The notes below the pieces were generated by a model. That model worked only from the letters and a program-made list of their open reading frames with translations, was not told the origin of the DNA and made no database searches. From assembly GCA_030691545.1 (NCBI GenBank), contig JAUYEE010000058.1, positions 2,041-66,040 on the forward strand: DNA of 64,000 nucleotides, written 5' to 3'. How positions within the stretch are numbered: the first letter of the stretch is position 1; every line of letters begins with the position of its first letter. The stretch is from a bacterium (GTDB lineage Bacteria > Auribacterota > JABMQX01). This document shows positions 1 through 64,000 of this stretch, one piece after another. A program made the position numbers and the translations under genes.

Positions 1-1416
1 TACACCGGCTTCCCCGAAATCCTGGATGACCGCGTGAAAACCCTCCACCCCAAGATTCACGGCGCCCTCCTCGCACTGCGGGATAACCCCCTTCACCAGA
101 AAGAGATGCAGGAGCACGGCATCACCCCCATTGACCTGGTAGTCGTCAACTTGTATCCCTTCGAGCAGACCGTGGCGCAGGAGGACGTGACCCTGGAACA
201 AGCGATTCAGAATATTGACATCGGGGGACCTTCCATGATCCGGTCCGCGGCGAAGAACTACCAGGACGTGGCGGTCGTCGTGGACCCGGCTCGATACGAG
301 GAAGTTCTTGAGGACTTGCAGGCGAACAACGGAGCCATTTCCAGCGAGCTGCGCCTTGCTTTGGCAGTCGAAGCCTTCGGGCGAACCGCGCATTACGATT
401 CAATCATCCATGCGTTTCTCTCATCGCTGGAAAAGAAAAAGCGGCCAAGTACGCAGGCTAAACTCTCACTCGAGTACACGAAAATGATGGACCTTCGGTA
501 CGGCGAGAATCCCCACCAGAAGGCCGCCTTGTACCAGGAGAAGGTCATCACCGAGCCGTGCATTCCCGCCGCAGAGTTGCTTCACGGTAAGGAACTCTCC
601 TTCAACAATATCCTCGACCTCGATGGCGCCTGTGAGACCGTCAAGGAATTCAGCGAGCCTGCCGCGGTGATTATCAAACACACCAACCCCTGCGGCGTCG
701 CAATCGGTTCCTCCATTCTCGAAGCATACAAGAAAGCCTGGGCCACAGACACCGTCTCCGCATTTGGAAGCGTCGTCGCCTTCAACCGCAACATTGACCT
801 CGCGACAGCCGAGGAATTGAACAAGACGTTCATCGAGGCGATCCTCGCCCCCGGTTACAACCGGGATGCCCTGGACCTGCTGAAAACGAAGACACAGCGG
901 CGACTGGTCCTCTTAGAGGGATTGGAGACCTGGCGCATGGTCGGCGGGACGGCCATCCCCAGCCGAGACCTCCGCAAAATCGTCGGCGGAATGCTCGTCC
1001 AAGACCGTGACCTACTGACCATCAGCGAGAAAGACCTCCGCTGCGTCACGAAGCGTGAGCCAACGCCGGAGGAGATGAAGGCGCTGCTGTTTGCCTGGCA
1101 AGTCGCCAAGCACGTCAAGTCCAACGCCATTGTCTATGCCAATGCCACCGAGACCATCGGCATCGGAGCCGGGCAGATGAGCCGCGTGGATTCCTCCCGC
1201 ATCGCCGTGATGAAAGCACAGAAGCCCCTCAAGGGGAGCGTCGTCGCTTCGGATGCCTTCTTCCCGTTCCGGGATGGAGTGGATGCCGCCGTCGAAGCCG
1301 GAGCGACCGCCATCATCCAGCCGGGCGGCTCGGTGCGCGACGAGGAATCCATCAAGGCGTGCGACGAGCACAACGTCGCCATGGTCTTCACCGGCATCCG
1401 CCATTTCCGCCATTGA
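1..1416 (+). CDS. purH: Bifunctional AICAR transformylase/IMP cyclohydrolase, 5'-truncated by the window edge
   Basis: The frame is open from base 1 ([21 protein letters not shown]), so the track's GTG at 34 is internal. Motifs: [66 protein letters not shown]. Confidence 0.97.
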
Positions 1417-1538
1417 GAATCAAAACGCCAACCGGAGAGAACGCAGAGGCCGCGGAGACGCTGATCGCCTGCCGGTGTGAGGTCCTTTTCAGCCTGGTTT
1501 CTACACGCGCGCGGCTTGTCTAAACGTCGGAGAAAGTT

Positions 1539-2825
1539 ATGAGGGTGCTGGTTATCGGAAGCGGCGGGAGGGAGCACACGCTGGTTTGGAAGATTGCTCA
1601 AAGTCCACTCGTTGAGAGAATCTTCTGCGCGCCCGGCAACGGCGGCATTCAGGAACTCGCGGAGTGCCTGAACATCTCCCCGTCTGACATTGCCGCCCTC
1701 GCCGGCTTCGCCGAGAAAGAGAAGATTGACCTGACGGTCGTCGGGCCGGAACCCCCCCTGGCCGAGGGGATTACAGACGAGTTCATCCGTCGCGGCCTGC
1801 GCATCTTCGGACCCACCAGAGCCGCCGCCCAGATCGAAGCCAGCAAGGTCTTCGCCAAAGGAGCGATGGTCAAGTACGGTATCCCGACCGCCGATTTCAT
1901 TGTGTTTGATGACGCTCAGAGGGCGCTCCGCCACATTCGGAGAAGACCCACACCAATGGTCGTCAAAGCCGACGGTCTTGCCGCCGGTAAAGGGGTGATT
2001 GTCTGCCGCGCGAGAGACGACGCGGATGAAGCTGTCCGCCGCATCATGGTGGAAAAGGAATTCGGCGCGTCAGGAGATAAGGTAATCATCGAGGATTGCC
2101 TCGTCGGAGAAGAAGCCTCTCTCCTGGCCTTCACCGACGGCGAAACGGTTCTGCCCATGGATTCTGCCCAGGATCACAAACCGGTCTTCGACAATGACGA
2201 GGGACCAAACACCGGCGGCATGGGCGCCTATTCGCCTGCTCCGGTAGTCACGCCGGAGGTTTATCGCCGAATTAACAATGAAATCCTAACTCCAATGATC
2301 CGTGGTCTCGCCGCCGAGGGAATCGAGTACAAGGGCGTCTTGTACGCAGGGCTCATGATAGACGACGATGGGCCGAAAATCCTCGAATTCAATGCCCGCT
2401 TCGGCGACCCGGAGACGCAGGCGCTCCTGCCGCGACTGGAAAATGACCTTGTGGAAGTGATGGACGCCGTCATTGACGGACGCCTCTCGGAAATCGAGCT
2501 GAAATGGAGCACGAAGGCCGCCGTCTGCGTGGTCATGGCTTCTGGCGGCTATCCCGGACCCTACGAAAAAGGGAAGACGATCTCGGGACTCGATTCCGTT
2601 GACGATAACTCAGTCGTGGTTTTCCACGCCGGGACGAAGAGACTCGATGATGGAAGAATCGTGACGGACGGCGGGAGAGTCCTCGGCGTGACCGGCCTCA
2701 GCGACACGATTGGCCAGGCAATTGAAAGAACGTACGCCGCCGCCGAGAAAATTCATTTCGACGGCGCGCATTACAGAAAGGACATCGGAGCCAAAGCCCT
2801 CCGACCGGAAAAATGGAACCGCTGA
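1539..2825 (+). CDS. purD: Phosphoribosylamine-glycine ligase
   Basis: [66 protein letters not shown]; lies between purH and purE. Confidence 0.98.
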
Positions 2826-2884
2826 GAGCGCGGAGAACGCAGAGGCCTGTTCTGGCGTGAACGTGTCGTCATGGGAGAAAGCAC

Positions 2885-3391
2885 GTGAGTGATAAACCAG
2901 TGGTTGGATTTCTGGTTGGAAGCAAGTCCGATCTGAAGTTCGTTCAGGAAGGGCTTCGGCTGCTCGAGGAGTTCGGGATACCATACGATCTTCAGGTCAT
3001 TTCGGCTCATCGGACGCCGGATCAAGCCGCTCAGTATGCGCGAGACGCGGAATCGGCGGGCCTCAAGGTTATCATCGCGGCAGCCGGCGCCGCCGCTCAC
3101 CTCGCTGGCGCCATCGCTTCACACACGACTCTGCCCGTTATCGGCGTTCCAATTCCCTCCAGCGATCTGAAAGGGCTTGACTCGCTCCTGTCCACCGTGC
3201 AGATGCCCGCCGGTATTCCCGTTGCCACCATGGCCATCGGTGAAGCCGGTGCCACCAACGCCGCTATCCTCGCTGCCGAAATCCTCGCGCTCTCCGATCC
3301 CAATCTCGCCGAGAAACTCCACCGCTTCCGGAAGGAACTCGCCAAGAGAACTGTTTCAGGAAGTCCGGCATCGCCTCAGCGTGAGAAATGA
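2885..3391 (+). CDS. purE: N5-CAIR mutase / AIR carboxylase
   Basis: GSKSD, ISAHRTP, AAGAAAHLAG, PVIGVP, GLDSLLSTVQMPAGIPVATMAIG. Confidence 0.97.
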   Translation: MSDKPVVGFLVGSKSDLKFVQEGLRLLEEFGIPYDLQVISAHRTPDQAAQYARDAESAGLKVIIAAAGAAAHLAGAIASHTTLPVIGVPIPSSDLKGLDSLLSTVQMPAGIPVATMAIGEAGATNAAILAAEILALSDPNLAEKLHRFRKELAKRTVSGSPASPQREK

Positions 3392-3490
3392 GCCAGGCAA
3401 ACTCGCCCGGCGACCTTATTCGTCGGACCCTGATACCCGTCGTCGCCACGGCGCTTTGCTTGATCCGTTTCGTTCCTCCTGAGAAACGAA

Positions 3491-3520
3491 ACCACAGGCA
3501 CGCTTTCGAGCGCCTGTGGT
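3491..3520. terminator. Hairpin between the convergent purE and small lipoprotein genes; possible terminator
   Basis: ACCACAGGC (3491-3499) pairs with GCCTGTGGT (3512-3520). The U-tract is weak. Confidence 0.45.
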
Positions 3521-3682
3521 CTCTCGCCCTCAGTTCTATAGCAGTTCGGCATCCTTGCAGATCTCGGCGAAGAGAAGCCCCTGACCTGCTTGTATGCCCG
3601 TTACGGCGGTCCGAAGCCCGCACCGAGCCAAAACCTTAGTGTTCTTCCCGATCTCTCGACCACCTTGGGCTTGGCAAGCGGG

Positions 3683-3844
3683 CTACTGAATGTTCGCCAT
3701 GGTGCCGAGGCCGTCGTCGTCGAGAAGGATGACGTCAACGTATTCGGCCGTCTCGAGGACGTGTTTCTTCGCCTCGTAACACCCTGAGGCTAAGATTCCG
3801 GTCGCCGCAAGAAGTCCCAGAATCAACAGGAACCTTCGCACCAT
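3683..3844 (-). CDS. Small (53 aa) predicted lipoprotein, absent from the ORF track
   Basis: Read manually: MVRRFLLILGLLAATGILASG-CYEAKKHVLETAEYVDVILLDDDGLGTMANIQ*. It has a GGAAGGAG RBS, basic n-region, hydrophobic h-region, LASG/C lipobox and an upstream promoter-like site. Confidence 0.75.
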   Translation of the reverse strand: MVRRFLLILGLLAATGILASGCYEAKKHVLETAEYVDVILLDDDGLGTMANIQ

Positions 3845-3936
3845 TTCTTACGCTCCTTCCAATCGTGAGCCGTCAAAAGAGGGTTAGCCCTACTCGCCTG
3901 AGCCGACGAGGGGTCACCGCGTTTTGTCCTGAATAA

Positions 3937-3965
3937 AACTTAGACCATATCAGCCCTGAATGCAA
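3937..3965 (-). promoter_or_regulatory. Sigma70-like promoter for the small lipoprotein gene
   Basis: Minus strand reads TTGCAT-N17-TAAGTT, about 90 nt upstream of the ATG at 3844. Confidence 0.5.
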
Positions 3966-4042
3966 GCCCTTTTTCACTCGTTGAGTCATTTTTGCGTGGT
4001 CTTCGTGCAACCTTGCCCTCGTCTGCGTCGCGACATAGGGCA

Positions 4043-5611
4043 TCACCCGTTCCGGCTGGCCAGGCGAACCTCCTCGAAGGCGACCGGCAGGAGTTCGATA
4101 ACATCCGAGGCGATGAGGCTCAGTTGCCCTTTGCGTTCCACGCCGATCTCGCCGGCTCGCCCGTGGACAAACGTTCCCAGCTTTGCCGCGTCAATCGGTT
4201 TCAATCCCTGCCCGACAAGGGAGGCGATGACGCCGCTCAACACGTCGCCCATTCCGCCGCTGGCCATTCCCGCGTCGCCAGCAATGTTGATGTAGAGCGA
4301 ACCGTCCGCGTCGGCGATCACCGTCTCGGCGCCTTTCAAAACAACGATGGCGCCCCATTCTCTGGCATACTCCTTAGCGACCTTCCAGGGGTCTTCGAGG
4401 ATTCTGTGCGTTTCGAGTCCCGTTAATCGCGACATCTCGCCTGGGTGGGGCGTAACAATCAACGGTGCCGGGTAATTACGAAGAATCTCGCCCTTCCCGT
4501 GCAGGCAGTTCAGTCCGTCGGCGTCAATGAGCAACGGCGTCTTTGCTTCGCGGAGTATATCTTGGACAAGGCGCGCCGTCTCAGGATGCGTTGAGATTCC
4601 CGGGCCGATGACGGCGTTGGTGCATTCCGAGAGCCATTTCAGAATTTTCGGTTTTGCCGAATAAGCGATAGTCCCTTCCGGCGTCTCGTCGAGAGGGACG
4701 GTCATCGTCTCCGTCAACTTGACTTCGAGAATCGGATTGAGACTCCCCGGAATGCCGAGAAACACCAGCCCTGACCCCGCCCGCATCGCCGACGAACACA
4801 CCATCGTCGCCGCCCCGGTCAACCCTCGCGACCCCGCAAGAACAAAGACTCGCCCATAGTCCCCTTTATGGGTGATTCTGTTTCGCCGCGGCATGAGGGC
4901 GGCGATTTCTTTCTCCGTCAGCAGGTCTGCGCGGCTCTGAGCCTCTCGGATAACCTCTTCCGGTATGCCAATATCCACAACCTCCAGTTTCCCGACGTAG
5001 TTGAGGGCATCGGTTCGCAGAAGCCCTTCCTTGGGCAGCCCCATCGTCACCGTCAGGTCCGCGCGAATGCAGGGTCCTTCGTGACAACCTGTGTCCCCGT
5101 TGATTCCCGATGGAATGTCAATCGCCAGGACTTTCTTCCCGGCGGCGGAGGCGGCATTGATAAACTCGATGACGTCTCCATAGAAGCCCTTCACCGCCCC
5201 TTTAATTCCCGTCCCTAATATGCCCTCCACGACGATGTCATAATCGTGGACGCGGATCCTGTGCAGTTGACATGTGTCGCGAATGACGACGAGTTCGCCC
5301 CTTGATTTCAGAAGCCTCGTGAGATTCGTCGCAGCATCTCCCTTGACCTCGGACTCCTTCGCCAGGAGGACGGTCGTGTTTGAAATTCCGCACTGTTGAA
5401 GAAGCCTCGCCACGACGAACGCATCGCCTCCGTTGTTTCCCCTTCCCGCAAAAAGGAGAACCCGGCCTTTTGCGGAGTCCGGCATCATCCGCGTGATGCA
5501 TCGGAAGACGCCCTTACCAGCCCTTTCCATGAGGACTTCTCCGGGCACACCGAACTCCTCAATGGTCCGGCGGTCAATGCGCGTCATTTTCGTGGCAGTA
5601 ACAATCTTCAT
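4043..5611 (-). CDS. nnr: Bifunctional NAD(P)H-hydrate epimerase/dehydratase (YjeF family)
   Basis: MKIVTATKM start after GGAGGG RBS (track start 5671 is over-extended). Motifs: GNNGGDA, IDIPSG, THKGDYGRV, DADGLN, TPHPGEMSRL, GGMGDVLSG. Confidence 0.95.
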   Translation of the reverse strand: MKIVTATKMTRIDRRTIEEFGVPGEVLMERAGKGVFRCITRMMPDSAKGRVLLFAGRGNNGGDAFVVARLLQQCGISNTTVLLAKESEVKGDAATNLTRLLKSRGELVVIRDTCQLHRIRVHDYDIVVEGILGTGIKGAVKGFYGDVIEFINAASAAGKKVLAIDIPSGINGDTGCHEGPCIRADLTVTMGLPKEGLLRTDALNYVGKLEVVDIGIPEEVIREAQSRADLLTEKEIAALMPRRNRITHKGDYGRVFVLAGSRGLTGAATMVCSSAMRAGSGLVFLGIPGSLNPILEVKLTETMTVPLDETPEGTIAYSAKPKILKWLSECTNAVIGPGISTHPETARLVQDILREAKTPLLIDADGLNCLHGKGEILRNYPAPLIVTPHPGEMSRLTGLETHRILEDPWKVAKEYAREWGAIVVLKGAETVIADADGSLYINIAGDAGMASGGMGDVLSGVIASLVGQGLKPIDAAKLGTFVHGRAGEIGVERKGQLSLIASDVIELLPVAFEEVRLASRNG

Positions 5612-5896
5612 GATTTCCCTCCGAGCGGTCGCCCACAGATTACACGAGACGAATACGCGCTTCAATTCCATTCTGAATCTCCGCTCAAAGCCTCAGTCTC
5701 CGGAGGAACCGAATGCTGACCGGCGCCCGCGTTCGACCGGACAACAACTCATCGCTCGCGGAAAACAATTCTGTGGAAGTCGCGGGAGAATTATGCAAAA
5801 TCAAATTGCGGGCACTCTCGGGGATTCTGAGGTGTTACAGGAATGGCACTGCCGAATGGACGTTACACGACGACACTCAACCAATGAGAAAGGTTT

Positions 5897-7105
5897 ATGA
5901 TAGGCATATCGAAACTCTACTGCGGGACCATCACCCCAGGCGACGTACTCCGCTATGGCAGAGAGTCGGCGAAAAGCCCCGCAGACCTACTTCGCTTCAC
6001 GGCGGACAAGAAGCCCGTCGTGGTCTGGAACATCTCACGGACGTGCAACCTGAAGTGCATTCACTGCTATTCCGACTCGGACAACAAACGCTATCTGGGG
6101 GAGCTTTCGGAGGAAGAGGGAAGAAAGCTCATTGACGACCTCGCGGAGTTCAGGGCGCCGGTGCTTCTTTTTTCTGGCGGGGAGCCGCTTATGCACCCGT
6201 CGCTTTTCAAACTTGTCGGCCTCGCGTCATCGAAGGGCCTTCGCGCGGTGGTTTCGACGAACGGAACCCTGCTGACGACGGAAGCTGTAGGAAGGCTCAA
6301 GGATGCGGGCGTGTCCTACGTCGGCATCAGCATAGACGGACTGGAGGAGACAAACGATTCGTTCCGAGGGAAAAAAGGAGCGTTTCGGGCGTCGCTGGAG
6401 GGCATCCGGACGTGCACGGGACTGGGGGTAAAGGCGGGTCTCCGCCTGACATTGACGAAGCGGAATCTCAACGATCTGGAAGGGATTTTTGAGCTTGTCG
6501 AAACCGAGGACATCCCGCGAGTTTGTTTCTATCATCTGGTCTATTCGGGAAGAGGCGGCAGGTTGCGGGATGAGGACATATCTCACGAGGAGACCCGGCG
6601 GGCCATGGACATGATCATGGACTGGGCGATGTCGTGTCACAGGAGAGGACTCGAGAAGGACATCCTGACCGTGGACAACCACAGCGACGGAATCTATCTC
6701 TACCTGCGCATGCTCCGAGAGGGGCGAGCGGACGCCGAACAGGTCCGTGAGCTTCTCCTCTGGAACGGCGGAAACAGTTCGGGAGTCGGCATCGCCTGCA
6801 TTGACAACTTAGGCAACGTCCACGCCGATCAATTCTGGCAGGATTATACCTTCGGCAATGTCCGCGAGCGCGCCTTCGGCGACATCTGGACCGACACGAG
6901 CGACCCCATCATGGCGAAACTGAAAGACCGCAAGCGATTTTTTAAAGGGAAGTGCGCCCGGTGCCGATGGATTGACATGTGCAACGGGAACTTCCGCGCG
7001 AGAGCCATCGCTGTTTACGGCGACCCCTGGATGGAAGACCCGGCGTGCTATCTTACCCATGAGGAAATCGCCGCCGAGCCAGCGGAGACCCAACCGCAAC
7101 AATAG
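5897..7105 (+). CDS. ahbC: Radical SAM/SPASM protein, AhbC (NirJ1-like) Fe-coproporphyrin synthase of the siroheme-dependent heme pathway
   Basis: Characteristic N-terminus MIGISKLYCG...LRYGR, KPVVVWN, CNLKCIHC (CxxxCxxC), FSGGEPL, HADQFW and a C-terminal SPASM Cys cluster. Confidence 0.85.
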   Translation: MIGISKLYCGTITPGDVLRYGRESAKSPADLLRFTADKKPVVVWNISRTCNLKCIHCYSDSDNKRYLGELSEEEGRKLIDDLAEFRAPVLLFSGGEPLMHPSLFKLVGLASSKGLRAVVSTNGTLLTTEAVGRLKDAGVSYVGISIDGLEETNDSFRGKKGAFRASLEGIRTCTGLGVKAGLRLTLTKRNLNDLEGIFELVETEDIPRVCFYHLVYSGRGGRLRDEDISHEETRRAMDMIMDWAMSCHRRGLEKDILTVDNHSDGIYLYLRMLREGRADAEQVRELLLWNGGNSSGVGIACIDNLGNVHADQFWQDYTFGNVRERAFGDIWTDTSDPIMAKLKDRKRFFKGKCARCRWIDMCNGNFRARAIAVYGDPWMEDPACYLTHEEIAAEPAETQPQQ

Positions 7106-7157
7106 CCCGAACACCACGTCCCGAAGTTGGCGAACACGGCTGCGAGCGCTTCACGAG

Positions 7158-7317
7158 GGTACAGATCGCGACGTCCGACTCTTGACACCGTCGTATATTG
7201 CCGGGCTTCAGCCGGCATTCTCCTTTAGCCATCCCGCCATCGGCGGGACTTCAGCCGGGCTTCTCGACCAGCGGATTCATCCGAAAATGCACCACCGAGT
7301 CCATGAACTGAAGCACT
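7158..7317 (-). mobile_element. Non-autonomous palindromic MITE-like element, copy 1 (shortest)
   Basis: Reverse complement shares GGATGAATCC..TGGTCGAGAAGCCCGGCTGAAG and GGCTAAAGGAGAATGCCGGCTGAAGCCCGGC with copies at 29128 and 56134. Confidence 0.75.
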
Positions 7318-7328
7318 AAGAGGAGGAA

Positions 7329-10064
7329 ATGCAATTCCCAGCATCTCGCGCCGTTGTAGCTCTCCTGTCGGTGATCCAGATCGCCTATTTGCTGAACGGC
7401 TTCGCGGAAATCAAAACCGTCTATGTCGTTGTGCCGACCCACCTGGACATCGGCTTCACCGCCCCGCCCGACGCCGTCGCCAGAGGCTACAAAGACGGCA
7501 TTGACCATGCCATCCAGCTCTGCGAGACGTATCCTGATTACTTTTACACAATCGAATGCGCCTGGCAGCTCCGTGAATGGATGAATCGCTCGTCGCCGGG
7601 GGAGATCGAGAAGCTCTCTGGTCTCGTCAAATCCGGCAGAATCGAGATTGGCGGCGCCTTCGCCACCATGCACAGTGAGCTGATGAGCGGCGAATCCGTC
7701 AACCGCATGTTCGATCTCGGACTGAGCCTCACAAAGAAGCTTGGAGGCGAAATCCGCACCGCGATTCAGGACGACGTCCCCGGCTACGCCTGGGCTTACC
7801 CTCAGGCAATGCGGCAGCACGGCATCAAGTATTTCCTCACCGGCATCAACACATCCTTCGGCGGCAAGCCTGACCTGACGTACAAAGACATTCCCTTCTA
7901 TTGGGAAGGGGCAGATGGCTCCCGCGTCCTGACATGGATTGCCTTCGGCGGATACGCAGACGGCAATGACTGGGGCGTCGGCCTCTGGGAAAAGGAGGAC
8001 ACGGTTTTCGAAAAAGTCCAAAGGCAAGCCCGCGAAATTGAAAAAGCGGGTTATCCCTACGACGCTTTCCTCATCATGGCATCTCCCGGCGATAACGTGG
8101 ATGCATCCGCCACGGAGAAGATTCACCGAATCATCGGCAAGTGGAACGCGACTGAAAAAGGCCCCGTGCTGAAAATGGCGACGCCACGACAGTTCTTTGA
8201 ATACATGGAGGAGAAGTACGGCGACCGTTTCCCGACGTACCGAGGCGACTGGTCTGGGCACTGGGTGCCGGCAAAACTCGGCGCCCCTCGCTTGATTGCC
8301 CGCATGCGATACGCTCAGCGAATCCTCCCCGTCGCCGAAGCCCTCTGGTCCGTGCTCGCGCTATCGGGCGCCGCCAGATTTCCCTCCGAGGACATCGCAT
8401 CGGCTTGGGACGACCTCCTCACCATTAGCGAGCACACCGCGGCAGCCGGCACCGGCTGGCCCAACCTCACCACAAAGGAGCAGGTCATCTGGGAGAACTG
8501 GCAGCACGCCTATCGCGGCCTTTTCGCGTCCTATAGCTCAAGCATGCTCCTCGACGAAGGCATGGAAGTCCTTGCCAATTCCATCACCGCCGACTACCCC
8601 TTCATCGTCGTCTTCAACAGCATTCCTCGAACTCGCGCCGGATACGTCGAGGTGAACATGCCCCCCGAAGTTCTCCAGCGCGGCTTCACTATTATTGAAG
8701 ACGTGCTTGGCGGAGGACACAGAGAGGTCGAGTACGATTTGCTTGAAGATGGCCGGACTATTCGCTTTAGCGCGGGGGTCTCGTTTGGCATGGGTTACAG
8801 TGTTTACCGAGTCGCCCCCGGTCCCGTTCCGACGCCAATCCAGGCAAGCGAAGGCGACACTCTTGAAAGTCCCCGCCTTGTTGTCTCGGTTGACCCGGAA
8901 ACCGGCTACATCAAGTCCATCTGCGACAAAACGCTGAAGCGCGAATGGGTGGAGAAGGGCCGCTTGTTCGGCGCCCTCCACCTCGTTCGGCCCGCTCAGG
9001 CTATGATGGGACGAACGTCACAGCCAGCACAGGCGCGAGCCTCCCGCATCGAACTCATCGAAGGAAAAACCTACAAGACCTTGCGAGTTCTGCGGGATAA
9101 AGGCGCGCTCGTCCAAACCTCGGTGACCGTCTCTGAGCCACGGCTGACGTTAAAGATTGAAAATGTCCTCGACACCTCGAAAATACCCGCCGAGGACCGC
9201 GTTGTGGCTCTGCTCGAGTTCCCGTTTAACCTCGATGCGGAATGGCTTAAGGTCGCTCTCGACGGGCCGAACCATTACCGCTGGTGGCCGGATGATTACC
9301 TTCCCGGCACCGCTCGCATTGGCCAGACTGTCCAGAGCTACGCACTTCTTCACGACGAAAAGGCAAACGTCTCGTTCATGCCCGTCGAAGCCCCGATTCT
9401 CAGTCTTGGCAAGGTCGGCTTGCACTCTCTCGACAAGCCCAGGAAGGCGCGAATCTACTCGTACCTGTACGATCGAGCGTTCTGGGGCGAAAACAGGGAC
9501 ACCGGTCGGACACGATACGATGAGGTTGAGCCGGCACTGGGGACAAAGATTTCGTTCACCTATTATCTCGACTTTGGACCCAGCCCCAAGCCAGAGCGAG
9601 CTGCTGGCGGCTGGCCCCGCCCTCGCGCATTGGAGGCAACCGCTCCGCTTTTCGGTCGCTTCCACTCGCCGTGGGGAAAACAAGAAGGCAAACTCGGAGA
9701 CGCCACGGCCAAAGTCTTCCTCATGGCACCTTTTCCGAGCATCGAACTCTCCTCTGCGACCGTTGTTTCGCAGGACGACGAAACATTCTGGCAACTGAGG
9801 TTTCAGGAGAATTGGGGCGACGTGTCCTATCCTTATCCCCGGAAAGTGAACCTTCTCTTTCCGGTTGGCTCAGTGTCGGCCCTCGATCCTGCAACGGGAG
9901 AACCCACCCCTGTATCGGCGATATTTGGGCTGCGCCTTCCCGATTCGGCATTCAAGACAGCAACCTTCCTTATCCGTCCCGAAAGTGAGACGCCCTTCGC
10001 TAAGGGCGCCCGGACTCGCCTCAGCAAAGACCCGCCAACTGTTCCTCCTTCGCCGACACCCTGA
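7329..10064 (+). CDS. Secreted GH38-like (alpha-mannosidase-like) glycoside hydrolase with a divergent C-terminus
   Basis: AGGAGG RBS and N-terminal signal-like segment. GH38_N-type motifs VYVVVPTHLDIGFT, GRIEIGG, AIQDDVPGYAW, FYWEGADGSRVL and YRGDW; middle-domain HT motif (ISEHT). Confidence 0.75.
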   Translation: MQFPASRAVVALLSVIQIAYLLNGFAEIKTVYVVVPTHLDIGFTAPPDAVARGYKDGIDHAIQLCETYPDYFYTIECAWQLREWMNRSSPGEIEKLSGLVKSGRIEIGGAFATMHSELMSGESVNRMFDLGLSLTKKLGGEIRTAIQDDVPGYAWAYPQAMRQHGIKYFLTGINTSFGGKPDLTYKDIPFYWEGADGSRVLTWIAFGGYADGNDWGVGLWEKEDTVFEKVQRQAREIEKAGYPYDAFLIMASPGDNVDASATEKIHRIIGKWNATEKGPVLKMATPRQFFEYMEEKYGDRFPTYRGDWSGHWVPAKLGAPRLIARMRYAQRILPVAEALWSVLALSGAARFPSEDIASAWDDLLTISEHTAAAGTGWPNLTTKEQVIWENWQHAYRGLFASYSSSMLLDEGMEVLANSITADYPFIVVFNSIPRTRAGYVEVNMPPEVLQRGFTIIEDVLGGGHREVEYDLLEDGRTIRFSAGVSFGMGYSVYRVAPGPVPTPIQASEGDTLESPRLVVSVDPETGYIKSICDKTLKREWVEKGRLFGALHLVRPAQAMMGRTSQPAQARASRIELIEGKTYKTLRVLRDKGALVQTSVTVSEPRLTLKIENVLDTSKIPAEDRVVALLEFPFNLDAEWLKVALDGPNHYRWWPDDYLPGTARIGQTVQSYALLHDEKANVSFMPVEAPILSLGKVGLHSLDKPRKARIYSYLYDRAFWGENRDTGRTRYDEVEPALGTKISFTYYLDFGPSPKPERAAGGWPRPRALEATAPLFGRFHSPWGKQEGKLGDATAKVFLMAPFPSIELSSATVVSQDDETFWQLRFQENWGDVSYPYPRKVNLLFPVGSVSALDPATGEPTPVSAIFGLRLPDSAFKTATFLIRPESETPFAKGARTRLSKDPPTVPPSPTP

Positions 10065-10081
10065 TCTCGCAGGCGCCTTTC

Positions 10082-11413
10082 TCACACCTCCAGCTTCCAC
10101 GGTGCCCGGTATTCTCTCCCCACCAGCTTATTCGCCTCCGCGTCGTCGAGCACAACCTCCTTCTCGGCATCCCATTTGATCCTTCGACCAACACGGTACG
10201 CGATGTTGAGAAGATGTCCCGGCACGCTCGAGTAGTGTCCGTTCTCGATTTCGTTCGGAGGCTCCTTTCGCGACTTCACCGCCTCGACGAATGCGCGCTG
10301 ATGCAGCCCGTCTCCCTCGATCCCTCCGATGCGCACTTCATCGAGCATCTTCTTTTCGCCGATCGTCTCGGTAATGATGGCATAACCGCCGCGGTTGAGA
10401 ATCATCGAGCCGTTTGTTCCGTGAAAGATTTTCGCGTTCCAGCGGTTCTCGTAAATGTAACTGTTCGCGCCCGTAAACCGATAGGACATGATGAAACCGG
10501 GGTACTCGACGATCCCGCTCAACGTATCCGGCAGCTCCCGGTTATCGTCTGTCATCAACTTCCCGCCCATTGCCGTCGCTCCCACGGGCTTGTCGCACTT
10601 CATCGCCCAGTGCACGATGTCGTGATGGTGCACCGCCCAGTCCGACTGCCATCCCCCGCCGTAGTGCCAGAACCAATAATGATAGATATAGCGGTTCTGG
10701 TTGTAAGGGACTTTCGGCGACGGACCCAGCCAGAAATCCCAGTCCAGTTCCGGCGGCGGATTCGAGTCCGCGGGATGGCCGAACCCCGGCAACTGCTGGT
10801 CCACATCCCACACCTCCACAAAACCGATTTTCCCCAGCCGCCCGGAGTGAATAATCTTCACCGCGTCCTGGTAATGCGGCGAACTTCGCTGCTGCGTCCC
10901 GATGCAGCCGATTCGTTTGTACTTTCTCGCCGCTTGAACGACTGCGCGTCCTTCTTGAATTGTCAGCGACAGCGGCTTCTCCACGTAAATGTCCTTCCCC
11001 GCCTGGCAGGCGTTGATCGCCGGAAGAGCGTGCCAGTGCCCGTTCGTCGCGACAACTACTGCGTCAATGTCGCTGCGCTCGAGCAACTCCCGGAAGTCCG
11101 CGTACCCTTTCGCCTTCCCGCCGGACACCGCAATCGCCGCCTCGCAATGACGCTTGTTCATGTCGCTGACTGCCGCGATCTCGACATCCGGATGAGTCAT
11201 GAACATCGTCATCAGATACCTCCCGCGACCGCCCGTCCCGACAAATCCAAGAATCACCTTCTCACTCGCACTCGACCGCCTCGCCGGTGCCGGCGCCTCC
11301 GCAGCCTGCGCCGCACTTCGGCCAAGCCTTTCCAGAGTCGCCGCCACCATGCCCACAGCAACTCCCTGTCCCGACTTCTCCAAAAACTCTCTCCTTGTCA
11401 ATCCTTCCTTCAT
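10082..11413 (-). CDS. Tat-exported Gfo/Idh/MocA family oxidoreductase
   Basis: Start MKEGLTRREFLEKSG after GGAGG (twin-arginine). Rossmann GFVGTGGRG; DAVVVATNGHWH, YVEKPL, GTQQRS, LDWDFWLGP. Confidence 0.92.
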   Translation of the reverse strand: MKEGLTRREFLEKSGQGVAVGMVAATLERLGRSAAQAAEAPAPARRSSASEKVILGFVGTGGRGRYLMTMFMTHPDVEIAAVSDMNKRHCEAAIAVSGGKAKGYADFRELLERSDIDAVVVATNGHWHALPAINACQAGKDIYVEKPLSLTIQEGRAVVQAARKYKRIGCIGTQQRSSPHYQDAVKIIHSGRLGKIGFVEVWDVDQQLPGFGHPADSNPPPELDWDFWLGPSPKVPYNQNRYIYHYWFWHYGGGWQSDWAVHHHDIVHWAMKCDKPVGATAMGGKLMTDDNRELPDTLSGIVEYPGFIMSYRFTGANSYIYENRWNAKIFHGTNGSMILNRGGYAIITETIGEKKMLDEVRIGGIEGDGLHQRAFVEAVKSRKEPPNEIENGHYSSVPGHLLNIAYRVGRRIKWDAEKEVVLDDAEANKLVGREYRAPWKLEV

Positions 11414-11926
11414 ACCATACCCTCCTTTTCTTAGTCGTTCCCTCACACGGGAAAGCCGATGCCCCGCCCGAATCATCCTGAGCGATAGGCGGATGTTCGC
11501 TCGGACATGCACGAACGACGATGTCAGTCCTATCGCCCAATGGAGAGCCGTATCGGTTCCTCAAAGGCGGCAGGATACCACGGCAGGCGAGAATCTTCAA
11601 CGACCGCTGACGGCTTGACGGCCACCTTCTTCAGTGGCTCTGGCGGGATCGTCCCATAGGCTCGGCGACACAGCAACGGCGGGTACAAGGGACTTGTGGC
11701 AGCACAGAGCATAGGTGTATAATCGCGTGCCCGAGCCAAAGGACCCGGCTTGACAGCCACGGCAGTTGGACAAGCGGGCTTGAACCGCGCGTTGCCGGTT
11801 GCAGCCCGGTCAGTCAAGCTCGTGGCGGCCCGGATACCGGGGCGTGACGACCGGCCACGTTTGCCGGTCCGGAAAATCGGAGTCGTCCAGTGCAAGAGGT
11901 GCAGATCTCAGCGGAGGCCCAATGAG

Positions 11927-13234
11927 ATGAGCAGGAGACGTTTCTTGACAGACTTCTATGACTCAATACGTCAGCGACAGTATAGGACACTCGCGCAGAC
12001 CCTGTGCGATGAGAAACTGCCGGATACGGCAAAGTCTTTGTATACAGGGCGGTTAAGATTTGATGTTCTGCTCTCGCAGACAGTGGTCTTGACGGATGCC
12101 ATGTTGCTTGACGGAACATTCTTCCTAGATGTGGAACCACGGGAGCTTGCCGACTCACTCGCCCGCCGTGAGGGGGAGGAGATGCCAGTCGAAATCCGAG
12201 CCAGGGCGGAGAACCTGGAACACGCACTCCTGATGTTTGTCAGGTACCCCGAGTTGCCAAACCTGCGGGGATTCATCTTTTCAGGAATCGAAGACGACGA
12301 GCAACGTATAGAGGCGAAGAAGGTCCTGGAAGAAACGCCGGCGTCCGAGCTCAGGTCTTGGAGGGACCTTGGCCGGGTTTTCCGGCGCGCTGGCGTCACC
12401 GCAGCCAACGCTGAAAAGTTGGAGGCTGCCTGGGCTTGCTGGATAGGAGCCCAACGATGCGGCGTCCTAAAGGTGGCGACGTGGCACGGGGATTTCGAAC
12501 TGGACAGGGCCCTGCCACGCCCGGAGACCTTGTCGAGGGGGCTCAGGACTGCCGAGGGCGCATCGCTTGCCCAGAGGGTTTGGGACAGTCGTGGAGACAG
12601 AAGCTCCATCGATGCCGCGCTGTCAGAAGCGAAATTCACGGCAGCGGGGGATCTCTTGAAAGACGTCGCTGCAATTGAGTCCCGCTTTCACCGGAGTTAC
12701 AATACTACGATTGCGCTGCAGCACGAATGTGACAATTACGAGTCGGTTTACGACGCCTCGACAGCGATAATGAGCCGCCGTGAGTTCGTGCGGCTCGGTA
12801 TCGATGATGCCAAGCAGCGACAGGCGCGCTCACCAAGGCCCACGCTCAATCTGCCACCTGGTTTCCTGCTGGCGCTAGGCACGATGCCCAGTGACTGCTT
12901 CCGCACGTTGTTCTGGGAAGGGTACAGACGGGGCCATTTTCAGAAGTGGTGGGAGACCGGAGAATTGGAGGCTCTTCGCAGAGCCCTTGACCCTTTCGTC
13001 AATAAATGTGCGGAGGGCAGTCACCTCCCGGTTAAATGGCGGCTCGCTTCAAGGCTGGTTTCTGCTGGGATAGGCTGCGGCGTCGGCGGCCCCGTTGGGG
13101 CAGTTCTTGGGGTTCTGCTGGAGTATTTTACGATCGAACGCATTGGGGACGTCCGTGGCGCCAGAGCCAGGCGTCTCTCACAGCGCATTTTGCGTATAGC
13201 AGAGGAGCGTCAAACTGATGAGCGCAAACATTAA
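11927..13234 (+). CDS. Hypothetical protein (about 435 aa) with a C-terminal glycine-zipper-like hydrophobic segment
   Basis: Long ORF, probable start MSRRRFLTDF; I recognise no family. Ends ...LVSAGIGCGVGGPVGAVLGVLLEYF...; overlaps the next gene by 17 nt. Confidence 0.75.
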   Translation: MSRRRFLTDFYDSIRQRQYRTLAQTLCDEKLPDTAKSLYTGRLRFDVLLSQTVVLTDAMLLDGTFFLDVEPRELADSLARREGEEMPVEIRARAENLEHALLMFVRYPELPNLRGFIFSGIEDDEQRIEAKKVLEETPASELRSWRDLGRVFRRAGVTAANAEKLEAAWACWIGAQRCGVLKVATWHGDFELDRALPRPETLSRGLRTAEGASLAQRVWDSRGDRSSIDAALSEAKFTAAGDLLKDVAAIESRFHRSYNTTIALQHECDNYESVYDASTAIMSRREFVRLGIDDAKQRQARSPRPTLNLPPGFLLALGTMPSDCFRTLFWEGYRRGHFQKWWETGELEALRRALDPFVNKCAEGSHLPVKWRLASRLVSAGIGCGVGGPVGAVLGVLLEYFTIERIGDVRGARARRLSQRILRIAEERQTDERKH

Positions 13235-13769
13235 GCGGTTAGAAGAGCTACTTGTATACTCCGACCAAGAAAACCCCTGGCTGAAGCTATACTTCGATCG
13301 CGTCGAGTTCTCCGATGGGCGCGTCGGGCGCTATAACCGGATTGTGGAAGCGCAGGGCAAGCAGGGCGTGGCTGTCTTGCCCCTTGCCGGGGCGCACATC
13401 GGCCTGGCACGCCAGTTCCGATACCCTGTGGGAAAAGAGCTATGGGAGATACCACGAGGGTTTGCGGAAAGCGGGCGGCCAGAAGAAGATGCCCTCCGAG
13501 AACTCAGGGAGGAAACGGGGCTTAATGCGCGGGAGCTAGTTGACCTCGGGACAATCCATCCCAATTCGGGAGTACTAGCGTCGGAGGTGCAGATCTTCGC
13601 GGCGATCTGCGACGATTGGGCGCAAGACCGCTCAATCACGGATGGGGAAGTGGCCGAGTTTCGCTGGCTCCCCGTCGAACGGGTCTTGTCCCTCATAAAA
13701 GCCGGCGACATCACGGACGCTTTCACGTTGTGCGCCGTCTTGCGCGCAAAGGAGCGCGGAATAGTGTAG
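13218..13769 (+). CDS. NUDIX hydrolase (ADP-ribose pyrophosphatase-like)
   Basis: GVAVLP...RQFRYPVG..LWEIPRGF...ALRELREETGL and ITDAFTL. Confidence 0.9.
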   Translation: MSANIKRLEELLVYSDQENPWLKLYFDRVEFSDGRVGRYNRIVEAQGKQGVAVLPLAGAHIGLARQFRYPVGKELWEIPRGFAESGRPEEDALRELREETGLNARELVDLGTIHPNSGVLASEVQIFAAICDDWAQDRSITDGEVAEFRWLPVERVLSLIKAGDITDAFTLCAVLRAKERGIV

Positions 13770-14011
13770 GGGGTCTCCCTGCCTCTCCGCGGGGCTTTAG
13801 GTCCAGCTAAGGCACACAGCTGCATGCGTAACTGAAAGGCGACGCCCATCCGAAGCCGCTGACTCAACCTCGTAAGCATTCGCACATCGAAAAGGGCCAA
13901 CCAAGACAAGAGGAACAGAAAGGGCGAACGGAGGTTTAGCCACGAGCAGTACGACATGCTCCCCCGGGCCCTCCGAAACGAAGGACATGACCGACTAACC
14001 GGAAATTCCTT

Positions 14012-14143
14012 GGACATGATTACAGGATGTTCAGCATTGTGGGTCGTGAGTTGCGCTGATGGCCGGTTCCCAATAATCCTGCTTATCCTGTTATCCTGTC
14101 CCCAAGCTACTCCGCGTCTGCGCTCTCCGCGCCCTCTGCGGTT
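14012..14143. repeat. Short dispersed repeats: a CAGGAT/ATCCTG inverted pair plus a CTCTGCG-family arm
   Basis: GGACATGATTACAGGAT (14012-14028) faces ATCCTGCTTATCCTGTTATCCTGTCC (14076-14101). CTCCGCGTCTGCGCTCTCCGCGCCCTCTGCGGTT follows (14110-14143). Confidence 0.65.
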
Positions 14144-14212
14144 GGCCGCGGGCGCGTTTCAGTGGCAGAGCTGTGGACTGCACGGCGGTCGGGGTGACCA
14201 CGGTGGCCACCT

Positions 14213-14279
14213 GTGGCACGGGCGTCTCGCCCGTGGTCAACCCGTGGAACCCTCACATGGACAGGATGCTCATTCCATC
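14213..14279. repeat. GTGG-tagged REP-like palindrome doublet
   Basis: GTGG-CACGGGCG-TCT-CGCCCGTG followed by a degenerate partner CATGGACAGGATGCTCATTCCATC. Confidence 0.6.
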
Positions 14280-14311
14280 AAAGTACGACAGCAGAGCTGT
14301 GGTTTCTCTCC

Positions 14312-14340
14312 TTGACAAAATCATGGCCATGCCGTATAAT
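14312..14340 (+). promoter_or_regulatory. Perfect consensus sigma70 promoter
   Basis: TTGACA (14312-14317), 17-nt spacer, TATAAT (14335-14340). Confidence 0.8.
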
Positions 14341-14672
14341 CCTGTCAAAAAGAGGACCAGCCCAACGATCCCTTCGTGGAGAACAGAATGCACTTTGGGG
14401 GACCACCTCTCGCACAATTTCGGCCGTTCTTGCACCACTATGTCCTTTTCCTGCGCGCACGCGCCACGCCACGCAGGCAAGAAAAGCCCGGTACTGGGCC
14501 TTTTCCTCAATCGGCGGATTTCAACCTATCTCCTTCTCGAATCGTAGATTGTCGCCAGTTTCCACCTCCCAAAAAGGCCCAGAAAGGCCCGCTTTTTCGC
14601 CCCGTGGCCTTTTTATTACGCGCGCACAGTGACAACGGCGTGTCTCCCGGCCCCAACGCAATCACTCCGGTG

Positions 14673-14681
14673 TGCTATAAT
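14673..14681 (+). promoter_or_regulatory. Extended -10 promoter for the TolB-like gene
   Basis: TGcTATAAT, then GAGGAGG RBS at 14701 and ATG at 14718. Confidence 0.6.
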
Positions 14682-14717
14682 CGGGGGTGCCTGACGTCAA
14701 GAGGAGGCTTTTGTGAA

Positions 14718-15749
14718 ATGAAGATGCTCAAACGAACGATGCACCTCATCAACGTGCTGGCCATTGCACTCTGCTTCGCCAGCGTCTCATCCGCTGCATC
14801 CAACGTGTCCATGCCCAGTCAGACAGTGGCCGAAGCGCAGCTTCGCGCGGAACTGAGGGCCTATCCACACAAGATTCTTTTCGCCAGTTACCTCGATGGG
14901 AACTGGGAAATCTGCATGATGAATGCTGATGGGACTGGCGTAAGAAATATCTCTCGTCACCCGTCCAACGACGTGATGCCTCACGCCTCCCCCGACGGGA
15001 CGACGATTCTTTTCGGTTCAGATCGCGTGGGGAGGCAGGACGAGGGTCTCTGGCCCATTGGTTCCCAGGGGCGGGGCATTTTCGTCATGAACCTCGACGG
15101 GACGAACGCCCAACTCGTCGCCATTGGCGAAGAAGCATGTTGGGCGCCCGACGGCAGACAGATTTGTTTTCTCCAGGACGGCTGGCTGATCGTGCGCGAC
15201 ATCACGAGCGGAAGGGAGCAGAGAGTCGGCGATTTCTGGTCGCAGGTCGAGACGCCGTGCTGGTCGCCGGACGGCAGAAGCATCGCCCTGACCGCGGACA
15301 TGCTCGGCGGGCACAACGGGCACATCTTTGACCTGATAACAGGTCGCCTCCGACGATATGCGTATGGCGTCGGGACGAACTGCCGCCCCGACTTCTCGGC
15401 GGATGGCAAAGCCATCGCTTTTTGCAGTCACTACGCGGGCGGCGTGATGCTCTGGACGGCTCAGGTCGCCGACCCGCGGCGAACGCTCTGGCGGTTGACG
15501 TATCGCCCGGGATTCAACTACTACCCGGACTGGTCGCCCGACAACCGGTTCATCGTCTATAGCCACGGCCCGAGAAACGATTCGTATGAGTTCAGCCCCG
15601 GACAATGGCAGATTTACATGATGACTCCGTTAGGGGAGAACGACGGGCCGAGAATCCATCTCACCTCGTGGGGCTCCAACCGCGATCCGGATTGGCTGCC
15701 CGTTGCCACGGTGGGGCAGCCGATGAGGACGGAGGGCCGCCGCCCGTGA
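14718..15749 (+). CDS. Secreted TolB-like beta-propeller (PD40 repeats)
   Basis: Signal peptide MKMLKRTMHLINVLAIALCFASVSSA; repeated PxWSPDG/ASPDG units. The track start at 14376 is probably over-extended. Confidence 0.85.
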   Translation: MKMLKRTMHLINVLAIALCFASVSSAASNVSMPSQTVAEAQLRAELRAYPHKILFASYLDGNWEICMMNADGTGVRNISRHPSNDVMPHASPDGTTILFGSDRVGRQDEGLWPIGSQGRGIFVMNLDGTNAQLVAIGEEACWAPDGRQICFLQDGWLIVRDITSGREQRVGDFWSQVETPCWSPDGRSIALTADMLGGHNGHIFDLITGRLRRYAYGVGTNCRPDFSADGKAIAFCSHYAGGVMLWTAQVADPRRTLWRLTYRPGFNYYPDWSPDNRFIVYSHGPRNDSYEFSPGQWQIYMMTPLGENDGPRIHLTSWGSNRDPDWLPVATVGQPMRTEGRRP

Positions 15750-16207
15750 CGGATTCTGGAGTCCTTTCCCAGCCCGCGCAGCCGGAGCCGCCAAAGCCCG
15801 CACCGGAAAAGAAGAGACCCTGGAAGGTGCGCACCCTCGGAAGAATTTGCCTCGTTCTGTCGGTTCTTCTCACCTGTTTCTACATGCGGGACGTGCCGAG
15901 GGCGTTCGACTACATGACCACCGGCTACCTGCCGAAGAAGCTCAATGTTTTTTGGCTGGAGTATTCTCTCCGCGACTACTACCTTCCCGGCAAATTCGCG
16001 CGGAAGATTGTGCGAGGGGCCCTTCCGGCTTCTGCCCTCGGGTGTAGCGCGCTGTTGCTGCTGGTTGGGAGCGTCGGTATTCTTCGTGGGGAGCGATTGA
16101 AGGTTCGCCGCGGGGAGGCTCTTGTGTGGACGGTGCTTGGTGCGCTGCTCTTCGGGGCGAACGCGATGGCGACGTGGATCATCTGGAAAGCGTTTGTCTT
16201 TCTGTAA
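15746..16207 (+). CDS. Hypothetical membrane protein (about 3 TM helices)
   Basis: GTG overlaps the upstream TGA (GTGA). Pro-rich N-terminus followed by hydrophobic segments. Confidence 0.65.
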   Translation: MTDSGVLSQPAQPEPPKPAPEKKRPWKVRTLGRICLVLSVLLTCFYMRDVPRAFDYMTTGYLPKKLNVFWLEYSLRDYYLPGKFARKIVRGALPASALGCSALLLLVGSVGILRGERLKVRRGEALVWTVLGALLFGANAMATWIIWKAFVFL

Positions 16208-16216
16208 AGGGGACGG

Positions 16217-16825
16217 ATGGACGCGATTCTTTTCGACTGGATGGGCGTACTTTTCAAGGACCCGGATGTTATTGGGACAGTGTTTCCTCGGATTTTAGGA
16301 CAAGAGATGCAAAGGTGCGGGCTTTCCTTAGAAGAGATGTGCGCTCGCTACTATCCGTATTCCGAGGGGAAGTTGAGTCGCGAGGCTTTCTGGCGTGGGT
16401 TTGACGGCAACATTGACGATCTGGAGCGTAACTATCTCGATTCATTCCAGTTGAATGAGGGATACGAGTACGTCAAGAGTCTCCGTGGGAGATTCAAGCT
16501 CGGAATCGTCTCGAACCTACCAGCCGAATGGGGCGACTATCTAATCGAGAAATACGATTTCGACAAGAGCTTCAACCCAATCGTCGTGAGCGGGAATGTC
16601 GGAGTCAGGAAGCCCGAACCGGAGATTTACCGCATTGCTCTGAGAGGTTTGGGAGTTGCGAACAAGGTGTACGTCGTGGACGATAAGACCTCGAACCTGC
16701 GAGCCGCTGAGGAGCACCTGGGATGGACGGGCATCTGGATGAGGTCCCAGCCCGCGAACAGCGATTTCGTCCCTCGCTTTCAGATTGATCGCTTGACCGA
16801 TCTCAAAGAGATACTCCCCGCATGA
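16217..16825 (+). CDS. HAD-superfamily hydrolase (subfamily IA)
   Basis: ILFDWMGV (motif I), GIVSN, RKPEPEIY, VVDDKTSNL. Confidence 0.9.
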   Translation: MDAILFDWMGVLFKDPDVIGTVFPRILGQEMQRCGLSLEEMCARYYPYSEGKLSREAFWRGFDGNIDDLERNYLDSFQLNEGYEYVKSLRGRFKLGIVSNLPAEWGDYLIEKYDFDKSFNPIVVSGNVGVRKPEPEIYRIALRGLGVANKVYVVDDKTSNLRAAEEHLGWTGIWMRSQPANSDFVPRFQIDRLTDLKEILPA

Positions 16826-16893
16826 CGTTCAAGGCCTGGTTCCTATCGGGTACCACGCCATCTTCTGTGAGAACTCATGGCGCGAGGGAACGA

Positions 16894-19800
16894 TCAACGG
16901 ACGGTCAGGCGGCAGCCTTTCTCCTCTTTCCAAGTGTCGTGGTAGCGTTTGAGGAATGCGTCTGCGGTCTGGGGGTCAACAATCGCCTGGTCCACGTCAA
17001 AAGGAATCTCGGCCTTTGGGACTGGGGGATCCTGCGTCCACGTGCCTGGGTTTGCGGCCAATTCGTGGAATGCCAACCCCCACGGTTTTGGCTTCCCCTC
17101 GTCCGTGACCAGACCCGAGAACTTCGTCGTATCTCGAGAAGAAGGCGTGTCGGCGTACGCCCAATTGAGCCAACCGGAGGTAATGCCGCGCCCCTGAAGA
17201 ACCGCTGCGAGACACCAGTGCACCTGGTCTTCCGCGGACCACTCTTGCAGGCCATCGGGTTTTCCGCCGCCGTGCCAGCCAAACTCGCCGACAAAAAGAG
17301 GTTTTTGCGGCGATCCGGCTTTGACGTAGCGCAGCGCGAGCTCAAGATAAGCCAGATTCCTCGTGAAATTCTCGTCCGAAGCGAGGGGATCGCCGCCGTA
17401 CAGCGGGTAGAAATGAATGGAAAGAAAATCGAGCATGGGCGCGATGCGCGATGGACGAAACGCCGCATAGCGCGAGGGCCGGCCGTAATACACAGGGACA
17501 GTCCACTGGATCAAGCCGACGGTGACGAGGTGATTGGGGTCGGCGGAGCGGATGGCGTCCACCTGCACCCGAATCCAGTCGTCCGCGAGCGATTCCCGGA
17601 AATGCTGAAAGTCCAACAAAACGGGCGACCCCGGAGAGGCGGCGTCGCCAGGAATCTCGATTTCCTCGAAAGCCCGCGCGGCCTTTTCCACCTCACCCCA
17701 GCCTTTGCGCAGCGCGTCCAGCGTGCCGTATTTGTCGTGCAGCCATCGGGGCCACTTCGCGCGCATAGCGGGCGTGTCCCATCGGACGTGTGGCTCATTC
17801 AACAGGTCGTATGCGAAAATAAATGGCTCGTCCTTGTAGCGTGCGGCAAAGGCTCTCCAGAAGGCAGCTTGTGCCTCCAGGGCTTGTGGGTCAGCAATAA
17901 AGTCCGCCCGGCGCCATGCAGGTGTGCCTTCCCAATGATCCGGGCCCGTGGGGTGAATCCGAATCCCGTACTTTCGGCCGATGGCGAGCATCGTATCGAA
18001 CTTCGCGAGAGCCTCGGCTTCGAGACTCGGCGGCTCGGGGAAGAAACTCTGCGCCGTCAGAAAAACGCGCACCACATTCACACCGAGGTCCCGCATGGTC
18101 CGGAAATGCTTTTCGACCTTCCCCGGATCGAATCTCTGCCAGAGCTTGGGCGCCCAACCGACGTGGGGGTCAAAGTAATTGCACCCGAACGGATGCCATG
18201 CTTTCCCGTCAAGCGTGAATCCCTGTCCATCCTCGCCTACGCGCACAAACCCGCCGTCCTGCCGAGCGGGTGTGGGATCGTCAGGCAGCGTTCTCCGGAA
18301 TTCATCTCTGTACAGCCCAATCTTCTCGACGGGGATTTGCTTGAATCCGAGCTTCAAGGCAGGCGAATCGTCCATGAGCCGAAAGTCCAGCTTTTCGGGG
18401 GCGACGAAATGCGGATCGCCTTCGGTGAAATTATCCTCCATTCTGATGGTCTTGTCAGTAAGCCTGTCCAGCAGGTCCAGCCATCTTCCGCCGACCCGGA
18501 TGTTGCGGGCGATCAGGTTCCCTTTCGGGACGGCAGGTTCATCGTCGAGGATGTTCGCGAGTTTCGGATAGCGCGTGCTGTAGGGCGGCTGAGTGTGGTT
18601 CACCGCCTTCAAGCGGTCCATGAGAGTGCTGTCTCTTCCGTCGAACCAGAATTTCGCCCAGCCGAGTCCGCGCGCGTCCACGTGGATCGCCGGTTCGCAT
18701 TCAACAAAGATGTTGTTCTCGATTGTGTTGTCGCGCCCGCCGCCGAGGAGAACGCCCCTGCCCGCCCTGTAGCACACATTGCCATAGACCATCGTCCCGC
18801 TGGCGCAATCGTCAAGGTAGATCGCCTGTACGCTCCCCTTCCCCAGGTCGTGAAAAAAGTTGTGGCGGACAACATTCCCGCGCTCCGTGAAATCGCGGCC
18901 CAAGTAGAAGGCGCCGGCGTCGCTGGTCTCCATGCAAACGTGATGGATGTGATTGAACTCGATGATGTGTTCGTTTCCGCCGAGGAGAATCGCGCTGTGG
19001 GGGGCATCGTGGATGAGGTTATGTGCGACGCGGTTTCCCACGCCGCTCACCGCAACGGCCGGGCAATACGTCCTCACCCATCTGCTGAAATCATAGATGT
19101 GGTTGTTGACAGCGAAATGCCCCGCTGGTGTCAGTGTGCGCCGGTCGCCGCCACGAAGCTGTATGCCCCCGTCTCCTGTTTGGTATATGTCGCACCCAGC
19201 CACACCGTTTTGTTCTCCGCCGTTGACAGTCACCGCCGCATTCCCGATATTACGGAACGCACAGCCGGCCACGACGACATGGTCACCTCCAACGATTTCT
19301 ATTCCCGTTCCACGGGTGACCTCGAATGTCAGCCCGCGAAGGGTGACATGCGAAAGGTCGGCGAGAGAAACCATCGGCTCTTCGAGGATGGAAACGTAGG
19401 CGGTGTTCTGGTCCAGAGGCGCCGGGGGCCAGAAGTACAGAATGCCCGTTTTTCGGTCGAGATACCATTCGCCCGGCTCGTCGAGTTCCTCCAAAATGTT
19501 CAGGACGTAATATCGTTTTCCAGCCGCATAGCCATAGACTCCATGCGGTTCACAGGTGGTAATCTCCCGCTTCTCCGTGTCTATGCTTTTGACTTCCTCG
19601 TACGACTCCGCCCAATCCCACGTCCAGTATCCGTGTATCCATACGTCGTCGGATTGAACCCACCGCTTTGGGCGGTCACCTTCGTAAGAGAATTTGCCGC
19701 CGCGCTGTCCTGCCGGCACGCCTGCGATTTTTGCCCAGCCGGTGTTGGGCCACCGAGCCAGAGGCATCGGCTTGTTCTGAAAGAAAAGCTCGAGTCCAGC

Positions 19801-27706: not shown

Positions 27707-29098
27707 CTACAGTCCGACTGACTGACCGCGTTCGGGGATCATGACGTTGCGGGCGCCGAGCTGACGAAGCGCTTCGGAAAACGAGGTGGCTTCCTCCATT
27801 TCGCCGTGGACGACGAAGGCATGACGGACTTTTGGTCCCATTTGCTGGAAGTAGTCGAGAAGCTCGTTCCGGTCGGCATGGGCGCTGAGAGCCTCGATGG
27901 AGTGTACCTCGGCGCGGAGCTTATATTCGTCGCCGAAGATGCGGATGGGTTCTTGGTGCTGAACGATTCGACGGCCGAGGGTGTTTTCCGCCTGATAGCC
28001 GACAAACAGGATGACGTTCCGCGAGTCCTCAATGCTGTTCTTGAGGTGGTGGAGAATCCGCCCACCCTCGCACATGCCCGAGGCGGAGATGATGACCATC
28101 GGGCCCTCCGCGTCGTTGAGCGCCTTGGAATCGTCAACCTCCGTGATGTAGGTCAAACCGCGAAAGGTGAAGGGTTCATCGCCTTCGCGGATTACCCGCA
28201 GCGCTTCCTGGTCATAACATTCTCGGTGCTTCTCATAAACTTCCGTTGCGCGTGACGACAGGGGACTGTCCACATAGACTGGCAGGCGGGGGATCTCCCC
28301 TTCCTCGTATAGCTCGCGCAGGAAATAAACCAGTTGCTGTGTTCTGCCGACACTGAAGGAGGGAATGACCAGCTTCGAGCGCCGTTCCGTGACTTTCCAG
28401 ATAAGGGCTTTCAACGCCCTCCTGACATCTTCCCGTGGAGGGTGCAGGCGATTTCCGTAAGTGCTTTCCGTAACCAGGTAGTCCACGTCATGCGCCACTA
28501 CCGGGTCCTTCAGAATCGGCATGTCCTTGCGACCAAGGTCGCCGGTAAACAGGAGGCGAGAAGCACCACTCTTCCCTTTGAAGTCAATGGTTGTGACCGC
28601 CGAACCGAGGATGTGCCCTGCGTCGTGAAAGGTGATCTCGAGCCCGGGGACAACCTCCTTCCTCATCTCGTAGGGCACAGACTCAAATTGCTCCATTACC
28701 CGGTCAACGTCTTCCGGCAGAGCAAGAGGCTCGAAGAGGTTTTTTCCCTGCCTCGCGCGCCTCTTATTGACGTACTCCACGTCTTTCAACTGAAGGTGCA
28801 CGCTATCTCGCAGCATGATGTCGCAGAGATCAATCGTTGCGGGTGTCGCAAAAATCCTACCTGTAAAGCCGCGATTGACGAGGGTGGGGAGATTGCCGCT
28901 GTGGTCAATATGCGCATGGGAGAGAACGCACGCGTCTATGGAGCCGGCATCGAAGGGAAGGTTTCGGTTTCGCTCGAAGGCTTCCTTTCGCTTGCCCTGG
29001 CACAGGCCGCAGTCGAGGAGGACCTGGCTGCCGTTGACCGCGATTAGATGCATCGAACCGGTAACTTCACGAACGGCTCCGAAGAAGGTGATTTTCAT
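27707..29098 (-). CDS. MBL-fold beta-CASP RNA-processing hydrolase (Ysh1/CPSF73-like)
   Basis: MKITFFGAVREVTGS, LSHAHIDHSG, DAGHILGS, ESTYGNR, SASGMCEGGRILHHL, LSAHAD, VHGE. Confidence 0.93.
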   Translation of the reverse strand: MKITFFGAVREVTGSMHLIAVNGSQVLLDCGLCQGKRKEAFERNRNLPFDAGSIDACVLSHAHIDHSGNLPTLVNRGFTGRIFATPATIDLCDIMLRDSVHLQLKDVEYVNKRRARQGKNLFEPLALPEDVDRVMEQFESVPYEMRKEVVPGLEITFHDAGHILGSAVTTIDFKGKSGASRLLFTGDLGRKDMPILKDPVVAHDVDYLVTESTYGNRLHPPREDVRRALKALIWKVTERRSKLVIPSFSVGRTQQLVYFLRELYEEGEIPRLPVYVDSPLSSRATEVYEKHRECYDQEALRVIREGDEPFTFRGLTYITEVDDSKALNDAEGPMVIISASGMCEGGRILHHLKNSIEDSRNVILFVGYQAENTLGRRIVQHQEPIRIFGDEYKLRAEVHSIEALSAHADRNELLDYFQQMGPKVRHAFVVHGEMEEATSFSEALRQLGARNVMIPERGQSVGL

Positions 29099-29127
29099 TG
29101 TGCTTTCGTCCGTTGTCAGTTCGCGCG

Positions 29128-29362
29128 AGTGCTCCGTTTCATAATTTCGGCAACGTACTATGGATGAATCCACTTGGTCGAGAAGCCCGGCTGAAGCCGG
29201 CTCCAGCCAGCAGTCATCGCAACCCCCGGGACCACCGCCTGAAGGCGGTGGCTAAAGTGGGATGCCGGCTGAAGCCCGGCAGGCGGCGGCAGTGTTCCCT
29301 GCGGTCGTCGCGACCGGGGCGGTCGTGCACCCCTTGGAACTGTGTCTAAGAAAGCTGGCACT
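29128..29362 (+). mobile_element. Non-autonomous palindromic MITE-like element, copy 2
   Basis: Ends AGTGC...GCACT. Core GGATGAATCC..TGGTCGAGAAGCCCGGCTGAAG, CCACCGCCTGAAGGCGGTGG and ATGCCGGCTGAAGCCCGGC are shared with 7158 and 56134. Confidence 0.8.
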
Positions 29363-29516
29363 TGTTTCGGCAACCCGGAAATCCGGCCGCGCATCGGCGC
29401 GCGGGGACCGTCTCCTTGACAAGATACGCAGTATCCCCAAAGCGGCGCGGCATTCATGAGGGTCGTGCTGGAATCGTGTGCAAGAACTACGTGACATGAC
29501 TTGTGAAACACGGTAC

Positions 29517-30491
29517 TTAACGATGCTCCTGGCGGCGCGGCGTGGCAACCTCCATCACCCAGATGTCGCGATTGCCGGATCGGTCGGAATCAAAAGCGAG
29601 CTTCTTGCCGTCCGGCGACCAGGTCGGGTTGTAATCAAGGCGCCTGCCGAATGTGAGTTGTCTTCTGCCCGTTCCATCCGCACGCATCACCCAGATGTGG
29701 GCTGTTCTGCCCTCGCCGCTGGCAATAAAGGCGATGCGCTTGCCGTCCGGCGACCACGCGGGTCGCCATTCGTCAGCCGGGCTGGAGGTCAGGCGGCGGA
29801 GCGCATTGCTCGACAAGCCAAGAATCCAGATGTCCGCGTTTCCCGCTCTTCGACTCGAGAATGCAACCTTCTTGCCGTCGGGGGAGAATGCTGGCGTGGT
29901 GTCGAGTTCGGGATCATTAGTCAGAGGAATCTTGTCACCGCCGTCGCTGGTCATCATCCAGACATCCATGTTCCCCAACCCGTCGGACTGGAACAGAATC
30001 GTCTTGCCGTCGGGGCTCCAGGCGGGAAAGCCATCGAACCCCAGATGCTCGGTCAATTTTCGCGCGGTTCTTGTCGTCGTATCCACGACCCAGACGTTCT
30101 CGTCTCCTTGCCGGTCCGAATGAAATGCGATGCTGCTTCCGTCAGGCGACCAGGATGGACAGTCGTCCGCCGCCTCCGATGCTGTCACCTGAACTGCACT
30201 TCCTCCGCCTGAAGGGATGTAAAAGAGGTCGCCCTTGCTCAGCGCGTCCGACGAAAAGGCAATCCACCTGCCATCCGGTGACCAGGCGGGCGCCCGCTCA
30301 TTCGTCCCGCTCGTGGTCAGTTGGACAGGCGTGGGGCGCTCCTCAGCCTCGCGGCGACAGGAGGACGCGACCATCGCGCATCCCGATAAAACAAACACTG
30401 CGAGAAGAGGGTATGACCCTTTCGCTGTTTTAGCCTTTCCAAGAATTGGCGCAGTTACGTTGACCACCCTGTCGCAGGCGCGCATAATCAT
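29517..30491 (-). CDS. TolB-like beta-propeller lipoprotein or secreted protein (PD40 repeats)
   Basis: About six PxWSPDG repeats; hydrophobic segment with LSGC. Confidence 0.88.
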   Translation of the reverse strand: MIMRACDRVVNVTAPILGKAKTAKGSYPLLAVFVLSGCAMVASSCRREAEERPTPVQLTTSGTNERAPAWSPDGRWIAFSSDALSKGDLFYIPSGGGSAVQVTASEAADDCPSWSPDGSSIAFHSDRQGDENVWVVDTTTRTARKLTEHLGFDGFPAWSPDGKTILFQSDGLGNMDVWMMTSDGGDKIPLTNDPELDTTPAFSPDGKKVAFSSRRAGNADIWILGLSSNALRRLTSSPADEWRPAWSPDGKRIAFIASGEGRTAHIWVMRADGTGRRQLTFGRRLDYNPTWSPDGKKLAFDSDRSGNRDIWVMEVATPRRQEHR

Positions 30492-30691
30492 TCTACAGCC
30501 ACTCAGACGGCATGGGGCTTGGGCGTCTCGGCACAGGCCGCTGACGACGCTTTCTGTCGGTCATTATAGGTGCACGCCTTGAGATTGCAATCGGAATTGC
30601 CTGGTGAGAGGCAGCCGGACTGGGGCAATGACATGCAGCGATACCGAAAAGACGATTGGCTCAGACGGCCGAATAGGTCTGGTTCTGCGAG

Positions 30692-31699
30692 ATGAAATAT
30701 CTGCCGGTTGGAAAACTGAACATCGCCCATCTTGAAGCCCTCCTGGCGTCGGTAAAGGTGTCGGACCCGAGGGTAGTGGTGGGACCGAGGGTGGGAGAGG
30801 ATGCCGCAGTGATTGACTTCGGCGACAGGTATCTCATCGCCAAAACCGACCCAATTACCTTCACGGCGGAGCGAATCGGCTGGTACGCGGTAAACATCAA
30901 TGCGAACGATGTCGCGGTGATGGGGGCAACGCCGAAATGGTTTCTGGCGACCGTCCTTCTGCCGGAGGGAAAGACCACTCGCAGGCTGGCCGATGAGGCT
31001 TTTGATGACATCCGGCTTGCGTGCGAGGAATTGGGCGTGTCGCTGTGCGGCGGGCACATCGAGGTGACGCTCGGTTTGCCCCGCCCTATTGTTGTCGGGC
31101 AGATGTTAGGAGAGGTCGAGAAGGATAAGTTGGTGCGGAACGACCGGACGGAGGTCGGCGATGACATTGTCTTGATTGGCGGTGTTGCGGTCGAAGGAAC
31201 GTCCGTCGTGGCACGAGAGAAAGGAGACGAGCTGCGTCGGATATTCGGGGATGACTTCGTTAACAGGGCAAAACAATTCCTCACCGAGCCGGGGATCAGC
31301 GTGGTTCGGGCGGCACTGCTTGCGGCAGCAAGCGCGAAGGTCAACGCAATGCACGACCCGACCGAGGGAGGGATCGCCACGGGGCTGCATGAACTCGCGC
31401 TGGCATCGGGAACAGGGATGCTCGTCCACAGAGACATGATATTCGTTTACCCCGAGACGGAGACGATATGCGAGCACTATGGGCTTGACCCACTCGGTGT
31501 CCTGGCATCCGGCGCGCTTCTTATGGCCACTTCATCCCAGGAGACGCCGAGACTGCTCGCTGCTATGAGGAAAGCCCGTTTCCGTTGCTCCGTTATCGGC
31601 AAGGCGGTCCCGAAGCGAGAAGGAATCAGAATCAAGAGCGGGGAGCGGATACGGCGACTGCCCCGCTACGACTCCGACGAGTTGACCAAGATTCTCTGA
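30692..31699 (+). CDS. AIR synthase-related (PurM/HypE/ThiL superfamily) protein
   Basis: GEDAAVIDFG, KTDPIT, NINANDVAVMGATP, GGHIE, AMHDPTEGGIATGL. Confidence 0.85.
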   Translation: MKYLPVGKLNIAHLEALLASVKVSDPRVVVGPRVGEDAAVIDFGDRYLIAKTDPITFTAERIGWYAVNINANDVAVMGATPKWFLATVLLPEGKTTRRLADEAFDDIRLACEELGVSLCGGHIEVTLGLPRPIVVGQMLGEVEKDKLVRNDRTEVGDDIVLIGGVAVEGTSVVAREKGDELRRIFGDDFVNRAKQFLTEPGISVVRAALLAAASAKVNAMHDPTEGGIATGLHELALASGTGMLVHRDMIFVYPETETICEHYGLDPLGVLASGALLMATSSQETPRLLAAMRKARFRCSVIGKAVPKREGIRIKSGERIRRLPRYDSDELTKIL

Positions 31700-31965
31700 T
31701 GGCTGCTGCTCGCTTCCCTTCTGCCTGGGACTCTGGCGATGATTCATTGAGAGGTGCTGAGGCGAAGGATTGACGAAGGGGACCCCTTTCTGCCAAGGGC
31801 GCTGTAGGCTATAATGATTGAGAGGCGCGAGCCTGGGCGCGAGAGAATGGGGCGCTGCGGTTGTCATGCAGGGCTGTGTCGGGCGTCCACAACTCGTGTC
31901 CCAAGACCCTCTTCGGTCGCAACGGACGAGCTTGCTCCTGCTCCGTTCTTGCCGTCAGGATTTCT

Positions 31966-34900
31966 ATGCAACGCTTGTTTGAAGACATAAAAGAAAGTGA
32001 CGCGGTCGCCGAGTTCGTGAGCCGGGCTTCGAGAGGCGAAAACCTGCTCGTCGAGGGGCTGTGGAATTCGGTCCAGGCGCTGCTTGCGGCACTTCTCGTT
32101 CACCCCGGGCAGAGGAATGTCCTATACATTGCTCGATCTCAGAGGGACGCGGAGGTTATCTACGACGACATAGGCGCTTTCAAGAAGGGTGCGGCTCATC
32201 TTTTTCCTTCGTGGGAGACGCTCCCTCACGAGAAAGTCGCTCCCCACCCTGAGATCGTCTCCGACAGGTTTTCTGTCTTGAAGCGTCTTCTCGACGCGGG
32301 CGCCGGGAGAACTCCCTTTGTCGTGGTCACGAACGTCCAGGGGATTCTGCAAAAGGTCATCTCTGCGGAAAGGCTGAGACGACTCCTGTTCACGGTGACC
32401 GTTGGCGAGGAAGTCAAGATGGAGGAGATTCTCAAGCGGGTCGTGTCGCTCTCGTACGAGCGGGAGGAGATGGTCGAGCGGAAGGGGACATTCTCAGTGC
32501 GCGGAGGGATCGTGGACATTTTCCCAATCACGGATTCCCTTCCCGTGAGGCTGGAGTTCTTCGGGGATACGGTGGAATCCATCCGAGAGTTCGATCCGAC
32601 TACTCAACGCTCGATGCGCAGGGCCGACTACGTCACGATTCTCCCGGCCGATGAGATAGCCCTGAACACACAGTATAGCCGGGAGCTTTCGACGGTCCTC
32701 GATTACCTCGATAAGACGACGACCACAGTCATCTATGATGAGCCAGCGGAGATCGAGAAGAGAGCCGACGAGTTACAGGCACTGATCCCGGAAGAAGCCG
32801 AGGAGTTTGTGCGTCTGAGCGATTTTAACCGGCAAGCGAACGGGTGGGCGAAAATCTTTTTCCGGGACCTCCCTCTTGCAACGGCGGGCGACATCGGGGC
32901 TTCGCGGCTTGCGGTGCGGGTAAAACCGTTGACTTCCCTAGGCAAGGTCAGGCTCGTGGCGGAGGTTCCCGAGGAAGCACGGGTGGAGGTTTTTTCGGCG
33001 ATCCCGGACTGGTTGAAGGACAACCGGCGCATTTACTTCGTGTGCAACAAGCCGGGAGAGGAAGAGCGTCTGCGGGGTCTCTTAGCGGAGAAAGGGATAG
33101 CGGTCGGGCCGAACATGCGTTTCGCCTCGGGGCAGCTCAGTTCCGGTTTTTTCTTAGAAGAAATGAATGTCGTTGTTGTCCCTGACAACGAGATTTTCAA
33201 CCGATATAAGATTCGCCGGGCTCCTCGTCAGTTTACCAGCACAGCTCCCATTCGCGATTTCGAGGAGCTTTCAAAAGGCGATTACGTCGTGCATGTGGAT
33301 CATGGGATCGGGCGCTTTCTGGGGATCGTAACGCTGAAAGAGCACGACCCCAACAAGGAATTCCTGGCGGTGAAGTATGCGGACGAGGCGAAATTGTACG
33401 TGCCTGTGGCCCAGGCGCATCTCATCTCGAAATACATCGGCCCCACGAAGCGTGCACCGGCTCTGGACGTTTTGGGCGGCAATCGGTGGCCGCGACGAAA
33501 AAGGAGGGTCGAACTGGCGATTCGGGATTATGCCGGCGAGTTGTTGGAATTGTACGCGGCAAGGCAGTCCGCCGAGGGGACTGCCTTCTCCGCGGACACG
33601 GAATGGCAGCGAGAGTTTGAGGACGCGTTTATCTACGAAGAGACTCCGGACCAAGTCAAAGCCCTCGAGGAGTTGAAGCGCGACATGGAAACGCCTCGCC
33701 CTATGGACAGGCTCATTTGCGGCGACGTCGGCTACGGGAAAACGGAGGTGGCGATTCGCGCGGCGTTCAAGGCGGTGATGGACGGGAAGCAGGTGGCGGT
33801 GTTAGTTCCGACGACAGTTCTGGCCCAGCAGCACTACCACACATTCCGCGAGCGAATGGCGGACTATCCGGTCAACACTGAGGTGCTGAGCCGTTTCAAG
33901 AAGCCGTCTCAACAAAAGGAAATCGTGGGGAACCTGAAAGCCGGAAAGGTGGACATCGTAATCGGAACGCACCGTCTGATCCAAAACGATGTCGGCTTCA
34001 GGAACATCGGATTGGTGGTCATTGACGAGGAGCAGCGTTTCGGCGTCAAGCACAAGGAAAAGCTCAAGCAGCTTCGCCGGATGGTGGATGTGCTGACCAT
34101 GAGTGCGACGCCGATCCCGCGGACGCTTTACATGTCGTTGGTCGGGGCGAGGGATATGAGCACGATTGACACACCGCCGCTCGACCGTCTCCCCGTGAAA
34201 ACTATCTTAGCGGAATTCGACCCGGAGCTGATTCGGTCAGCCATCCTGAGAGAGCTCAACCGGGATGGACAGGTGTATTTCCTTCACAACCGTGTGCAAA
34301 CCATTGAAAAAATGACCGAGTATCTCCAGAAGCTTGTCCCGGAAGCGACCATCATGGCAGCGCACGGGCAAATGGACGAGGGAGAGCTCGAGACGATCAT
34401 GGAGCACTTCATCAATGGGTCCATTGATGTGCTCGTCTGCACGACGATCATCGAGTCGGGGTTGGACATCCCGAACGCCAATACCATCATCATTGACCGG
34501 GCAGACCGGTTCGGGCTGGCGGACCTGTATCAGTTGAGGGGAAGGGTGGGCCGCTGGAAACACCAGGCGTACGCGTACCTGATGGTGCCTCGGGGGCGAG
34601 AAATCCTTGAGACCGCCAGGAAGCGATTGAAGGCTCTTCTCGACGCGCAGGGGTTGGGCGCCGGTTTTCAAATCGCGATGAAAGACCTCGAGATGCGCGG
34701 CGCCGGCAACATTTTGGGAACAGAACAGCACGGGCATATCGCGGCGGTCGGCTTCACCCTGTACTGCCAGCTCTTGAAAAGGACAATCGAGCGGCTGAAG
34801 GGAAAACCGATTCCGGATGAGATTGAGGTCACAATCAAAGTGAACCTGGGCGCGCACATTCCGAAGAAATACGTCCCTGGCGAAAAGCAGAGGATAGACC

Positions 34901-35208
34901 TGTATAAGCGTCTCTCCGGAGCGCTCCACGAGGATGAGATCCGAGCCATTGCGGAGGAGATGGTGGACCGATTTGGCCCTTTACCGGAGGAAGCTCGCAA
35001 CTTGGTTGAAATCGCGCGTTTGAAGATTTGGGCGAAAAATGAGAAGATAAACCGGATCGAGGTGAGCGACGGCAAAATCATCGCCGAACGAGGTGGAAGA
35101 AAGCTGATGCTGGAAGGACGATTTCCCCGTCTCAAACCTTCCGAGGGGCGAAAAGTCCTTCATGAGATAAGGAGAAGTCTTGAGCGGATACTCCGGGCGG
35201 TTGCGTGA
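31966..35208 (+). CDS. mfd: Transcription-repair coupling factor
   Basis: [80 protein letters not shown] and a C-terminal TRCF domain. Confidence 0.98.
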
Positions 35209-36475
35209 CCGAGGTTTCTGCGAGCGCGCGGCGGCCTTCGCTGCCGTAGTCGCCTGGTTACTCCTGGGAGCAACCGGATGTGTGCGGAAGACCCCCGAGA
35301 AAACGAATCTCGTCCTGGCGGTGGTTGGCGAGAAGGAAATCCGCGAAAGCGACTTCCGCCGGGAGCTGGAACGATCAAGCCCCACCGTTAAGGGGAAGTA
35401 TCGGCGCGATCGGATGGCCCTTCTGAACCAGATGCTCGAAGAGGAGGTCATCTACCAGAAAGCCGTGAAGGAGAATTTACTGCAGGACCCGGAGGCTCAA
35501 AGGCGTCTGGCGTGGGCACGGACAGATGCAGCTATCGAGCGTCTCAAGGAAGTCGAGATTTTCAAGGACATTGAGGTTACGGAACAGGACATCGCAAGGA
35601 GATATGAGGAAGAGGTAAATAAGGGAGGGAGCTCGAAGATTGTCGTGTCCTTTCTGTACGTCTCGGTGCACGAGGGTGCAGAGCCCGTGAAAGTTGCCAG
35701 GATGATTGAGGAAGGTTTTCAGGGGGGATTGTCATTTGCGCAGATCGCAGAGCGAGACGGGCTGCCCTACGACAAGGACCCGATCCCGTTTGACTCTCCG
35801 CGATTCAACCAGGTGGTGCCGCCGCAAATTCAGGAGATCGCTCAGCGGCTGCAAAACAAGAGAGTCGTGGCGGCCAGCCTGGGCGGAGTGCCGTGGTACT
35901 TTGTGAAGGACGTGGAGCCCCTATCCTCGTGCTTTCGCCGGGTTCGTTCGGTCATCCGGGATGAGAAGCGCGAGGGCGCCCTGAGAGGGTGGCTTGCCGC
36001 AGGGCGAGCCAGCAGCGCGATACGCATTCACGACGAAGCGCTTGAGAACACGAAGGACAGGGACGCTGTGGCGGCGGAAGTGAACGGTGTTGCGATAACC
36101 GTGAGGCAACTGGAAGCCTTGCGCGACAGGCTCCCCAAAGAGAATAGGAGCCTGGACGCGACGGACGCGAAGGCTCTTGTGAACGAGGCAATTGATAGAG
36201 AGATTCTCCGGCAGGAGGCGGAAAAGCGGAAGCTGGATGAAGATAAAGTCGTTAAAGAGACAGTCCCGAGGGAAACTCGCCGCATACTTGTGGAGCTTCT
36301 CACTGAGCGCAATGTCACCGGTCTCACGGACGCCGTCAGGACAAAGTCACGCACCGATTGGATAACAGGATTGAGGAAGGAGATTGGCGTCAGGGTGTTT
36401 CCCGAGAATGTGAAGAAAATGGTGCTGCCTCCGTCGGAGGAAATCGAGGAGGTCTTTGGGATTGGGGCTCCATGA
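35180..36475 (+). CDS. SurA/PrsA-like chaperone lipoprotein with a degenerate parvulin domain
   Basis: AGGAG RBS and lipobox LGATG/C. Two LAVVGEKEI / AAEVNGVAIT SurA-N-like units and GLSFAQIAE; sits between mfd and surA. Confidence 0.7.
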   Translation: MSGYSGRLRDRGFCERAAAFAAVVAWLLLGATGCVRKTPEKTNLVLAVVGEKEIRESDFRRELERSSPTVKGKYRRDRMALLNQMLEEEVIYQKAVKENLLQDPEAQRRLAWARTDAAIERLKEVEIFKDIEVTEQDIARRYEEEVNKGGSSKIVVSFLYVSVHEGAEPVKVARMIEEGFQGGLSFAQIAERDGLPYDKDPIPFDSPRFNQVVPPQIQEIAQRLQNKRVVAASLGGVPWYFVKDVEPLSSCFRRVRSVIRDEKREGALRGWLAAGRASSAIRIHDEALENTKDRDAVAAEVNGVAITVRQLEALRDRLPKENRSLDATDAKALVNEAIDREILRQEAEKRKLDEDKVVKETVPRETRRILVELLTERNVTGLTDAVRTKSRTDWITGLRKEIGVRVFPENVKKMVLPPSEEIEEVFGIGAP

Positions 36476-36549
36476 GCCACTGCCGAAGGTGTCTCGACAA
36501 GAATGGGTGTGACAGGGATGTTTCTCAGTCAATGAGGGAAGGAAGCGCA

Positions 36550-37659
36550 ATGATGAAATTGTTTCGACTGGAGCGCCGGAATCTGTCGTGGGTGATCGCG
36601 GGGTTTCTCTTCTGCCTGTGTGCCCGCGTCTGTGGCGAGGAGGCGTCTCCCCCAGCGGAGGCTGTGAAGGGAAAACCTCCGGAGGTTCCGCAACGAGGGG
36701 AGGAGGTTGTTGTGCCCACAAGTGAACCGGCGCCGATGCTGGCCCTGGACACGGTTGTGGCCCTGGTCAACGGAGAAGCGATAACGCTCGATGACCTCCA
36801 GCGAGAGAGCAATGTGATCCTGGAGGCGTGGCGGCAGAGAGTGCCCCCGGCGCTGTGGCCGAAGGCAAGAGAGCGAATTGTGCGTAGCCAGCTCGAGGCG
36901 TTGATAGACAGGAAGTTGATTCTGATGGAGGCGAAGGAACTCGGAGCGCGGGTGGATGAATCGCGCGTGCGGGAGACCATCCATAGTCTGAGGGAACTGC
37001 AGACGACCTACGACGGGGACCTGGCGAAATTCCTCCTGGCGAAGGGGCTGACGTATCGGCAGCTCTACAGGGACATCGAGGAACAGCTTCTGTTCAACGG
37101 GATGCTCCAGGAAAAAGTCAATCCGAAGGTTCGCGTTTCACCGGCGGAGGTGGAGCAGTATTACAAGCAAAATGTCGAGAAGTTCACGGAGGAGGCGGCG
37201 ATTCACTGCTTCGGCATAACGTTTATGAAAAGGGAGGACCCAGAGGCGGCTGCGGCTGTCCTCACGAAAGCCCGCGAGGCTCTCAGGAAGGTGCGCGAGG
37301 GAGCATACTTTCCCGATGTGGCAAAAGAGTACTCGGAGGACCCGGTTCGGGCAGAGAAAGGCGGCGACTGGGGCTGGATTACCCCGGGAACCCTCGAGGC
37401 GAAAGCGTCCGAGGCAGCGTTTGCCCTCAAGGCAGGCGAGTACAGCGGAATTGTCGAGGGGGATGCGGCGCACTGGATTCTCTGGGTACAGGAGAAACGG
37501 GAGCAATCGGTTATCCCTTTATCGGCTGCCTGGAAAGAGATTGAACTGGCAATCCGCGCCCAGAAGCGAGACCTGGAGATTCACCGGTGGGGACAAAGGC
37601 TCCGCTTGAAAGCCGCCATCACGTACCCTGTACCCCTCAGCCAGATTCTATCGCAATGA
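36550..37659 (+). CDS. surA: SurA-like peptidyl-prolyl isomerase/chaperone
   Basis: VALVNGEAIT, LIDRKLIL and parvulin motif FPDVAKEYSED...GGDWGW. The mfd-surA-pdxA-rsmA order is a conserved arrangement. Confidence 0.8.
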   Translation: MMKLFRLERRNLSWVIAGFLFCLCARVCGEEASPPAEAVKGKPPEVPQRGEEVVVPTSEPAPMLALDTVVALVNGEAITLDDLQRESNVILEAWRQRVPPALWPKARERIVRSQLEALIDRKLILMEAKELGARVDESRVRETIHSLRELQTTYDGDLAKFLLAKGLTYRQLYRDIEEQLLFNGMLQEKVNPKVRVSPAEVEQYYKQNVEKFTEEAAIHCFGITFMKREDPEAAAAVLTKAREALRKVREGAYFPDVAKEYSEDPVRAEKGGDWGWITPGTLEAKASEAAFALKAGEYSGIVEGDAAHWILWVQEKREQSVIPLSAAWKEIELAIRAQKRDLEIHRWGQRLRLKAAITYPVPLSQILSQ

Positions 37660-37839
37660 ACGGCGAAGCTCCCCTCCCCGGGACAGTCCCCAGCGTTCCA
37701 TTTTTAGCGGATTGGCTGTTTCGGATTGCGCATTAGGAGGAAGAAGAGAGCGGGGAGAGCGCGGAAGAAGAAAAACCACGAAGGGCACGAAGGATGTGGC
37801 GTTTTTCGTGACCTCGGCCAAACAGTCGAGTGCACCACA

Positions 37840-38973
37840 ATGTCGGGACATCAGTCTCGCGCTCACAACGCGTTGCCGCTCGTAGGCATCACTATGGGCG
37901 ATGCCGCTGGCATTGGCCCGGAAGTCGTCGTGAAGTCGCTGTCTGACGCGAGGGTCATGGCATCTTGCCGCTGCCTTGTCTATGGTGACCGCGAGGTCCT
38001 TTTGTCTGTCATACGGAACCTCAGAAGCTCCCTGACGCCCGCTTTCGTCGAATCACCGGATGAGGCGAGCAGGTCTCAGTCGCCCGTCACTTTTCTCCAC
38101 TGCTCGCGATTCCCGATGTCGCGCGTGCCTTACGGCGAGATGCGTCGGGCCTGCCCGTTTCAACGAGACAACGCTCTTAATCAACCAGTGCCGTTACACC
38201 CGGGCGATGCCCAGCCGTCTCAAGCGGCCAGGGAAACTGCCGCCAACGCCGTCGCTTATATTGACGAGGCAGCGGCCGATGCGCTGTCGTCAGAGATAGA
38301 TGCGATGGTGACAGCGCCAATCAACAAAGCCGCGCTGCGTCAGGCCGGGCTTCCTCTGGAAGGACACACAGACTACCTGGCCGAGAAGGCCGGCGTAACG
38401 GATTACGCGATGATGTTTGTCGGCGGGGGTCTGAAAGTTGTCCTAATGACCGTGCACATTCGCCTGACGGCCGTGGCGGAGAGAATCACGCAATCGGCAG
38501 TGCTGCAGAAAATCCGCCTGACCGACCGGCATCTCAAAACGTGGTTCGGGATCGAGAAGCCGCGTATCGCGGTGTGCGGGTTGAATCCTCATGCCGGAGA
38601 GGAGGGGATGTTCGGAGATGAGGAGAGCAAAAGGATCGTGCCCGCCATCCGGAGCGCGCAGGACGACGGAATTGCGGTCTCCGGGCCCTACCCGGCGGAT
38701 ACGGTCTTCAACCGGTGCAAAGCGGGTGAGTTTGATGCGGTTATCGCAATGTACCACGACCAGGGACTTCTTCCCGTGAAGCTCTTAGCATTCGACGAAG
38801 GAGTTAATATCACGATTGGTTTGCCTTTTGTGAGGACCTCCCCGGATCATGGTACGGCTTACGACATTGCCGGAAAGGGAATCGCGCATCCTGGGAGCAT
38901 GACCGCGGCGATCCTCCTTGCGGCTGAGATCGCTGCCCGGCTGAAAGCAACTTCTCTCAAGGACAGCTCATAG
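37840..38973 (+). CDS. pdxA: 4-hydroxythreonine-4-phosphate dehydrogenase
   Basis: ITMGDAAGIGPEV, TAPINK, GHTDYLA, GLNPHAGE, GPYPADT, AMYHDQGL, RTSPDHGTAYDIAGKG. Confidence 0.96.
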   Translation: MSGHQSRAHNALPLVGITMGDAAGIGPEVVVKSLSDARVMASCRCLVYGDREVLLSVIRNLRSSLTPAFVESPDEASRSQSPVTFLHCSRFPMSRVPYGEMRRACPFQRDNALNQPVPLHPGDAQPSQAARETAANAVAYIDEAAADALSSEIDAMVTAPINKAALRQAGLPLEGHTDYLAEKAGVTDYAMMFVGGGLKVVLMTVHIRLTAVAERITQSAVLQKIRLTDRHLKTWFGIEKPRIAVCGLNPHAGEEGMFGDEESKRIVPAIRSAQDDGIAVSGPYPADTVFNRCKAGEFDAVIAMYHDQGLLPVKLLAFDEGVNITIGLPFVRTSPDHGTAYDIAGKGIAHPGSMTAAILLAAEIAARLKATSLKDSS

Positions 38974-38985
38974 AGCATACCTTCC

Positions 38986-39825
38986 ATGTCCGCCATCTTC
39001 CCCAAAAAAAGTCTCGGCCAGAACTTCCTGATGGATCGCAATGTGGGCGACAAGATCGTTGCTGCCGCATCGGTCTCGCCGACCGATATCGTCATCGAAA
39101 TCGGCCCGGGGAAAGGGGCGTTGACCTCTCTTATCGCCGGCAGGGCACTGTACTTGCTTGCGGTGGAGATTGACGACCGGCTGTGCAACTACTTGCAGGA
39201 ACGGCTGGCTGATGCGGCAAATGTGGAGGTGCGCAGAGGCGATTTCCTTCGGCTGGATCTTGAGGCAGAGATAGGCGCGCTTCGGCAAAGATTCCCGCAA
39301 ACCTCTGCGGTGAAAATCATTTCGAACCTCCCTTTCTACATCACAACACCGATCATCACCAGAATCATCGAGAATCGCTCCCTCGTTGATCACGCCGTCG
39401 TAACGGTTCAAAAGGAAGTTGCCGCACGATTCACAGCCAGCCCCGGCTCGAAACGTTACGGGGCGATCACGATTTTTCTGAACTACTATGCCCAGATGAC
39501 TGTTTTGTTCGATATACCAAGAAAGGCCTTTCGCCCGGAACCGGAAGTGGACGGGTCTGTCGTCTCGATCGTCCCGAGGGCAGAGCCCGCAGTGAAAGTC
39601 AGCGACGAGGCGTTCTTCTTCCGCACAATTCGTGCTGGGTTTCAGCAACGGAGGAAAATGCTGAGAAACTCCCTCTTGAGCCTTGGCGTCGGACAAGAAG
39701 ACCTTGAACGGGCCCTGCACGAGGCGAGTCTCGACCCAACACTCCGTCCGGAACGCCTCTCCATGCAGGATTTTGCCCGGTTAGCCGATTCCCTGCGCGA
39801 GGTCGCGCAACAAAAGATTCCTTGA
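38986..39825 (+). CDS. rsmA: 16S rRNA m6,2A dimethyltransferase (KsgA)
   Basis: PKKSLGQNFL, IEIGPGKG, SNLPFYITTP, QKEVA, FQQRRKMLRN. Confidence 0.97.
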   Translation: MSAIFPKKSLGQNFLMDRNVGDKIVAAASVSPTDIVIEIGPGKGALTSLIAGRALYLLAVEIDDRLCNYLQERLADAANVEVRRGDFLRLDLEAEIGALRQRFPQTSAVKIISNLPFYITTPIITRIIENRSLVDHAVVTVQKEVAARFTASPGSKRYGAITIFLNYYAQMTVLFDIPRKAFRPEPEVDGSVVSIVPRAEPAVKVSDEAFFFRTIRAGFQQRRKMLRNSLLSLGVGQEDLERALHEASLDPTLRPERLSMQDFARLADSLREVAQQKIP

Positions 39826-39881
39826 CCCTGCAACGCGCTGAACGGTATGGTGTGGCAACTCGCGCAGAGAGGAGATATCGC

Positions 39882-40172
39882 ATGAAAGAAATTACCGTTG
39901 ATGACGTTGAATATGCTGCGAGATTGGCTCGGTTGGAACTGACCGACGAGGAGAAGAAGTCCATGACCGCGCAGGTGCGCGACGTGCTGAACTATGTCGC
40001 AAAGCTCAATGAGCTGAATACGGACGATGTGGAGCCGACAGCGCACGTGCTTCCTATCAAGAACGTGTGGCGCCCGGACCGGAGAGAAGAGTCGTTGAAG
40101 GCCGACGATGTTCTCGGGATGGCCCCAAAGACTCATAACGGGATGCTCCGCGTGCCTCGGGTTCTGGAGTAG
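39882..40172 (+). CDS. gatC: Asp/Glu-tRNA amidotransferase subunit C
   Basis: ITVDDVEYAARLARL, LNTDDVEPT, LRVPRV; directly upstream of gatA. Confidence 0.95.
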   Translation: MKEITVDDVEYAARLARLELTDEEKKSMTAQVRDVLNYVAKLNELNTDDVEPTAHVLPIKNVWRPDRREESLKADDVLGMAPKTHNGMLRVPRVLE

Positions 40173-40181
40173 GAGGGTTCG

Positions 40182-41663
40182 ATGCGGCTGAGTTTCTCCA
40201 GTGCGCGAGACATCGTGCGGATGGTTCGGGGAAAAGAGGTCTCCGCGAAAGACGTGGTCGAGGAGGTGCTCGACGCGATTTCAAGGATTGATCCCCAAGT
40301 CAAGGCGTATCTGCGGGTTGACGAGGAGGGCGCCCTGAAGCAGGCCGAGGAAGTTGACCGGAGGCTTGCGCGGGGCGAGGAGATCGGCTCTCTCGGCGGT
40401 TTGCCTGTCACTCTGAAAGACATTTTCTGCGTGCGCGGGGAAGAGACAACATGCGCCTCGAAAATCCTCGTGGGATTCTACTCTCCCTACAATGCGACCA
40501 TCATAGAAAAGCTGCGAGACAACGGCGCCATTTTTGTTGGGCGAACGAACATGGACGAGTTCGCAATGGGGTCCACTACGGAGAACTCGGCGTTTGGCGT
40601 GACGCGAAATCCCTGGGACCTCGAGAGGGTGCCCGGGGGCTCGAGCGGGGGTTCGGCAGCGGCAGTGGCGGCTCGCGAGGCAATTGTCGCCCTGGGGTCG
40701 GACACGGGAGGCTCGATCCGTCAACCGGCATCCTTCTGCGGGTGCGTCGGGATCAAGCCCACTTATGGCAGAGTCTCCCGGTATGGACTGGTGGCCTATG
40801 CTTCATCTCTGGACCAGATCGGCAATTTCGGCAGGGATGTCTATGATGTCGCGATGGTCTTAAGGGTGCTGGCTGGGCACGATATGAAGGATTCGACATC
40901 CGCTGACATCGAGGCGCCGGACTACGCCGCCGCGCTTGACGAGGAAATCAGGGAGCTTAAAATCGGCATTCCGAAGGAATACTTCGGCGAGGGGCTGAGT
41001 GCCGAGGTTCGCGCCGCGATCGAGAAAGCCATCAAGGCGCTCGAGTCTCTCGGAGCAATAACGGTCGAGGTATCTCTGCCGCATACGGAATATGCTATCG
41101 CCGCGTATTACATCATTGCTTCGGCGGAGGCAAGCTCGAATCTCGCCCGATACGACGGTGTTCAATACGGTCATCGGACCAAATCCCATCGGGACCTTGA
41201 GGAGATGTACACAAAGAGCAAGGGCGAGGGGTTTGGGGCGGAGGTGAAGCGGCGGATTATCATGGGCACGTATGCGCTGAGTTCCGGCTACTATGATGCG
41301 TACTACCTGAAAGCCCTGAAAGTCCGGACGCTCATCAAGAGAGATTTCGAGGAAGCTCTGAAGAAAGTGGACTGCCTCATCACGCCCGTCTCGCCAACCC
41401 CGGCGTTCAAGATCGGGGAGAAGGTGAACGATCCCCTGACCATGTACCTCTCCGATATTTACACCATCTCCTGCAACCTCGCCGGGTTGCCGGGGATTTC
41501 CATCCCCTGCGGCTTTGACTCCGAAGGGATGCCCATCAGCTTCCAGTTGCTCGGCCAGCCTTTCGGCGAAGGGACCATCCTCCGCATCGGCCACGCCTAC
41601 CAGCAGGTCACAGATTTTCACAAGAGAGTCCCGCCCGTCGCCGACCGAGCAGCCAGTGCCTAA
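40182..41663 (+). CDS. gatA: Asp/Glu-tRNA amidotransferase subunit A
   Basis: [52 protein letters not shown]. Confidence 0.98.
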
Positions 41664-41731
41664 CCGTCAGCCGTTAGCCCAACTTGCTCACTTCAAAGTG
41701 CGGAAGTTGGGTTAGCCGCGGGCCTCGGTCC

Positions 41732-41787
41732 GTGGAGGCGGCTTCCAGCCGCTTGCCCACGCCAACGCGGCAGGATGCCGCGTCTAC
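41732..41787. repeat. GTGG/GTAG-tagged REP-like inverted doublet
   Basis: GTGG-AGGCGGC-TTCCA-GCCGC ... GCGGC-AGGAT-GCCGCGT-CTAC. Confidence 0.65.
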
Positions 41788-41902
41788 AGGGATGGGCTGC
41801 ATTCTGACGCCCCAGGTTTCCGCCGGAGCAAGCTTTAGCATGGCTTCTCGATGAAGGGATTCATCCATCCCCCTCGTACGTAGCCACACCCCCAAAAACC
41901 CC

Positions 41903-41931
41903 TTGCCTGCTCGTTCTACTTGATGTAAATT
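41903..41931 (+). promoter_or_regulatory. Sigma70-like promoter
   Basis: TTGCCT-N17-TAAATT upstream of the ORF at 41983. Confidence 0.55.
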
Positions 41932-41982
41932 TTAACCAAGGTACGTTACTCGGGACGAGGGCTCACATGGAGGGTTGAAGCC

Positions 41983-42645
41983 ATGGCAACTGAATCCAGA
42001 AAGCTCGAGATTGTGGGCATTGCGGTGATAGCGCTTGTGTTGCTCGCCATCGCCTTGATGGTGCCCGCGTATCTCCGAAAGGCCAGAGAGCCGTCGCGGC
42101 AGATGGCTTGCCATAGCAACCTGATGCAGATCATCACGGCCATAAAGACCTACGCGCCAGACTACGACGAATACTATCCGACGAGCGCCGCGCCCGGCAA
42201 GGAAATCAACGTGACCACGCACTACCGGGACCTCGGCATCCTGTTCCCTACATATATCTCATCCTTGGATGTGTTCACGTGTCCGAGCTCCGGCGATAAG
42301 ATGCCCAGGCATAGGGTGCCAATTCCAGGGGGGAAGACCGTCCCGGGCGCCGACAAGCCGTTTCCCGAAGACGAGGCGCGGCAGGTCAGTTACGCTTACA
42401 GCTACAATGGAGCGGGCGGAAAGAACCTGCCGTGGACTGAGGCGGCGCCTTCCACGACCATTATCCTTGCCGATAGACCTGCCGGGAAAGCGCTGAGCAA
42501 GCGTTCAAACCATGGAACCGATGGAAGAAACGTGGCCTATGCCGATGGACATGCCAGGTGGATTCCAGGGAACGACAGGCTTCGGACCGATCCGGACAAC
42601 CCCGACCCCACGGTCAGCACCCAGAGCTGGTGGAGCGAAAGATAG
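41983..42645 (+). CDS. Pilin-like H-X9-DG-type protein lacking the G/FTLIE cleavage site
   Basis: Hydrophobic helix then PAYLRKARE..RQMACHSNL, VFTCPS, SYAY and NHGTDGRNVAYADGHA. Confidence 0.8.
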   Translation: MATESRKLEIVGIAVIALVLLAIALMVPAYLRKAREPSRQMACHSNLMQIITAIKTYAPDYDEYYPTSAAPGKEINVTTHYRDLGILFPTYISSLDVFTCPSSGDKMPRHRVPIPGGKTVPGADKPFPEDEARQVSYAYSYNGAGGKNLPWTEAAPSTTIILADRPAGKALSKRSNHGTDGRNVAYADGHARWIPGNDRLRTDPDNPDPTVSTQSWWSER

Positions 42646-42673
42646 GCTGCGGCATGAAGGGGTCGCAACCGGC

Positions 42674-43372
42674 CTAAGAGCCACGCGTCGCTTTAAGAAG
42701 GTAGCGGTCGGGGAGGTCGTGGAGGAGTTCGAGCGAGAAGCCGGTTTCGCGGAGGAGACGTTCGAGCTCGGCCCGGTCGGGGAGGACATGTGTGGCGAGG
42801 ACGCCGCCGATGGAGGAGTGGAGCGAGTTGACCCATTCGCGGCTGCGGCTGTGCACGATCCACAGCACGCCGTCGTCGCGCAGGACGCGATGGAATTCCC
42901 GCAATGCGGCGGGCTTGTCATCGAAATGGGGGAACGTGTTGTGGCAGATAATCGCGTCAAATTCTCCCCTGCCGACGGGAATATCAATTGCAGAGGCGCA
43001 GGCAATCTCCACCTGCGACGGTAACCCTCTCTGACGACACCTCTCGACCATGCGGGGGGAGATGTCGAAAGCGAACACTTTTCCTTCCGGCCCGACGAGT
43101 CCCGCGAGCATTTCGGTCAACCGGCCGGCCCCACAGCCGGCCTCGGCGAGCTTATCGCCGGGCCTGATATTCATTTGCGCGAGAATCTCTTTTGCGACAA
43201 TTAACTCCTCCGGGGAGAATTGGTCAAACACGCCTTCATCGGCGCAGCGGTCGAAATACGCCGCAACTGCACTTGACTGATTACCAGGCTTTTCAGTCAT
43301 CGGTGTCTTCACACACCCATAAATGCCAGCAACGGCCACGAGCATCAAGAGAAACAATCGCTTCCTACTCAT
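42674..43372 (-). CDS. Class I SAM-dependent methyltransferase (UbiE-like) with a lipoprotein-like N-terminus
   Basis: AEAGCGAG, FAFDIS, FDAIICHNTFPH, EFHRVL; N-terminus MSRKRLFLLMLVAVAGIYG/C. Confidence 0.85.
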   Translation of the reverse strand: MSRKRLFLLMLVAVAGIYGCVKTPMTEKPGNQSSAVAAYFDRCADEGVFDQFSPEELIVAKEILAQMNIRPGDKLAEAGCGAGRLTEMLAGLVGPEGKVFAFDISPRMVERCRQRGLPSQVEIACASAIDIPVGRGEFDAIICHNTFPHFDDKPAALREFHRVLRDDGVLWIVHSRSREWVNSLHSSIGGVLATHVLPDRAELERLLRETGFSLELLHDLPDRYLLKATRGS

Positions 43373-43443
43373 CTATCACCTCACATCTGTTTCGTAACGC
43401 ATTTGTTCGTGCCTCATTGCGGAGGCGCCGGAGAGCTTCCTCC

Positions 43444-44106
43444 TCACGGAGAGCAATGCCCGGTGCTCAGGTAAACGATCACGCCTTCGCTTTGCGGCCC
43501 GTTTTTGAAGCTGTACCAATTGCGCCGAGGAACGGGATAATGCAGCTCCTCGGACTTCCAGAACGTTTTGGGTCCAGAGGGTCCGACGCTCCACACCGCC
43601 CACGTGATAGGCGAGTCCTTCGTATTGAAATAAGGAACATCATGGCCACCGTCCGAAGGAAACTTCTCGGGGACCCAGATGGGCAGAATCGTCAGGACCC
43701 CATTGGCGTAACCAAATCCGGGCGAAATGTACTTGTACGCGCGTCCCTTATTGAAGATGTCCTCGGGGAACACCCCCAGATAACCGCAGGAGAAAAGCTC
43801 CGGCGGGCTTTCGTTGTAATCATCAACTCTCATCCCGCCGCCCGCGCAATAAGCACGGGCATAGGGATACGCCTCGTAGTCAAGACGATAGGCTTCGACG
43901 GCGCTCCCGAGGCTTCGCAGGTCGGCATGGGCGCGGACCACCTTGCTCTTGATCCTGGCCGTGCGCAAGACAGGGAGCAATAGCGCGACGAGCACGGCGA
44001 TGACAGCAACCACCACGAGCAACTCGAGAAGCGTGAAACCACAGGGTATGCTGCGTCCCCTGGCGCCCTCCCGAGATTTTGCCAAGCCTCGACAAGTCCG
44101 CTTCAA
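43444..44106 (-). CDS. Prepilin-type (pseudopilin, GspG-like) protein
   Basis: G/FTLLELLVVVAVIAVLVALLLP, RAHADLRSLGSAVEAYRLD...YP, WSVGP. Confidence 0.87.
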   Translation of the reverse strand: MKRTCRGLAKSREGARGRSIPCGFTLLELLVVVAVIAVLVALLLPVLRTARIKSKVVRAHADLRSLGSAVEAYRLDYEAYPYARAYCAGGGMRVDDYNESPPELFSCGYLGVFPEDIFNKGRAYKYISPGFGYANGVLTILPIWVPEKFPSDGGHDVPYFNTKDSPITWAVWSVGPSGPKTFWKSEELHYPVPRRNWYSFKNGPQSEGVIVYLSTGHCSP

Positions 44107-44118
44107 ACCAAACCTCTC

Positions 44119-45093
44119 TCACTGAATTTCAATCTTATAGAACTTTTCCCAGGCGCCTTCTGTCTCGTCGAGGACGGAAAGTATCGTACCGTCGCCGACG
44201 ATGGGGCCACCGAGCGGCGTCCAGTTCACGGCGTCGTCGCTCCGATAAACCTGGTACGTCACGCCATTCGCCGACATCCACTGAACCCTGACGACTTTCT
44301 GTATTTCGACCATCGGGATGATGTACCGATAACTCTTGACCCAGATGCGATAGCTCTCGCGATAGGGGAGTTCCGTGTCTTCCTGATCGAAGATGCCAAT
44401 GACATCGAACTTGCTCATCGGAGCGGAATAGCTGTCGAAATCCCCCTGACCCGACAGCAGCATTGTCAGCTCACCCGTTCCGTCGGAGATGATCAGTTCG
44501 TGGTTATTGCCCCATGTGCCCGAAACGATCTCCACGTTATTCAGCTGGCACCATTGCGTCTGGTATTTCTCGCCTCCGCCGGCGCGGCTCGCGTCGAAAT
44601 AGTTGCAGGCGGAGACGCTCGGAATCCGTTTCGGCTCGGGCATTCCCGCACCTTTCTCCACGATCGTTACGATGAAGCGGATTTCCGGAGCACTGCTGTG
44701 ACGATCATTGATGAAGACCTTGCCGTTGTGATTGGCGAGGAATCCCTCCACTCGAACACGATCTCCTGCCTCAACATTGATGTACTCGGCCGGCCTCCAC
44801 AGGTCGCCGTACCACCAGCTCCCTGCCCACACTTGCAGACCACCAGTCTCATCCTGGAGGAAAATCGTGTACATCTCGTTGGGATCGAGAATCTCGCCGG
44901 TCGTGTCGAGGGCAATCCCCTCGACGGTAACACGGTTCTCCGCAACAGGTGCGGCATCCACAAGGGGATGAATCCCCAGCCCCTGGTTGTCAACTTCCTG
45001 GAGGTCCCCCATCCTGTAAACCTGGCCGACGGCGGCCACGGAGAGGGAACACGCGGCCGCGACGGCTAGAGCAAGATGAACTCGGAAAGACAT
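44119..45093 (-). CDS. Secreted protein (324 aa), two OB-fold-like units plus a C-terminal W..Y.VY...W..FYK domain
   Basis: AAAGGAG RBS and signal peptide MSFRVHLALAVAAACSLSVAA. FLQDETGGLQV...AGDRVRVEG resembles OB folds; the C-terminus matches that of 26546-27043. Confidence 0.75.
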   Translation of the reverse strand: MSFRVHLALAVAAACSLSVAAVGQVYRMGDLQEVDNQGLGIHPLVDAAPVAENRVTVEGIALDTTGEILDPNEMYTIFLQDETGGLQVWAGSWWYGDLWRPAEYINVEAGDRVRVEGFLANHNGKVFINDRHSSAPEIRFIVTIVEKGAGMPEPKRIPSVSACNYFDASRAGGGEKYQTQWCQLNNVEIVSGTWGNNHELIISDGTGELTMLLSGQGDFDSYSAPMSKFDVIGIFDQEDTELPYRESYRIWVKSYRYIIPMVEIQKVVRVQWMSANGVTYQVYRSDDAVNWTPLGGPIVGDGTILSVLDETEGAWEKFYKIEIQ

Positions 45094-45473
45094 GTTGGTG
45101 TTCTCCTTTGGAATCACGAGTAGCACGTTTTTCCAGAATGTGTTACGCATTCTTCCGCTTCCTGTTCCGGGTGTCAAGCTTTTTTTCAAAATCTCGTCAC
45201 GCCGGCCAGGGATAACCGATGTGAGCGGACGGACTTGCCGCCAGGAAACCAGACGCCCGGGGTGTCCGTCCGGCGAGTTTTCTGCCGCCATTTTCTTGAA
45301 AATTTCCGTTGTCGCCTCCGACGGAACTTGCTATAAACTGACAATCTGCATCGGATGGTTCAGGCTTTCGGGGCGCCGAGTTTTTCTCGCTGCCGGTCCG
45401 GCCAAGAGCGCGTGTCTGCGGCACCTGGCCGGTCCACGAGCAAAACATTCAAGGTCGAAAGGAGGAATTGACC

Positions 45474-46298
45474 ATGCGAGTCACGCTGATTCTTCACTGC
45501 GTTGGTACCGGCCTGTTCTGTCTTGCCTTGACCACGGTTTTTCACCCAGGCGTCTGCTCCGAGGATGGCCCGTATCCGGGTTTCACCGTCGGCGTGCAGA
45601 GCTACTGCTTCCGCAACTTCAACCTCGATGAGACCCTGAGAAACACCCAGGAACTCGGTTTGCAGAACATCGAGTTCTACGGCAAACATGCGTCGCACGA
45701 AATGTCGGCTCAGGAAATCGAGGCGATCAAGGCGAAGCTCAAGGACACGGGCATCAAGGTCGTGGCGTACGGAGTTGTGGGATTCGGCGCCGATGAAGCC
45801 GCGAACGAGCGGATTTTCAAGTTCGCCAAGGACATGGGGATTGGAGTCATCACCGCGGACCCGGCGCCGGAGAGCTTCGATTCGCTGGAAAAGTTAGTGA
45901 AGAAGTACGACATCAAAATAGCCATCCACAATCATGGGCCGGGGTCGAGGTACTGCTCCCTGGAAGACGTCTTGAAGCCCATCAAGGATCGGGACGTGCG
46001 CATTGGCGCCTGCATAGACAACGGGCATTTCCAGCGGGCGAAAGTGGATTCCGTGCAGGCAGTGAAAGCTCTTGGCAACCGCGTTCACCTGGTCCATGTC
46101 AAGGACCCGGACAAACAAGGGAACGACAAGATTCTCGGAGAAGGCGCCGCGGACATCCCAGGGCTTCTCAAGGCATTGAAAGCAATTGGCTTCAAAGGCC
46201 CTCTCAACCTCGAGTACGAGCTGGAGCCGGAGAATCCCACGGACTCGATGAAGAAGTGCCTGAAGTACCTCTCCAAGGTCTGCCAGGAAATAAAATAA
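45474..46298 (+). CDS. Secreted sugar-phosphate isomerase/epimerase (xylose isomerase-like TIM barrel)
   Basis: GVQSYCFR, IAIHNHGP, GACIDNGH, VHVKD, LEYE. Confidence 0.9.
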   Translation: MRVTLILHCVGTGLFCLALTTVFHPGVCSEDGPYPGFTVGVQSYCFRNFNLDETLRNTQELGLQNIEFYGKHASHEMSAQEIEAIKAKLKDTGIKVVAYGVVGFGADEAANERIFKFAKDMGIGVITADPAPESFDSLEKLVKKYDIKIAIHNHGPGSRYCSLEDVLKPIKDRDVRIGACIDNGHFQRAKVDSVQAVKALGNRVHLVHVKDPDKQGNDKILGEGAADIPGLLKALKAIGFKGPLNLEYELEPENPTDSMKKCLKYLSKVCQEIK

Positions 46299-46398
46299 GG
46301 GCAAACAAGACGCCGACATCGAGTTGGCTGAGACTATCTCGAGTAGTGGCGCAACAAAAGGGGCCTCGCGATTGTGCTGGAAAAGAGGAGTCCTTAAA

Positions 46399-47370
46399 AT
46401 GGGAAGTCTCGCGAAAAGGAGCGTGTGGACAGCCGGGTTTGCTGTGTGCGCAGTCGTTTTCTTCTCGGCTTGTCTGACCCTCACAATGAGTACCACAAAA
46501 GCTGCCGAAGTAAAGCCCATTCCGGGCCAGGGTAAGTATGTTCGCTTGGCGGATCCAGGGGTGCTGGAGATTCGGCTCGGCGAACGCGACGTCGCCAAGT
46601 ACCGATTCGGAGAGGAACTCCCCAAGCCGTACCTCTACCCCGTCCTGGGGCCGGATGGAAAACCAGTCACCGAAGACGCGCCAAGCGATCACGTCCACCA
46701 TCACTCCCTTTACTTCTCCCACGATGAGGTCAGCGGGTACAGTTTCTGGCTTGAAGGCCGCGGGAGCAGTCCCATCCGCCACGAGCGGTTTCTGGAGATC
46801 TATGAGCAGGAAGACCGTCCGGGTTTCACCAGTGTGAATGCCTGGATGGGTGGCGACAAACCGCTTCTCAAAGACACGCGAACGTTCCGCTTCATCCCCC
46901 TTGAGAAGGGCGAATATCTGATTGACATCTGCATCACGTTTGAGGCACTGGACCGAGAGGTGACTTTCGGGCAAACCAAGGAGGCGGGCCTCCCGGGGCT
47001 GCGGGTCGCCCCTGAAATGCGCGTGTCAGGGGGCGGGAAGGGACGGCTCGTCAACTCGGAAGGCGGAGTCAACGAGAAGGAATGCTGGGGCAAACCAGCG
47101 AAATGGGTGGATTACACCGGTCCGCGTCCCGACGGCACGTGGGTTGGCATCGCGTCCATGGCTCACCCGAGCAACCGGCCGTATCCGCCCGCCTGGCACG
47201 CCCGAGATTACGGGCTTCTTGGAACTAACTACACGAACTGGCACGAACCCAAGACCATCAAGCCGGGCGAGAGCTGGACCTTGAAACACCGGTTCTATGT
47301 CCACTGGGGCAAAACCGAGGACGCAAAAGTAGTCACGCAGTTCGAGAATTATGTCAAAGAGGTGAAGTAA
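46399..47370 (+). CDS. DUF6807 ('PmoA-family') secreted protein
   Basis: KPYLYPV..P.G..VT...P.DHVHHHSL, WVDYTG, DYGLLGTN, LKHRFYVH. Confidence 0.8.
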   Translation: MGSLAKRSVWTAGFAVCAVVFFSACLTLTMSTTKAAEVKPIPGQGKYVRLADPGVLEIRLGERDVAKYRFGEELPKPYLYPVLGPDGKPVTEDAPSDHVHHHSLYFSHDEVSGYSFWLEGRGSSPIRHERFLEIYEQEDRPGFTSVNAWMGGDKPLLKDTRTFRFIPLEKGEYLIDICITFEALDREVTFGQTKEAGLPGLRVAPEMRVSGGGKGRLVNSEGGVNEKECWGKPAKWVDYTGPRPDGTWVGIASMAHPSNRPYPPAWHARDYGLLGTNYTNWHEPKTIKPGESWTLKHRFYVHWGKTEDAKVVTQFENYVKEVK

Positions 47371-47457
47371 CCGCGGAGAACGCAGAGTAAGCGGAGAAAC
47401 CAAATGTGACTCGTCGGTTTCCATCCTCGTCTCAGCGGTCTCAGCGCCCTCTGCGGT
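47369..47457. repeat. CGCAGAG / CTCTGCG family inverted repeat element
   Basis: AACCGCGGAGAACGCAGAGTAAGCGGAGA faces CTCAGCGGTCTCAGCGCCCTCTGCGGT. Confidence 0.7.
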
Positions 47458-47517
47458 GAGCATTCGTAGTTGTAAGCACACAGTAACTCTAAAACCACAA
47501 AAGGAAAGGGGGAGAGT

Positions 47518-48918
47518 ATGGCGAACGGAAAACTTCCGCCCTACTTGGAGTCCGCCAAACCGGTCCCGAAGAGCGCCCGAGCACCGGGACTGATGACCAC
47601 CGGCGCCGCGTTCGCAGGAATCTACCTGTGGATCGCCTACTACGACAAGTTAGGCAACGCCCTTTCGCTGGGGAACCTGGGAAGCGTGATCCTGGGAGTC
47701 ATCATCGGCGGCGGGCTGTCTTTTGCCCTGTTCTACCTGGTCTCAGGCATGTGGGGGATGAAAACGGGATTGCCCCTATATGTCGTAGGCAGTTCGACGT
47801 TTGGGACAACAGGCGGATACTTTCTGCCCGGCATTTTCATGGGCGTGCTCCAGATTGGGTGGTACAGCGTGGCCACCTACTATGCGACGACGCTCGTCAT
47901 CAATGGCCTGGGAGGAAAAGCAATCACCCTCTTCGGCCCCGGCGAGGAACATGGTTTCAGTGCTTTATTCGTCATCGTGGCGGTCGTTTGGGGTTACCTT
48001 TTCGCCTTCTTCGGCGCCAAAGGAATCAAGTACGTGGCCCGCATGGCGAATATTTTCCCCGTGGTCCCCATCCTCATGCTGCTCATCGGCGCCATTATCT
48101 CGCTCAAAGGACTTGGGAAGTTCGGTGAGGTGCGAGTGGCCAGCGCTACTCCGGGTGTCCCAGCCATGGCAGGTATGTTGCTGGCCATCCAGATGGTCAT
48201 CGGCTTTAGCGCCACAGCGATGGCGGCAGGCGCGGACTTCACCCAGAACAACCGCAATGCCTCCGACGTCAAGATTGGCGGTCTGGCTGGCATCTGGGGA
48301 GCAGCGGTAGTCGTTGGCATTCTCGCCCTGATCACCGTTGCTGGTGCAAACGGGGCGAACGCCAAATTGAGCAACTTCAGTTATGCTGGTTCCCTCGGCG
48401 ACGTCGGCGGATTCATTGCAAAAATCATGTTGATCCTGTTCGCCGTAGGGTCCATGGCGCCTGCATGCTTCTGCTCGTTTATCATCGGTAACAGCCTCTC
48501 AACCATGGTTCCTTCCATCTCCCGGATGAAATGGACCATGGGCGGCGCCACTGCGGGCATCATCCTTGGCGCCACCGGTCTTGCCGGCAACTTGGAATCC
48601 TTCTTCGGGCTGATCGGAGCGTCGTTCGGCCCGGTCTGCGGAGCGATGGCCGCCGACTACCTGCTGACCGGTGGGAAATGGGCAGGCCCCCGCAAGGGCA
48701 TTAGCATCCCCGGCTACGTGGCATGGGCTCTGGGATTCCTCGTCGGGATTTCGAACAACACCATGCTTGGAAAGCTTCGTGTGCTGGAGACGTGGCATCC
48801 GGCTGCGTTGTACTCTTTCGTGGTAGGCTTCATCGTTTACCTGATTCTTGCGAAGGCAGGTCTGGAGCCGCCGAAGGAGAAGGCGTACGTCGTTACCGAC
48901 CCCCCGGAGACCGCGTAA
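47518..48918 (+). CDS. NCS1 (cytosine/purine permease-like) family transporter
   Basis: About 12 TM helices; GMKTGLP..VVGSSTFG, QIGWYSV, ADY..., GISIPG. Third gene of the operon. Confidence 0.8.
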   Translation: MANGKLPPYLESAKPVPKSARAPGLMTTGAAFAGIYLWIAYYDKLGNALSLGNLGSVILGVIIGGGLSFALFYLVSGMWGMKTGLPLYVVGSSTFGTTGGYFLPGIFMGVLQIGWYSVATYYATTLVINGLGGKAITLFGPGEEHGFSALFVIVAVVWGYLFAFFGAKGIKYVARMANIFPVVPILMLLIGAIISLKGLGKFGEVRVASATPGVPAMAGMLLAIQMVIGFSATAMAAGADFTQNNRNASDVKIGGLAGIWGAAVVVGILALITVAGANGANAKLSNFSYAGSLGDVGGFIAKIMLILFAVGSMAPACFCSFIIGNSLSTMVPSISRMKWTMGGATAGIILGATGLAGNLESFFGLIGASFGPVCGAMAADYLLTGGKWAGPRKGISIPGYVAWALGFLVGISNNTMLGKLRVLETWHPAALYSFVVGFIVYLILAKAGLEPPKEKAYVVTDPPETA

Positions 48919-48974
48919 GCTGGCAGGCAGTGAGCCGTATCCTCCGGTCGTGACCAAGTGGGGGGGAGCGAAAC

Positions 48975-49014
48975 AAGCCGCGCATCGCATCAACTGCGGT
49001 GCGCGGCTTTTTTT
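48975..49014 (+). terminator. Intrinsic terminator of the TIM-barrel/DUF6807/NCS1 operon
   Basis: AAGCCGCGCATCGCA-loop-TGCGGTGCGCGGCTT followed by a T run. Confidence 0.85.
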
Positions 49015-49112
49015 CATTCACCGCGGCCTGCCCGATCACTCGATCGGTCTTTAGCATGCTTATCTTTGCGTTCTCCCCGTGTGGAAATGAAGGGAGGTAA
49101 ACGGCCATGGAG

Positions 49113-49289
49113 ACCGCACAGGACGCAGAGAGTGTAATTCTTACTGCCTCTGCATTCTCCGCGCTCTCTGCGGTTTCTCGGTCCCCCATATCCGCAATGC
49201 CGAACCCCCAATTCCCCTTCGTGTCCTTAGCGTCCTTCGTGGCTTTCCTTCCTCTGCGTTCTCCGCGCTCTGCGCGTCCTCTGCGGTTT
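49113..49289. repeat. Cluster of CGCAGAG / CTCTGCG family repeats
   Basis: CCGCACAGGACGCAGAG..., CTCTGCATTCTCCGCGCTCTCTGCGGT and CTCTGCGTTCTCCGCGCTCTGCGCGTCCTCTGCGGTT. Confidence 0.7.
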
Positions 49290-51108
49290 ATCGGGCGCCC
49301 CTATCGTCTGATGAAGGACGGATGATGCGAAGAAGGGCGATTCCGGACGCAAGAAAGACTGCCGAGAGAATTAGCCCTACAGTGGTCCTGCCGTACAAAA
49401 GCGAGCCGGTTGCGAAAAGGGCAGAGTAAACGGTCACGCTGGCAATGACCCAGCCAAGAAGACTCTCCGTCAGGCGGTCGGGACTCTTGACTTCCGGGGC
49501 CTCGCGGGCAATGGGTTTCCAGCCGGGACCGGCGGGACGTACGTGGCGGTAGAATTTCACGAGCGTCTCGCGGGAGGTCGGGCGAGTCAGAAATGTCACC
49601 GCGAGCCACGTGATGCTGGTGACGCAGACCGTCCCCAGGAGCTTCCAGTGGTCGGCAAGGTTCACCTTGCCATCCGGGCCGGCAACAGCCACAAAGTCCC
49701 AGCGACTCGCAATCGAAGGGCCGCATACCCAGAGGAAGAGTGAAGCGGCAGTGGCGGCGATCATCGCCGAAATCTCGCTCCAGGCATTCACTCTCCACCA
49801 AAACCATCGCAGGAGAAAAATCAATCCCGTCCCCGCCCCGACCAGAAGCATGATCTCAAAATTCCTCGCGGCGCTTTTCAGGAGGAATGACACGGCGCCT
49901 GCCAAGACCATCAAGCCTACGGTCGTGAGGCGAGAGACGAGAATGTAGTGTTTCTCGCTGGCGGCGGGCCTCAGGAAGCGCTTGTAAAAATCGTTGACGA
50001 CGTACGATGCGCCCCAGTTCAGATGCGTGTCAATCGTGGACATGTACGCCGCGATCAGAGAAGCCGTCATCAGGCCAAGAAATCCGTGGGGCAGAAACCT
50101 CAGCATCGCCGGATAGGCGATGTCGTGTCTCACGAGGTCCTTGGCGACGTTGGGAAACGCTGATTTTATGTCCGAAAGCTGTGGAAAGACGAGCATGGAC
50201 GAGAGCGCGACGAGAATCCACGGCCAGGGCCTGAGGGCGTAATGAGCGACGTTGAACCACAGCACCGAAAGCATGGAATGGCGCTCGTTTTTACAGGCAA
50301 CCATTCGCTGAGCGACGTAGGCGCCGCCTCCGGGCTCCGAGCCGGGATACCACACTGCCCACCAGCTCACCAGCAGTGGAACCAGGAACACTCCGATCAG
50401 GAGTTGAAAATCGCCGGATGGGGGGAAGAGATTCAGCTTCTTGATGTCCAATTTCTCCAGGAGCCCCCCAAGCCCTCCGACAGCGGGGTGCGAGAGCGAA
50501 TAATAGGCGGCGGTAAAGGCGCCCACCATAGCTAAGACGAATTGGAAAAGGTCCGTAATCACAACGCCCCATAGTCCGGAGGCGACCGAGTAGATCAAAG
50601 CGACCAGTCCGCAAAGGAGGACCATCGTCCATTGGCTCCAGCCGAACAGAATCTGCCCGATCTTCGTTGCGGCCAGGGTCACCGACGCCATAACCAGCAC
50701 GTTGAAAAAGACGCCGAGGTATATCGCGCGAAATCCTCGAACGAAAGCCGCCGGACGGCCCGAGTACCGCAGCTCGTAGAATTCGATGTCCGTCAGAACC
50801 CCAGACCGGCGCCACATCCGGGCATAGAAGAAGACGGTCATCATGCCGGAAAGGAGGAATGCCCACCATTTCCAGTTGCCGAAGACGCCGCCTGTTGCGC
50901 GCATGAGGTCGGTGACCAAGAGGGGCGTATCCGTCGAGAACGTCGTGGCCACCATGGAAGTGCCAGCAATCCACCACGGCAGCGAGCGACCCGACGCGAA
51001 AAACTCCGTCAGCCCGCCTCCGGCGCGCCTCATGTAAGCCAACCCGATCAAAAGGGCGAAAAGCAAATAGCCCGCGATGATTGCCCAATCACCTGTGGAA
51101 AGCTGCAA
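49288..51108 (-). CDS. Sodium:solute symporter (SSS) family
   Basis: FFASGRSLPWW, SMVATTFS, QRMVAC, AAYMST; TTG start with GGAGG RBS. Confidence 0.92.
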   Translation of the reverse strand: MQLSTGDWAIIAGYLLFALLIGLAYMRRAGGGLTEFFASGRSLPWWIAGTSMVATTFSTDTPLLVTDLMRATGGVFGNWKWWAFLLSGMMTVFFYARMWRRSGVLTDIEFYELRYSGRPAAFVRGFRAIYLGVFFNVLVMASVTLAATKIGQILFGWSQWTMVLLCGLVALIYSVASGLWGVVITDLFQFVLAMVGAFTAAYYSLSHPAVGGLGGLLEKLDIKKLNLFPPSGDFQLLIGVFLVPLLVSWWAVWYPGSEPGGGAYVAQRMVACKNERHSMLSVLWFNVAHYALRPWPWILVALSSMLVFPQLSDIKSAFPNVAKDLVRHDIAYPAMLRFLPHGFLGLMTASLIAAYMSTIDTHLNWGASYVVNDFYKRFLRPAASEKHYILVSRLTTVGLMVLAGAVSFLLKSAARNFEIMLLVGAGTGLIFLLRWFWWRVNAWSEISAMIAATAASLFLWVCGPSIASRWDFVAVAGPDGKVNLADHWKLLGTVCVTSITWLAVTFLTRPTSRETLVKFYRHVRPAGPGWKPIAREAPEVKSPDRLTESLLGWVIASVTVYSALFATGSLLYGRTTVGLILSAVFLASGIALLRIIRPSSDDRGAR

Positions 51109-51196
51109 TTGTCAACCCTCCTTGTTAGCCGCACAGGACGCAGAGGGCCGTATGAAGAATGTGGCCCTTTCTCTGCATGCACTGCGCTTTTCTGTG

Positions 51197-51754
51197 TCAA
51201 TTCTGAGCCGTCACGGTGCGCGCGTTCTCTCCGCCGGCCTGCGAAAAAGCCGTCAGGAAGACCGCCCGCATCCGCACTCCCTGAACCGTTCCCGTGACCG
51301 CATCCGCCGCCCGGAAATCATACCCGCGCCGTCCCTTAAAGTACGCCACCCAATACGGATAGTAAATTCTTTCTGACTCGAGGAGTTCCTTGACGCGAGC
51401 CTTACCCCTGAACCGCGATCTCTGGCGAAGAACATGCCAGCGGAGATTCTCCAAACACACTCGTCGGGACTCTTCCAGCGAAACGCAAAACGGGAGCGCC
51501 GTCCCCGAAACCCGGTCGGAAAGCTCCAGCTCGGCGCCGTCGAAAAAGGAGAAACCCGAAGAGATTCCATCGGTGCAGGCCAAAACCGTGTGCTCGTCGT
51601 CCCCCTGCGCCACCGACGCCCTGTGGAGATAGTAGGGCAGATATACAAGCTCCAGCTTTCTCATCTCGCGCTTTCGTCCGAGCGACAGCCTGCGACGCTT
51701 CGGGAGGATTTTTTTCGCCCGCTCCATGGAGATTTTTGGCACAACGAATCTCAA
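51197..51754 (-). CDS. Hypothetical basic protein (185 aa)
   Basis: ORF in an operon with membrane genes; duplicated LVYLPYY / RIYYPYW motif. Confidence 0.65.
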   Translation of the reverse strand: MRFVVPKISMERAKKILPKRRRLSLGRKREMRKLELVYLPYYLHRASVAQGDDEHTVLACTDGISSGFSFFDGAELELSDRVSGTALPFCVSLEESRRVCLENLRWHVLRQRSRFRGKARVKELLESERIYYPYWVAYFKGRRGYDFRAADAVTGTVQGVRMRAVFLTAFSQAGGENARTVTAQN

Positions 51755-51831
51755 GGCTCTTCCCTTTCAACGAGAGCGCCCGCCCTGCGCGTTGTGTGCG
51801 AGCTGTCCGGTCGCGCCACCCGGGGAGACTT

Positions 51832-52410
51832 TCAATCGCCGAGGAGAAAGTAGATGATTGCCTGAGCAACCATGACGACGAGCGTCCATAGCCGAATGTC
51901 TCGCCATCTCTTTCTGTCGGGGGCGCCTTCGAAGACCGTATCGCCGTGAACAAGCCAGACCACGGCGGCGATAACCAAGAATCCGATTGCCGAGAATATC
52001 GCCACCCAAGCGCGAGCAGCGGAGGCAACAATCCCTCTCATCCAAAAACCAGCAGATTTGAGCGCATCCACTACTGCGACGTAAGCTTCTGCACGAGCCT
52101 GGGAGGACGAAGGGGAAAGACACAACGCGACAACAACCGATGCTCCCGCCAGCACTGCGAAGAGGATTATCGGGGGCCACCAGGCTCCCCGATGCCGAAT
52201 TGCCCCCCGAAGAAACATTCCACTGCCCGCCGCCATCAGAATCAATGACGAAAACAGATTCGTGAGCCTGCCGCTGCGTGTTGTCCCAACCACCATCGCG
52301 ACGAGAAGAAGGACCGCAAAAAAGACGATAAAACCCCCGATAAGCTGGAGCACATGCATTTCGTTTTGTTGTGGCGAGGTATCCCTTTTATCTTCCACGG
52401 GGTTCTCCAT
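51832..52410 (-). CDS. Hypothetical membrane protein (about 5 TM)
   Basis: Starts 3 nt after the SSS stop; multiple hydrophobic helices. Confidence 0.7.
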   Translation of the reverse strand: MENPVEDKRDTSPQQNEMHVLQLIGGFIVFFAVLLLVAMVVGTTRSGRLTNLFSSLILMAAGSGMFLRGAIRHRGAWWPPIILFAVLAGASVVVALCLSPSSSQARAEAYVAVVDALKSAGFWMRGIVASAARAWVAIFSAIGFLVIAAVVWLVHGDTVFEGAPDRKRWRDIRLWTLVVMVAQAIIYFLLGD

Positions 52411-52413
52411 GCC

Positions 52414-53949
52414 CTATTTTTCGGCTCTCTGTTCGAGCGCGTGCTGAATCGCCTTGTCCTTTACAGTCAGTCCATAAACGAGCCCAAGAAGTCTCTCGAC
52501 TGGGTAGGGTTTCGTGAAGAGGCTGACGAGCGTTGTTACCACCAATGACCCGACAAATGACCACCATGCTATGTAAAGGAACGGATTTTCGCAGATGAAA
52601 ATGTCTTTTTTCATGAGGAAAAGGATGGCCGAAATGGTGACGCCCGAAGCCAATCCCGCCAATCCTCCCCATTGCGTCGTCCTTCGCCAGAGCATCCCCA
52701 GAAGGAGGATCGCGAGGGTCGGCCCCTGGAAAAATGACAGAAGCGTCTGCATCGCCACGTAAATCCCCGGGAACTTACTGGTCACAGGTGCGAACCCAAC
52801 GGCAAGCAGCACGAACACGACGGTCAACACCCTTCCGACGACGAGGTAATGGGAATCAGAGGCGTCACGGCGAAGGAACCTCTGGTAGATATCTCTTGTC
52901 CACAGAGTTGCGGCGGAATTCAGATACGAGTCCACGGTGGACATCAGGGCGGCGAAGAACGCCGCGAACACCAGGCCCATCAAGCCGGGCGGGAGAAGCT
53001 CCTTCATCAGTATGGGCAGAGCTTCGTCCGGGTTTTCCAGACCGGGATGCAGCGCCAGCGAGATGAGCCCGGGCAAAACGATGAAGACGGGGATGAAGAG
53101 CTTCAGAAAGGCGCCCCAGAGCATTCCGGCTTTGGCATCCCATTCGCTTCTGGCGCCGAGGCTTCTCTGGATGATAGCCTGATTGCCGATCCAATAGGCT
53201 GTTGCGAGGACCACCGTCAGCCCCAGCATGATGCCAGTCCACGGGTAGGGGCTTTTAGTATCCACAGGAAGCAGAAGCTTGAAATGGTCGCCGTACCCTG
53301 TCCCCAGGGCATGCACCTTCTCGACAAGCCCGGACCAGCCGCCAACTTTGGACAAGCCCAGAATTACGAGGGCCGCTCCCCCTACAAACATGATGATGCA
53401 CTGAACCACGTCTGTGATCACCACCGCGGAGAGACCGCCCGAAAAGGTGTATATCCCGACGACGGAGGCTGTCAAAATGATGGACGTCCACACCCCCCAG
53501 CCCAGTAACGGCTTGAGCATGACAGCCGTGGTCCACAGGAAAATCCCCAAGTTGCAGATCATGAACACGCCCCACAGGAGAGCTTCCGCCGCGCGGACAG
53601 AATCGTTGTACCGCCGTCCGAGGTACTCCGGGATGGTATAGACGCCAGCTCGCCAGTAGTAGGGAACGAAGATGAAGGCGGCAAGAATCATCCCCGGAAT
53701 GCAGCCAATCCAGTCGAAGTTCGCCTGAACAAGGCCGTATCGGTAGGCGCCCCCGGAGGCGCCGACGAAATCGTAGGCGCCGATGTCGGTGGCCACAACC
53801 GACATTCCAATGGCCCACCACGGGAGCAATCTGCCCGCGAGGAAGTAGTCTTTTGACGAGCGGACATATTTGCCAAGGATGGTCCCCAGGGCGAGGACTC
53901 CGAACATGTAAAAAAAGATAATCGTTGTATCAATAAACGAAAGCGTCAA
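52414..53949 (-). CDS. Sodium:solute symporter (SSS, SGLT-like)
   Basis: DYFLAGRLLPWW, GIYTFSGGLSAVVITD, QRSLGAR, AALMSTVDS. Confidence 0.93.
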   Translation of the reverse strand: MTLSFIDTTIIFFYMFGVLALGTILGKYVRSSKDYFLAGRLLPWWAIGMSVVATDIGAYDFVGASGGAYRYGLVQANFDWIGCIPGMILAAFIFVPYYWRAGVYTIPEYLGRRYNDSVRAAEALLWGVFMICNLGIFLWTTAVMLKPLLGWGVWTSIILTASVVGIYTFSGGLSAVVITDVVQCIIMFVGGAALVILGLSKVGGWSGLVEKVHALGTGYGDHFKLLLPVDTKSPYPWTGIMLGLTVVLATAYWIGNQAIIQRSLGARSEWDAKAGMLWGAFLKLFIPVFIVLPGLISLALHPGLENPDEALPILMKELLPPGLMGLVFAAFFAALMSTVDSYLNSAATLWTRDIYQRFLRRDASDSHYLVVGRVLTVVFVLLAVGFAPVTSKFPGIYVAMQTLLSFFQGPTLAILLLGMLWRRTTQWGGLAGLASGVTISAILFLMKKDIFICENPFLYIAWWSFVGSLVVTTLVSLFTKPYPVERLLGLVYGLTVKDKAIQHALEQRAEK

Positions 53950-54000
53950 TTGCTTGTTCCTGTCCGGCCTCGGCAGTTTGTGAGGTTCACTGCGCTACCC

Positions 54001-54084
54001 GAGTAGCTGCCGAGCGGGCAGGATATTTCGCCAGCAATGAGACCCTTCGGTACCAGCGAACTCCCGCCCGCTCGGGCAATACTC
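54001..54084. repeat. GTAG-tagged imperfect inverted repeat (REP-like)
   Basis: GAGTAGCTGCCGAGCGGGCAGGA aligns with the reverse complement of 54061-54084, GAGTATTGCCCGAGCGGGCGGGA. Confidence 0.55.
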
Positions 54085-54106
54085 CCAGCAAGCACGCAAA
54101 ATCCTG

Positions 54107-55642
54107 TCATTGCGCGACGGCTTTCAGGAAGACGGGGTCCGGTCCCACCTGCATCTCGAATCGGCTGTCGCTGTATCGTTTGAACGGAATTCTCCGCCCG
54201 ATGACGTCGAGGGCTTCCGCATCTGCGGCGTTCAGGACAAACTTCGTCTGCTGCTGCTCCTTCGCCCAGAGCACGGCGATTTCACGCTCACCGTCCTTGA
54301 AGACATAGCATTCCACGCCATCGCCGGACGCCTCGACCTCTCTCAGGAACTTCCCCTCGCCTAACACGTACGTCAAGTTGCATAAGGCGACATAAGCCGG
54401 CCGCGGCGTGAAGTCCTTGTTCACAGTACCGTAATTCCGGCCGGCTTCATCGTAATCGGAGAAAATGAAATAGAAAAACCGCTCCGCTCCGTTCGCCAGC
54501 CCGTACACATAGGCCTTCACGAGATACGCCGCCTCCGGCCGCAGCGTCTCGTAATCACCCTTCTTTGCCACAGGATGCACCGCCCCCATTTCCGTGACCC
54601 ATATCGGCTTGCGAACGCCGTACTTCTCCATAAGGTTTTTATGGAATCGGAGACGGTGTACGACACCAATCGGATCGCCATAGTAATGGACGTTGTAGAT
54701 GTCGAAGGAATCGGCTATTCCCGCTTCGAAGATTCTCTCCGCGAACTCCCCCGGCGCCATCGCGAACGAACATACGAGAACCTTCGCCTGCGGGTCCGCC
54801 TTCTTGATTTCCGGATACGTCGCCTTCAACGCCGCCGCGTACTCCTCCGGCTTCCCGATGTAGAAAACCTCAATGTCCGGCTCGTTCCATATCTCCCAGT
54901 ACTTCACTCTGTCCTTGAAATGCCCCACCATGTTTCGGAAAAAGTCGCCCATGTCCTCAGGCTTGGCGGGGGCGTAACGGTGGTCCCTTTTCCCTGAGGC
55001 CCACATCGGGCAGTCGTGGAATATCTGGTAAACGGTCAGAGTAGCATTGTGTTGAATCGTCGCGCTCGTGTCGTACCATCCCCATTTGTACGCGCCCTTC
55101 TGAGGCTCGACCTGCGACCAACTGAACCGGTCTCGCACGCACGAGATTCCAGCAAGCCGGACGAGCTCGGAAGCGGCTTTCAAGTCTTTCTCGGTTTTGA
55201 AGAACCAGCTCGCCGCGACATCTATCGCAAAAGGAGATGACTCGCTATACTTCCGCTTTTCCGGCCCGACGACAACGGCATAACTACTCTCCGCCTTGGA
55301 AACCAGTTCACCGTCCTTGACGACCTCTGCCCGGACCGCGTAATAGCCGAGACCTTGAACCCCGAGCTCGACATCCGCCACAGCCCGCCCGCCGCCATAG
55401 CGGCTCTTCGTCACTGTCCCCACAACCTTCCCGTCGAAATCCACCGACTGAATCTTCAGCTCGCCGTCGCTCGGCAGATTTTCTGCGGTGATCATGAAGT
55501 TGACCTTCTCCCCCTCAAAGAACACGTTCCCCCTTTTCTGGGAGGAGATGACTAACGTACCCGGCGTCTTCTCAGTTGCGGTTGAGAACGTTCCCAACAT
55601 GCAGAGTAGAAGCAGGAACGGCACAAAGCACAAAGTTTTCAT
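54107..55642 (-). CDS. Secreted clan GH-A glycoside hydrolase (GH39/GH5-like)
   Basis: Signal peptide; VRDRFSWSQVEP, YWEIWNEPD (acid/base), NVHYY, PIWVTEMG (nucleophile). Confidence 0.82.
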   Translation of the reverse strand: MKTLCFVPFLLLLCMLGTFSTATEKTPGTLVISSQKRGNVFFEGEKVNFMITAENLPSDGELKIQSVDFDGKVVGTVTKSRYGGGRAVADVELGVQGLGYYAVRAEVVKDGELVSKAESSYAVVVGPEKRKYSESSPFAIDVAASWFFKTEKDLKAASELVRLAGISCVRDRFSWSQVEPQKGAYKWGWYDTSATIQHNATLTVYQIFHDCPMWASGKRDHRYAPAKPEDMGDFFRNMVGHFKDRVKYWEIWNEPDIEVFYIGKPEEYAAALKATYPEIKKADPQAKVLVCSFAMAPGEFAERIFEAGIADSFDIYNVHYYGDPIGVVHRLRFHKNLMEKYGVRKPIWVTEMGAVHPVAKKGDYETLRPEAAYLVKAYVYGLANGAERFFYFIFSDYDEAGRNYGTVNKDFTPRPAYVALCNLTYVLGEGKFLREVEASGDGVECYVFKDGEREIAVLWAKEQQQTKFVLNAADAEALDVIGRRIPFKRYSDSRFEMQVGPDPVFLKAVAQ

Positions 55643-56071
55643 GTTGTTTTCCCGGCTGTTGAATTTCGAGCCAAATGTCCGAGGCTAAGGCATTCGCCTG
55701 CCCGAACCGTCAACGTACCCTCACCCTCACGGTGACAGACGCCATGCGCGAAGGTGACGATGGCTCAACGGAGTAGCACAACCCGCCGAACATTTCAATC
55801 AAAACCTGTGGTGAAATTGCACGTGGGTGGAGGGTTCCTGGCAGGACTCCTTAACGGTCCTGACCGCTGCTCGGTTCCTGTTCCGGTGTCCACCCCTGTC
55901 TCAGTGATCGCAAGCGACGTGGGACAGGTGCGGCCGTATTCCGGCGGCAACGCTGCCTGCCCGTGACGCGTGAAGCGAGTATGCAGGCGGGACAGGCAGC
56001 GGTTGAGTTCAAACGCCTGCGAAGGCCCCACGGCCAGGGAGCACCCGGAAAGGTTCACGAGGGTCAGTTAT

Positions 56072-56393
56072 TGCGCCCTTACAGGGCTGGCATTTTTGAG
56101 CGGTTTCCCGACCCAGGGCGTTGCCCTGGGCTAAGTACTATGTCTCATAAATTCGGTCACGTATTCACGGATGAATCCGGATGGTCGAGAAGCCCGGCTA
56201 AAGCCGGCTCCGGCCAACAAGGTTCGCTTCCCCCATACCACCGCCTGAAGACGGTGGCTAAAGGAGGATGCCGGCTCAAGCCCGGCAAGCCAGGGCGTCG
56301 TTTAGGCTGAGTCTTGACGATCCGGACCGCCGCGTACAATATGTGACCGTATTTGCGAAAGCCTGTACTAAGGTATTGCGGCCCGTTGGGGCT
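56072..56393. repeat. Composite palindromic element interrupted by MITE copy 3
   Basis: TGCGCCCTTACAGGGCT, CCCAGGGCGTTGCCCTGGG and, after the insertion, GCCCGTTGGGGCT. Confidence 0.6.
56134..56369 (+). mobile_element. Non-autonomous palindromic MITE-like element, copy 3, with imperfect terminal inverted repeats of about 30 bp
   Basis: Left TACTATGTCTCATAAATTCGGTCACGTATT vs reverse complement of right TACAGGCTTTCGCAAATACGGTCACATATT (21/30 by hand). CTAAG occurs at both junctions; core shared with 7158 and 29128. Confidence 0.8.
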
Positions 56394-56534
56394 TAGCCCG
56401 TGTCCGCACAGAAGCTGTGAAGCAGCATAACAACAATCTGCCACGGAACAGCGGCCACACGCCGTGGGACCTCTGGAATGGTCTCCTGGTTTCAGGTATG
56501 ATGGTTCGGAAAAGAGGCGTTCTGGAGAACTTCG

Positions 56535-58622
56535 ATGCTGCGTAATCTCTGTAACGTTGCACGTCCGCGGTTACTCGTTGCTTTTTTTATGATCGGCGGA
56601 ATGGCCGGAGAGAAGCGGGTTTGGCCGGAGGAGCGGACGCCATCACCGCCTACAGTCGAATGGACGGCGAGGCTGGCTCGGCGAAGAGCGATTGCGGAGG
56701 TTCGCAAGGTCCCTGAAGCTCCGGGGGCATACGTCGAGTTCTTCTCCGGCGAATTGTGCGAACCAAACGGGCAGGACATCAGCATCTTCGATGAGAAAGG
56801 CGTGCGCGCTCCGCACCAGGTTTTGTCTGTTGGTCCGGGAGACCGTTTCCTCATCACGCTCAAGCTTTCCGCCGCGAAGACCTATTATCTTTACTACGGC
56901 CAGCCGGGGACCACTCCGTCGCCCCAGTGGAATCCCGAATGCGGGGTGTTTCTCAGGACGTACCGCCGCCCTTCGGGGAATAGCAATACGGTAGCGGAAC
57001 TCGAAACGATGGTCCGCTCGCTCCGGCAAATGTTCGGCAGCGGCTACAGGGCAGCCATCTTTGACGGGTGCAACCCGTACGGGCCCTCCGACGATTACGC
57101 CTCCGTTTACACCGCCTACTTGAGGATTCCGAAACCCGGGCTGTATTCCTTTGCCACAAACTCAGATGACGCGTCCGCCCTATACCTTGACGGGAAGCTC
57201 ATTGCGGACTACCCGGGCATTCATCAAGCCTCAGCAACAAGGGGGCAGAGGAGCGGCGACGTTTTTCTGAAAGAAGGTGTGCACGTTCTGAGTTACTATC
57301 ACGTGGAATATAGCGGGCCTCAGGCGACGACCGCCGCCTGGAAGCGGCCCGGAGAAGAGTTTTTCACGCCGATTCCCATGGAAGCCTATGTGCCCATCAG
57401 CCCGTGTGTGGTGACCGCTATCGAGGACCGCCGGGGCAGGGTGCTCGATTTCTCTTCCCAAATTGACGAAATCTATGTGCCCGAAGGCGCCGCTCCTCTC
57501 ATTGGCGTGGAGTTTAAGCCTTTTTCTCTCACCCTCGGAGAGAAGGCACAATTTCTCTGGGATTTCGGCGATGGAGAGCGGTCCAGTGAGAAGTCGCCGA
57601 CGCACATCTACCTGAGCGAGCGGCTTTCCCCGGTAACGCTGACCGTCCAGGACGAAGAGAATCGCCGCCATTCGGCCTCGCACTATGTCTATTCCGTTCA
57701 TCTCGAAGAGCGAAACACAACGAATCCGGAGAAAACGAGGGAGACCTTCGAGGAGATTCTCCGCGGGTACACCTGTCAGCGGCTAACTCCCGACGAACTG
57801 GAAACGCTGCACGACTTCTTCGCAGCAGGTCAAGACAATGAAGCACAGACTTCTGCTGTCGCGGCCATGCTCCTGAAGGCTGTCGCGGTTGACCAGCCGG
57901 AACGGCGAGCGAAGTTCCTCCTCTCCTGGGCGGACGCCAACCGCAAGAGCAAGTCAGGGGATGTCCAGAAGCAGCGTGCTCGCTGCTACGAAGAGGCCGT
58001 TCGGATCACTCAGAACAAGAGAACAAAAGCCAGGGCGTTGCTTGATCTCGGCGACGTGCAATTCCGGTTTCTCGGCAACGGCAACGCTGCGCTGGCCTGC
58101 TACCGAACAGTCGCCAACGAAAATGCCGACAAGGAGCTGACACGCCGCTCGATGATCGGCCAGGGCGACGTGTGCCTCCTTTCCGGAGACCTCCTCACGG
58201 CGAGAAAATTCTACGAGCAGGCAGGGGTCCTTCCGGAGCACGAAAGAGGCGCCGAGGCTCTTCGCACGTCTTACGGCAACCTCATCGAGGGATACATCAA
58301 GCAGAAAGAGTTCGACGCGGCTATTGAAGCGATTGAGACGTGGGAGTGGAAGTACCCGATGATTAAGACGCGGGGCTACTCGCTCATCCTGCGGTCACGA
58401 ACTGCGTTCGCCCTCGGGAGCATGGGGGAGGTGCAGAAGTACACAAGCTGTATAATCCGGACCATCGAGGAAGAATCTTTCAAACCGGAAGCATACTATC
58501 TGCTCATCTCATCTCTTCTTCGGCAGGGACAGAACGCAGTTGCGGCGGGTCACTACCAGGCGCTGAAGGAGAGTTACCCGCGAGACCCGCACGTTGAGCT
58601 TCTCCGCCGATTCTTCCCATAA
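56535..58622 (+). CDS. Secreted or membrane multidomain protein: DUF2341-like, PA14-like, PKD and TPR
   Basis: GQDISIFD...YYLYYG; YSFATNSDDASALYLDG (PA14-like); FLWDFGDG..SSEKSPTHIY (PKD); helical TPR-like C-terminus ending YP.DP. Confidence 0.75.
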   Translation: MLRNLCNVARPRLLVAFFMIGGMAGEKRVWPEERTPSPPTVEWTARLARRRAIAEVRKVPEAPGAYVEFFSGELCEPNGQDISIFDEKGVRAPHQVLSVGPGDRFLITLKLSAAKTYYLYYGQPGTTPSPQWNPECGVFLRTYRRPSGNSNTVAELETMVRSLRQMFGSGYRAAIFDGCNPYGPSDDYASVYTAYLRIPKPGLYSFATNSDDASALYLDGKLIADYPGIHQASATRGQRSGDVFLKEGVHVLSYYHVEYSGPQATTAAWKRPGEEFFTPIPMEAYVPISPCVVTAIEDRRGRVLDFSSQIDEIYVPEGAAPLIGVEFKPFSLTLGEKAQFLWDFGDGERSSEKSPTHIYLSERLSPVTLTVQDEENRRHSASHYVYSVHLEERNTTNPEKTRETFEEILRGYTCQRLTPDELETLHDFFAAGQDNEAQTSAVAAMLLKAVAVDQPERRAKFLLSWADANRKSKSGDVQKQRARCYEEAVRITQNKRTKARALLDLGDVQFRFLGNGNAALACYRTVANENADKELTRRSMIGQGDVCLLSGDLLTARKFYEQAGVLPEHERGAEALRTSYGNLIEGYIKQKEFDAAIEAIETWEWKYPMIKTRGYSLILRSRTAFALGSMGEVQKYTSCIIRTIEEESFKPEAYYLLISSLLRQGQNAVAAGHYQALKESYPRDPHVELLRRFFP

Positions 58623-58709
58623 GAAAATCGAGCACGAGCCCTTCTCAGGGCCGTGCCCGATGTATTCTGTACGTTCCAAATGCTGGCTACTGGGGGTCAG
58701 AAGCGTTGC

Positions 58710-59552
58710 TCACTCCGGCGTCCGGGAGAATCCAGGAGGACCACCCTGGTCAAACGAGACAAGACCGGAGTCGCGAACGGTGTCCTGCGGAATGTTGTAC
58801 CGGCGCGTCAGTTCGCCAATTTCGCGCATCCTCTGGAATTGAACCGTGCGATTCACGCGCTCCTCTATTTCCTCGGGATTGTCTTGCTCGTCGAGAGACC
58901 GCAACTGCGCTTCCAGCCACCCTCTTGCTCGGTCGTTATCAACGGCATTCATCGCCTCCGTGAGAAGCCGCTGCGCCTCCGCCTTTTTTTGTTCCGGAGA
59001 CATAGGAGCGGTGTATCGGGCCTTCAATCCTTCGATTTCGTTGACAAACTGGTTGCGCATGGCCGCGTCAGGAATCTTCCCCGAGAAATTCTTCGCGAGG
59101 ATGTCGAGCCTCCGGGTGAGTTCCTGTGGCTCGTTCATGGCGCGAAAGGCTGCTCCGCGGTCTCTCAGTTCTTCAAGTTCGCGGTTCTCCTGCCGCTCCT
59201 CGTGGAAACCTGTGAGCACTCCCTGGACAACCCCGACCTGCTCCTGGAGGAGCGCGATTTGGTTCATAATGTTCTTGTATTCTTCGGTCTTTGCGAAACT
59301 GGAAGACACCATCGGCGCGGAGACCTTGCCCGCGGCGCCTACCGAGCCTCCGCCGAGGAGCGCGCTGATGCCTTTCTCAATGCTGGCGAGTTTCGCTTCG
59401 ACAGAATCCACTTTCTTAGACAACTGCGAAATGCTCTGAGCCTGTTCGTTCTGTCGAGAAATCAAGTCGTCAACGCGACTGCCATCGTTCTTCAAGCAGC
59501 CGCCGCAGAGTAACGCACCCGCGACCGCCAGTCCTAACCATTTCAGTCTCAT
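58710..59552 (-). CDS. Coiled-coil lipoprotein, paralogue 4 of the tandem array (280 aa)
   Basis: MRLKWLGLAVAGALLCGG/C after GGAG RBS; paralogous to the three upstream genes. Confidence 0.85.
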   Translation of the reverse strand: MRLKWLGLAVAGALLCGGCLKNDGSRVDDLISRQNEQAQSISQLSKKVDSVEAKLASIEKGISALLGGGSVGAAGKVSAPMVSSSFAKTEEYKNIMNQIALLQEQVGVVQGVLTGFHEERQENRELEELRDRGAAFRAMNEPQELTRRLDILAKNFSGKIPDAAMRNQFVNEIEGLKARYTAPMSPEQKKAEAQRLLTEAMNAVDNDRARGWLEAQLRSLDEQDNPEEIEERVNRTVQFQRMREIGELTRRYNIPQDTVRDSGLVSFDQGGPPGFSRTPE

Positions 59553-59596
59553 GGCGCTTACTCCTGAAGGAACTACTCCCCGGGGGAAGTCTCCGA

Positions 59597-60481
59597 TCAT
59601 CCTCCCGGGCCGCGTCCACCCGGTCCGCCTCCTCCGGGGCCGCGCCCTCCGCCCATGAAACCTCCGGGGCCGCCGCGACCGAAGGTTACCAGACCGGAGT
59701 CTCTTACCGTGTCCTCCGGGATGCTGTATTTCTGGGTCAGCTCGCCGATCTCCCGCATCTTCTGGAATTGGAGCAGGCGATCAGCTTGCTCTTCTATCTG
59801 CTGTGCTCCTTGCGCCTGGTCCAGTTCCTCCAACTGCCTCTGCAAGCGTTCCCTTTCCCGCTCATCGTCCGCGGAATTCAGCCGTTCAGTCAGAAGTCTG
59901 CGGGCCTCGGCTTGCTTCTCGTCGGGCGAAAGCGACGCGGAGTGCCTGGATTTCAGGGCCTCCAGCTCGCTGACAAACTGGTTTCTCTTCGCCCCCTCAG
60001 GAATCTTACCCGAGAAGTTTTTCGCAAGGATGTCGAGCCTGCGGGTGAGTTCCTGTGGCTCGCTCATGGCGCGCCAGGCTCCCCCACGGTCTCTCAGCGC
60101 TTCCAGTTCGCGGCTCTGCCGCGTCCCCTCTTGGAAACCACCAAGCTCTCCCTGTACAACACCGACTTGCTCCTGCAGCAGGGCGATCTGGTTCATGATG
60201 TTCTTGTACTCGTCGGTCTTCGCGAAAGTCGAAGAACCGATCACCCGAGAGCCCCCGCCTGCATCGGCCCCAGCCCCGCCGCCAAGAAGTGCGTTGATGC
60301 CCTTTTCAATGCTGCTCAGTTTTACATCAACGCCGTCCACTTTCTTAGCTATCTCCGATATCTTCTGCGCGTGCTCGCCCTGACGAGAAAGTAAATCGCC
60401 AATACGATTGTCGCTGCCTTTCGAGCAGCTCGAGCAGCATAATGCTGCCACAGCAAGAAGTCCAAGCAGTTTGGGTATCAT
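59597..60481 (-). CDS. Coiled-coil lipoprotein, paralogue 3 (294 aa), GGRGPGG tail
   Basis: MIPKLLGLLAVAALCCSS/C; FAKTDEYKNIMNQI, RRLDILAKNFSGKI, KYSIPEDTVRDSGL. Confidence 0.85.
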   Translation of the reverse strand: MIPKLLGLLAVAALCCSSCSKGSDNRIGDLLSRQGEHAQKISEIAKKVDGVDVKLSSIEKGINALLGGGAGADAGGGSRVIGSSTFAKTDEYKNIMNQIALLQEQVGVVQGELGGFQEGTRQSRELEALRDRGGAWRAMSEPQELTRRLDILAKNFSGKIPEGAKRNQFVSELEALKSRHSASLSPDEKQAEARRLLTERLNSADDERERERLQRQLEELDQAQGAQQIEEQADRLLQFQKMREIGELTQKYSIPEDTVRDSGLVTFGRGGPGGFMGGGRGPGGGGPGGRGPGG

Positions 60482-60524
60482 GTTGCTTCTCCCTCTATGA
60501 GAATTGCTGCCCACGGCAATTGTC

Positions 60525-61412
60525 TTATCGCCCTCCTCCGGGTCCGCGTCCGCCGGCGCCGCGTCCGCCCGCTCCTCCGCCCATGAAGCCCCCGGGGCCG
60601 CCGCGACCGAAAGATACGATACCGGAATCTCTTACTGTTTCTTCCGGGATGTTGTATTTCCGCGTAAGCTCGCCGATATCCCGCATGTTCTGGAACTGGA
60701 GGACGCGGTCAGCGCGCTCATTCAGTTCGTCCCCCTGGGCCTCGTTCAGGGACTGCAACTGCCTTTCCATCATCTCCTTCATTCGCTCGTCAGTGATCGA
60801 ATTCATGTTTTCGGTGATAAGGGCGCGAGCACGTTGAAGTCTTTCTTCGGGGGAGAGCGAAGCGAAAAGGCCGGCTTTCAGGGCTTCCACGTCTTGACTG
60901 AACTGACTTCGGGTCGCCGCATCCTGGATGTTGCCGGAGAAGTTCTTGACCAGCATGTCGAGCCTTCGCGACATCTCCCCGGGTTGATTCAGGGCATTAA
61001 AGGCCCCTTCTCGGTCTCGGAGCGCTGCGAGTTCTGCGGCAGTTTTCTGGGCCTCCTGGAATCGGACGAAGTCTCCCTGCACAGAGACGACGCGTTCCTG
61101 GAGATTCTTCATCAACTGGAGGACATTCTTATATTCGTCGGCAGAAGCGAAATTGGACGACACGATGAGCTCCGGCCCCTTTTTTGTGGACAGAGCCGTC
61201 GCTCCGCCACCGAGCAACGCCTCAAGGCTCTCCTGTATCTGACCCAATTTCTCGTCAACGTTGTCAATCTGTTTTGACATCTGCGCTATGCGGCGGGCGT
61301 GTTCTTCCTGTTCTTCTAAGAGCCGAGCGACCCGACCGCCGTTGCCACTCTTGGCGCATCCGGAAAAACACAACGCCGCAGCAGCGAGTAGTGCAAGTAA
61401 TCTCAGTAACAT
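60525..61412 (-). CDS. Coiled-coil lipoprotein, paralogue 2 (295 aa), GGRG tail
   Basis: MLLRLLALLAAAALCFSG/C; EYKNV, RRLDMLVKNFSGNI, KYNIPEETVRDSGI. Confidence 0.85.
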   Translation of the reverse strand: MLLRLLALLAAAALCFSGCAKSGNGGRVARLLEEQEEHARRIAQMSKQIDNVDEKLGQIQESLEALLGGGATALSTKKGPELIVSSNFASADEYKNVLQLMKNLQERVVSVQGDFVRFQEAQKTAAELAALRDREGAFNALNQPGEMSRRLDMLVKNFSGNIQDAATRSQFSQDVEALKAGLFASLSPEERLQRARALITENMNSITDERMKEMMERQLQSLNEAQGDELNERADRVLQFQNMRDIGELTRKYNIPEETVRDSGIVSFGRGGPGGFMGGGAGGRGAGGRGPGGGR

Positions 61413-61472
61413 GGCATCTTTTCCTCTGGAGTTTTGTGCGGTTTTTCGGGTGTGACTTCTTCTCATCAGGAC

Positions 61473-62357
61473 TCACCCTCCTCTGCGTCCTTGCTGTCCG
61501 CCACGGTCGCCCCGGTTGATCCCGGCGGGTCCGCCGCGGTCGCCTCCCATGGACGGAAGCCCAATTTCCGTGTAAGTTTCCCTTGGAATCTCGTAGGTAC
61601 TCTGCAAGTTCCTGAGGTCGCGAGAGATCTCAAATCGCTGGTAACGCTCCAGTCTTCCCTGCAAGTCCTCGCCGGAGGCCGTCTGGAGTTCCTCAATCTG
61701 CCTCTGGATGAACTCCTTGGCTCTCTCGTTTTGCTCCGTGTTCAGCCTTTCGGTAAGGCTCGAGGACACTCTCTGATAAAGCTCCTGAGCGCTGGGCTTC
61801 TCCGACAGTTTCCGTTTGAGCTGCTCGACGTCCACCTCAAACTGCTGTCGTTTCACAGGGTCCTGGATTTTCCCGGCGAAATTCTGACCGAGAAGGCTGA
61901 GCCTCCGGTTCATTTCCTGGGGGTCGCTCATCGCTTGGAAGGCTTGTGCGGGGTCCTGGAGTTGCCGGCGCTGCTCCTCTGCGGCGACCTCATCCTGGCT
62001 TTCGGTCAGCCGGCTCTGTGTGAGAGCCAACTGTTGCTGAACCGCCGAAAGCTGCGCGACAATCCGGGCGTATTCCGGCGTGTCTTTGAACTCGACGACC
62101 TTGGGCTCCGTGCTCTCCTCCGCCGCGGTCGTAGGTTGCGGAGTACCGGTCGGCTCAGGGAGTCGCTTCAAAGACTCCTGAATCTGCACGAGCCTTTTGT
62201 CGAATCCTTCGATGCGCCGGGACAACCGGTCTATGTCCCCTTTGTGTTCGTCCTGCTTGACACCGACTTCAATCAGGCGACTGTCTGAGCTTTCCTTCCC
62301 ACAGCCAGACAAAAGGAGCAAAGCCCCAATCACCCATAACGCTGCATATCTCGCCAT
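61473..62357 (-). CDS. Coiled-coil lipoprotein, paralogue 1 (294 aa, most divergent)
   Basis: AAGGAGG RBS; MARYAALWVIGALLLLSG/C; PEY, RRLSLLGQNFAGKIQD, YEIPRET; DRGG tail. Confidence 0.85.
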   Translation of the reverse strand: MARYAALWVIGALLLLSGCGKESSDSRLIEVGVKQDEHKGDIDRLSRRIEGFDKRLVQIQESLKRLPEPTGTPQPTTAAEESTEPKVVEFKDTPEYARIVAQLSAVQQQLALTQSRLTESQDEVAAEEQRRQLQDPAQAFQAMSDPQEMNRRLSLLGQNFAGKIQDPVKRQQFEVDVEQLKRKLSEKPSAQELYQRVSSSLTERLNTEQNERAKEFIQRQIEELQTASGEDLQGRLERYQRFEISRDLRNLQSTYEIPRETYTEIGLPSMGGDRGGPAGINRGDRGGQQGRRGG

Positions 62358-62680
62358 TTGCAGACCTCCTTGATAGAGTTTTCCGAATGAAGGCAGGGGC
62401 CTCCGTTCTTTTATTATATTTTAACGTCATCGGGGCTACACGGGTTTAGTGTCTCGCCAGTGTAGAGAAGTTATCCTCTTCACCGTTCGCCAGCGGCTCA
62501 GCGAAGCCGCGCCCCGCCGGACAAGCGTTGTTCGCCCTTCGCAACGTAGGATACCATATTTCCCGTGGGTTACGGAAGCAGCTTTTCGCGCAGGGTGTGG
62601 CTACGTTGGAATGGGACATGCCGCCGGGATTTGCCTGTGACGGGGGTGCTGAGTCCAGGGCCACTCGGGGGCGACTCTCT

Positions 62681-62810
62681 GTAACGCCGGCATCTTGCCG
62701 GCTGTCTCGGGGGCATCTTGCCCCCGGTTCGACTTCGCCAGGGTGAAACAGGGTGCTTGCCATGTGAGGGCGGGACGCCCTCACGACTGCCGCCGGGACG
62801 GCGGCGTTAC
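62681..62810. repeat. REP/BIME-like cluster of palindromes
   Basis: GTAACGCCG...CGGCGTTAC encloses GCCGGCATCTTGCCGGC, GGGGGCATCTTGCCCCC and GTGAGGGCGGGACGCCCTCAC. Confidence 0.75.
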
Positions 62811-63208
62811 TTCTGGCATCCCACCGGGCCAACAGCCCAAGGCCCACCACTCAAGTGCAGCCGCACCCTTCGCACAGCAGTATGACCGCCTGAAGCGTCG
62901 CCATTCCAAAGGAGAACGCACTTTCTGTATTGACTGGGAACGGGTTGCGCACTAAATTATGAATAGCGCGTTTTGCGGGACAAAGCTATCGGGATTGAGG
63001 TAGCTGCACGCGTCTATCTCTCCATCCCTTCGGCTCGCGTTTGATGATTCCGCAGAAGCGCTGCCCGCTGCGTCCAACGCGGGAGGATAGAGCTGTTTTG
63101 CACTCATCCCTGGCCGTTCAGGCGGACGCCGTCCGGAAGCGCGCTCAGTCCAATGGGTCCCGTCCCACGCGTGTGCGCGAACACGGGCAGGCGAGGAAGG
63201 GGCGGACG

Positions 63209-64000
63209 ATGAGAAAGACTGCCTGGCTCGCTTTATGGGGCATGAGCCTTTTTGCTGGCTTTGCCGTAGGGATAGCCGTCGGCAAGGCCCACAAACCTGA
63301 GGTCCAACGTCGCCAGCCTACCACGAGAACCATTCCTGAAGACAAAGACCGCGAGGAAGCCCGCCTTCTCGCCAGCCTGGATGAATTCCGCAACGCCCTC
63401 ACTGAGAAAGAGCAAATCGCCGCCAGCTTGCGCGCGGAGATCGAAGAGGTGCGGGGCAAAATGCTCCCGCCGCTGAGTCCAGAGGATGAGAAATGGCTTC
63501 GGCAAGAGCAAAAGGAGCGAGGCTACGCGAAGCGCTGGGACCCAATCCGGAAAAGGGGAGAGGAACTTCTCAAAAAGATTTTTCAGCGGAAGGACAACGT
63601 GCTGCGACAGAAGGGACTCGACGAACTGGAGTCGCTTCTCAAAAACGACAAAGCCCAGGATAAGCTGGTGGGCCTATGGACCCTGAACAAAATTCTCTTC
63701 GAAGGAGTCGGGCTCGACAAGAAGAGATTCACGCCGCTGCTTGCGGCAGCTCTGGACCACGACGACGGGGAAGTGAGAGAGAATGCGCTCGAACACCTTG
63801 GATACCTTGGCTATTCGGACTATCCCTGGATGGATCGTCCGGAGAAGCGGGAAGCGGCAGACGTGGCCCTGCGCATGGTGAACGATCCGGACACTCGCGT
63901 GAAGAGCACCGCGCTTCGTCTTCTTGCGGATTTCGGTGGAAAGGAAAGAGACAAAGGCATCGCCAAGGCCTTAAGGTCGCTTCTCCAAGATGGAAGTGAG
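63209..64000 (+). CDS. Membrane-anchored coiled-coil + HEAT-repeat protein, 3'-truncated by the window edge (not in the ORF track)
   Basis: Read manually with no stop to the end: MRKTAWLALWGMSLFAGFAVGIAVG...LRAEIEEVRG...ALDHDDGEVRENALEHLG...VNDPDTRVKSTALRLLA. AGGAAGGGG RBS-like site. Confidence 0.8.
   Translation, partial: MRKTAWLALWGMSLFAGFAVGIAVGKAHKPEVQRRQPTTRTIPEDKDREEARLLASLDEFRNALTEKEQIAASLRAEIEEVRGKMLPPLSPEDEKWLRQEQKERGYAKRWDPIRKRGEELLKKIFQRKDNVLRQKGLDELESLLKNDKAQDKLVGLWTLNKILFEGVGLDKKRFTPLLAAALDHDDGEVRENALEHLGYLGYSDYPWMDRPEKREAADVALRMVNDPDTRVKSTALRLLADFGGKERDKGIAKALRSLLQDGSE

What the first reader, a model, noticed from the sequence alone, without database searches (positions are those of the whole stretch)
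11927..13769. Coupled unknown protein + atypical NUDIX: candidate two-gene nucleotide-linked conflict or defence module
Seen: a roughly 435-aa protein with no family I recognise and a terminal Gly-zipper-like hydrophobic hairpin overlaps a NUDIX gene by 17 nt. The Nudix box is one residue short and lacks the first Glu (G-FAESG-RPEEDAL-RELREETG vs Gx5Ex7REUxEExGU). The pair sits between unrelated carbohydrate and envelope genes, with dispersed repeats at 14.0-14.3 kb. Established: NUDIX domains occur as sensors or signal erasers in nucleotide-signalling conflict systems, and Gly zippers occur in pore-forming proteins. Inference: an effector plus regulator, or an enzyme plus its detoxifier.
Basis: partly seen in the sequence, partly recalled or inferred. 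Interest (0 to 1): 0.65.

Follow-up and report, generated by a model that had tools for sequence, protein, structure and literature searches.

The report
Mobile membrane-protein plus NUDIX gene cassette
Two overlapping genes, one for an unannotated membrane-anchored protein with no recognisable relatives of known structure and one for a dedicated ADP-ribose-type NUDIX hydrolase, form a self-contained cassette that moves between distant bacteria and looks like an untested anti-phage or toxin-antitoxin-like system.

Summary
A 435-aa ORF (11927-13234) overlaps a 183-aa NUDIX gene (13218-13769) by 17 nt. The Nudix box is one residue short and lacks the first Glu. The large protein ends in a glycine zipper.

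The large protein belongs to a real but unannotated family: 271 representative clusters, no Pfam, NCBIfam, PADLOC or PHROG match, "hypothetical protein" in RefSeq. A confident AlphaFold model (pLDDT 87, pTM 0.87) has no Foldseek match in PDB or BFVD.

- **Linkage:** in 24 of 26 distinct loci from at least five phyla-level groups, the same special NUDIX clade lies directly beside it. One lineage fuses the two genes. The two proteins co-diverge (Mantel r = 0.78).
- **Distribution:** the pair is patchy (2/79, 1/27 and 5/81 genomes). In Microbacterium it is a precise 1.6-kb insertion between wzm and wzt.
- **Domain swaps:** rare relatives replace the hydrophobic tail with N-terminal TIR or PNP nucleosidase domains.
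- **Context:** one copy sits in an integrase-borne island with ThsB-TIR, Lit peptidase and AbiTii.

Best reading (about 50%): a two-gene abortive-infection or toxin-antitoxin-like conflict module made of a sensor/switch domain, a swappable effector and an obligatory NUDIX regulator. Function is untested, and most copies are not in defence islands.

The parts
11696..11723 (+). promoter-like site (GTGGCA-16-TATAAT) about 200 nt upstream of the large gene
   Evidence: a consensus match only, not shown to be functional
11913..11917 (+). Shine-Dalgarno GGAGG, 9 nt before the ATG of the large gene
   Evidence: read from the sequence
11927..13234 (+). large gene, 435 aa (P0001): unannotated family, core domain plus hydrophobic glycine-zipper tail plus basic C-terminal helix
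   Evidence: 271 representative clusters at E<=1e-3; AF2 pLDDT 87.3, pTM 0.87
11927..13021 (+). core domain, residues 1-365: an N-terminal alpha/beta part (strands 5-8, 52-56, 88-92, 182-185) then a helical part. Residues conserved in both family branches: D12, S13, Q16, R44, T56-D57, D62-G63, W169, R225, Y258. R93 is invariant in A1 only
   Evidence: hhalign 99.8% between the two branches; no PDB or BFVD fold match
13055..13129 (+). hydrophobic segment L377-F401 holding the glycine zipper S379/G383/G387/G391/G395 (13061-13111); predicted membrane anchor or hairpin
   Evidence: Actinobacterial homologues have two clear hydrophobic segments here (Kyte-Doolittle 2.1-2.6). AF2 confidence is low for residues 382-390
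13151..13228 (+). conserved basic C-terminal helix (residues 409-434, motif QRIxxIAxER)
13218..13234 (+). 17-nt overlap of the two genes, suggesting translational coupling
   Evidence: The same overlapping or abutting arrangement is seen in L001, L005, L009-L012, L014-L018, L020, L021, L023, L024, L026, L027 and L031
13218..13769 (+). partner NUDIX gene, 183 aa (P0002), ADP-ribose-pyrophosphatase-like, a clade found only with the core gene
   Evidence: best PDB match 2yvm, T. thermophilus MutT/nudix protein, E = 4e-16; 281 bits against at most 100 bits for every other NUDIX in 79 genomes of the phylum
13458..13523 (+). Nudix box G81-L102, one residue short, R87 in place of the first Glu; the metal-binding helix R94-E95-x2-E98-E99 is intact

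Best explanation
The two genes form one self-contained, horizontally mobile conflict module of the abortive-infection or toxin-antitoxin type.

Shown:
- The large protein and a dedicated NUDIX clade are inherited, lost and inserted together, and they co-diverge.
- One lineage fuses them into a single protein.
- The NUDIX keeps its catalytic Glu residues.
- The core domain is combined either with a C-terminal hydrophobic glycine-zipper/2-TM tail (most members, including this one) or with N-terminal TIR or PNP-nucleosidase domains, and not with both.

Inferred mechanism:
- The 365-residue core is a cytoplasmic switch or sensor. Its invariant Asp/Arg/Trp/Tyr residues lie at the C-terminal ends of the parallel strands and probably form a nucleotide-binding pocket.
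- On activation the core drives its attached effector. In this window the effector is the glycine-zipper tail, which would oligomerise and damage the membrane. Elsewhere it is NAD+ or nucleotide destruction by TIR or PNP.
- The ADP-ribose-type NUDIX, made in step with the core by translational coupling, acts as the built-in regulator. It hydrolyses the activating NDP-X compound (ADP-ribose or a relative) and keeps the module off until infection or stress raises that compound or disables the NUDIX.
For: Linkage. A same-clade NUDIX lies directly beside the core gene in 24 of 26 distinct loci. These come from the window's phylum, Actinomycetota (Nocardioides, Microbacterium, Agromyces, Amnibacterium), a Polyangiaceae MAG, a Magnetospirillum MAG, a phycobilisome-bearing contig and other metagenome contigs. 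The two exceptions are degenerate copies (L013, L032). The natural fusion P0019 (core plus NUDIX) is seen on several independent contigs.

Co-divergence. Mantel r = 0.78, 0 of 5000 permutations reached it. The core diverges faster (mean identity 24% against 38%).

Dedicated NUDIX. It scores 281 bits in this genome. Every other NUDIX in 79 genomes of the phylum, including this genome's own second ADPRase-like gene, scores at most 100 bits. E95, E98, E99 and E144 are invariant in the partners.

Effector swapping. TIR_2 fusions (P0045, P0064) and a PNP_UDP_1 fusion (P0076) exist. All 5 members with N-terminal extensions of at least 150 aa lack the hydrophobic tail, against 5 of 114 others (Fisher p = 1.4e-6). 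The TIR-fused member keeps the same NUDIX clade next door. TIR and PNPase are recognised nucleotide-directed effector domains of prokaryotic conflict systems (PMC7159879, read).

Mobility. The pair is found in 2 of 79, 1 of 27 and 5 of 81 genomes. In Microbacterium it is a precise 1.6-kb indel between wzm and wzt with about 22 nt of junction duplicated. Flank proteins are 85-94% identical while cassette proteins are 50-57% identical. G130 carries it at another site. Transposases or an integrase flank L020, L025 and L003.

Defence context. In L003 the pair lies among ThsB_TIR, DUF5677, Peptidase_U49 (Lit), AbiTii and an integrase. A HepT/MNT pair lies beside L035.
Against: - There is no experiment, and the core has no detectable homology to any sensor or effector family.
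- Most neighbourhoods, this window included, are ordinary metabolic or envelope genes. A census of 126 flanking ORFs gave no enrichment of known defence genes beyond kinases, two integrases and a few transposases.
- No relative was found in IMG/VR viral contigs.
- The two-gene version contains no signal generator, so the activating ligand is hypothetical.
- AlphaFold did not dock the NUDIX on the core in the natural fusion (pTM 0.62, disordered linker).
- The hydrophobic tail of P0001 is only moderately hydrophobic and is modelled with low confidence.
- TIR and PNP fusions are about 2% of representatives, and two of them (P0064, P0076) are close relatives, so the exclusivity statistic overstates independence.
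Confidence: 0.5

Rival explanations
1. Enzyme plus detoxifier (a classical toxin-antitoxin). The core is itself an enzyme of a new fold that makes or transfers a toxic NDP-X or ADP-ribose-type product at the membrane. The NUDIX is the antitoxin that destroys that product. Any phage defence would be secondary to an addiction function.
For: - The genes are overlapping and translationally coupled, with strict co-inheritance and a natural fusion.
- The invariant polar residues (D12, S13, Q16, R44, D57, D62, R93, R225, Y258) sit at strand ends, as in Rossmann-like active sites.
- The NUDIX is catalytically intact.
- The logic resembles DarT/DarG, where an ADP-ribose-removing enzyme neutralises its partner (my own knowledge).
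Against: - If the core were the toxic enzyme, added TIR or PNP domains and the loss of the membrane tail in those fusions would be hard to explain.
- No similarity to any transferase or NADase fold was found.
Confidence: 0.2
2. The NUDIX is the effector. On a signal from the membrane-anchored core (the sensor), it depletes an essential nucleotide such as NAD+, ADP-ribose or dinucleoside polyphosphates, or blocks phage NAD+ rebuilding from ADP-ribose. TIR and PNP in the fused forms add a second depletion step.
For: - The NUDIX is the one constant enzymatic part, and its catalytic residues are conserved.
- A single-gene NUDIX integron cassette (Brc167) is among the cassettes reported from a functional phage-defence screen (bioRxiv 10.1101/2024.07.02.601719, read).
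- Phage NARP1 rebuilds NAD+ from ADP-ribose (abstracts listed). A TIR plus ADP-ribose-degrading pair would make NAD+ loss irreversible (inference).
Against: - It does not explain why the hydrophobic tail and the TIR/PNP domains are mutually exclusive if neither is the effector.
- ADPRase-type NUDIX enzymes are normally constitutive housekeeping hydrolases, and the genome already has one.
Confidence: 0.12
3. A housekeeping accessory of envelope or nucleotide-sugar metabolism. A membrane-anchored protein and an NDP-sugar/ADP-ribose hydrolase tune precursor supply for cell-wall polysaccharide or carbohydrate pathways. There is no conflict role.
For: - In Microbacterium the pair sits inside the glf-wzm-wzt-GT2-glfT2 cell-wall polysaccharide cluster and keeps the operon's translational coupling.
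- In this window it lies among carbohydrate-active genes.
- The NUDIX is nearest to the ADP-sugar and GDP-mannose hydrolase families.
Against: - Only 5 of 81 Microbacterium species have it, and the operon is intact without it.
- Neighbours elsewhere are unrelated.
- The cassette proteins diverge far faster than the flanks.
- TIR and PNP fusions and the L003 island do not fit a biosynthetic role.
Confidence: 0.1

Closest known systems
ADP-ribose-pyrophosphatase-type NUDIX hydrolases (T. thermophilus MutT/nudix protein PDB 2yvm; NudE; NudF/YffH)
   Same: - The partner protein aligns over its full length (E = 4e-16 to 2yvm; NudE model positions 29-179).
- It has the N-terminal beta domain, the catalytic helix REx2EE and the downstream Pro-x-Ser-Gly region.
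   Different: - It scores far below every NCBIfam equivalog cut-off: 46 against 169 bits for NudE, and 21 against 80 for TIGR00052.
- It forms its own clade, marked by E-x-P-R-G, which in this subclade has a box one residue short without the first Glu.
- It is found only beside the core gene.
Nucleotide-signal-gated membrane effectors of CBASS, Pycsar and Thoeris-like systems (for example 2TM SLATT proteins, Cap15-type and PycTM effectors)
   Same: - A cytoplasmic domain is joined to a short hydrophobic hairpin.
- Alternative members of the same system family use TIR or nucleosidase effectors instead.
- They are small mobile operons (SLATT prediction quoted from PMC7159879).
   Different: - There is no cyclase, TIR or other signal generator in the two-gene form.
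- The core matches no SLATT, SAVED, SLOG, CARF, Macro or cNMP model (Pfam and PADLOC: no hits).
- The hydrophobic part is C-terminal.
- A NUDIX is obligatory.
DarT/DarG-type toxin-antitoxin pairs with an ADP-ribose-processing antitoxin
   Same: A two-gene coupled operon in which the constant partner is an enzyme acting on ADP-ribose-type chemistry. Both are sporadic and mobile, and DarT/DarG is sometimes defensive. The comparison rests on my own knowledge of DarTG and on abstracts listed.
   Different: - The partner here is a NUDIX pyrophosphatase, not a macrodomain.
- The large protein has no ART fold match.
- It carries a membrane tail.
Conflict systems with N-terminal TIR or PNPase effector domains (Kaur, Burroughs, Iyer and Aravind, eLife 2020, PMC7159879)
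   Same: - P0045, P0064 and P0076 have exactly this effector-first architecture.
- The host range is similar: actinobacteria, myxobacteria, cyanobacteria.
   Different: - In those systems the domain after the effector is an NTPase or repeat sensor.
- Here it is the new core domain, with no P-loop and with an obligatory NUDIX neighbour.
Brc167, a single-gene NUDIX integron cassette reported from a phage-defence screen (bioRxiv 10.1101/2024.07.02.601719)
   Same: A NUDIX hydrolase carried on a mobile cassette in a defence context.
   Different: It is a single gene and has no core partner. Its relatedness to the partner clade was not tested.

Membership tests
NUDIX superfamily (PF00293) | Pfam NUDIX domain above the gathering score | tested here: met
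   P0002 scores 50.8 bits against a cut-off of 21.1, E = 2.2e-13
NUDIX superfamily (PF00293) | Full 23-residue Nudix box GX5EX7REUXEEXGU | tested here: not met
   G81-L102 has 22 residues, with R87 at the GX5E position. REx2EE-x-G-U is intact. More distant partners (L031, L003, L017) keep the canonical box
ADP-ribose pyrophosphatase / NudE / YffH equivalogs (NCBIfam NF008736, TIGR00052) | Score above the curated equivalog or subfamily cut-off | tested here: not met
   46.3 against 169 bits (NudE); 20.6 against 79.55 bits (TIGR00052). The protein is related to these families but is not a member.
Known or candidate defence systems in PADLOC-DB v2 | An HMM match of the system's proteins | tested here: not met
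   P0001 has no hit. P0002 has only a generic NUDIX-level hit to PDC-S07, 21.6 bits
Glycine-zipper membrane families (PF13441 Gly-zipper_YMGG, PF13488 Gly-zipper_Omp) | A Pfam match; a GxxxGxxxG motif in a hydrophobic segment | tested here: inconclusive
   The motif is present in P0001. There is no Pfam match for P0001, and each model gets one marginal member hit among the 74 scanned (E about 1e-3)
2TM SLATT and other nucleotide-gated TM effectors | Sequence or fold membership in the SLATT, SAVED, SLOG or Macro families | tested here: not met
   No Pfam hit in any of 74 members. No Foldseek hit at E<=1e-3 in PDB or BFVD
Type II toxin-antitoxin system | Coupled two-gene operon, co-inherited and sporadic | tested here: met
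Type II toxin-antitoxin system | One product is toxic and is neutralised by the other | not testable with these tools
   This needs expression tests.
Anti-phage defence system (operational definition) | Enrichment next to known defence genes or mobile elements | tested here: inconclusive
   Clear in L003. Partial in L035, L020 and L025. Absent in the window and most other loci. The sample of about 25 loci has no background model.
Anti-phage defence system (operational definition) | Protects a host against phage | not testable with these tools
   Experiment needed.

The most novel reading that the evidence does not exclude
The core is a nucleotide receptor of a previously unseen fold that detects ADP-ribose-type breakdown products of NAD+. 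These products would be made by phage enzymes or by the cell's other NADase defences. The receptor then opens a glycine-zipper pore, or fires a fused TIR or PNP domain. An obligatory ADPRase-type NUDIX acts as the built-in signal eraser that sets the threshold. This would be a generator-less, second-line guard of the NAD+/ADP-ribose pool, and the first defence family in which a NUDIX is a fixed subunit.
Probability: 0.18. Interest if true: 0.85.

Novelty: new variant of a known kind. Interest (0 to 1): 0.68.

Why it matters
If the pair is a conflict module, three things follow.

- It adds a new protein fold and family to prokaryotic immunity: 271 clusters at 50% identity, unannotated everywhere I looked.
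- It gives a first case where an ADP-ribose-type NUDIX is an obligatory partner rather than an occasional accessory.
- It offers a compact two-gene system, about 1.85 kb, for asking how nucleotide hydrolases set thresholds for suicide effectors. That question also bears on plant TIR/NUDT signalling and on phage NAD+-rebuilding pathways.

The Microbacterium case also shows a tidy way in which a cassette slips between two translationally coupled genes without breaking the operon. If the pair is only an addiction module or a metabolic accessory, it is still a well-defined unannotated family that deserves a name and a profile.

Tried and rejected
1. My own artefact. The query L017:5650-7002 began 258 nt upstream of the true ATG. 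Its first 86 or so residues were a wrong-frame reading of the conserved wzm gene, which gave a false "61 of 81 Microbacterium genomes". Locus comparison exposed the error. A clean query gave 5 of 81, plus one marginal hit at E = 2.8e-4. The idea that the gene is near-core in Microbacterium is rejected.
2. The search for homologous proteins (word index) found only 2-3 relatives. The full HMMER scan was needed.
A 7-sequence alignment worked. The viral-contig scan found no relative.
4. Fold and profile searches for the core found nothing below E = 0.01: PDB sequences, Foldseek against PDB and against BFVD. Weak hits to EXO1 and XRN-type nucleases and to Rossmann enzymes (E = 2-7, TM about 0.12-0.15) were judged to be noise. 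I noted a loose R-S-E (ADP-ribosyltransferase-like) pattern of R93, S119 and E272, but dropped it because S119 and E272 are not conserved across the wider family.
5. AlphaFold of the natural fusion P0019 was meant to show how the NUDIX docks. Both domains were confident, but their relative placement was not (pTM 0.62).
6. An empty-site comparison for the window itself failed. Relatives G027-G030 lack the pair, but synteny breaks right after the GFO gene, so no clean insertion boundary can be drawn.
7. Rfam found nothing in 11400-14800. No tRNA lies in 1-30000.
8. Over-long ORFs in high-GC loci looked like N-terminal extensions but have no Pfam domain, so they are ORF-calling artefacts.
9. The PADLOC "PD-T4-6", "mad6" and "PglW" hits among neighbours all trace to two protein-kinase genes and are not evidence of those systems.
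11. The search of earlier findings returned nothing on this family.
Full report
**1. What is in the window.**

On the + strand an ORF of 435 codons runs from 11927 to 13234. GGAGG lies 9 nt before its ATG. A public gene call starts 18 nt later at a TTG (P0003), but that would remove Arg5-Phe6, which are conserved in relatives.

A second ORF of 183 codons runs from 13218 to 13769. It has its own GAGGAG and overlaps the first gene by 17 nt. Composition is the same as the surroundings.

The flanks are a GH38 mannosidase-like gene and a GFO/IDH/MocA oxidoreductase on one side. On the other side are a 950-nt gene-free spacer, then PD40, membrane, HAD and large glycosidase genes. The window is contig C160 of a 5.9-Mb, 358-contig assembly of an unnamed organism from a small phylum, of which 79 species genomes are held.

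**2. The small protein.**

It is a NUDIX hydrolase (PF00293, E = 2e-13). Its nearest solved and curated relatives are ADP-ribose and ADP-sugar pyrophosphatases: PDB 2yvm at E = 4e-16, plus NudE, NudF/YffH and NudK. All scores are far below the curated equivalog cut-offs.

G81-L102 has 22 residues instead of 23, and Arg87 stands where the first Glu should be. The metal-binding helix Arg94-Glu95-x2-Glu98-Glu99 is intact. Together with Glu144, these Glu residues are invariant in 17 partner proteins.

The short box is a trait of the subclade that holds this window. More distant partners (L031, L003, L017) keep the canonical GX5E. The clade signature is Glu-x-Pro-Arg-Gly.

**3. The large protein.**

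- No Pfam, NCBIfam, PADLOC or PHROG model matches it or any of 74 relatives.
- RefSeq calls its relatives "hypothetical protein".
- It is nevertheless a real family. A full HMMER scan of 1.84 billion representatives gave 271 clusters at E<=1e-3 and 45 at E<=1e-30.
- With a 74-sequence alignment AlphaFold gave a confident model: mean pLDDT 87.3, pTM 0.87.
- The model has an N-terminal alpha/beta part with short parallel strands, a helical second half up to about residue 365, a low-confidence hydrophobic glycine-rich stretch and a final basic helix.
- Foldseek found no match at E<=1e-3 in PDB or BFVD. A family profile found nothing in PDB sequences. No AlphaFold-DB library was available, so I can say only that no solved or viral relative exists, not that the fold is new.
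- Residues conserved in both family branches are Asp12, Ser13, Gln16, Arg44, Thr56-Asp57, Asp62-Gly63, Trp169, Arg225 and Tyr258. Arg93 is invariant in the main alignment only.
- Several of these sit at the C-terminal ends of strands, where Rossmann-like proteins bind ligands. This last point is inference.

**4. The tail.**

P0001 has the zipper Ser379-Gly383-Gly387-Gly391-Gly395 inside Leu377-Phe401. Across the family the last 100 residues carry GxxxGxxxG in 41 of 119 members, against 9 of 119 in the rest of the protein. Glycine content doubles in the tail.

The actinobacterial branch is a full-length homologue by hhalign (99.8%, E = 1e-28). It has two clearly hydrophobic segments at the same place (Kyte-Doolittle 2.1-2.6). 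A membrane anchor or hairpin is therefore a family feature. Pore formation is not shown.

**5. The two genes are one unit.**

I collected loci from genome, metagenome and assembly collections. I scored them with profiles of both proteins.

- Of 26 distinct loci with enough flanking DNA, 23 have the partner-clade NUDIX immediately downstream, usually overlapping or abutting.
- One, the TIR-fused member L035, has it immediately upstream.
- Two are degenerate. L013 keeps a 183-residue fragment of the core. L032 loses the NUDIX after about 50 codons, where the contig departs from its near-identical twin L033.
- One lineage fuses core and NUDIX into a 643-residue protein seen on several independent contigs.
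- Pairwise identities of cores and of their NUDIX partners co-vary (Mantel r = 0.78, 0 of 5000 permutations). The core diverges faster.
- In the window's phylum the partner NUDIX scores 281 bits in this genome only. Every other NUDIX, including a second ADPRase-like gene in the same genome, scores at most 100 bits.
- No third gene is conserved.

**6. It is accessory and mobile.**

The core is present in 2 of 79 genomes of the phylum and in none of four same-family genomes. It is present in 1 of 27 Nocardioides species and in 5 of 81 Microbacterium species.

An earlier figure of 61 of 81 was my own artefact and is withdrawn. The query began upstream of the true start, and its first 86 or so residues were a wrong-frame reading of the neighbouring wzm gene.

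That mistake led to the cleanest evidence. In most Microbacterium species glf, wzm, wzt, a GT2 gene and glfT2 are contiguous. In three loci (L016, L017, L018) the core-NUDIX pair, about 1.6 kb, lies exactly between wzm and wzt. About 22 nt of the junction (AAGGAGCTGTGATGTCCGCGGC in L018) is present on both sides, so every gene stays translationally coupled.

Flank proteins are 85-94% identical between species, while the cassette proteins are only 50-57% identical. A further species (G130) carries the pair at an unrelated site. Elsewhere transposases (L020, L025) or an integrase (L003) lie next to it.

For the window itself no empty site could be drawn, because synteny with relatives ends at the GFO gene.

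**7. Signs of a conflict function.**

- Three representatives carry classical nucleotide-directed effector domains in front of the core: TIR_2 in P0045 (a Magnetospirillum MAG), TIR/SEFIR in P0064, and PNP_UDP_1 in P0076.
- All five members with long N-terminal extensions lack the hydrophobic tail, against 5 of 114 others (Fisher p = 1.4e-6). The five are not all independent.
- The TIR-fused member keeps the same NUDIX clade next door and lies near a HepT/MNT pair.
- In L003 the pair lies between ThsB_TIR and DUF5677 genes on one side and Peptidase_U49 (Lit), AbiTii, an integrase and an excisionase-type HTH on the other.
- TIR and PNPase are listed as nucleotide-related effectors of prokaryotic conflict systems, and 2TM proteins as predicted nucleotide-gated pores, in PMC7159879.

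**8. Signs against.**

- Most copies, including this one, are not in recognisable defence islands.
- No relative was found on viral contigs.
- The two-gene form has no signal generator.
- AlphaFold did not place the NUDIX on the core in the natural fusion (pTM 0.62, disordered linker 376-453).
- Nothing here is experimental.

**9. Mechanism.**

My best reading (about 0.5) is a sensor or switch core with a swappable effector, here the glycine-zipper tail. A catalytically active ADP-ribose-type NUDIX is made in step with it and keeps it off by removing an activating NDP-X compound.

The rivals are these:
- The core is itself a toxic enzyme and the NUDIX is its detoxifying antitoxin (0.2).
- The NUDIX is the nucleotide-depleting effector and the core is its sensor (0.12).
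- The pair is an envelope or nucleotide-sugar accessory (0.1). This is suggested by the Microbacterium location but weakened by the 5-of-81 distribution and the TIR/PNP fusions.

**10. Comparison and novelty.**

The NUDIX is a divergent offshoot of ADPRase-type enzymes and is not a member of any curated equivalog. The core belongs to no described family that I could test. The overall logic resembles nucleotide-gated membrane effectors and ADP-ribose-linked toxin-antitoxin pairs, but it lacks their defining proteins.

Six literature searches of the held library and four papers read turned up no description of this pair. The nearest item is a single-gene NUDIX integron cassette (Brc167) among those reported from a functional phage-defence screen. 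The Burroughs et al. 2015 NAR survey was not in the searchable library, so prior mention there cannot be excluded.

I rate it a new variant of a known kind of system, with interest 0.68.

Noticed in passing
window 13770-14720: A gene-free spacer of about 950 nt after the NUDIX gene. It holds three motifs of about 30 nt (around 14073-14102, 14113-14146 and 14210-14240) that recur at 19 or more other sites in this genome, and one of them also in relative G027. It also holds a perfect sigma-70 consensus (TTGACA-17-TATAAT) at 14312-14340. There is no Rfam match. The motifs look like genome-wide REP-type repeats and are not part of the cassette.
   Followed up: partly
window 21541-26549: Two adjacent paralogous secreted proteins (776 and 912 aa) share their first 300 or so residues. 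The second has a long Gly/Ala-rich ATVAGGxxNxAS-type repeat array and a C-terminal tail-fibre-like end. This explains the G+C spike (0.657) and AT skew at 24-26 kb.
   Followed up: no
window 10082-11512 and genomes G027-G030: The TAT-signal GFO/IDH/MocA oxidoreductase next to the pair belongs to a very large paralogue set: 24-34 matches at E<=1e-40 in each of four same-family genomes.
   Followed up: no
L035 669-1358: Directly upstream of the NUDIX and TIR-core genes of the Magnetospirillum MAG lies a 229-aa gene that reads like an orotate-phosphoribosyltransferase-type PRTase (VLVEDLASDG motif; my reading, not scanned). It could be housekeeping pyrE or a third component of that variant.
   Followed up: no
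L003 1-18576: An integrase-borne island carries ThsB_TIR, DUF5677, the core/NUDIX pair (here separated by a small antisense ORF), Peptidase_U49 (Lit-like), AbiTii and several unannotated genes, including proteins of 577 and 1053 aa with no Pfam hit. It is a possible source of further unknown defence genes.
   Followed up: no
L010 5320-7386 (P0050, Polyangiaceae MAG): This member has a 221-residue N-terminal extension with no Pfam match and lacks the hydrophobic tail. The extension may be a further, unrecognised effector domain.
   Followed up: no
L039 6100-8106 (relative G029, beyond the GFO orthologue): About 2 kb without any ORF of 100 aa or more, at the place where the window carries the cassette. 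The contig ends there, so nothing can be concluded.
   Followed up: no

What the first reader, a model, noticed from the sequence alone, without database searches (positions are those of the whole stretch)
58710..62357. Four tandem paralogous coiled-coil lipoproteins with RGG/GGPGG tails: candidate undescribed envelope complex
Seen: four co-oriented genes of nearly equal length (280-295 aa), each with its own RBS and lipobox Cys. Each has a heptad-rich N-segment, a Gly/Pro linker, a second helix (F.xTxEY.xI..Q...LQ.Q), a conserved RRL.xL..NF.G.I.D..xR.QF core and a Y.IP..T...SG motif. Most end in a low-complexity GG/RG tail. I recognise no family. Inference: retained divergent paralogues in one operon suggest a hetero-oligomer, such as a periplasm-spanning strut, membrane tether or channel, or interchangeable variants. 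RGG-type tails are better known from RNA-binding and phase-separating proteins, so they are unexpected on exported lipoproteins.
Basis: partly seen in the sequence, partly recalled or inferred. Interest (0 to 1): 0.78.

Follow-up and report, generated by a model that had tools for sequence, protein, structure and literature searches.

The report
Unnamed helical lipoprotein family, four tandem copies
Four neighbouring genes encode members of a previously undescribed family of exported, probably lipid-anchored, all-helical proteins with glycine/arginine-rich tails; the family is confined to one small uncultured bacterial lineage, has no recognisable relative or fold match, and its role in the cell envelope is still only inferred.

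Summary
Four co-oriented minus-strand genes (A 61473-62357, B 60525-61412, C 59597-60481, D 58710-59552) encode 280-295 aa paralogues. Each has a ribosome-binding site, a signal peptide with Cys at position 19, a significant heptad coiled coil, a Gly-rich linker, a second helix and a conserved ~140-aa helical core ending in Y-x-I-P. A, B and C also have a basic Gly/Arg tail.

Pfam, NCBIfam, PHROGs, PADLOC and PDB sequences give no match. A confident core model (pLDDT 89.7, pTM 0.80) has no fold match. Only 113 of 1.84 billion representative proteins match the family profile.

All 10 species genomes of the class carry it, at 2-8 copies, always including an adjacent pair. The window holds one A-type gene plus a lineage-specific triplication of the C-type gene, under purifying selection (dN/dS 0.15-0.21).

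Relatives in sister lineages join 2-3 cores in one chain. One relative carries the module as the outer sensor domain of a BlaR1-type protease.

Gene neighbours differ by lineage: S41 protease/YibQ, Mla lipid transport, or HEAT and PA14 proteins.

Best reading: a new envelope lipoprotein family that assembles through its coiled coil, probably as A/C hetero-oligomers. The function is untested.

The parts
61473..62357 (-). Gene A (294 aa), the A-type family member and first gene of the cluster
   Evidence: ORF. AAGGAGG lies at 62365-62371, 7 nt before the ATG. It groups with the A-type orthologues in the tree.
60525..61412 (-). Gene B (295 aa from the ATG at 61412; the longest ORF starts at 61466), C-type paralogue
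   Evidence: ORF. GAGGA lies at 61422-61426, 9 nt before the ATG. B, C and D form one clade inside the C-type group.
59597..60481 (-). Gene C (294 aa from the ATG at 60481; the longest ORF starts at the GTG at 60514), C-type paralogue
   Evidence: ORF. GAGGGAGAAG lies at 60486-60495. Tree. This is the protein modelled.
58710..59552 (-). Gene D (280 aa from the ATG at 59552; the longest ORF starts at 59600), C-type paralogue with a short tail
   Evidence: ORF. AGGAG lies at 59561-59565, 8 nt before the ATG. Tree.
62301..62357 (-). A: signal peptide MARYAALWVIGALLLLSG plus the lipobox Cys19 (codon 62301-62303)
   Evidence: Canonical lipobox LLSGC; passes both the PROSITE-like and the DOLOP patterns.
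61356..61412 (-). B: signal peptide MLLRLLALLAAAALCFSG plus Cys19
   Evidence: n- and h-regions are present with S-G-C, but C at -4 fails the strict patterns.
60425..60481 (-). C: signal peptide MIPKLLGLLAVAALCCSS plus Cys19
   Evidence: Atypical lipobox CCSSC. The Cys column is at least 90% conserved across 31 family members.
59496..59552 (-). D: signal peptide MRLKWLGLAVAGALLCGG plus Cys19
   Evidence: Atypical lipobox LCGGC.
62157..62288 (-). A: N-terminal heptad coiled coil (about 6 heptads)
   Evidence: Periodicity 3.45; 0.2% of shuffles reach it; a/d residues LQIILL/VHLFIL.
61212..61343 (-). B: N-terminal heptad coiled coil
   Evidence: Periodicity 3.45; 0 of 2000 shuffles reach it.
60284..60412 (-). 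C: N-terminal heptad coiled coil, followed by a Gly-rich linker (60227-60283) and a second amphipathic helix (60098-60226)
   Evidence: Periodicity 3.45; 0.1% of shuffles reach it. Helices at residues 35-78 and 101-141 of the 305-aa ORF model. Coordinates.
59355..59483 (-). D: N-terminal heptad coiled coil
   Evidence: Periodicity 3.45; 0.05% of shuffles reach it.
61548..61961 (-). A: conserved helical core module (LQDP ... YEIP ... GLPSM)
   Evidence: Alignments; coordinates.
60609..61022 (-). B: conserved helical core module
59681..60097 (-). C: conserved helical core module, eight helices, ending in YSIPEDTVRDSGLVTF
   Evidence: Core-only AlphaFold2 model with pLDDT 89.7 and pTM 0.80. No fold match.
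58752..59168 (-). D: conserved helical core module
61476..61547 (-). A: Gly/Arg tail GGDRGGPAGINRGDRGGQQGRRGG (3 RGG, including one di-RGG)
60528..60608 (-). B: Gly/Arg tail GRGGPGGFMGGGAGGRGAGGRGPGGGR
   Evidence: 63% Gly, net charge +4.
59600..59680 (-). C: Gly/Arg tail GRGGPGGFMGGGRGPGGGGPGGRGPGG
   Evidence: 67% Gly, net charge +3. Predicted disordered, pLDDT about 40.
58713..58751 (-). D: short tail DQGGPPGFSRTPE (no RG motif)

Best explanation
**What is shown.** The locus encodes one A-type and three C-type members of an undescribed protein family restricted to one small lineage. Each protein has:
- a Sec-type signal peptide ending in a conserved Cys (a lipoprotein signal, canonical in A and in most of the family);
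- a ~6-heptad coiled coil;
- a flexible Gly-rich linker;
- a second amphipathic helix;
- a compact eight-helix core of about 140 aa with no known fold relative;
- usually a disordered, basic Gly/Arg tail.

Every genome of the class keeps at least one adjacent pair of these genes. The genes are under purifying selection.

**What is inferred.**
- After export the proteins are lipid-anchored on the periplasmic face of a membrane. Which membrane is unknown.
- They assemble through the N-terminal coiled coil into oligomers that mix A-type and C-type chains. The beta-branched a/d residues, with a conserved polar Q/H layer, lean towards trimers.
- The helical heads sit several nanometres from the membrane and act as binding modules for another envelope component.
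- The basic tails make loose electrostatic contacts with anionic envelope material (peptidoglycan, lipid head groups or polysaccharide) or with the acidic cores of neighbouring molecules.
- The extra C-type copies in this genome add dosage or variant subunits.

In short, it probably works like a stalked envelope scaffold or tether, in the manner of Lpp or CpoB. It is not a member of those families.
For: - **Gene structure and signals:**
- **Lipoprotein machinery:** LspA is present in the genome. The lipobox is canonical in A-type and f2 members.
- **Extracytoplasmic location:** the whole module follows the last membrane segment of a BlaR1-type M56 protein. That protein has a BlaI-type repressor gene 3 nt upstream, and the arrangement is seen in two samples.
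- **Coiled coil:** the heptad signal is significant in all four proteins. The PDB profile hits to this segment are trimeric coiled coils.
- **Core:** the model is confident and all-helical.
- **Multi-module use:** 10 of 10 class genomes keep an adjacent pair. A-type and C-type orthologue groups keep a fixed gene order in five genomes and two metagenome contigs. Sister lineages carry 2-3 cores in one lipoprotein chain.
- **Selection:** dN/dS is 0.15-0.21 with saturated dS.
- **Charge pattern:** the tail is basic and the core acidic (core net -5 to -8, tail +3 to +4). Basic tails persist even in the multi-core relatives.
- **Envelope context elsewhere:** an S41 peptidase plus a YibQ-like deacetylase operon in f2, and MlaEFD-PqiC in f12.
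Against:
- B, C and D fail strict lipobox patterns. No LolA match was found in the genome, so outer-membrane placement cannot be assumed.
- No single partner gene is conserved across lineages, so the binding target is unknown.
- The second helix has no significant heptad signal.
- AlphaFold gives low confidence for the N-terminal helices as a monomer, which neither supports nor refutes oligomers.
- The midpoint-rooted tree puts the f1 and f2 pairs in separate clades. The pairing may therefore have arisen twice or been homogenised, and it is not necessarily one ancient heteromer.
Confidence: 0.4

Rival explanations
1. The proteins are adaptors or substrates of a periplasmic C-terminal-processing (S41, tail-specific) protease. 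The helical lipoprotein would dock the protease, as NlpI does for Prc and LbcA does for CtpA. Alternatively, the disordered C-terminal tail is the piece the protease's PDZ domain recognises and trims.
For: In all five genomes of the sister taxonomic family f2, the pair lies directly downstream of an S41 CtpB-like peptidase and a YibQ-like deacetylase. It is co-directional, with a 20-nt gap in L012. One member of each f2 pair ends in a conserved aromatic GGAYGW(R/E/Q) C-terminus. That known adaptors of such proteases are helical lipoproteins is established knowledge, not tested here.
Against: In the window's own genome the S41 and YibQ genes sit together on another contig with no family member beside them. 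There is no such linkage in f1 or f12. The core has no TPR signature. Synteny confined to one taxonomic family may simply be inherited gene order.
Confidence: 0.15
2. The proteins are accessory lipoproteins of envelope lipid trafficking. The helical modules would bind lipid or dock onto an MCE/Mla transporter that spans the periplasm.
For: In four genomes of family f12, and on three metagenome contigs, the multi-core relative lies directly upstream of and co-directional with MlaE, MlaF, MlaD and a PqiC-like lipoprotein gene. The gaps are 74-490 nt.
Against: The linkage is absent in f17, f20, one f12 genus, f1 and f2. The own genome's Mla genes on C281 have no family copy nearby. There is no fold similarity to MlaA, MlaC or apolipoproteins.
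Confidence: 0.1
3. The proteins are a peptidoglycan tether in the strict Lpp sense: an outer-membrane lipoprotein trimer whose far end is fixed to the cell wall and sets the width of the periplasm.
For: The N-terminus has a lipobox followed by a coiled coil. One JGI record auto-names a member 'outer membrane murein-binding lipoprotein Lpp'. The a/d residues are trimer-leaning.
Against: BLASTP against E. coli Lpp gives E = 0.4. The NCBIfam Lpp model scores 11 bits against a cut-off of 108. None of 28 family members ends in Lys. No LolA was found. No peptidoglycan-binding domain was detected.
Confidence: 0.1
4. The proteins are periplasmic stress chaperones of the Spy/CpxP/Skp kind, with the disordered tail helping to hold clients.
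For: They are all-helical, exported and multi-copy, with an acidic core and a flexible tail.
Against: No LTXXQ/CpxP, Skp or other chaperone family appears even at E up to 5. There is no fold match. Those chaperones are soluble, not lipid-anchored (established knowledge).
Confidence: 0.07
5. The copies are interchangeable surface variants. Tandem copies would exchange segments by gene conversion to vary an exposed lipoprotein, for example against phage or grazers.
For: Nucleotide identity is mosaic. C resembles D at 0.85-0.90 in the middle of the gene and resembles B at 0.85 at the 3' end, against a background of about 0.55.
Against: dN/dS is 0.15-0.21 and dS is saturated, so there is no sign of diversifying selection or recent exchange. 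The most conserved parts are the core and its motifs. No invertible or switchable promoter was seen. Surface exposure is unsupported.
Confidence: 0.06

Closest known systems
Braun's lipoprotein Lpp (E. coli major outer-membrane lipoprotein)
   Same: Signal peptide with a lipobox Cys, followed at once by a heptad coiled coil with trimer-leaning core residues. One public record auto-labels a family member as Lpp.
   Different: No detectable sequence homology. About five times longer, with a linker, a second helix, a 140-aa helical head and a Gly/Arg tail. No C-terminal Lys for covalent attachment to peptidoglycan. Membrane location unknown.
NlpI (partner of Prc) and LbcA (partner of CtpA): helical lipoprotein adaptors of S41 C-terminal-processing proteases
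   Same: Helical lipoproteins. In sister family f2 the pair sits in an apparent operon with an S41 protease.
   Different: Those adaptors are TPR proteins, and no TPR signal or fold match is seen here. The protease linkage is absent from this genome.
CpoB/YbgF (periplasmic trimeric coiled coil plus helical-repeat head)
   Same: Overall plan: an N-terminal coiled-coil stalk carrying a C-terminal all-helical binding domain in the periplasm. This comparison rests on established knowledge of CpoB, not on a test here.
   Different: CpoB is soluble, its head is TPR, and it belongs to the tol-pal operon. None of these applies here.
Extracytoplasmic sensor domains of BlaR1/MecR1-type M56 signal transducers
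   Same: One relative (P0073) has the complete module in the sensor position, with a BlaI-type repressor gene upstream.
   Different: The window's proteins are free-standing lipoproteins with no M56 domain. The known BlaR1 sensor is a penicillin-binding fold, not a helical bundle.
Spy/CpxP/ZraP periplasmic helical stress proteins
   Same: Small, helical and exported. Some members carry Gly-rich low-complexity segments (from memory, not tested).
   Different: No LTXXQ or related Pfam match. No fold match. Those proteins are not lipoproteins.
RGG/RG-motif tails of eukaryotic RNA-binding proteins
   Same: Gly/Arg-rich, disordered and positively charged. A carries a formal di-RGG motif.
   Different: The tails sit on exported proteins. 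B and C have one RGG each plus RG dipeptides, and D has none. No nucleic-acid context.

Membership tests
Bacterial lipoproteins (signal peptidase II substrates) | N-terminal signal peptide with a basic n-region and a hydrophobic h-region | tested here: met
   All four proteins have K/R within residues 2-4 and then 12-14 uncharged residues.
Bacterial lipoproteins (signal peptidase II substrates) | Lipobox [LVI][ASTVI][GAS]C, or the PROSITE PS00013-type pattern | tested here: inconclusive
   A passes both patterns. B, C and D fail only at positions -3 or -4, where they have C or F. Across the family 15 of 28 pass the PROSITE-like pattern, and the Cys column is at least 90% conserved. SignalP and LipoP were not available.
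Bacterial lipoproteins (signal peptidase II substrates) | The organism has the processing enzyme LspA | tested here: met
   PF01252 matches at 119 bits on contig C137.
Bacterial lipoproteins (signal peptidase II substrates) | Lol pathway for delivery to the outer membrane | tested here: not met
   No PF03548 (LolA) match in the 94%-complete genome. The model rings in only 5 of 14 control genomes, so this is weak evidence of absence.
Lpp (Braun's lipoprotein; NCBIfam PRK15396) | Sequence homology to Lpp | tested here: not met
   11 bits against a cut-off of 108. BLASTP E = 0.4.
Lpp (Braun's lipoprotein; NCBIfam PRK15396) | C-terminal Lys that is cross-linked to peptidoglycan | tested here: not met
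   The four proteins end in G, R, G and E. None of the 28 family members ends in K.
Lpp (Braun's lipoprotein; NCBIfam PRK15396) | Trimeric coiled coil | tested here: inconclusive
   The heptad signal is significant and the a/d residues are rich in I/V with a Q/H layer. The oligomeric state cannot be determined with these tools.
Spy/CpxP/ZraP (LTXXQ, Pfam PF07813/PF13801) | Match to the family profile | tested here: not met
   No such hit at E up to 1 for the full proteins or up to 5 for 16 cores.
TPR lipoprotein adaptors (NlpI, LbcA) | TPR repeats | tested here: not met
   No TPR Pfam hit in the four proteins or the 16 cores, although the same scan found TPR in the neighbouring gene. There are no TPR structures among the fold hits.
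RGG/RG-motif proteins (di-/tri-RGG, as I recall the definition of Thandapani et al. 2013) | At least two RGG within 0-4 residues of each other (di-RGG), or three RG so spaced | tested here: inconclusive
   A meets di-RGG. B and C have one RGG and three RG, but not in the defined spacing. D has none. Several orthologues meet di-RGG or tri-RG.
SAP/HeH helix-extended-helix motif | Profile or fold match over the motif | tested here: inconclusive
   There is only a local 44-residue Foldseek match to the Tho1 SAP domain (probability 0.77, E = 5). No SAP, HeH or Rho_N Pfam hit.

The most novel reading that the evidence does not exclude
In this uncultured lineage, A-type and C-type chains form hetero-oligomeric, lipid-anchored stalks. 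Their new-fold heads and multivalent basic Gly/Arg tails would knit an electrostatic network with acidic envelope polymers or with each other. That would be a periplasmic scaffold or condensate-like layer taking the place of Lpp-type tethers, and one that the cell can also monitor through a BlaR1-type sensor carrying the same module.
Probability: 0.1. Interest if true: 0.75.

Novelty: new variant of a known kind. Interest (0 to 1): 0.42.

Why it matters
This family is a hallmark of one poorly known, uncultured lineage. It is present in every genome of the class and in multiple copies, yet it has no sequence or fold relative anywhere else. That makes it a good candidate for a lineage-specific solution to envelope architecture.

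If the hetero-oligomer and tail-binding ideas hold, it would add a new type of periplasmic scaffold. It would also be a rare case of RG/RGG-like disordered tails acting outside the cytoplasm. The confident model of a helical domain without a PDB match makes it a reasonable target for structure determination.

If the ideas do not hold, it remains one more lineage-specific domain of unknown function.

Tried and rejected
- **Profile libraries.** Pfam, NCBIfam, PHROGs and PADLOC scans gave only sub-threshold coiled-coil noise, such as FapA, Rootletin, LmuB and SpiroCoCo_N. Weak DUF445 hits recur in 3 of 16 cores (best E = 7e-4, far below the cut-off). I judged them compositional.
- **PDB sequence profiles.** The full-length profile hit only trimeric coiled-coil constructs, on the N-terminal helix. 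The core profile hit nothing below E = 0.03.
- **Fold searches.** Foldseek on the full model and on the core model against the PDB and BFVD found nothing with E below 0.7 or TM above 0.37.
- **RNA families.** Rfam found nothing in the window.
- **Promoters and terminators.** The scan found no convincing internal terminator or promoter, and counts were near shuffle expectation.
- **Codon bias.** I started this as an abundance proxy and dropped it. No ribosomal-protein reference set was easy to obtain: the candidate region turned out to be nusA-infB-pnp. The inference would also be weak in a slow-growing uncultured organism.
- **Literature.** Two full-text searches found nothing on this family.
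- **Earlier scan notes.** They hold nothing on this family.
- **Phage or defence origin.** Rejected: no such family matches and no mobile context in this window.
- **Pseudogene or artefact.** Rejected on dN/dS and on conservation across 10 genomes.

Full report
**What is there.** The minus strand of 58710-62357 carries four consecutive ORFs.
- Most homologues start at an internal ATG that follows a Shine-Dalgarno-like motif 6-10 nt upstream. With those starts the products are A 294 aa (61473-62357), B 295 aa (60525-61412), C 294 aa (59597-60481) and D 280 aa (58710-59552). The gaps between genes are 60, 43 and 44 nt.
- All four align over their full length at 32-62% identity.
- No convincing terminator or promoter lies inside the cluster. 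An operon is therefore plausible, but it rests on spacing alone.

**Anatomy.** With the proposed starts, Cys is residue 19 in all four proteins.
- A has a textbook lipobox, LLSGC. B, C and D have small residues at -1 and -2 but Cys or Phe at -3 or -4, and they fail strict patterns.
- Across the family the Cys column is at least 90% conserved. A-type proteins and all members from the sister taxonomic family f2 have canonical L-(A/S)-G-C boxes. The genome encodes LspA. I found no LolA, so I do not assign a membrane.
- After the Cys comes a stretch of about 42 residues with significant heptad periodicity in all four. The best period is 3.45, and at most 0.2% of shuffles reach it. The a/d residues are rich in I/V with a conserved Q/H polar layer.
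- Next come a ~20-residue Gly-rich linker, a 43-residue amphipathic helix without a significant heptad signal, and a ~140-residue core.
- AlphaFold2 models the core with high confidence. It scores pLDDT about 90 within the full chain. On its own it scores pLDDT 89.7 and pTM 0.80, as eight helices ending in the Y-x-I-P turn.
- The tails of A, B and C are 24-27 residues, 46-67% Gly, net charge +3 to +4, and predicted disordered. The rest of each mature protein is acidic, with net charge -5 to -8. D has only a 13-residue stub.
- A contains three RGG including one di-RGG. B and C have one RGG and three RG each.

**No known family.**
- Pfam, NCBIfam, PHROGs and PADLOC give only sub-threshold coiled-coil noise.
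- PDB sequence profiles hit only coiled-coil constructs on the N-terminal helix and nothing for the core.
- Foldseek with the full model and with the confident core model finds nothing in the PDB or BFVD. The best E-values are about 0.8, and TM does not exceed 0.37.
- The only local signal is a 44-residue resemblance between the final helix-YxIP-helix and a SAP domain. No profile supports it.
- One JGI record auto-names a member 'Lpp'. Direct comparison with E. coli Lpp gives E = 0.4, and no family member ends in Lys.

**How wide the family is.**
- An exhaustive profile search of 1.84 billion representative proteins returned 113 hits, about 90 of them true members.
- NCBI records label the relatives as Verrucomicrobiota. 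The genome collection used here places the organism in a phylum-level group of only 79 species genomes, so I cannot name the lineage more precisely.
- All 10 species genomes of the class carry the family. Copy number is 2-3 in taxonomic family f2 and 4-8 in f1, with 8 in this genome.
- Outside the class, 9 of 69 genomes carry the core, always as 2-3 tandem copies within one ~380-480 aa lipoprotein.

**Evolution of the cluster.**
- A maximum-likelihood tree of 28 copies separates, within f1, an A-type group and a C-type group (support 92/90 and 91/96).
- In five genomes and two metagenome contigs the A-type gene lies immediately upstream of the C-type gene.
- The window's B, C and D form one clade inside the C-type group (92/96). 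The cluster is therefore one A-type gene plus a lineage-specific triplication.
- The duplicates are old (dS 1.4-2.9) and under purifying selection (dN/dS 0.15-0.21).
- Nucleotide identity is mosaic. C matches D at 0.85-0.90 in the middle third and matches B at 0.85 in the last fifth, against a background of about 0.55. This suggests past gene conversion.
- The f2 genomes have their own adjacent pair. In the midpoint-rooted tree it forms a separate clade, so the pairing either arose twice or has been homogenised.
- The other four copies in this genome are scattered on contigs C307, C255, C264 and C206. The C264 type has a signal peptide without a Cys and lacks the second helix.

**Context.** No partner gene is conserved across lineages.
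- In f1, arrays of 4-6 paralogous HEAT-repeat genes lie divergent from the A gene in three contexts. A 695-715 aa PA14/PKD/TPR gene lies convergent after the last gene in three contexts.
- In all five f2 genomes the pair closes a co-directional run of epimerase, S41 C-terminal-processing peptidase and YibQ-like deacetylase, and is followed by MarC. In this genome S41 and YibQ sit together elsewhere without a family member.
- In four f12 genomes the multi-core relative precedes MlaE, MlaF, MlaD and a PqiC-like gene. This does not hold in f17, f20 or one other f12 genus.
- One relative, seen in two samples, carries the whole module after the last membrane segment of a BlaR1-type M56 protein, with a BlaI-type repressor gene 3 nt upstream.
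- Taken together, these contexts place the module outside the cytoplasmic membrane and among envelope functions. They do not name a function.

**Interpretation.**
- Shown: this is a real, conserved, exported protein family with a new helical core. It is kept in adjacent pairs and is expanded here.
- Inferred: lipid anchoring, coiled-coil oligomers that mix A-type and C-type chains, a binding role for the heads, and electrostatic contacts by the tails.
- The fusion of several cores into one chain in sister lineages is the best indirect argument that several modules work side by side.
- The rival readings each rest on one lineage's synteny or on general resemblance, and each has specific evidence against it. 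They are an S41-protease adaptor or substrate, an Mla accessory, a strict Lpp-like wall tether, a chaperone, and variable surface proteins.
- I put 0.4 on the scaffold/tether reading as a whole. I put much higher confidence, about 0.85, on the descriptive part.

**Verdict.** This is an uncharacterised, lineage-restricted lipoprotein family. It is a new variant within the broad kind of coiled-coil envelope lipoproteins, with a core that has no fold relative in the libraries available. It is of moderate interest and worth multimer modelling and a structure, but no surprising mechanism has been demonstrated.

Noticed in passing
window 62593-62867 (inner part 62680-62810): The 683-bp gap between gene A and the divergent HEAT gene is mostly a ~275-bp repeat. 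It has at least 10 near-full copies (82-91% identity) on other contigs. A nested ~130-bp element inside it gives about 100 hits across the genome, often split into two ~50-bp arms, which looks MITE- or REP-like. The 134-aa ORF at 62446-62850 is therefore probably spurious.
   Followed up: partly
window 63041-64000 (+); L010 1-4706; L027 12448-19626: The gene divergent from A encodes a protein with a membrane anchor, a coiled coil and HEAT repeats. Relatives carry 4-6 tandem paralogues of it beside the lipoprotein pair. This is a second expanded, unexplained family at the same locus.
   Followed up: partly
window 56535-58622 (+): A 695-aa PA14/PKD/TPR protein lies convergent with gene D. Orthologues at 62-66% identity occupy the same position in L009 and G003, but not in G002.
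   Followed up: partly
L012 3131-9702; L030, L037, L038, L040: In sister family f2 there is a conserved co-directional cluster: epimerase, S41 CtpB-like peptidase, Polysacc_deac_2 (YibQ-like), lipoprotein pair, MarC. One member of each pair ends in GGAYGW(R/E/Q).
   Followed up: yes
L043 1558-7075; L046, L047, L050, L052: A multi-core (2-3x) lipoprotein relative lies directly upstream of MlaE (with a fused STAS domain), MlaF, MlaD and a PqiC-like gene in four f12 genomes.
   Followed up: yes
L041 2138-4626: A BlaI-type repressor gene is followed after 3 nt by a BlaR1-type M56 protein whose extracytoplasmic part is the complete coiled-coil plus core module. The former lipobox (TFGC) is still visible after the last membrane segment.
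   Followed up: partly
G000 C307:33250-34110: This scattered copy is orthologous to the third gene of the G003 cluster (100/99 support). Its frame stops right after the core (…SGGLFGNQ*), so this subtype lacks the Gly/Arg tail.
   Followed up: partly
L010 9524-13387: In one metagenome relative, a phage integrase, an HTH gene and a capsid gene are inserted immediately downstream of the pair, where the PA14 gene sits elsewhere.
   Followed up: no
whole genome G000: NCBI titles call the relatives Verrucomicrobiota. The GTDB-based tool's 'phylum' holds only 79 species genomes and the 'class' only 10, so the organism belongs to a small, separately ranked lineage.
   Followed up: no
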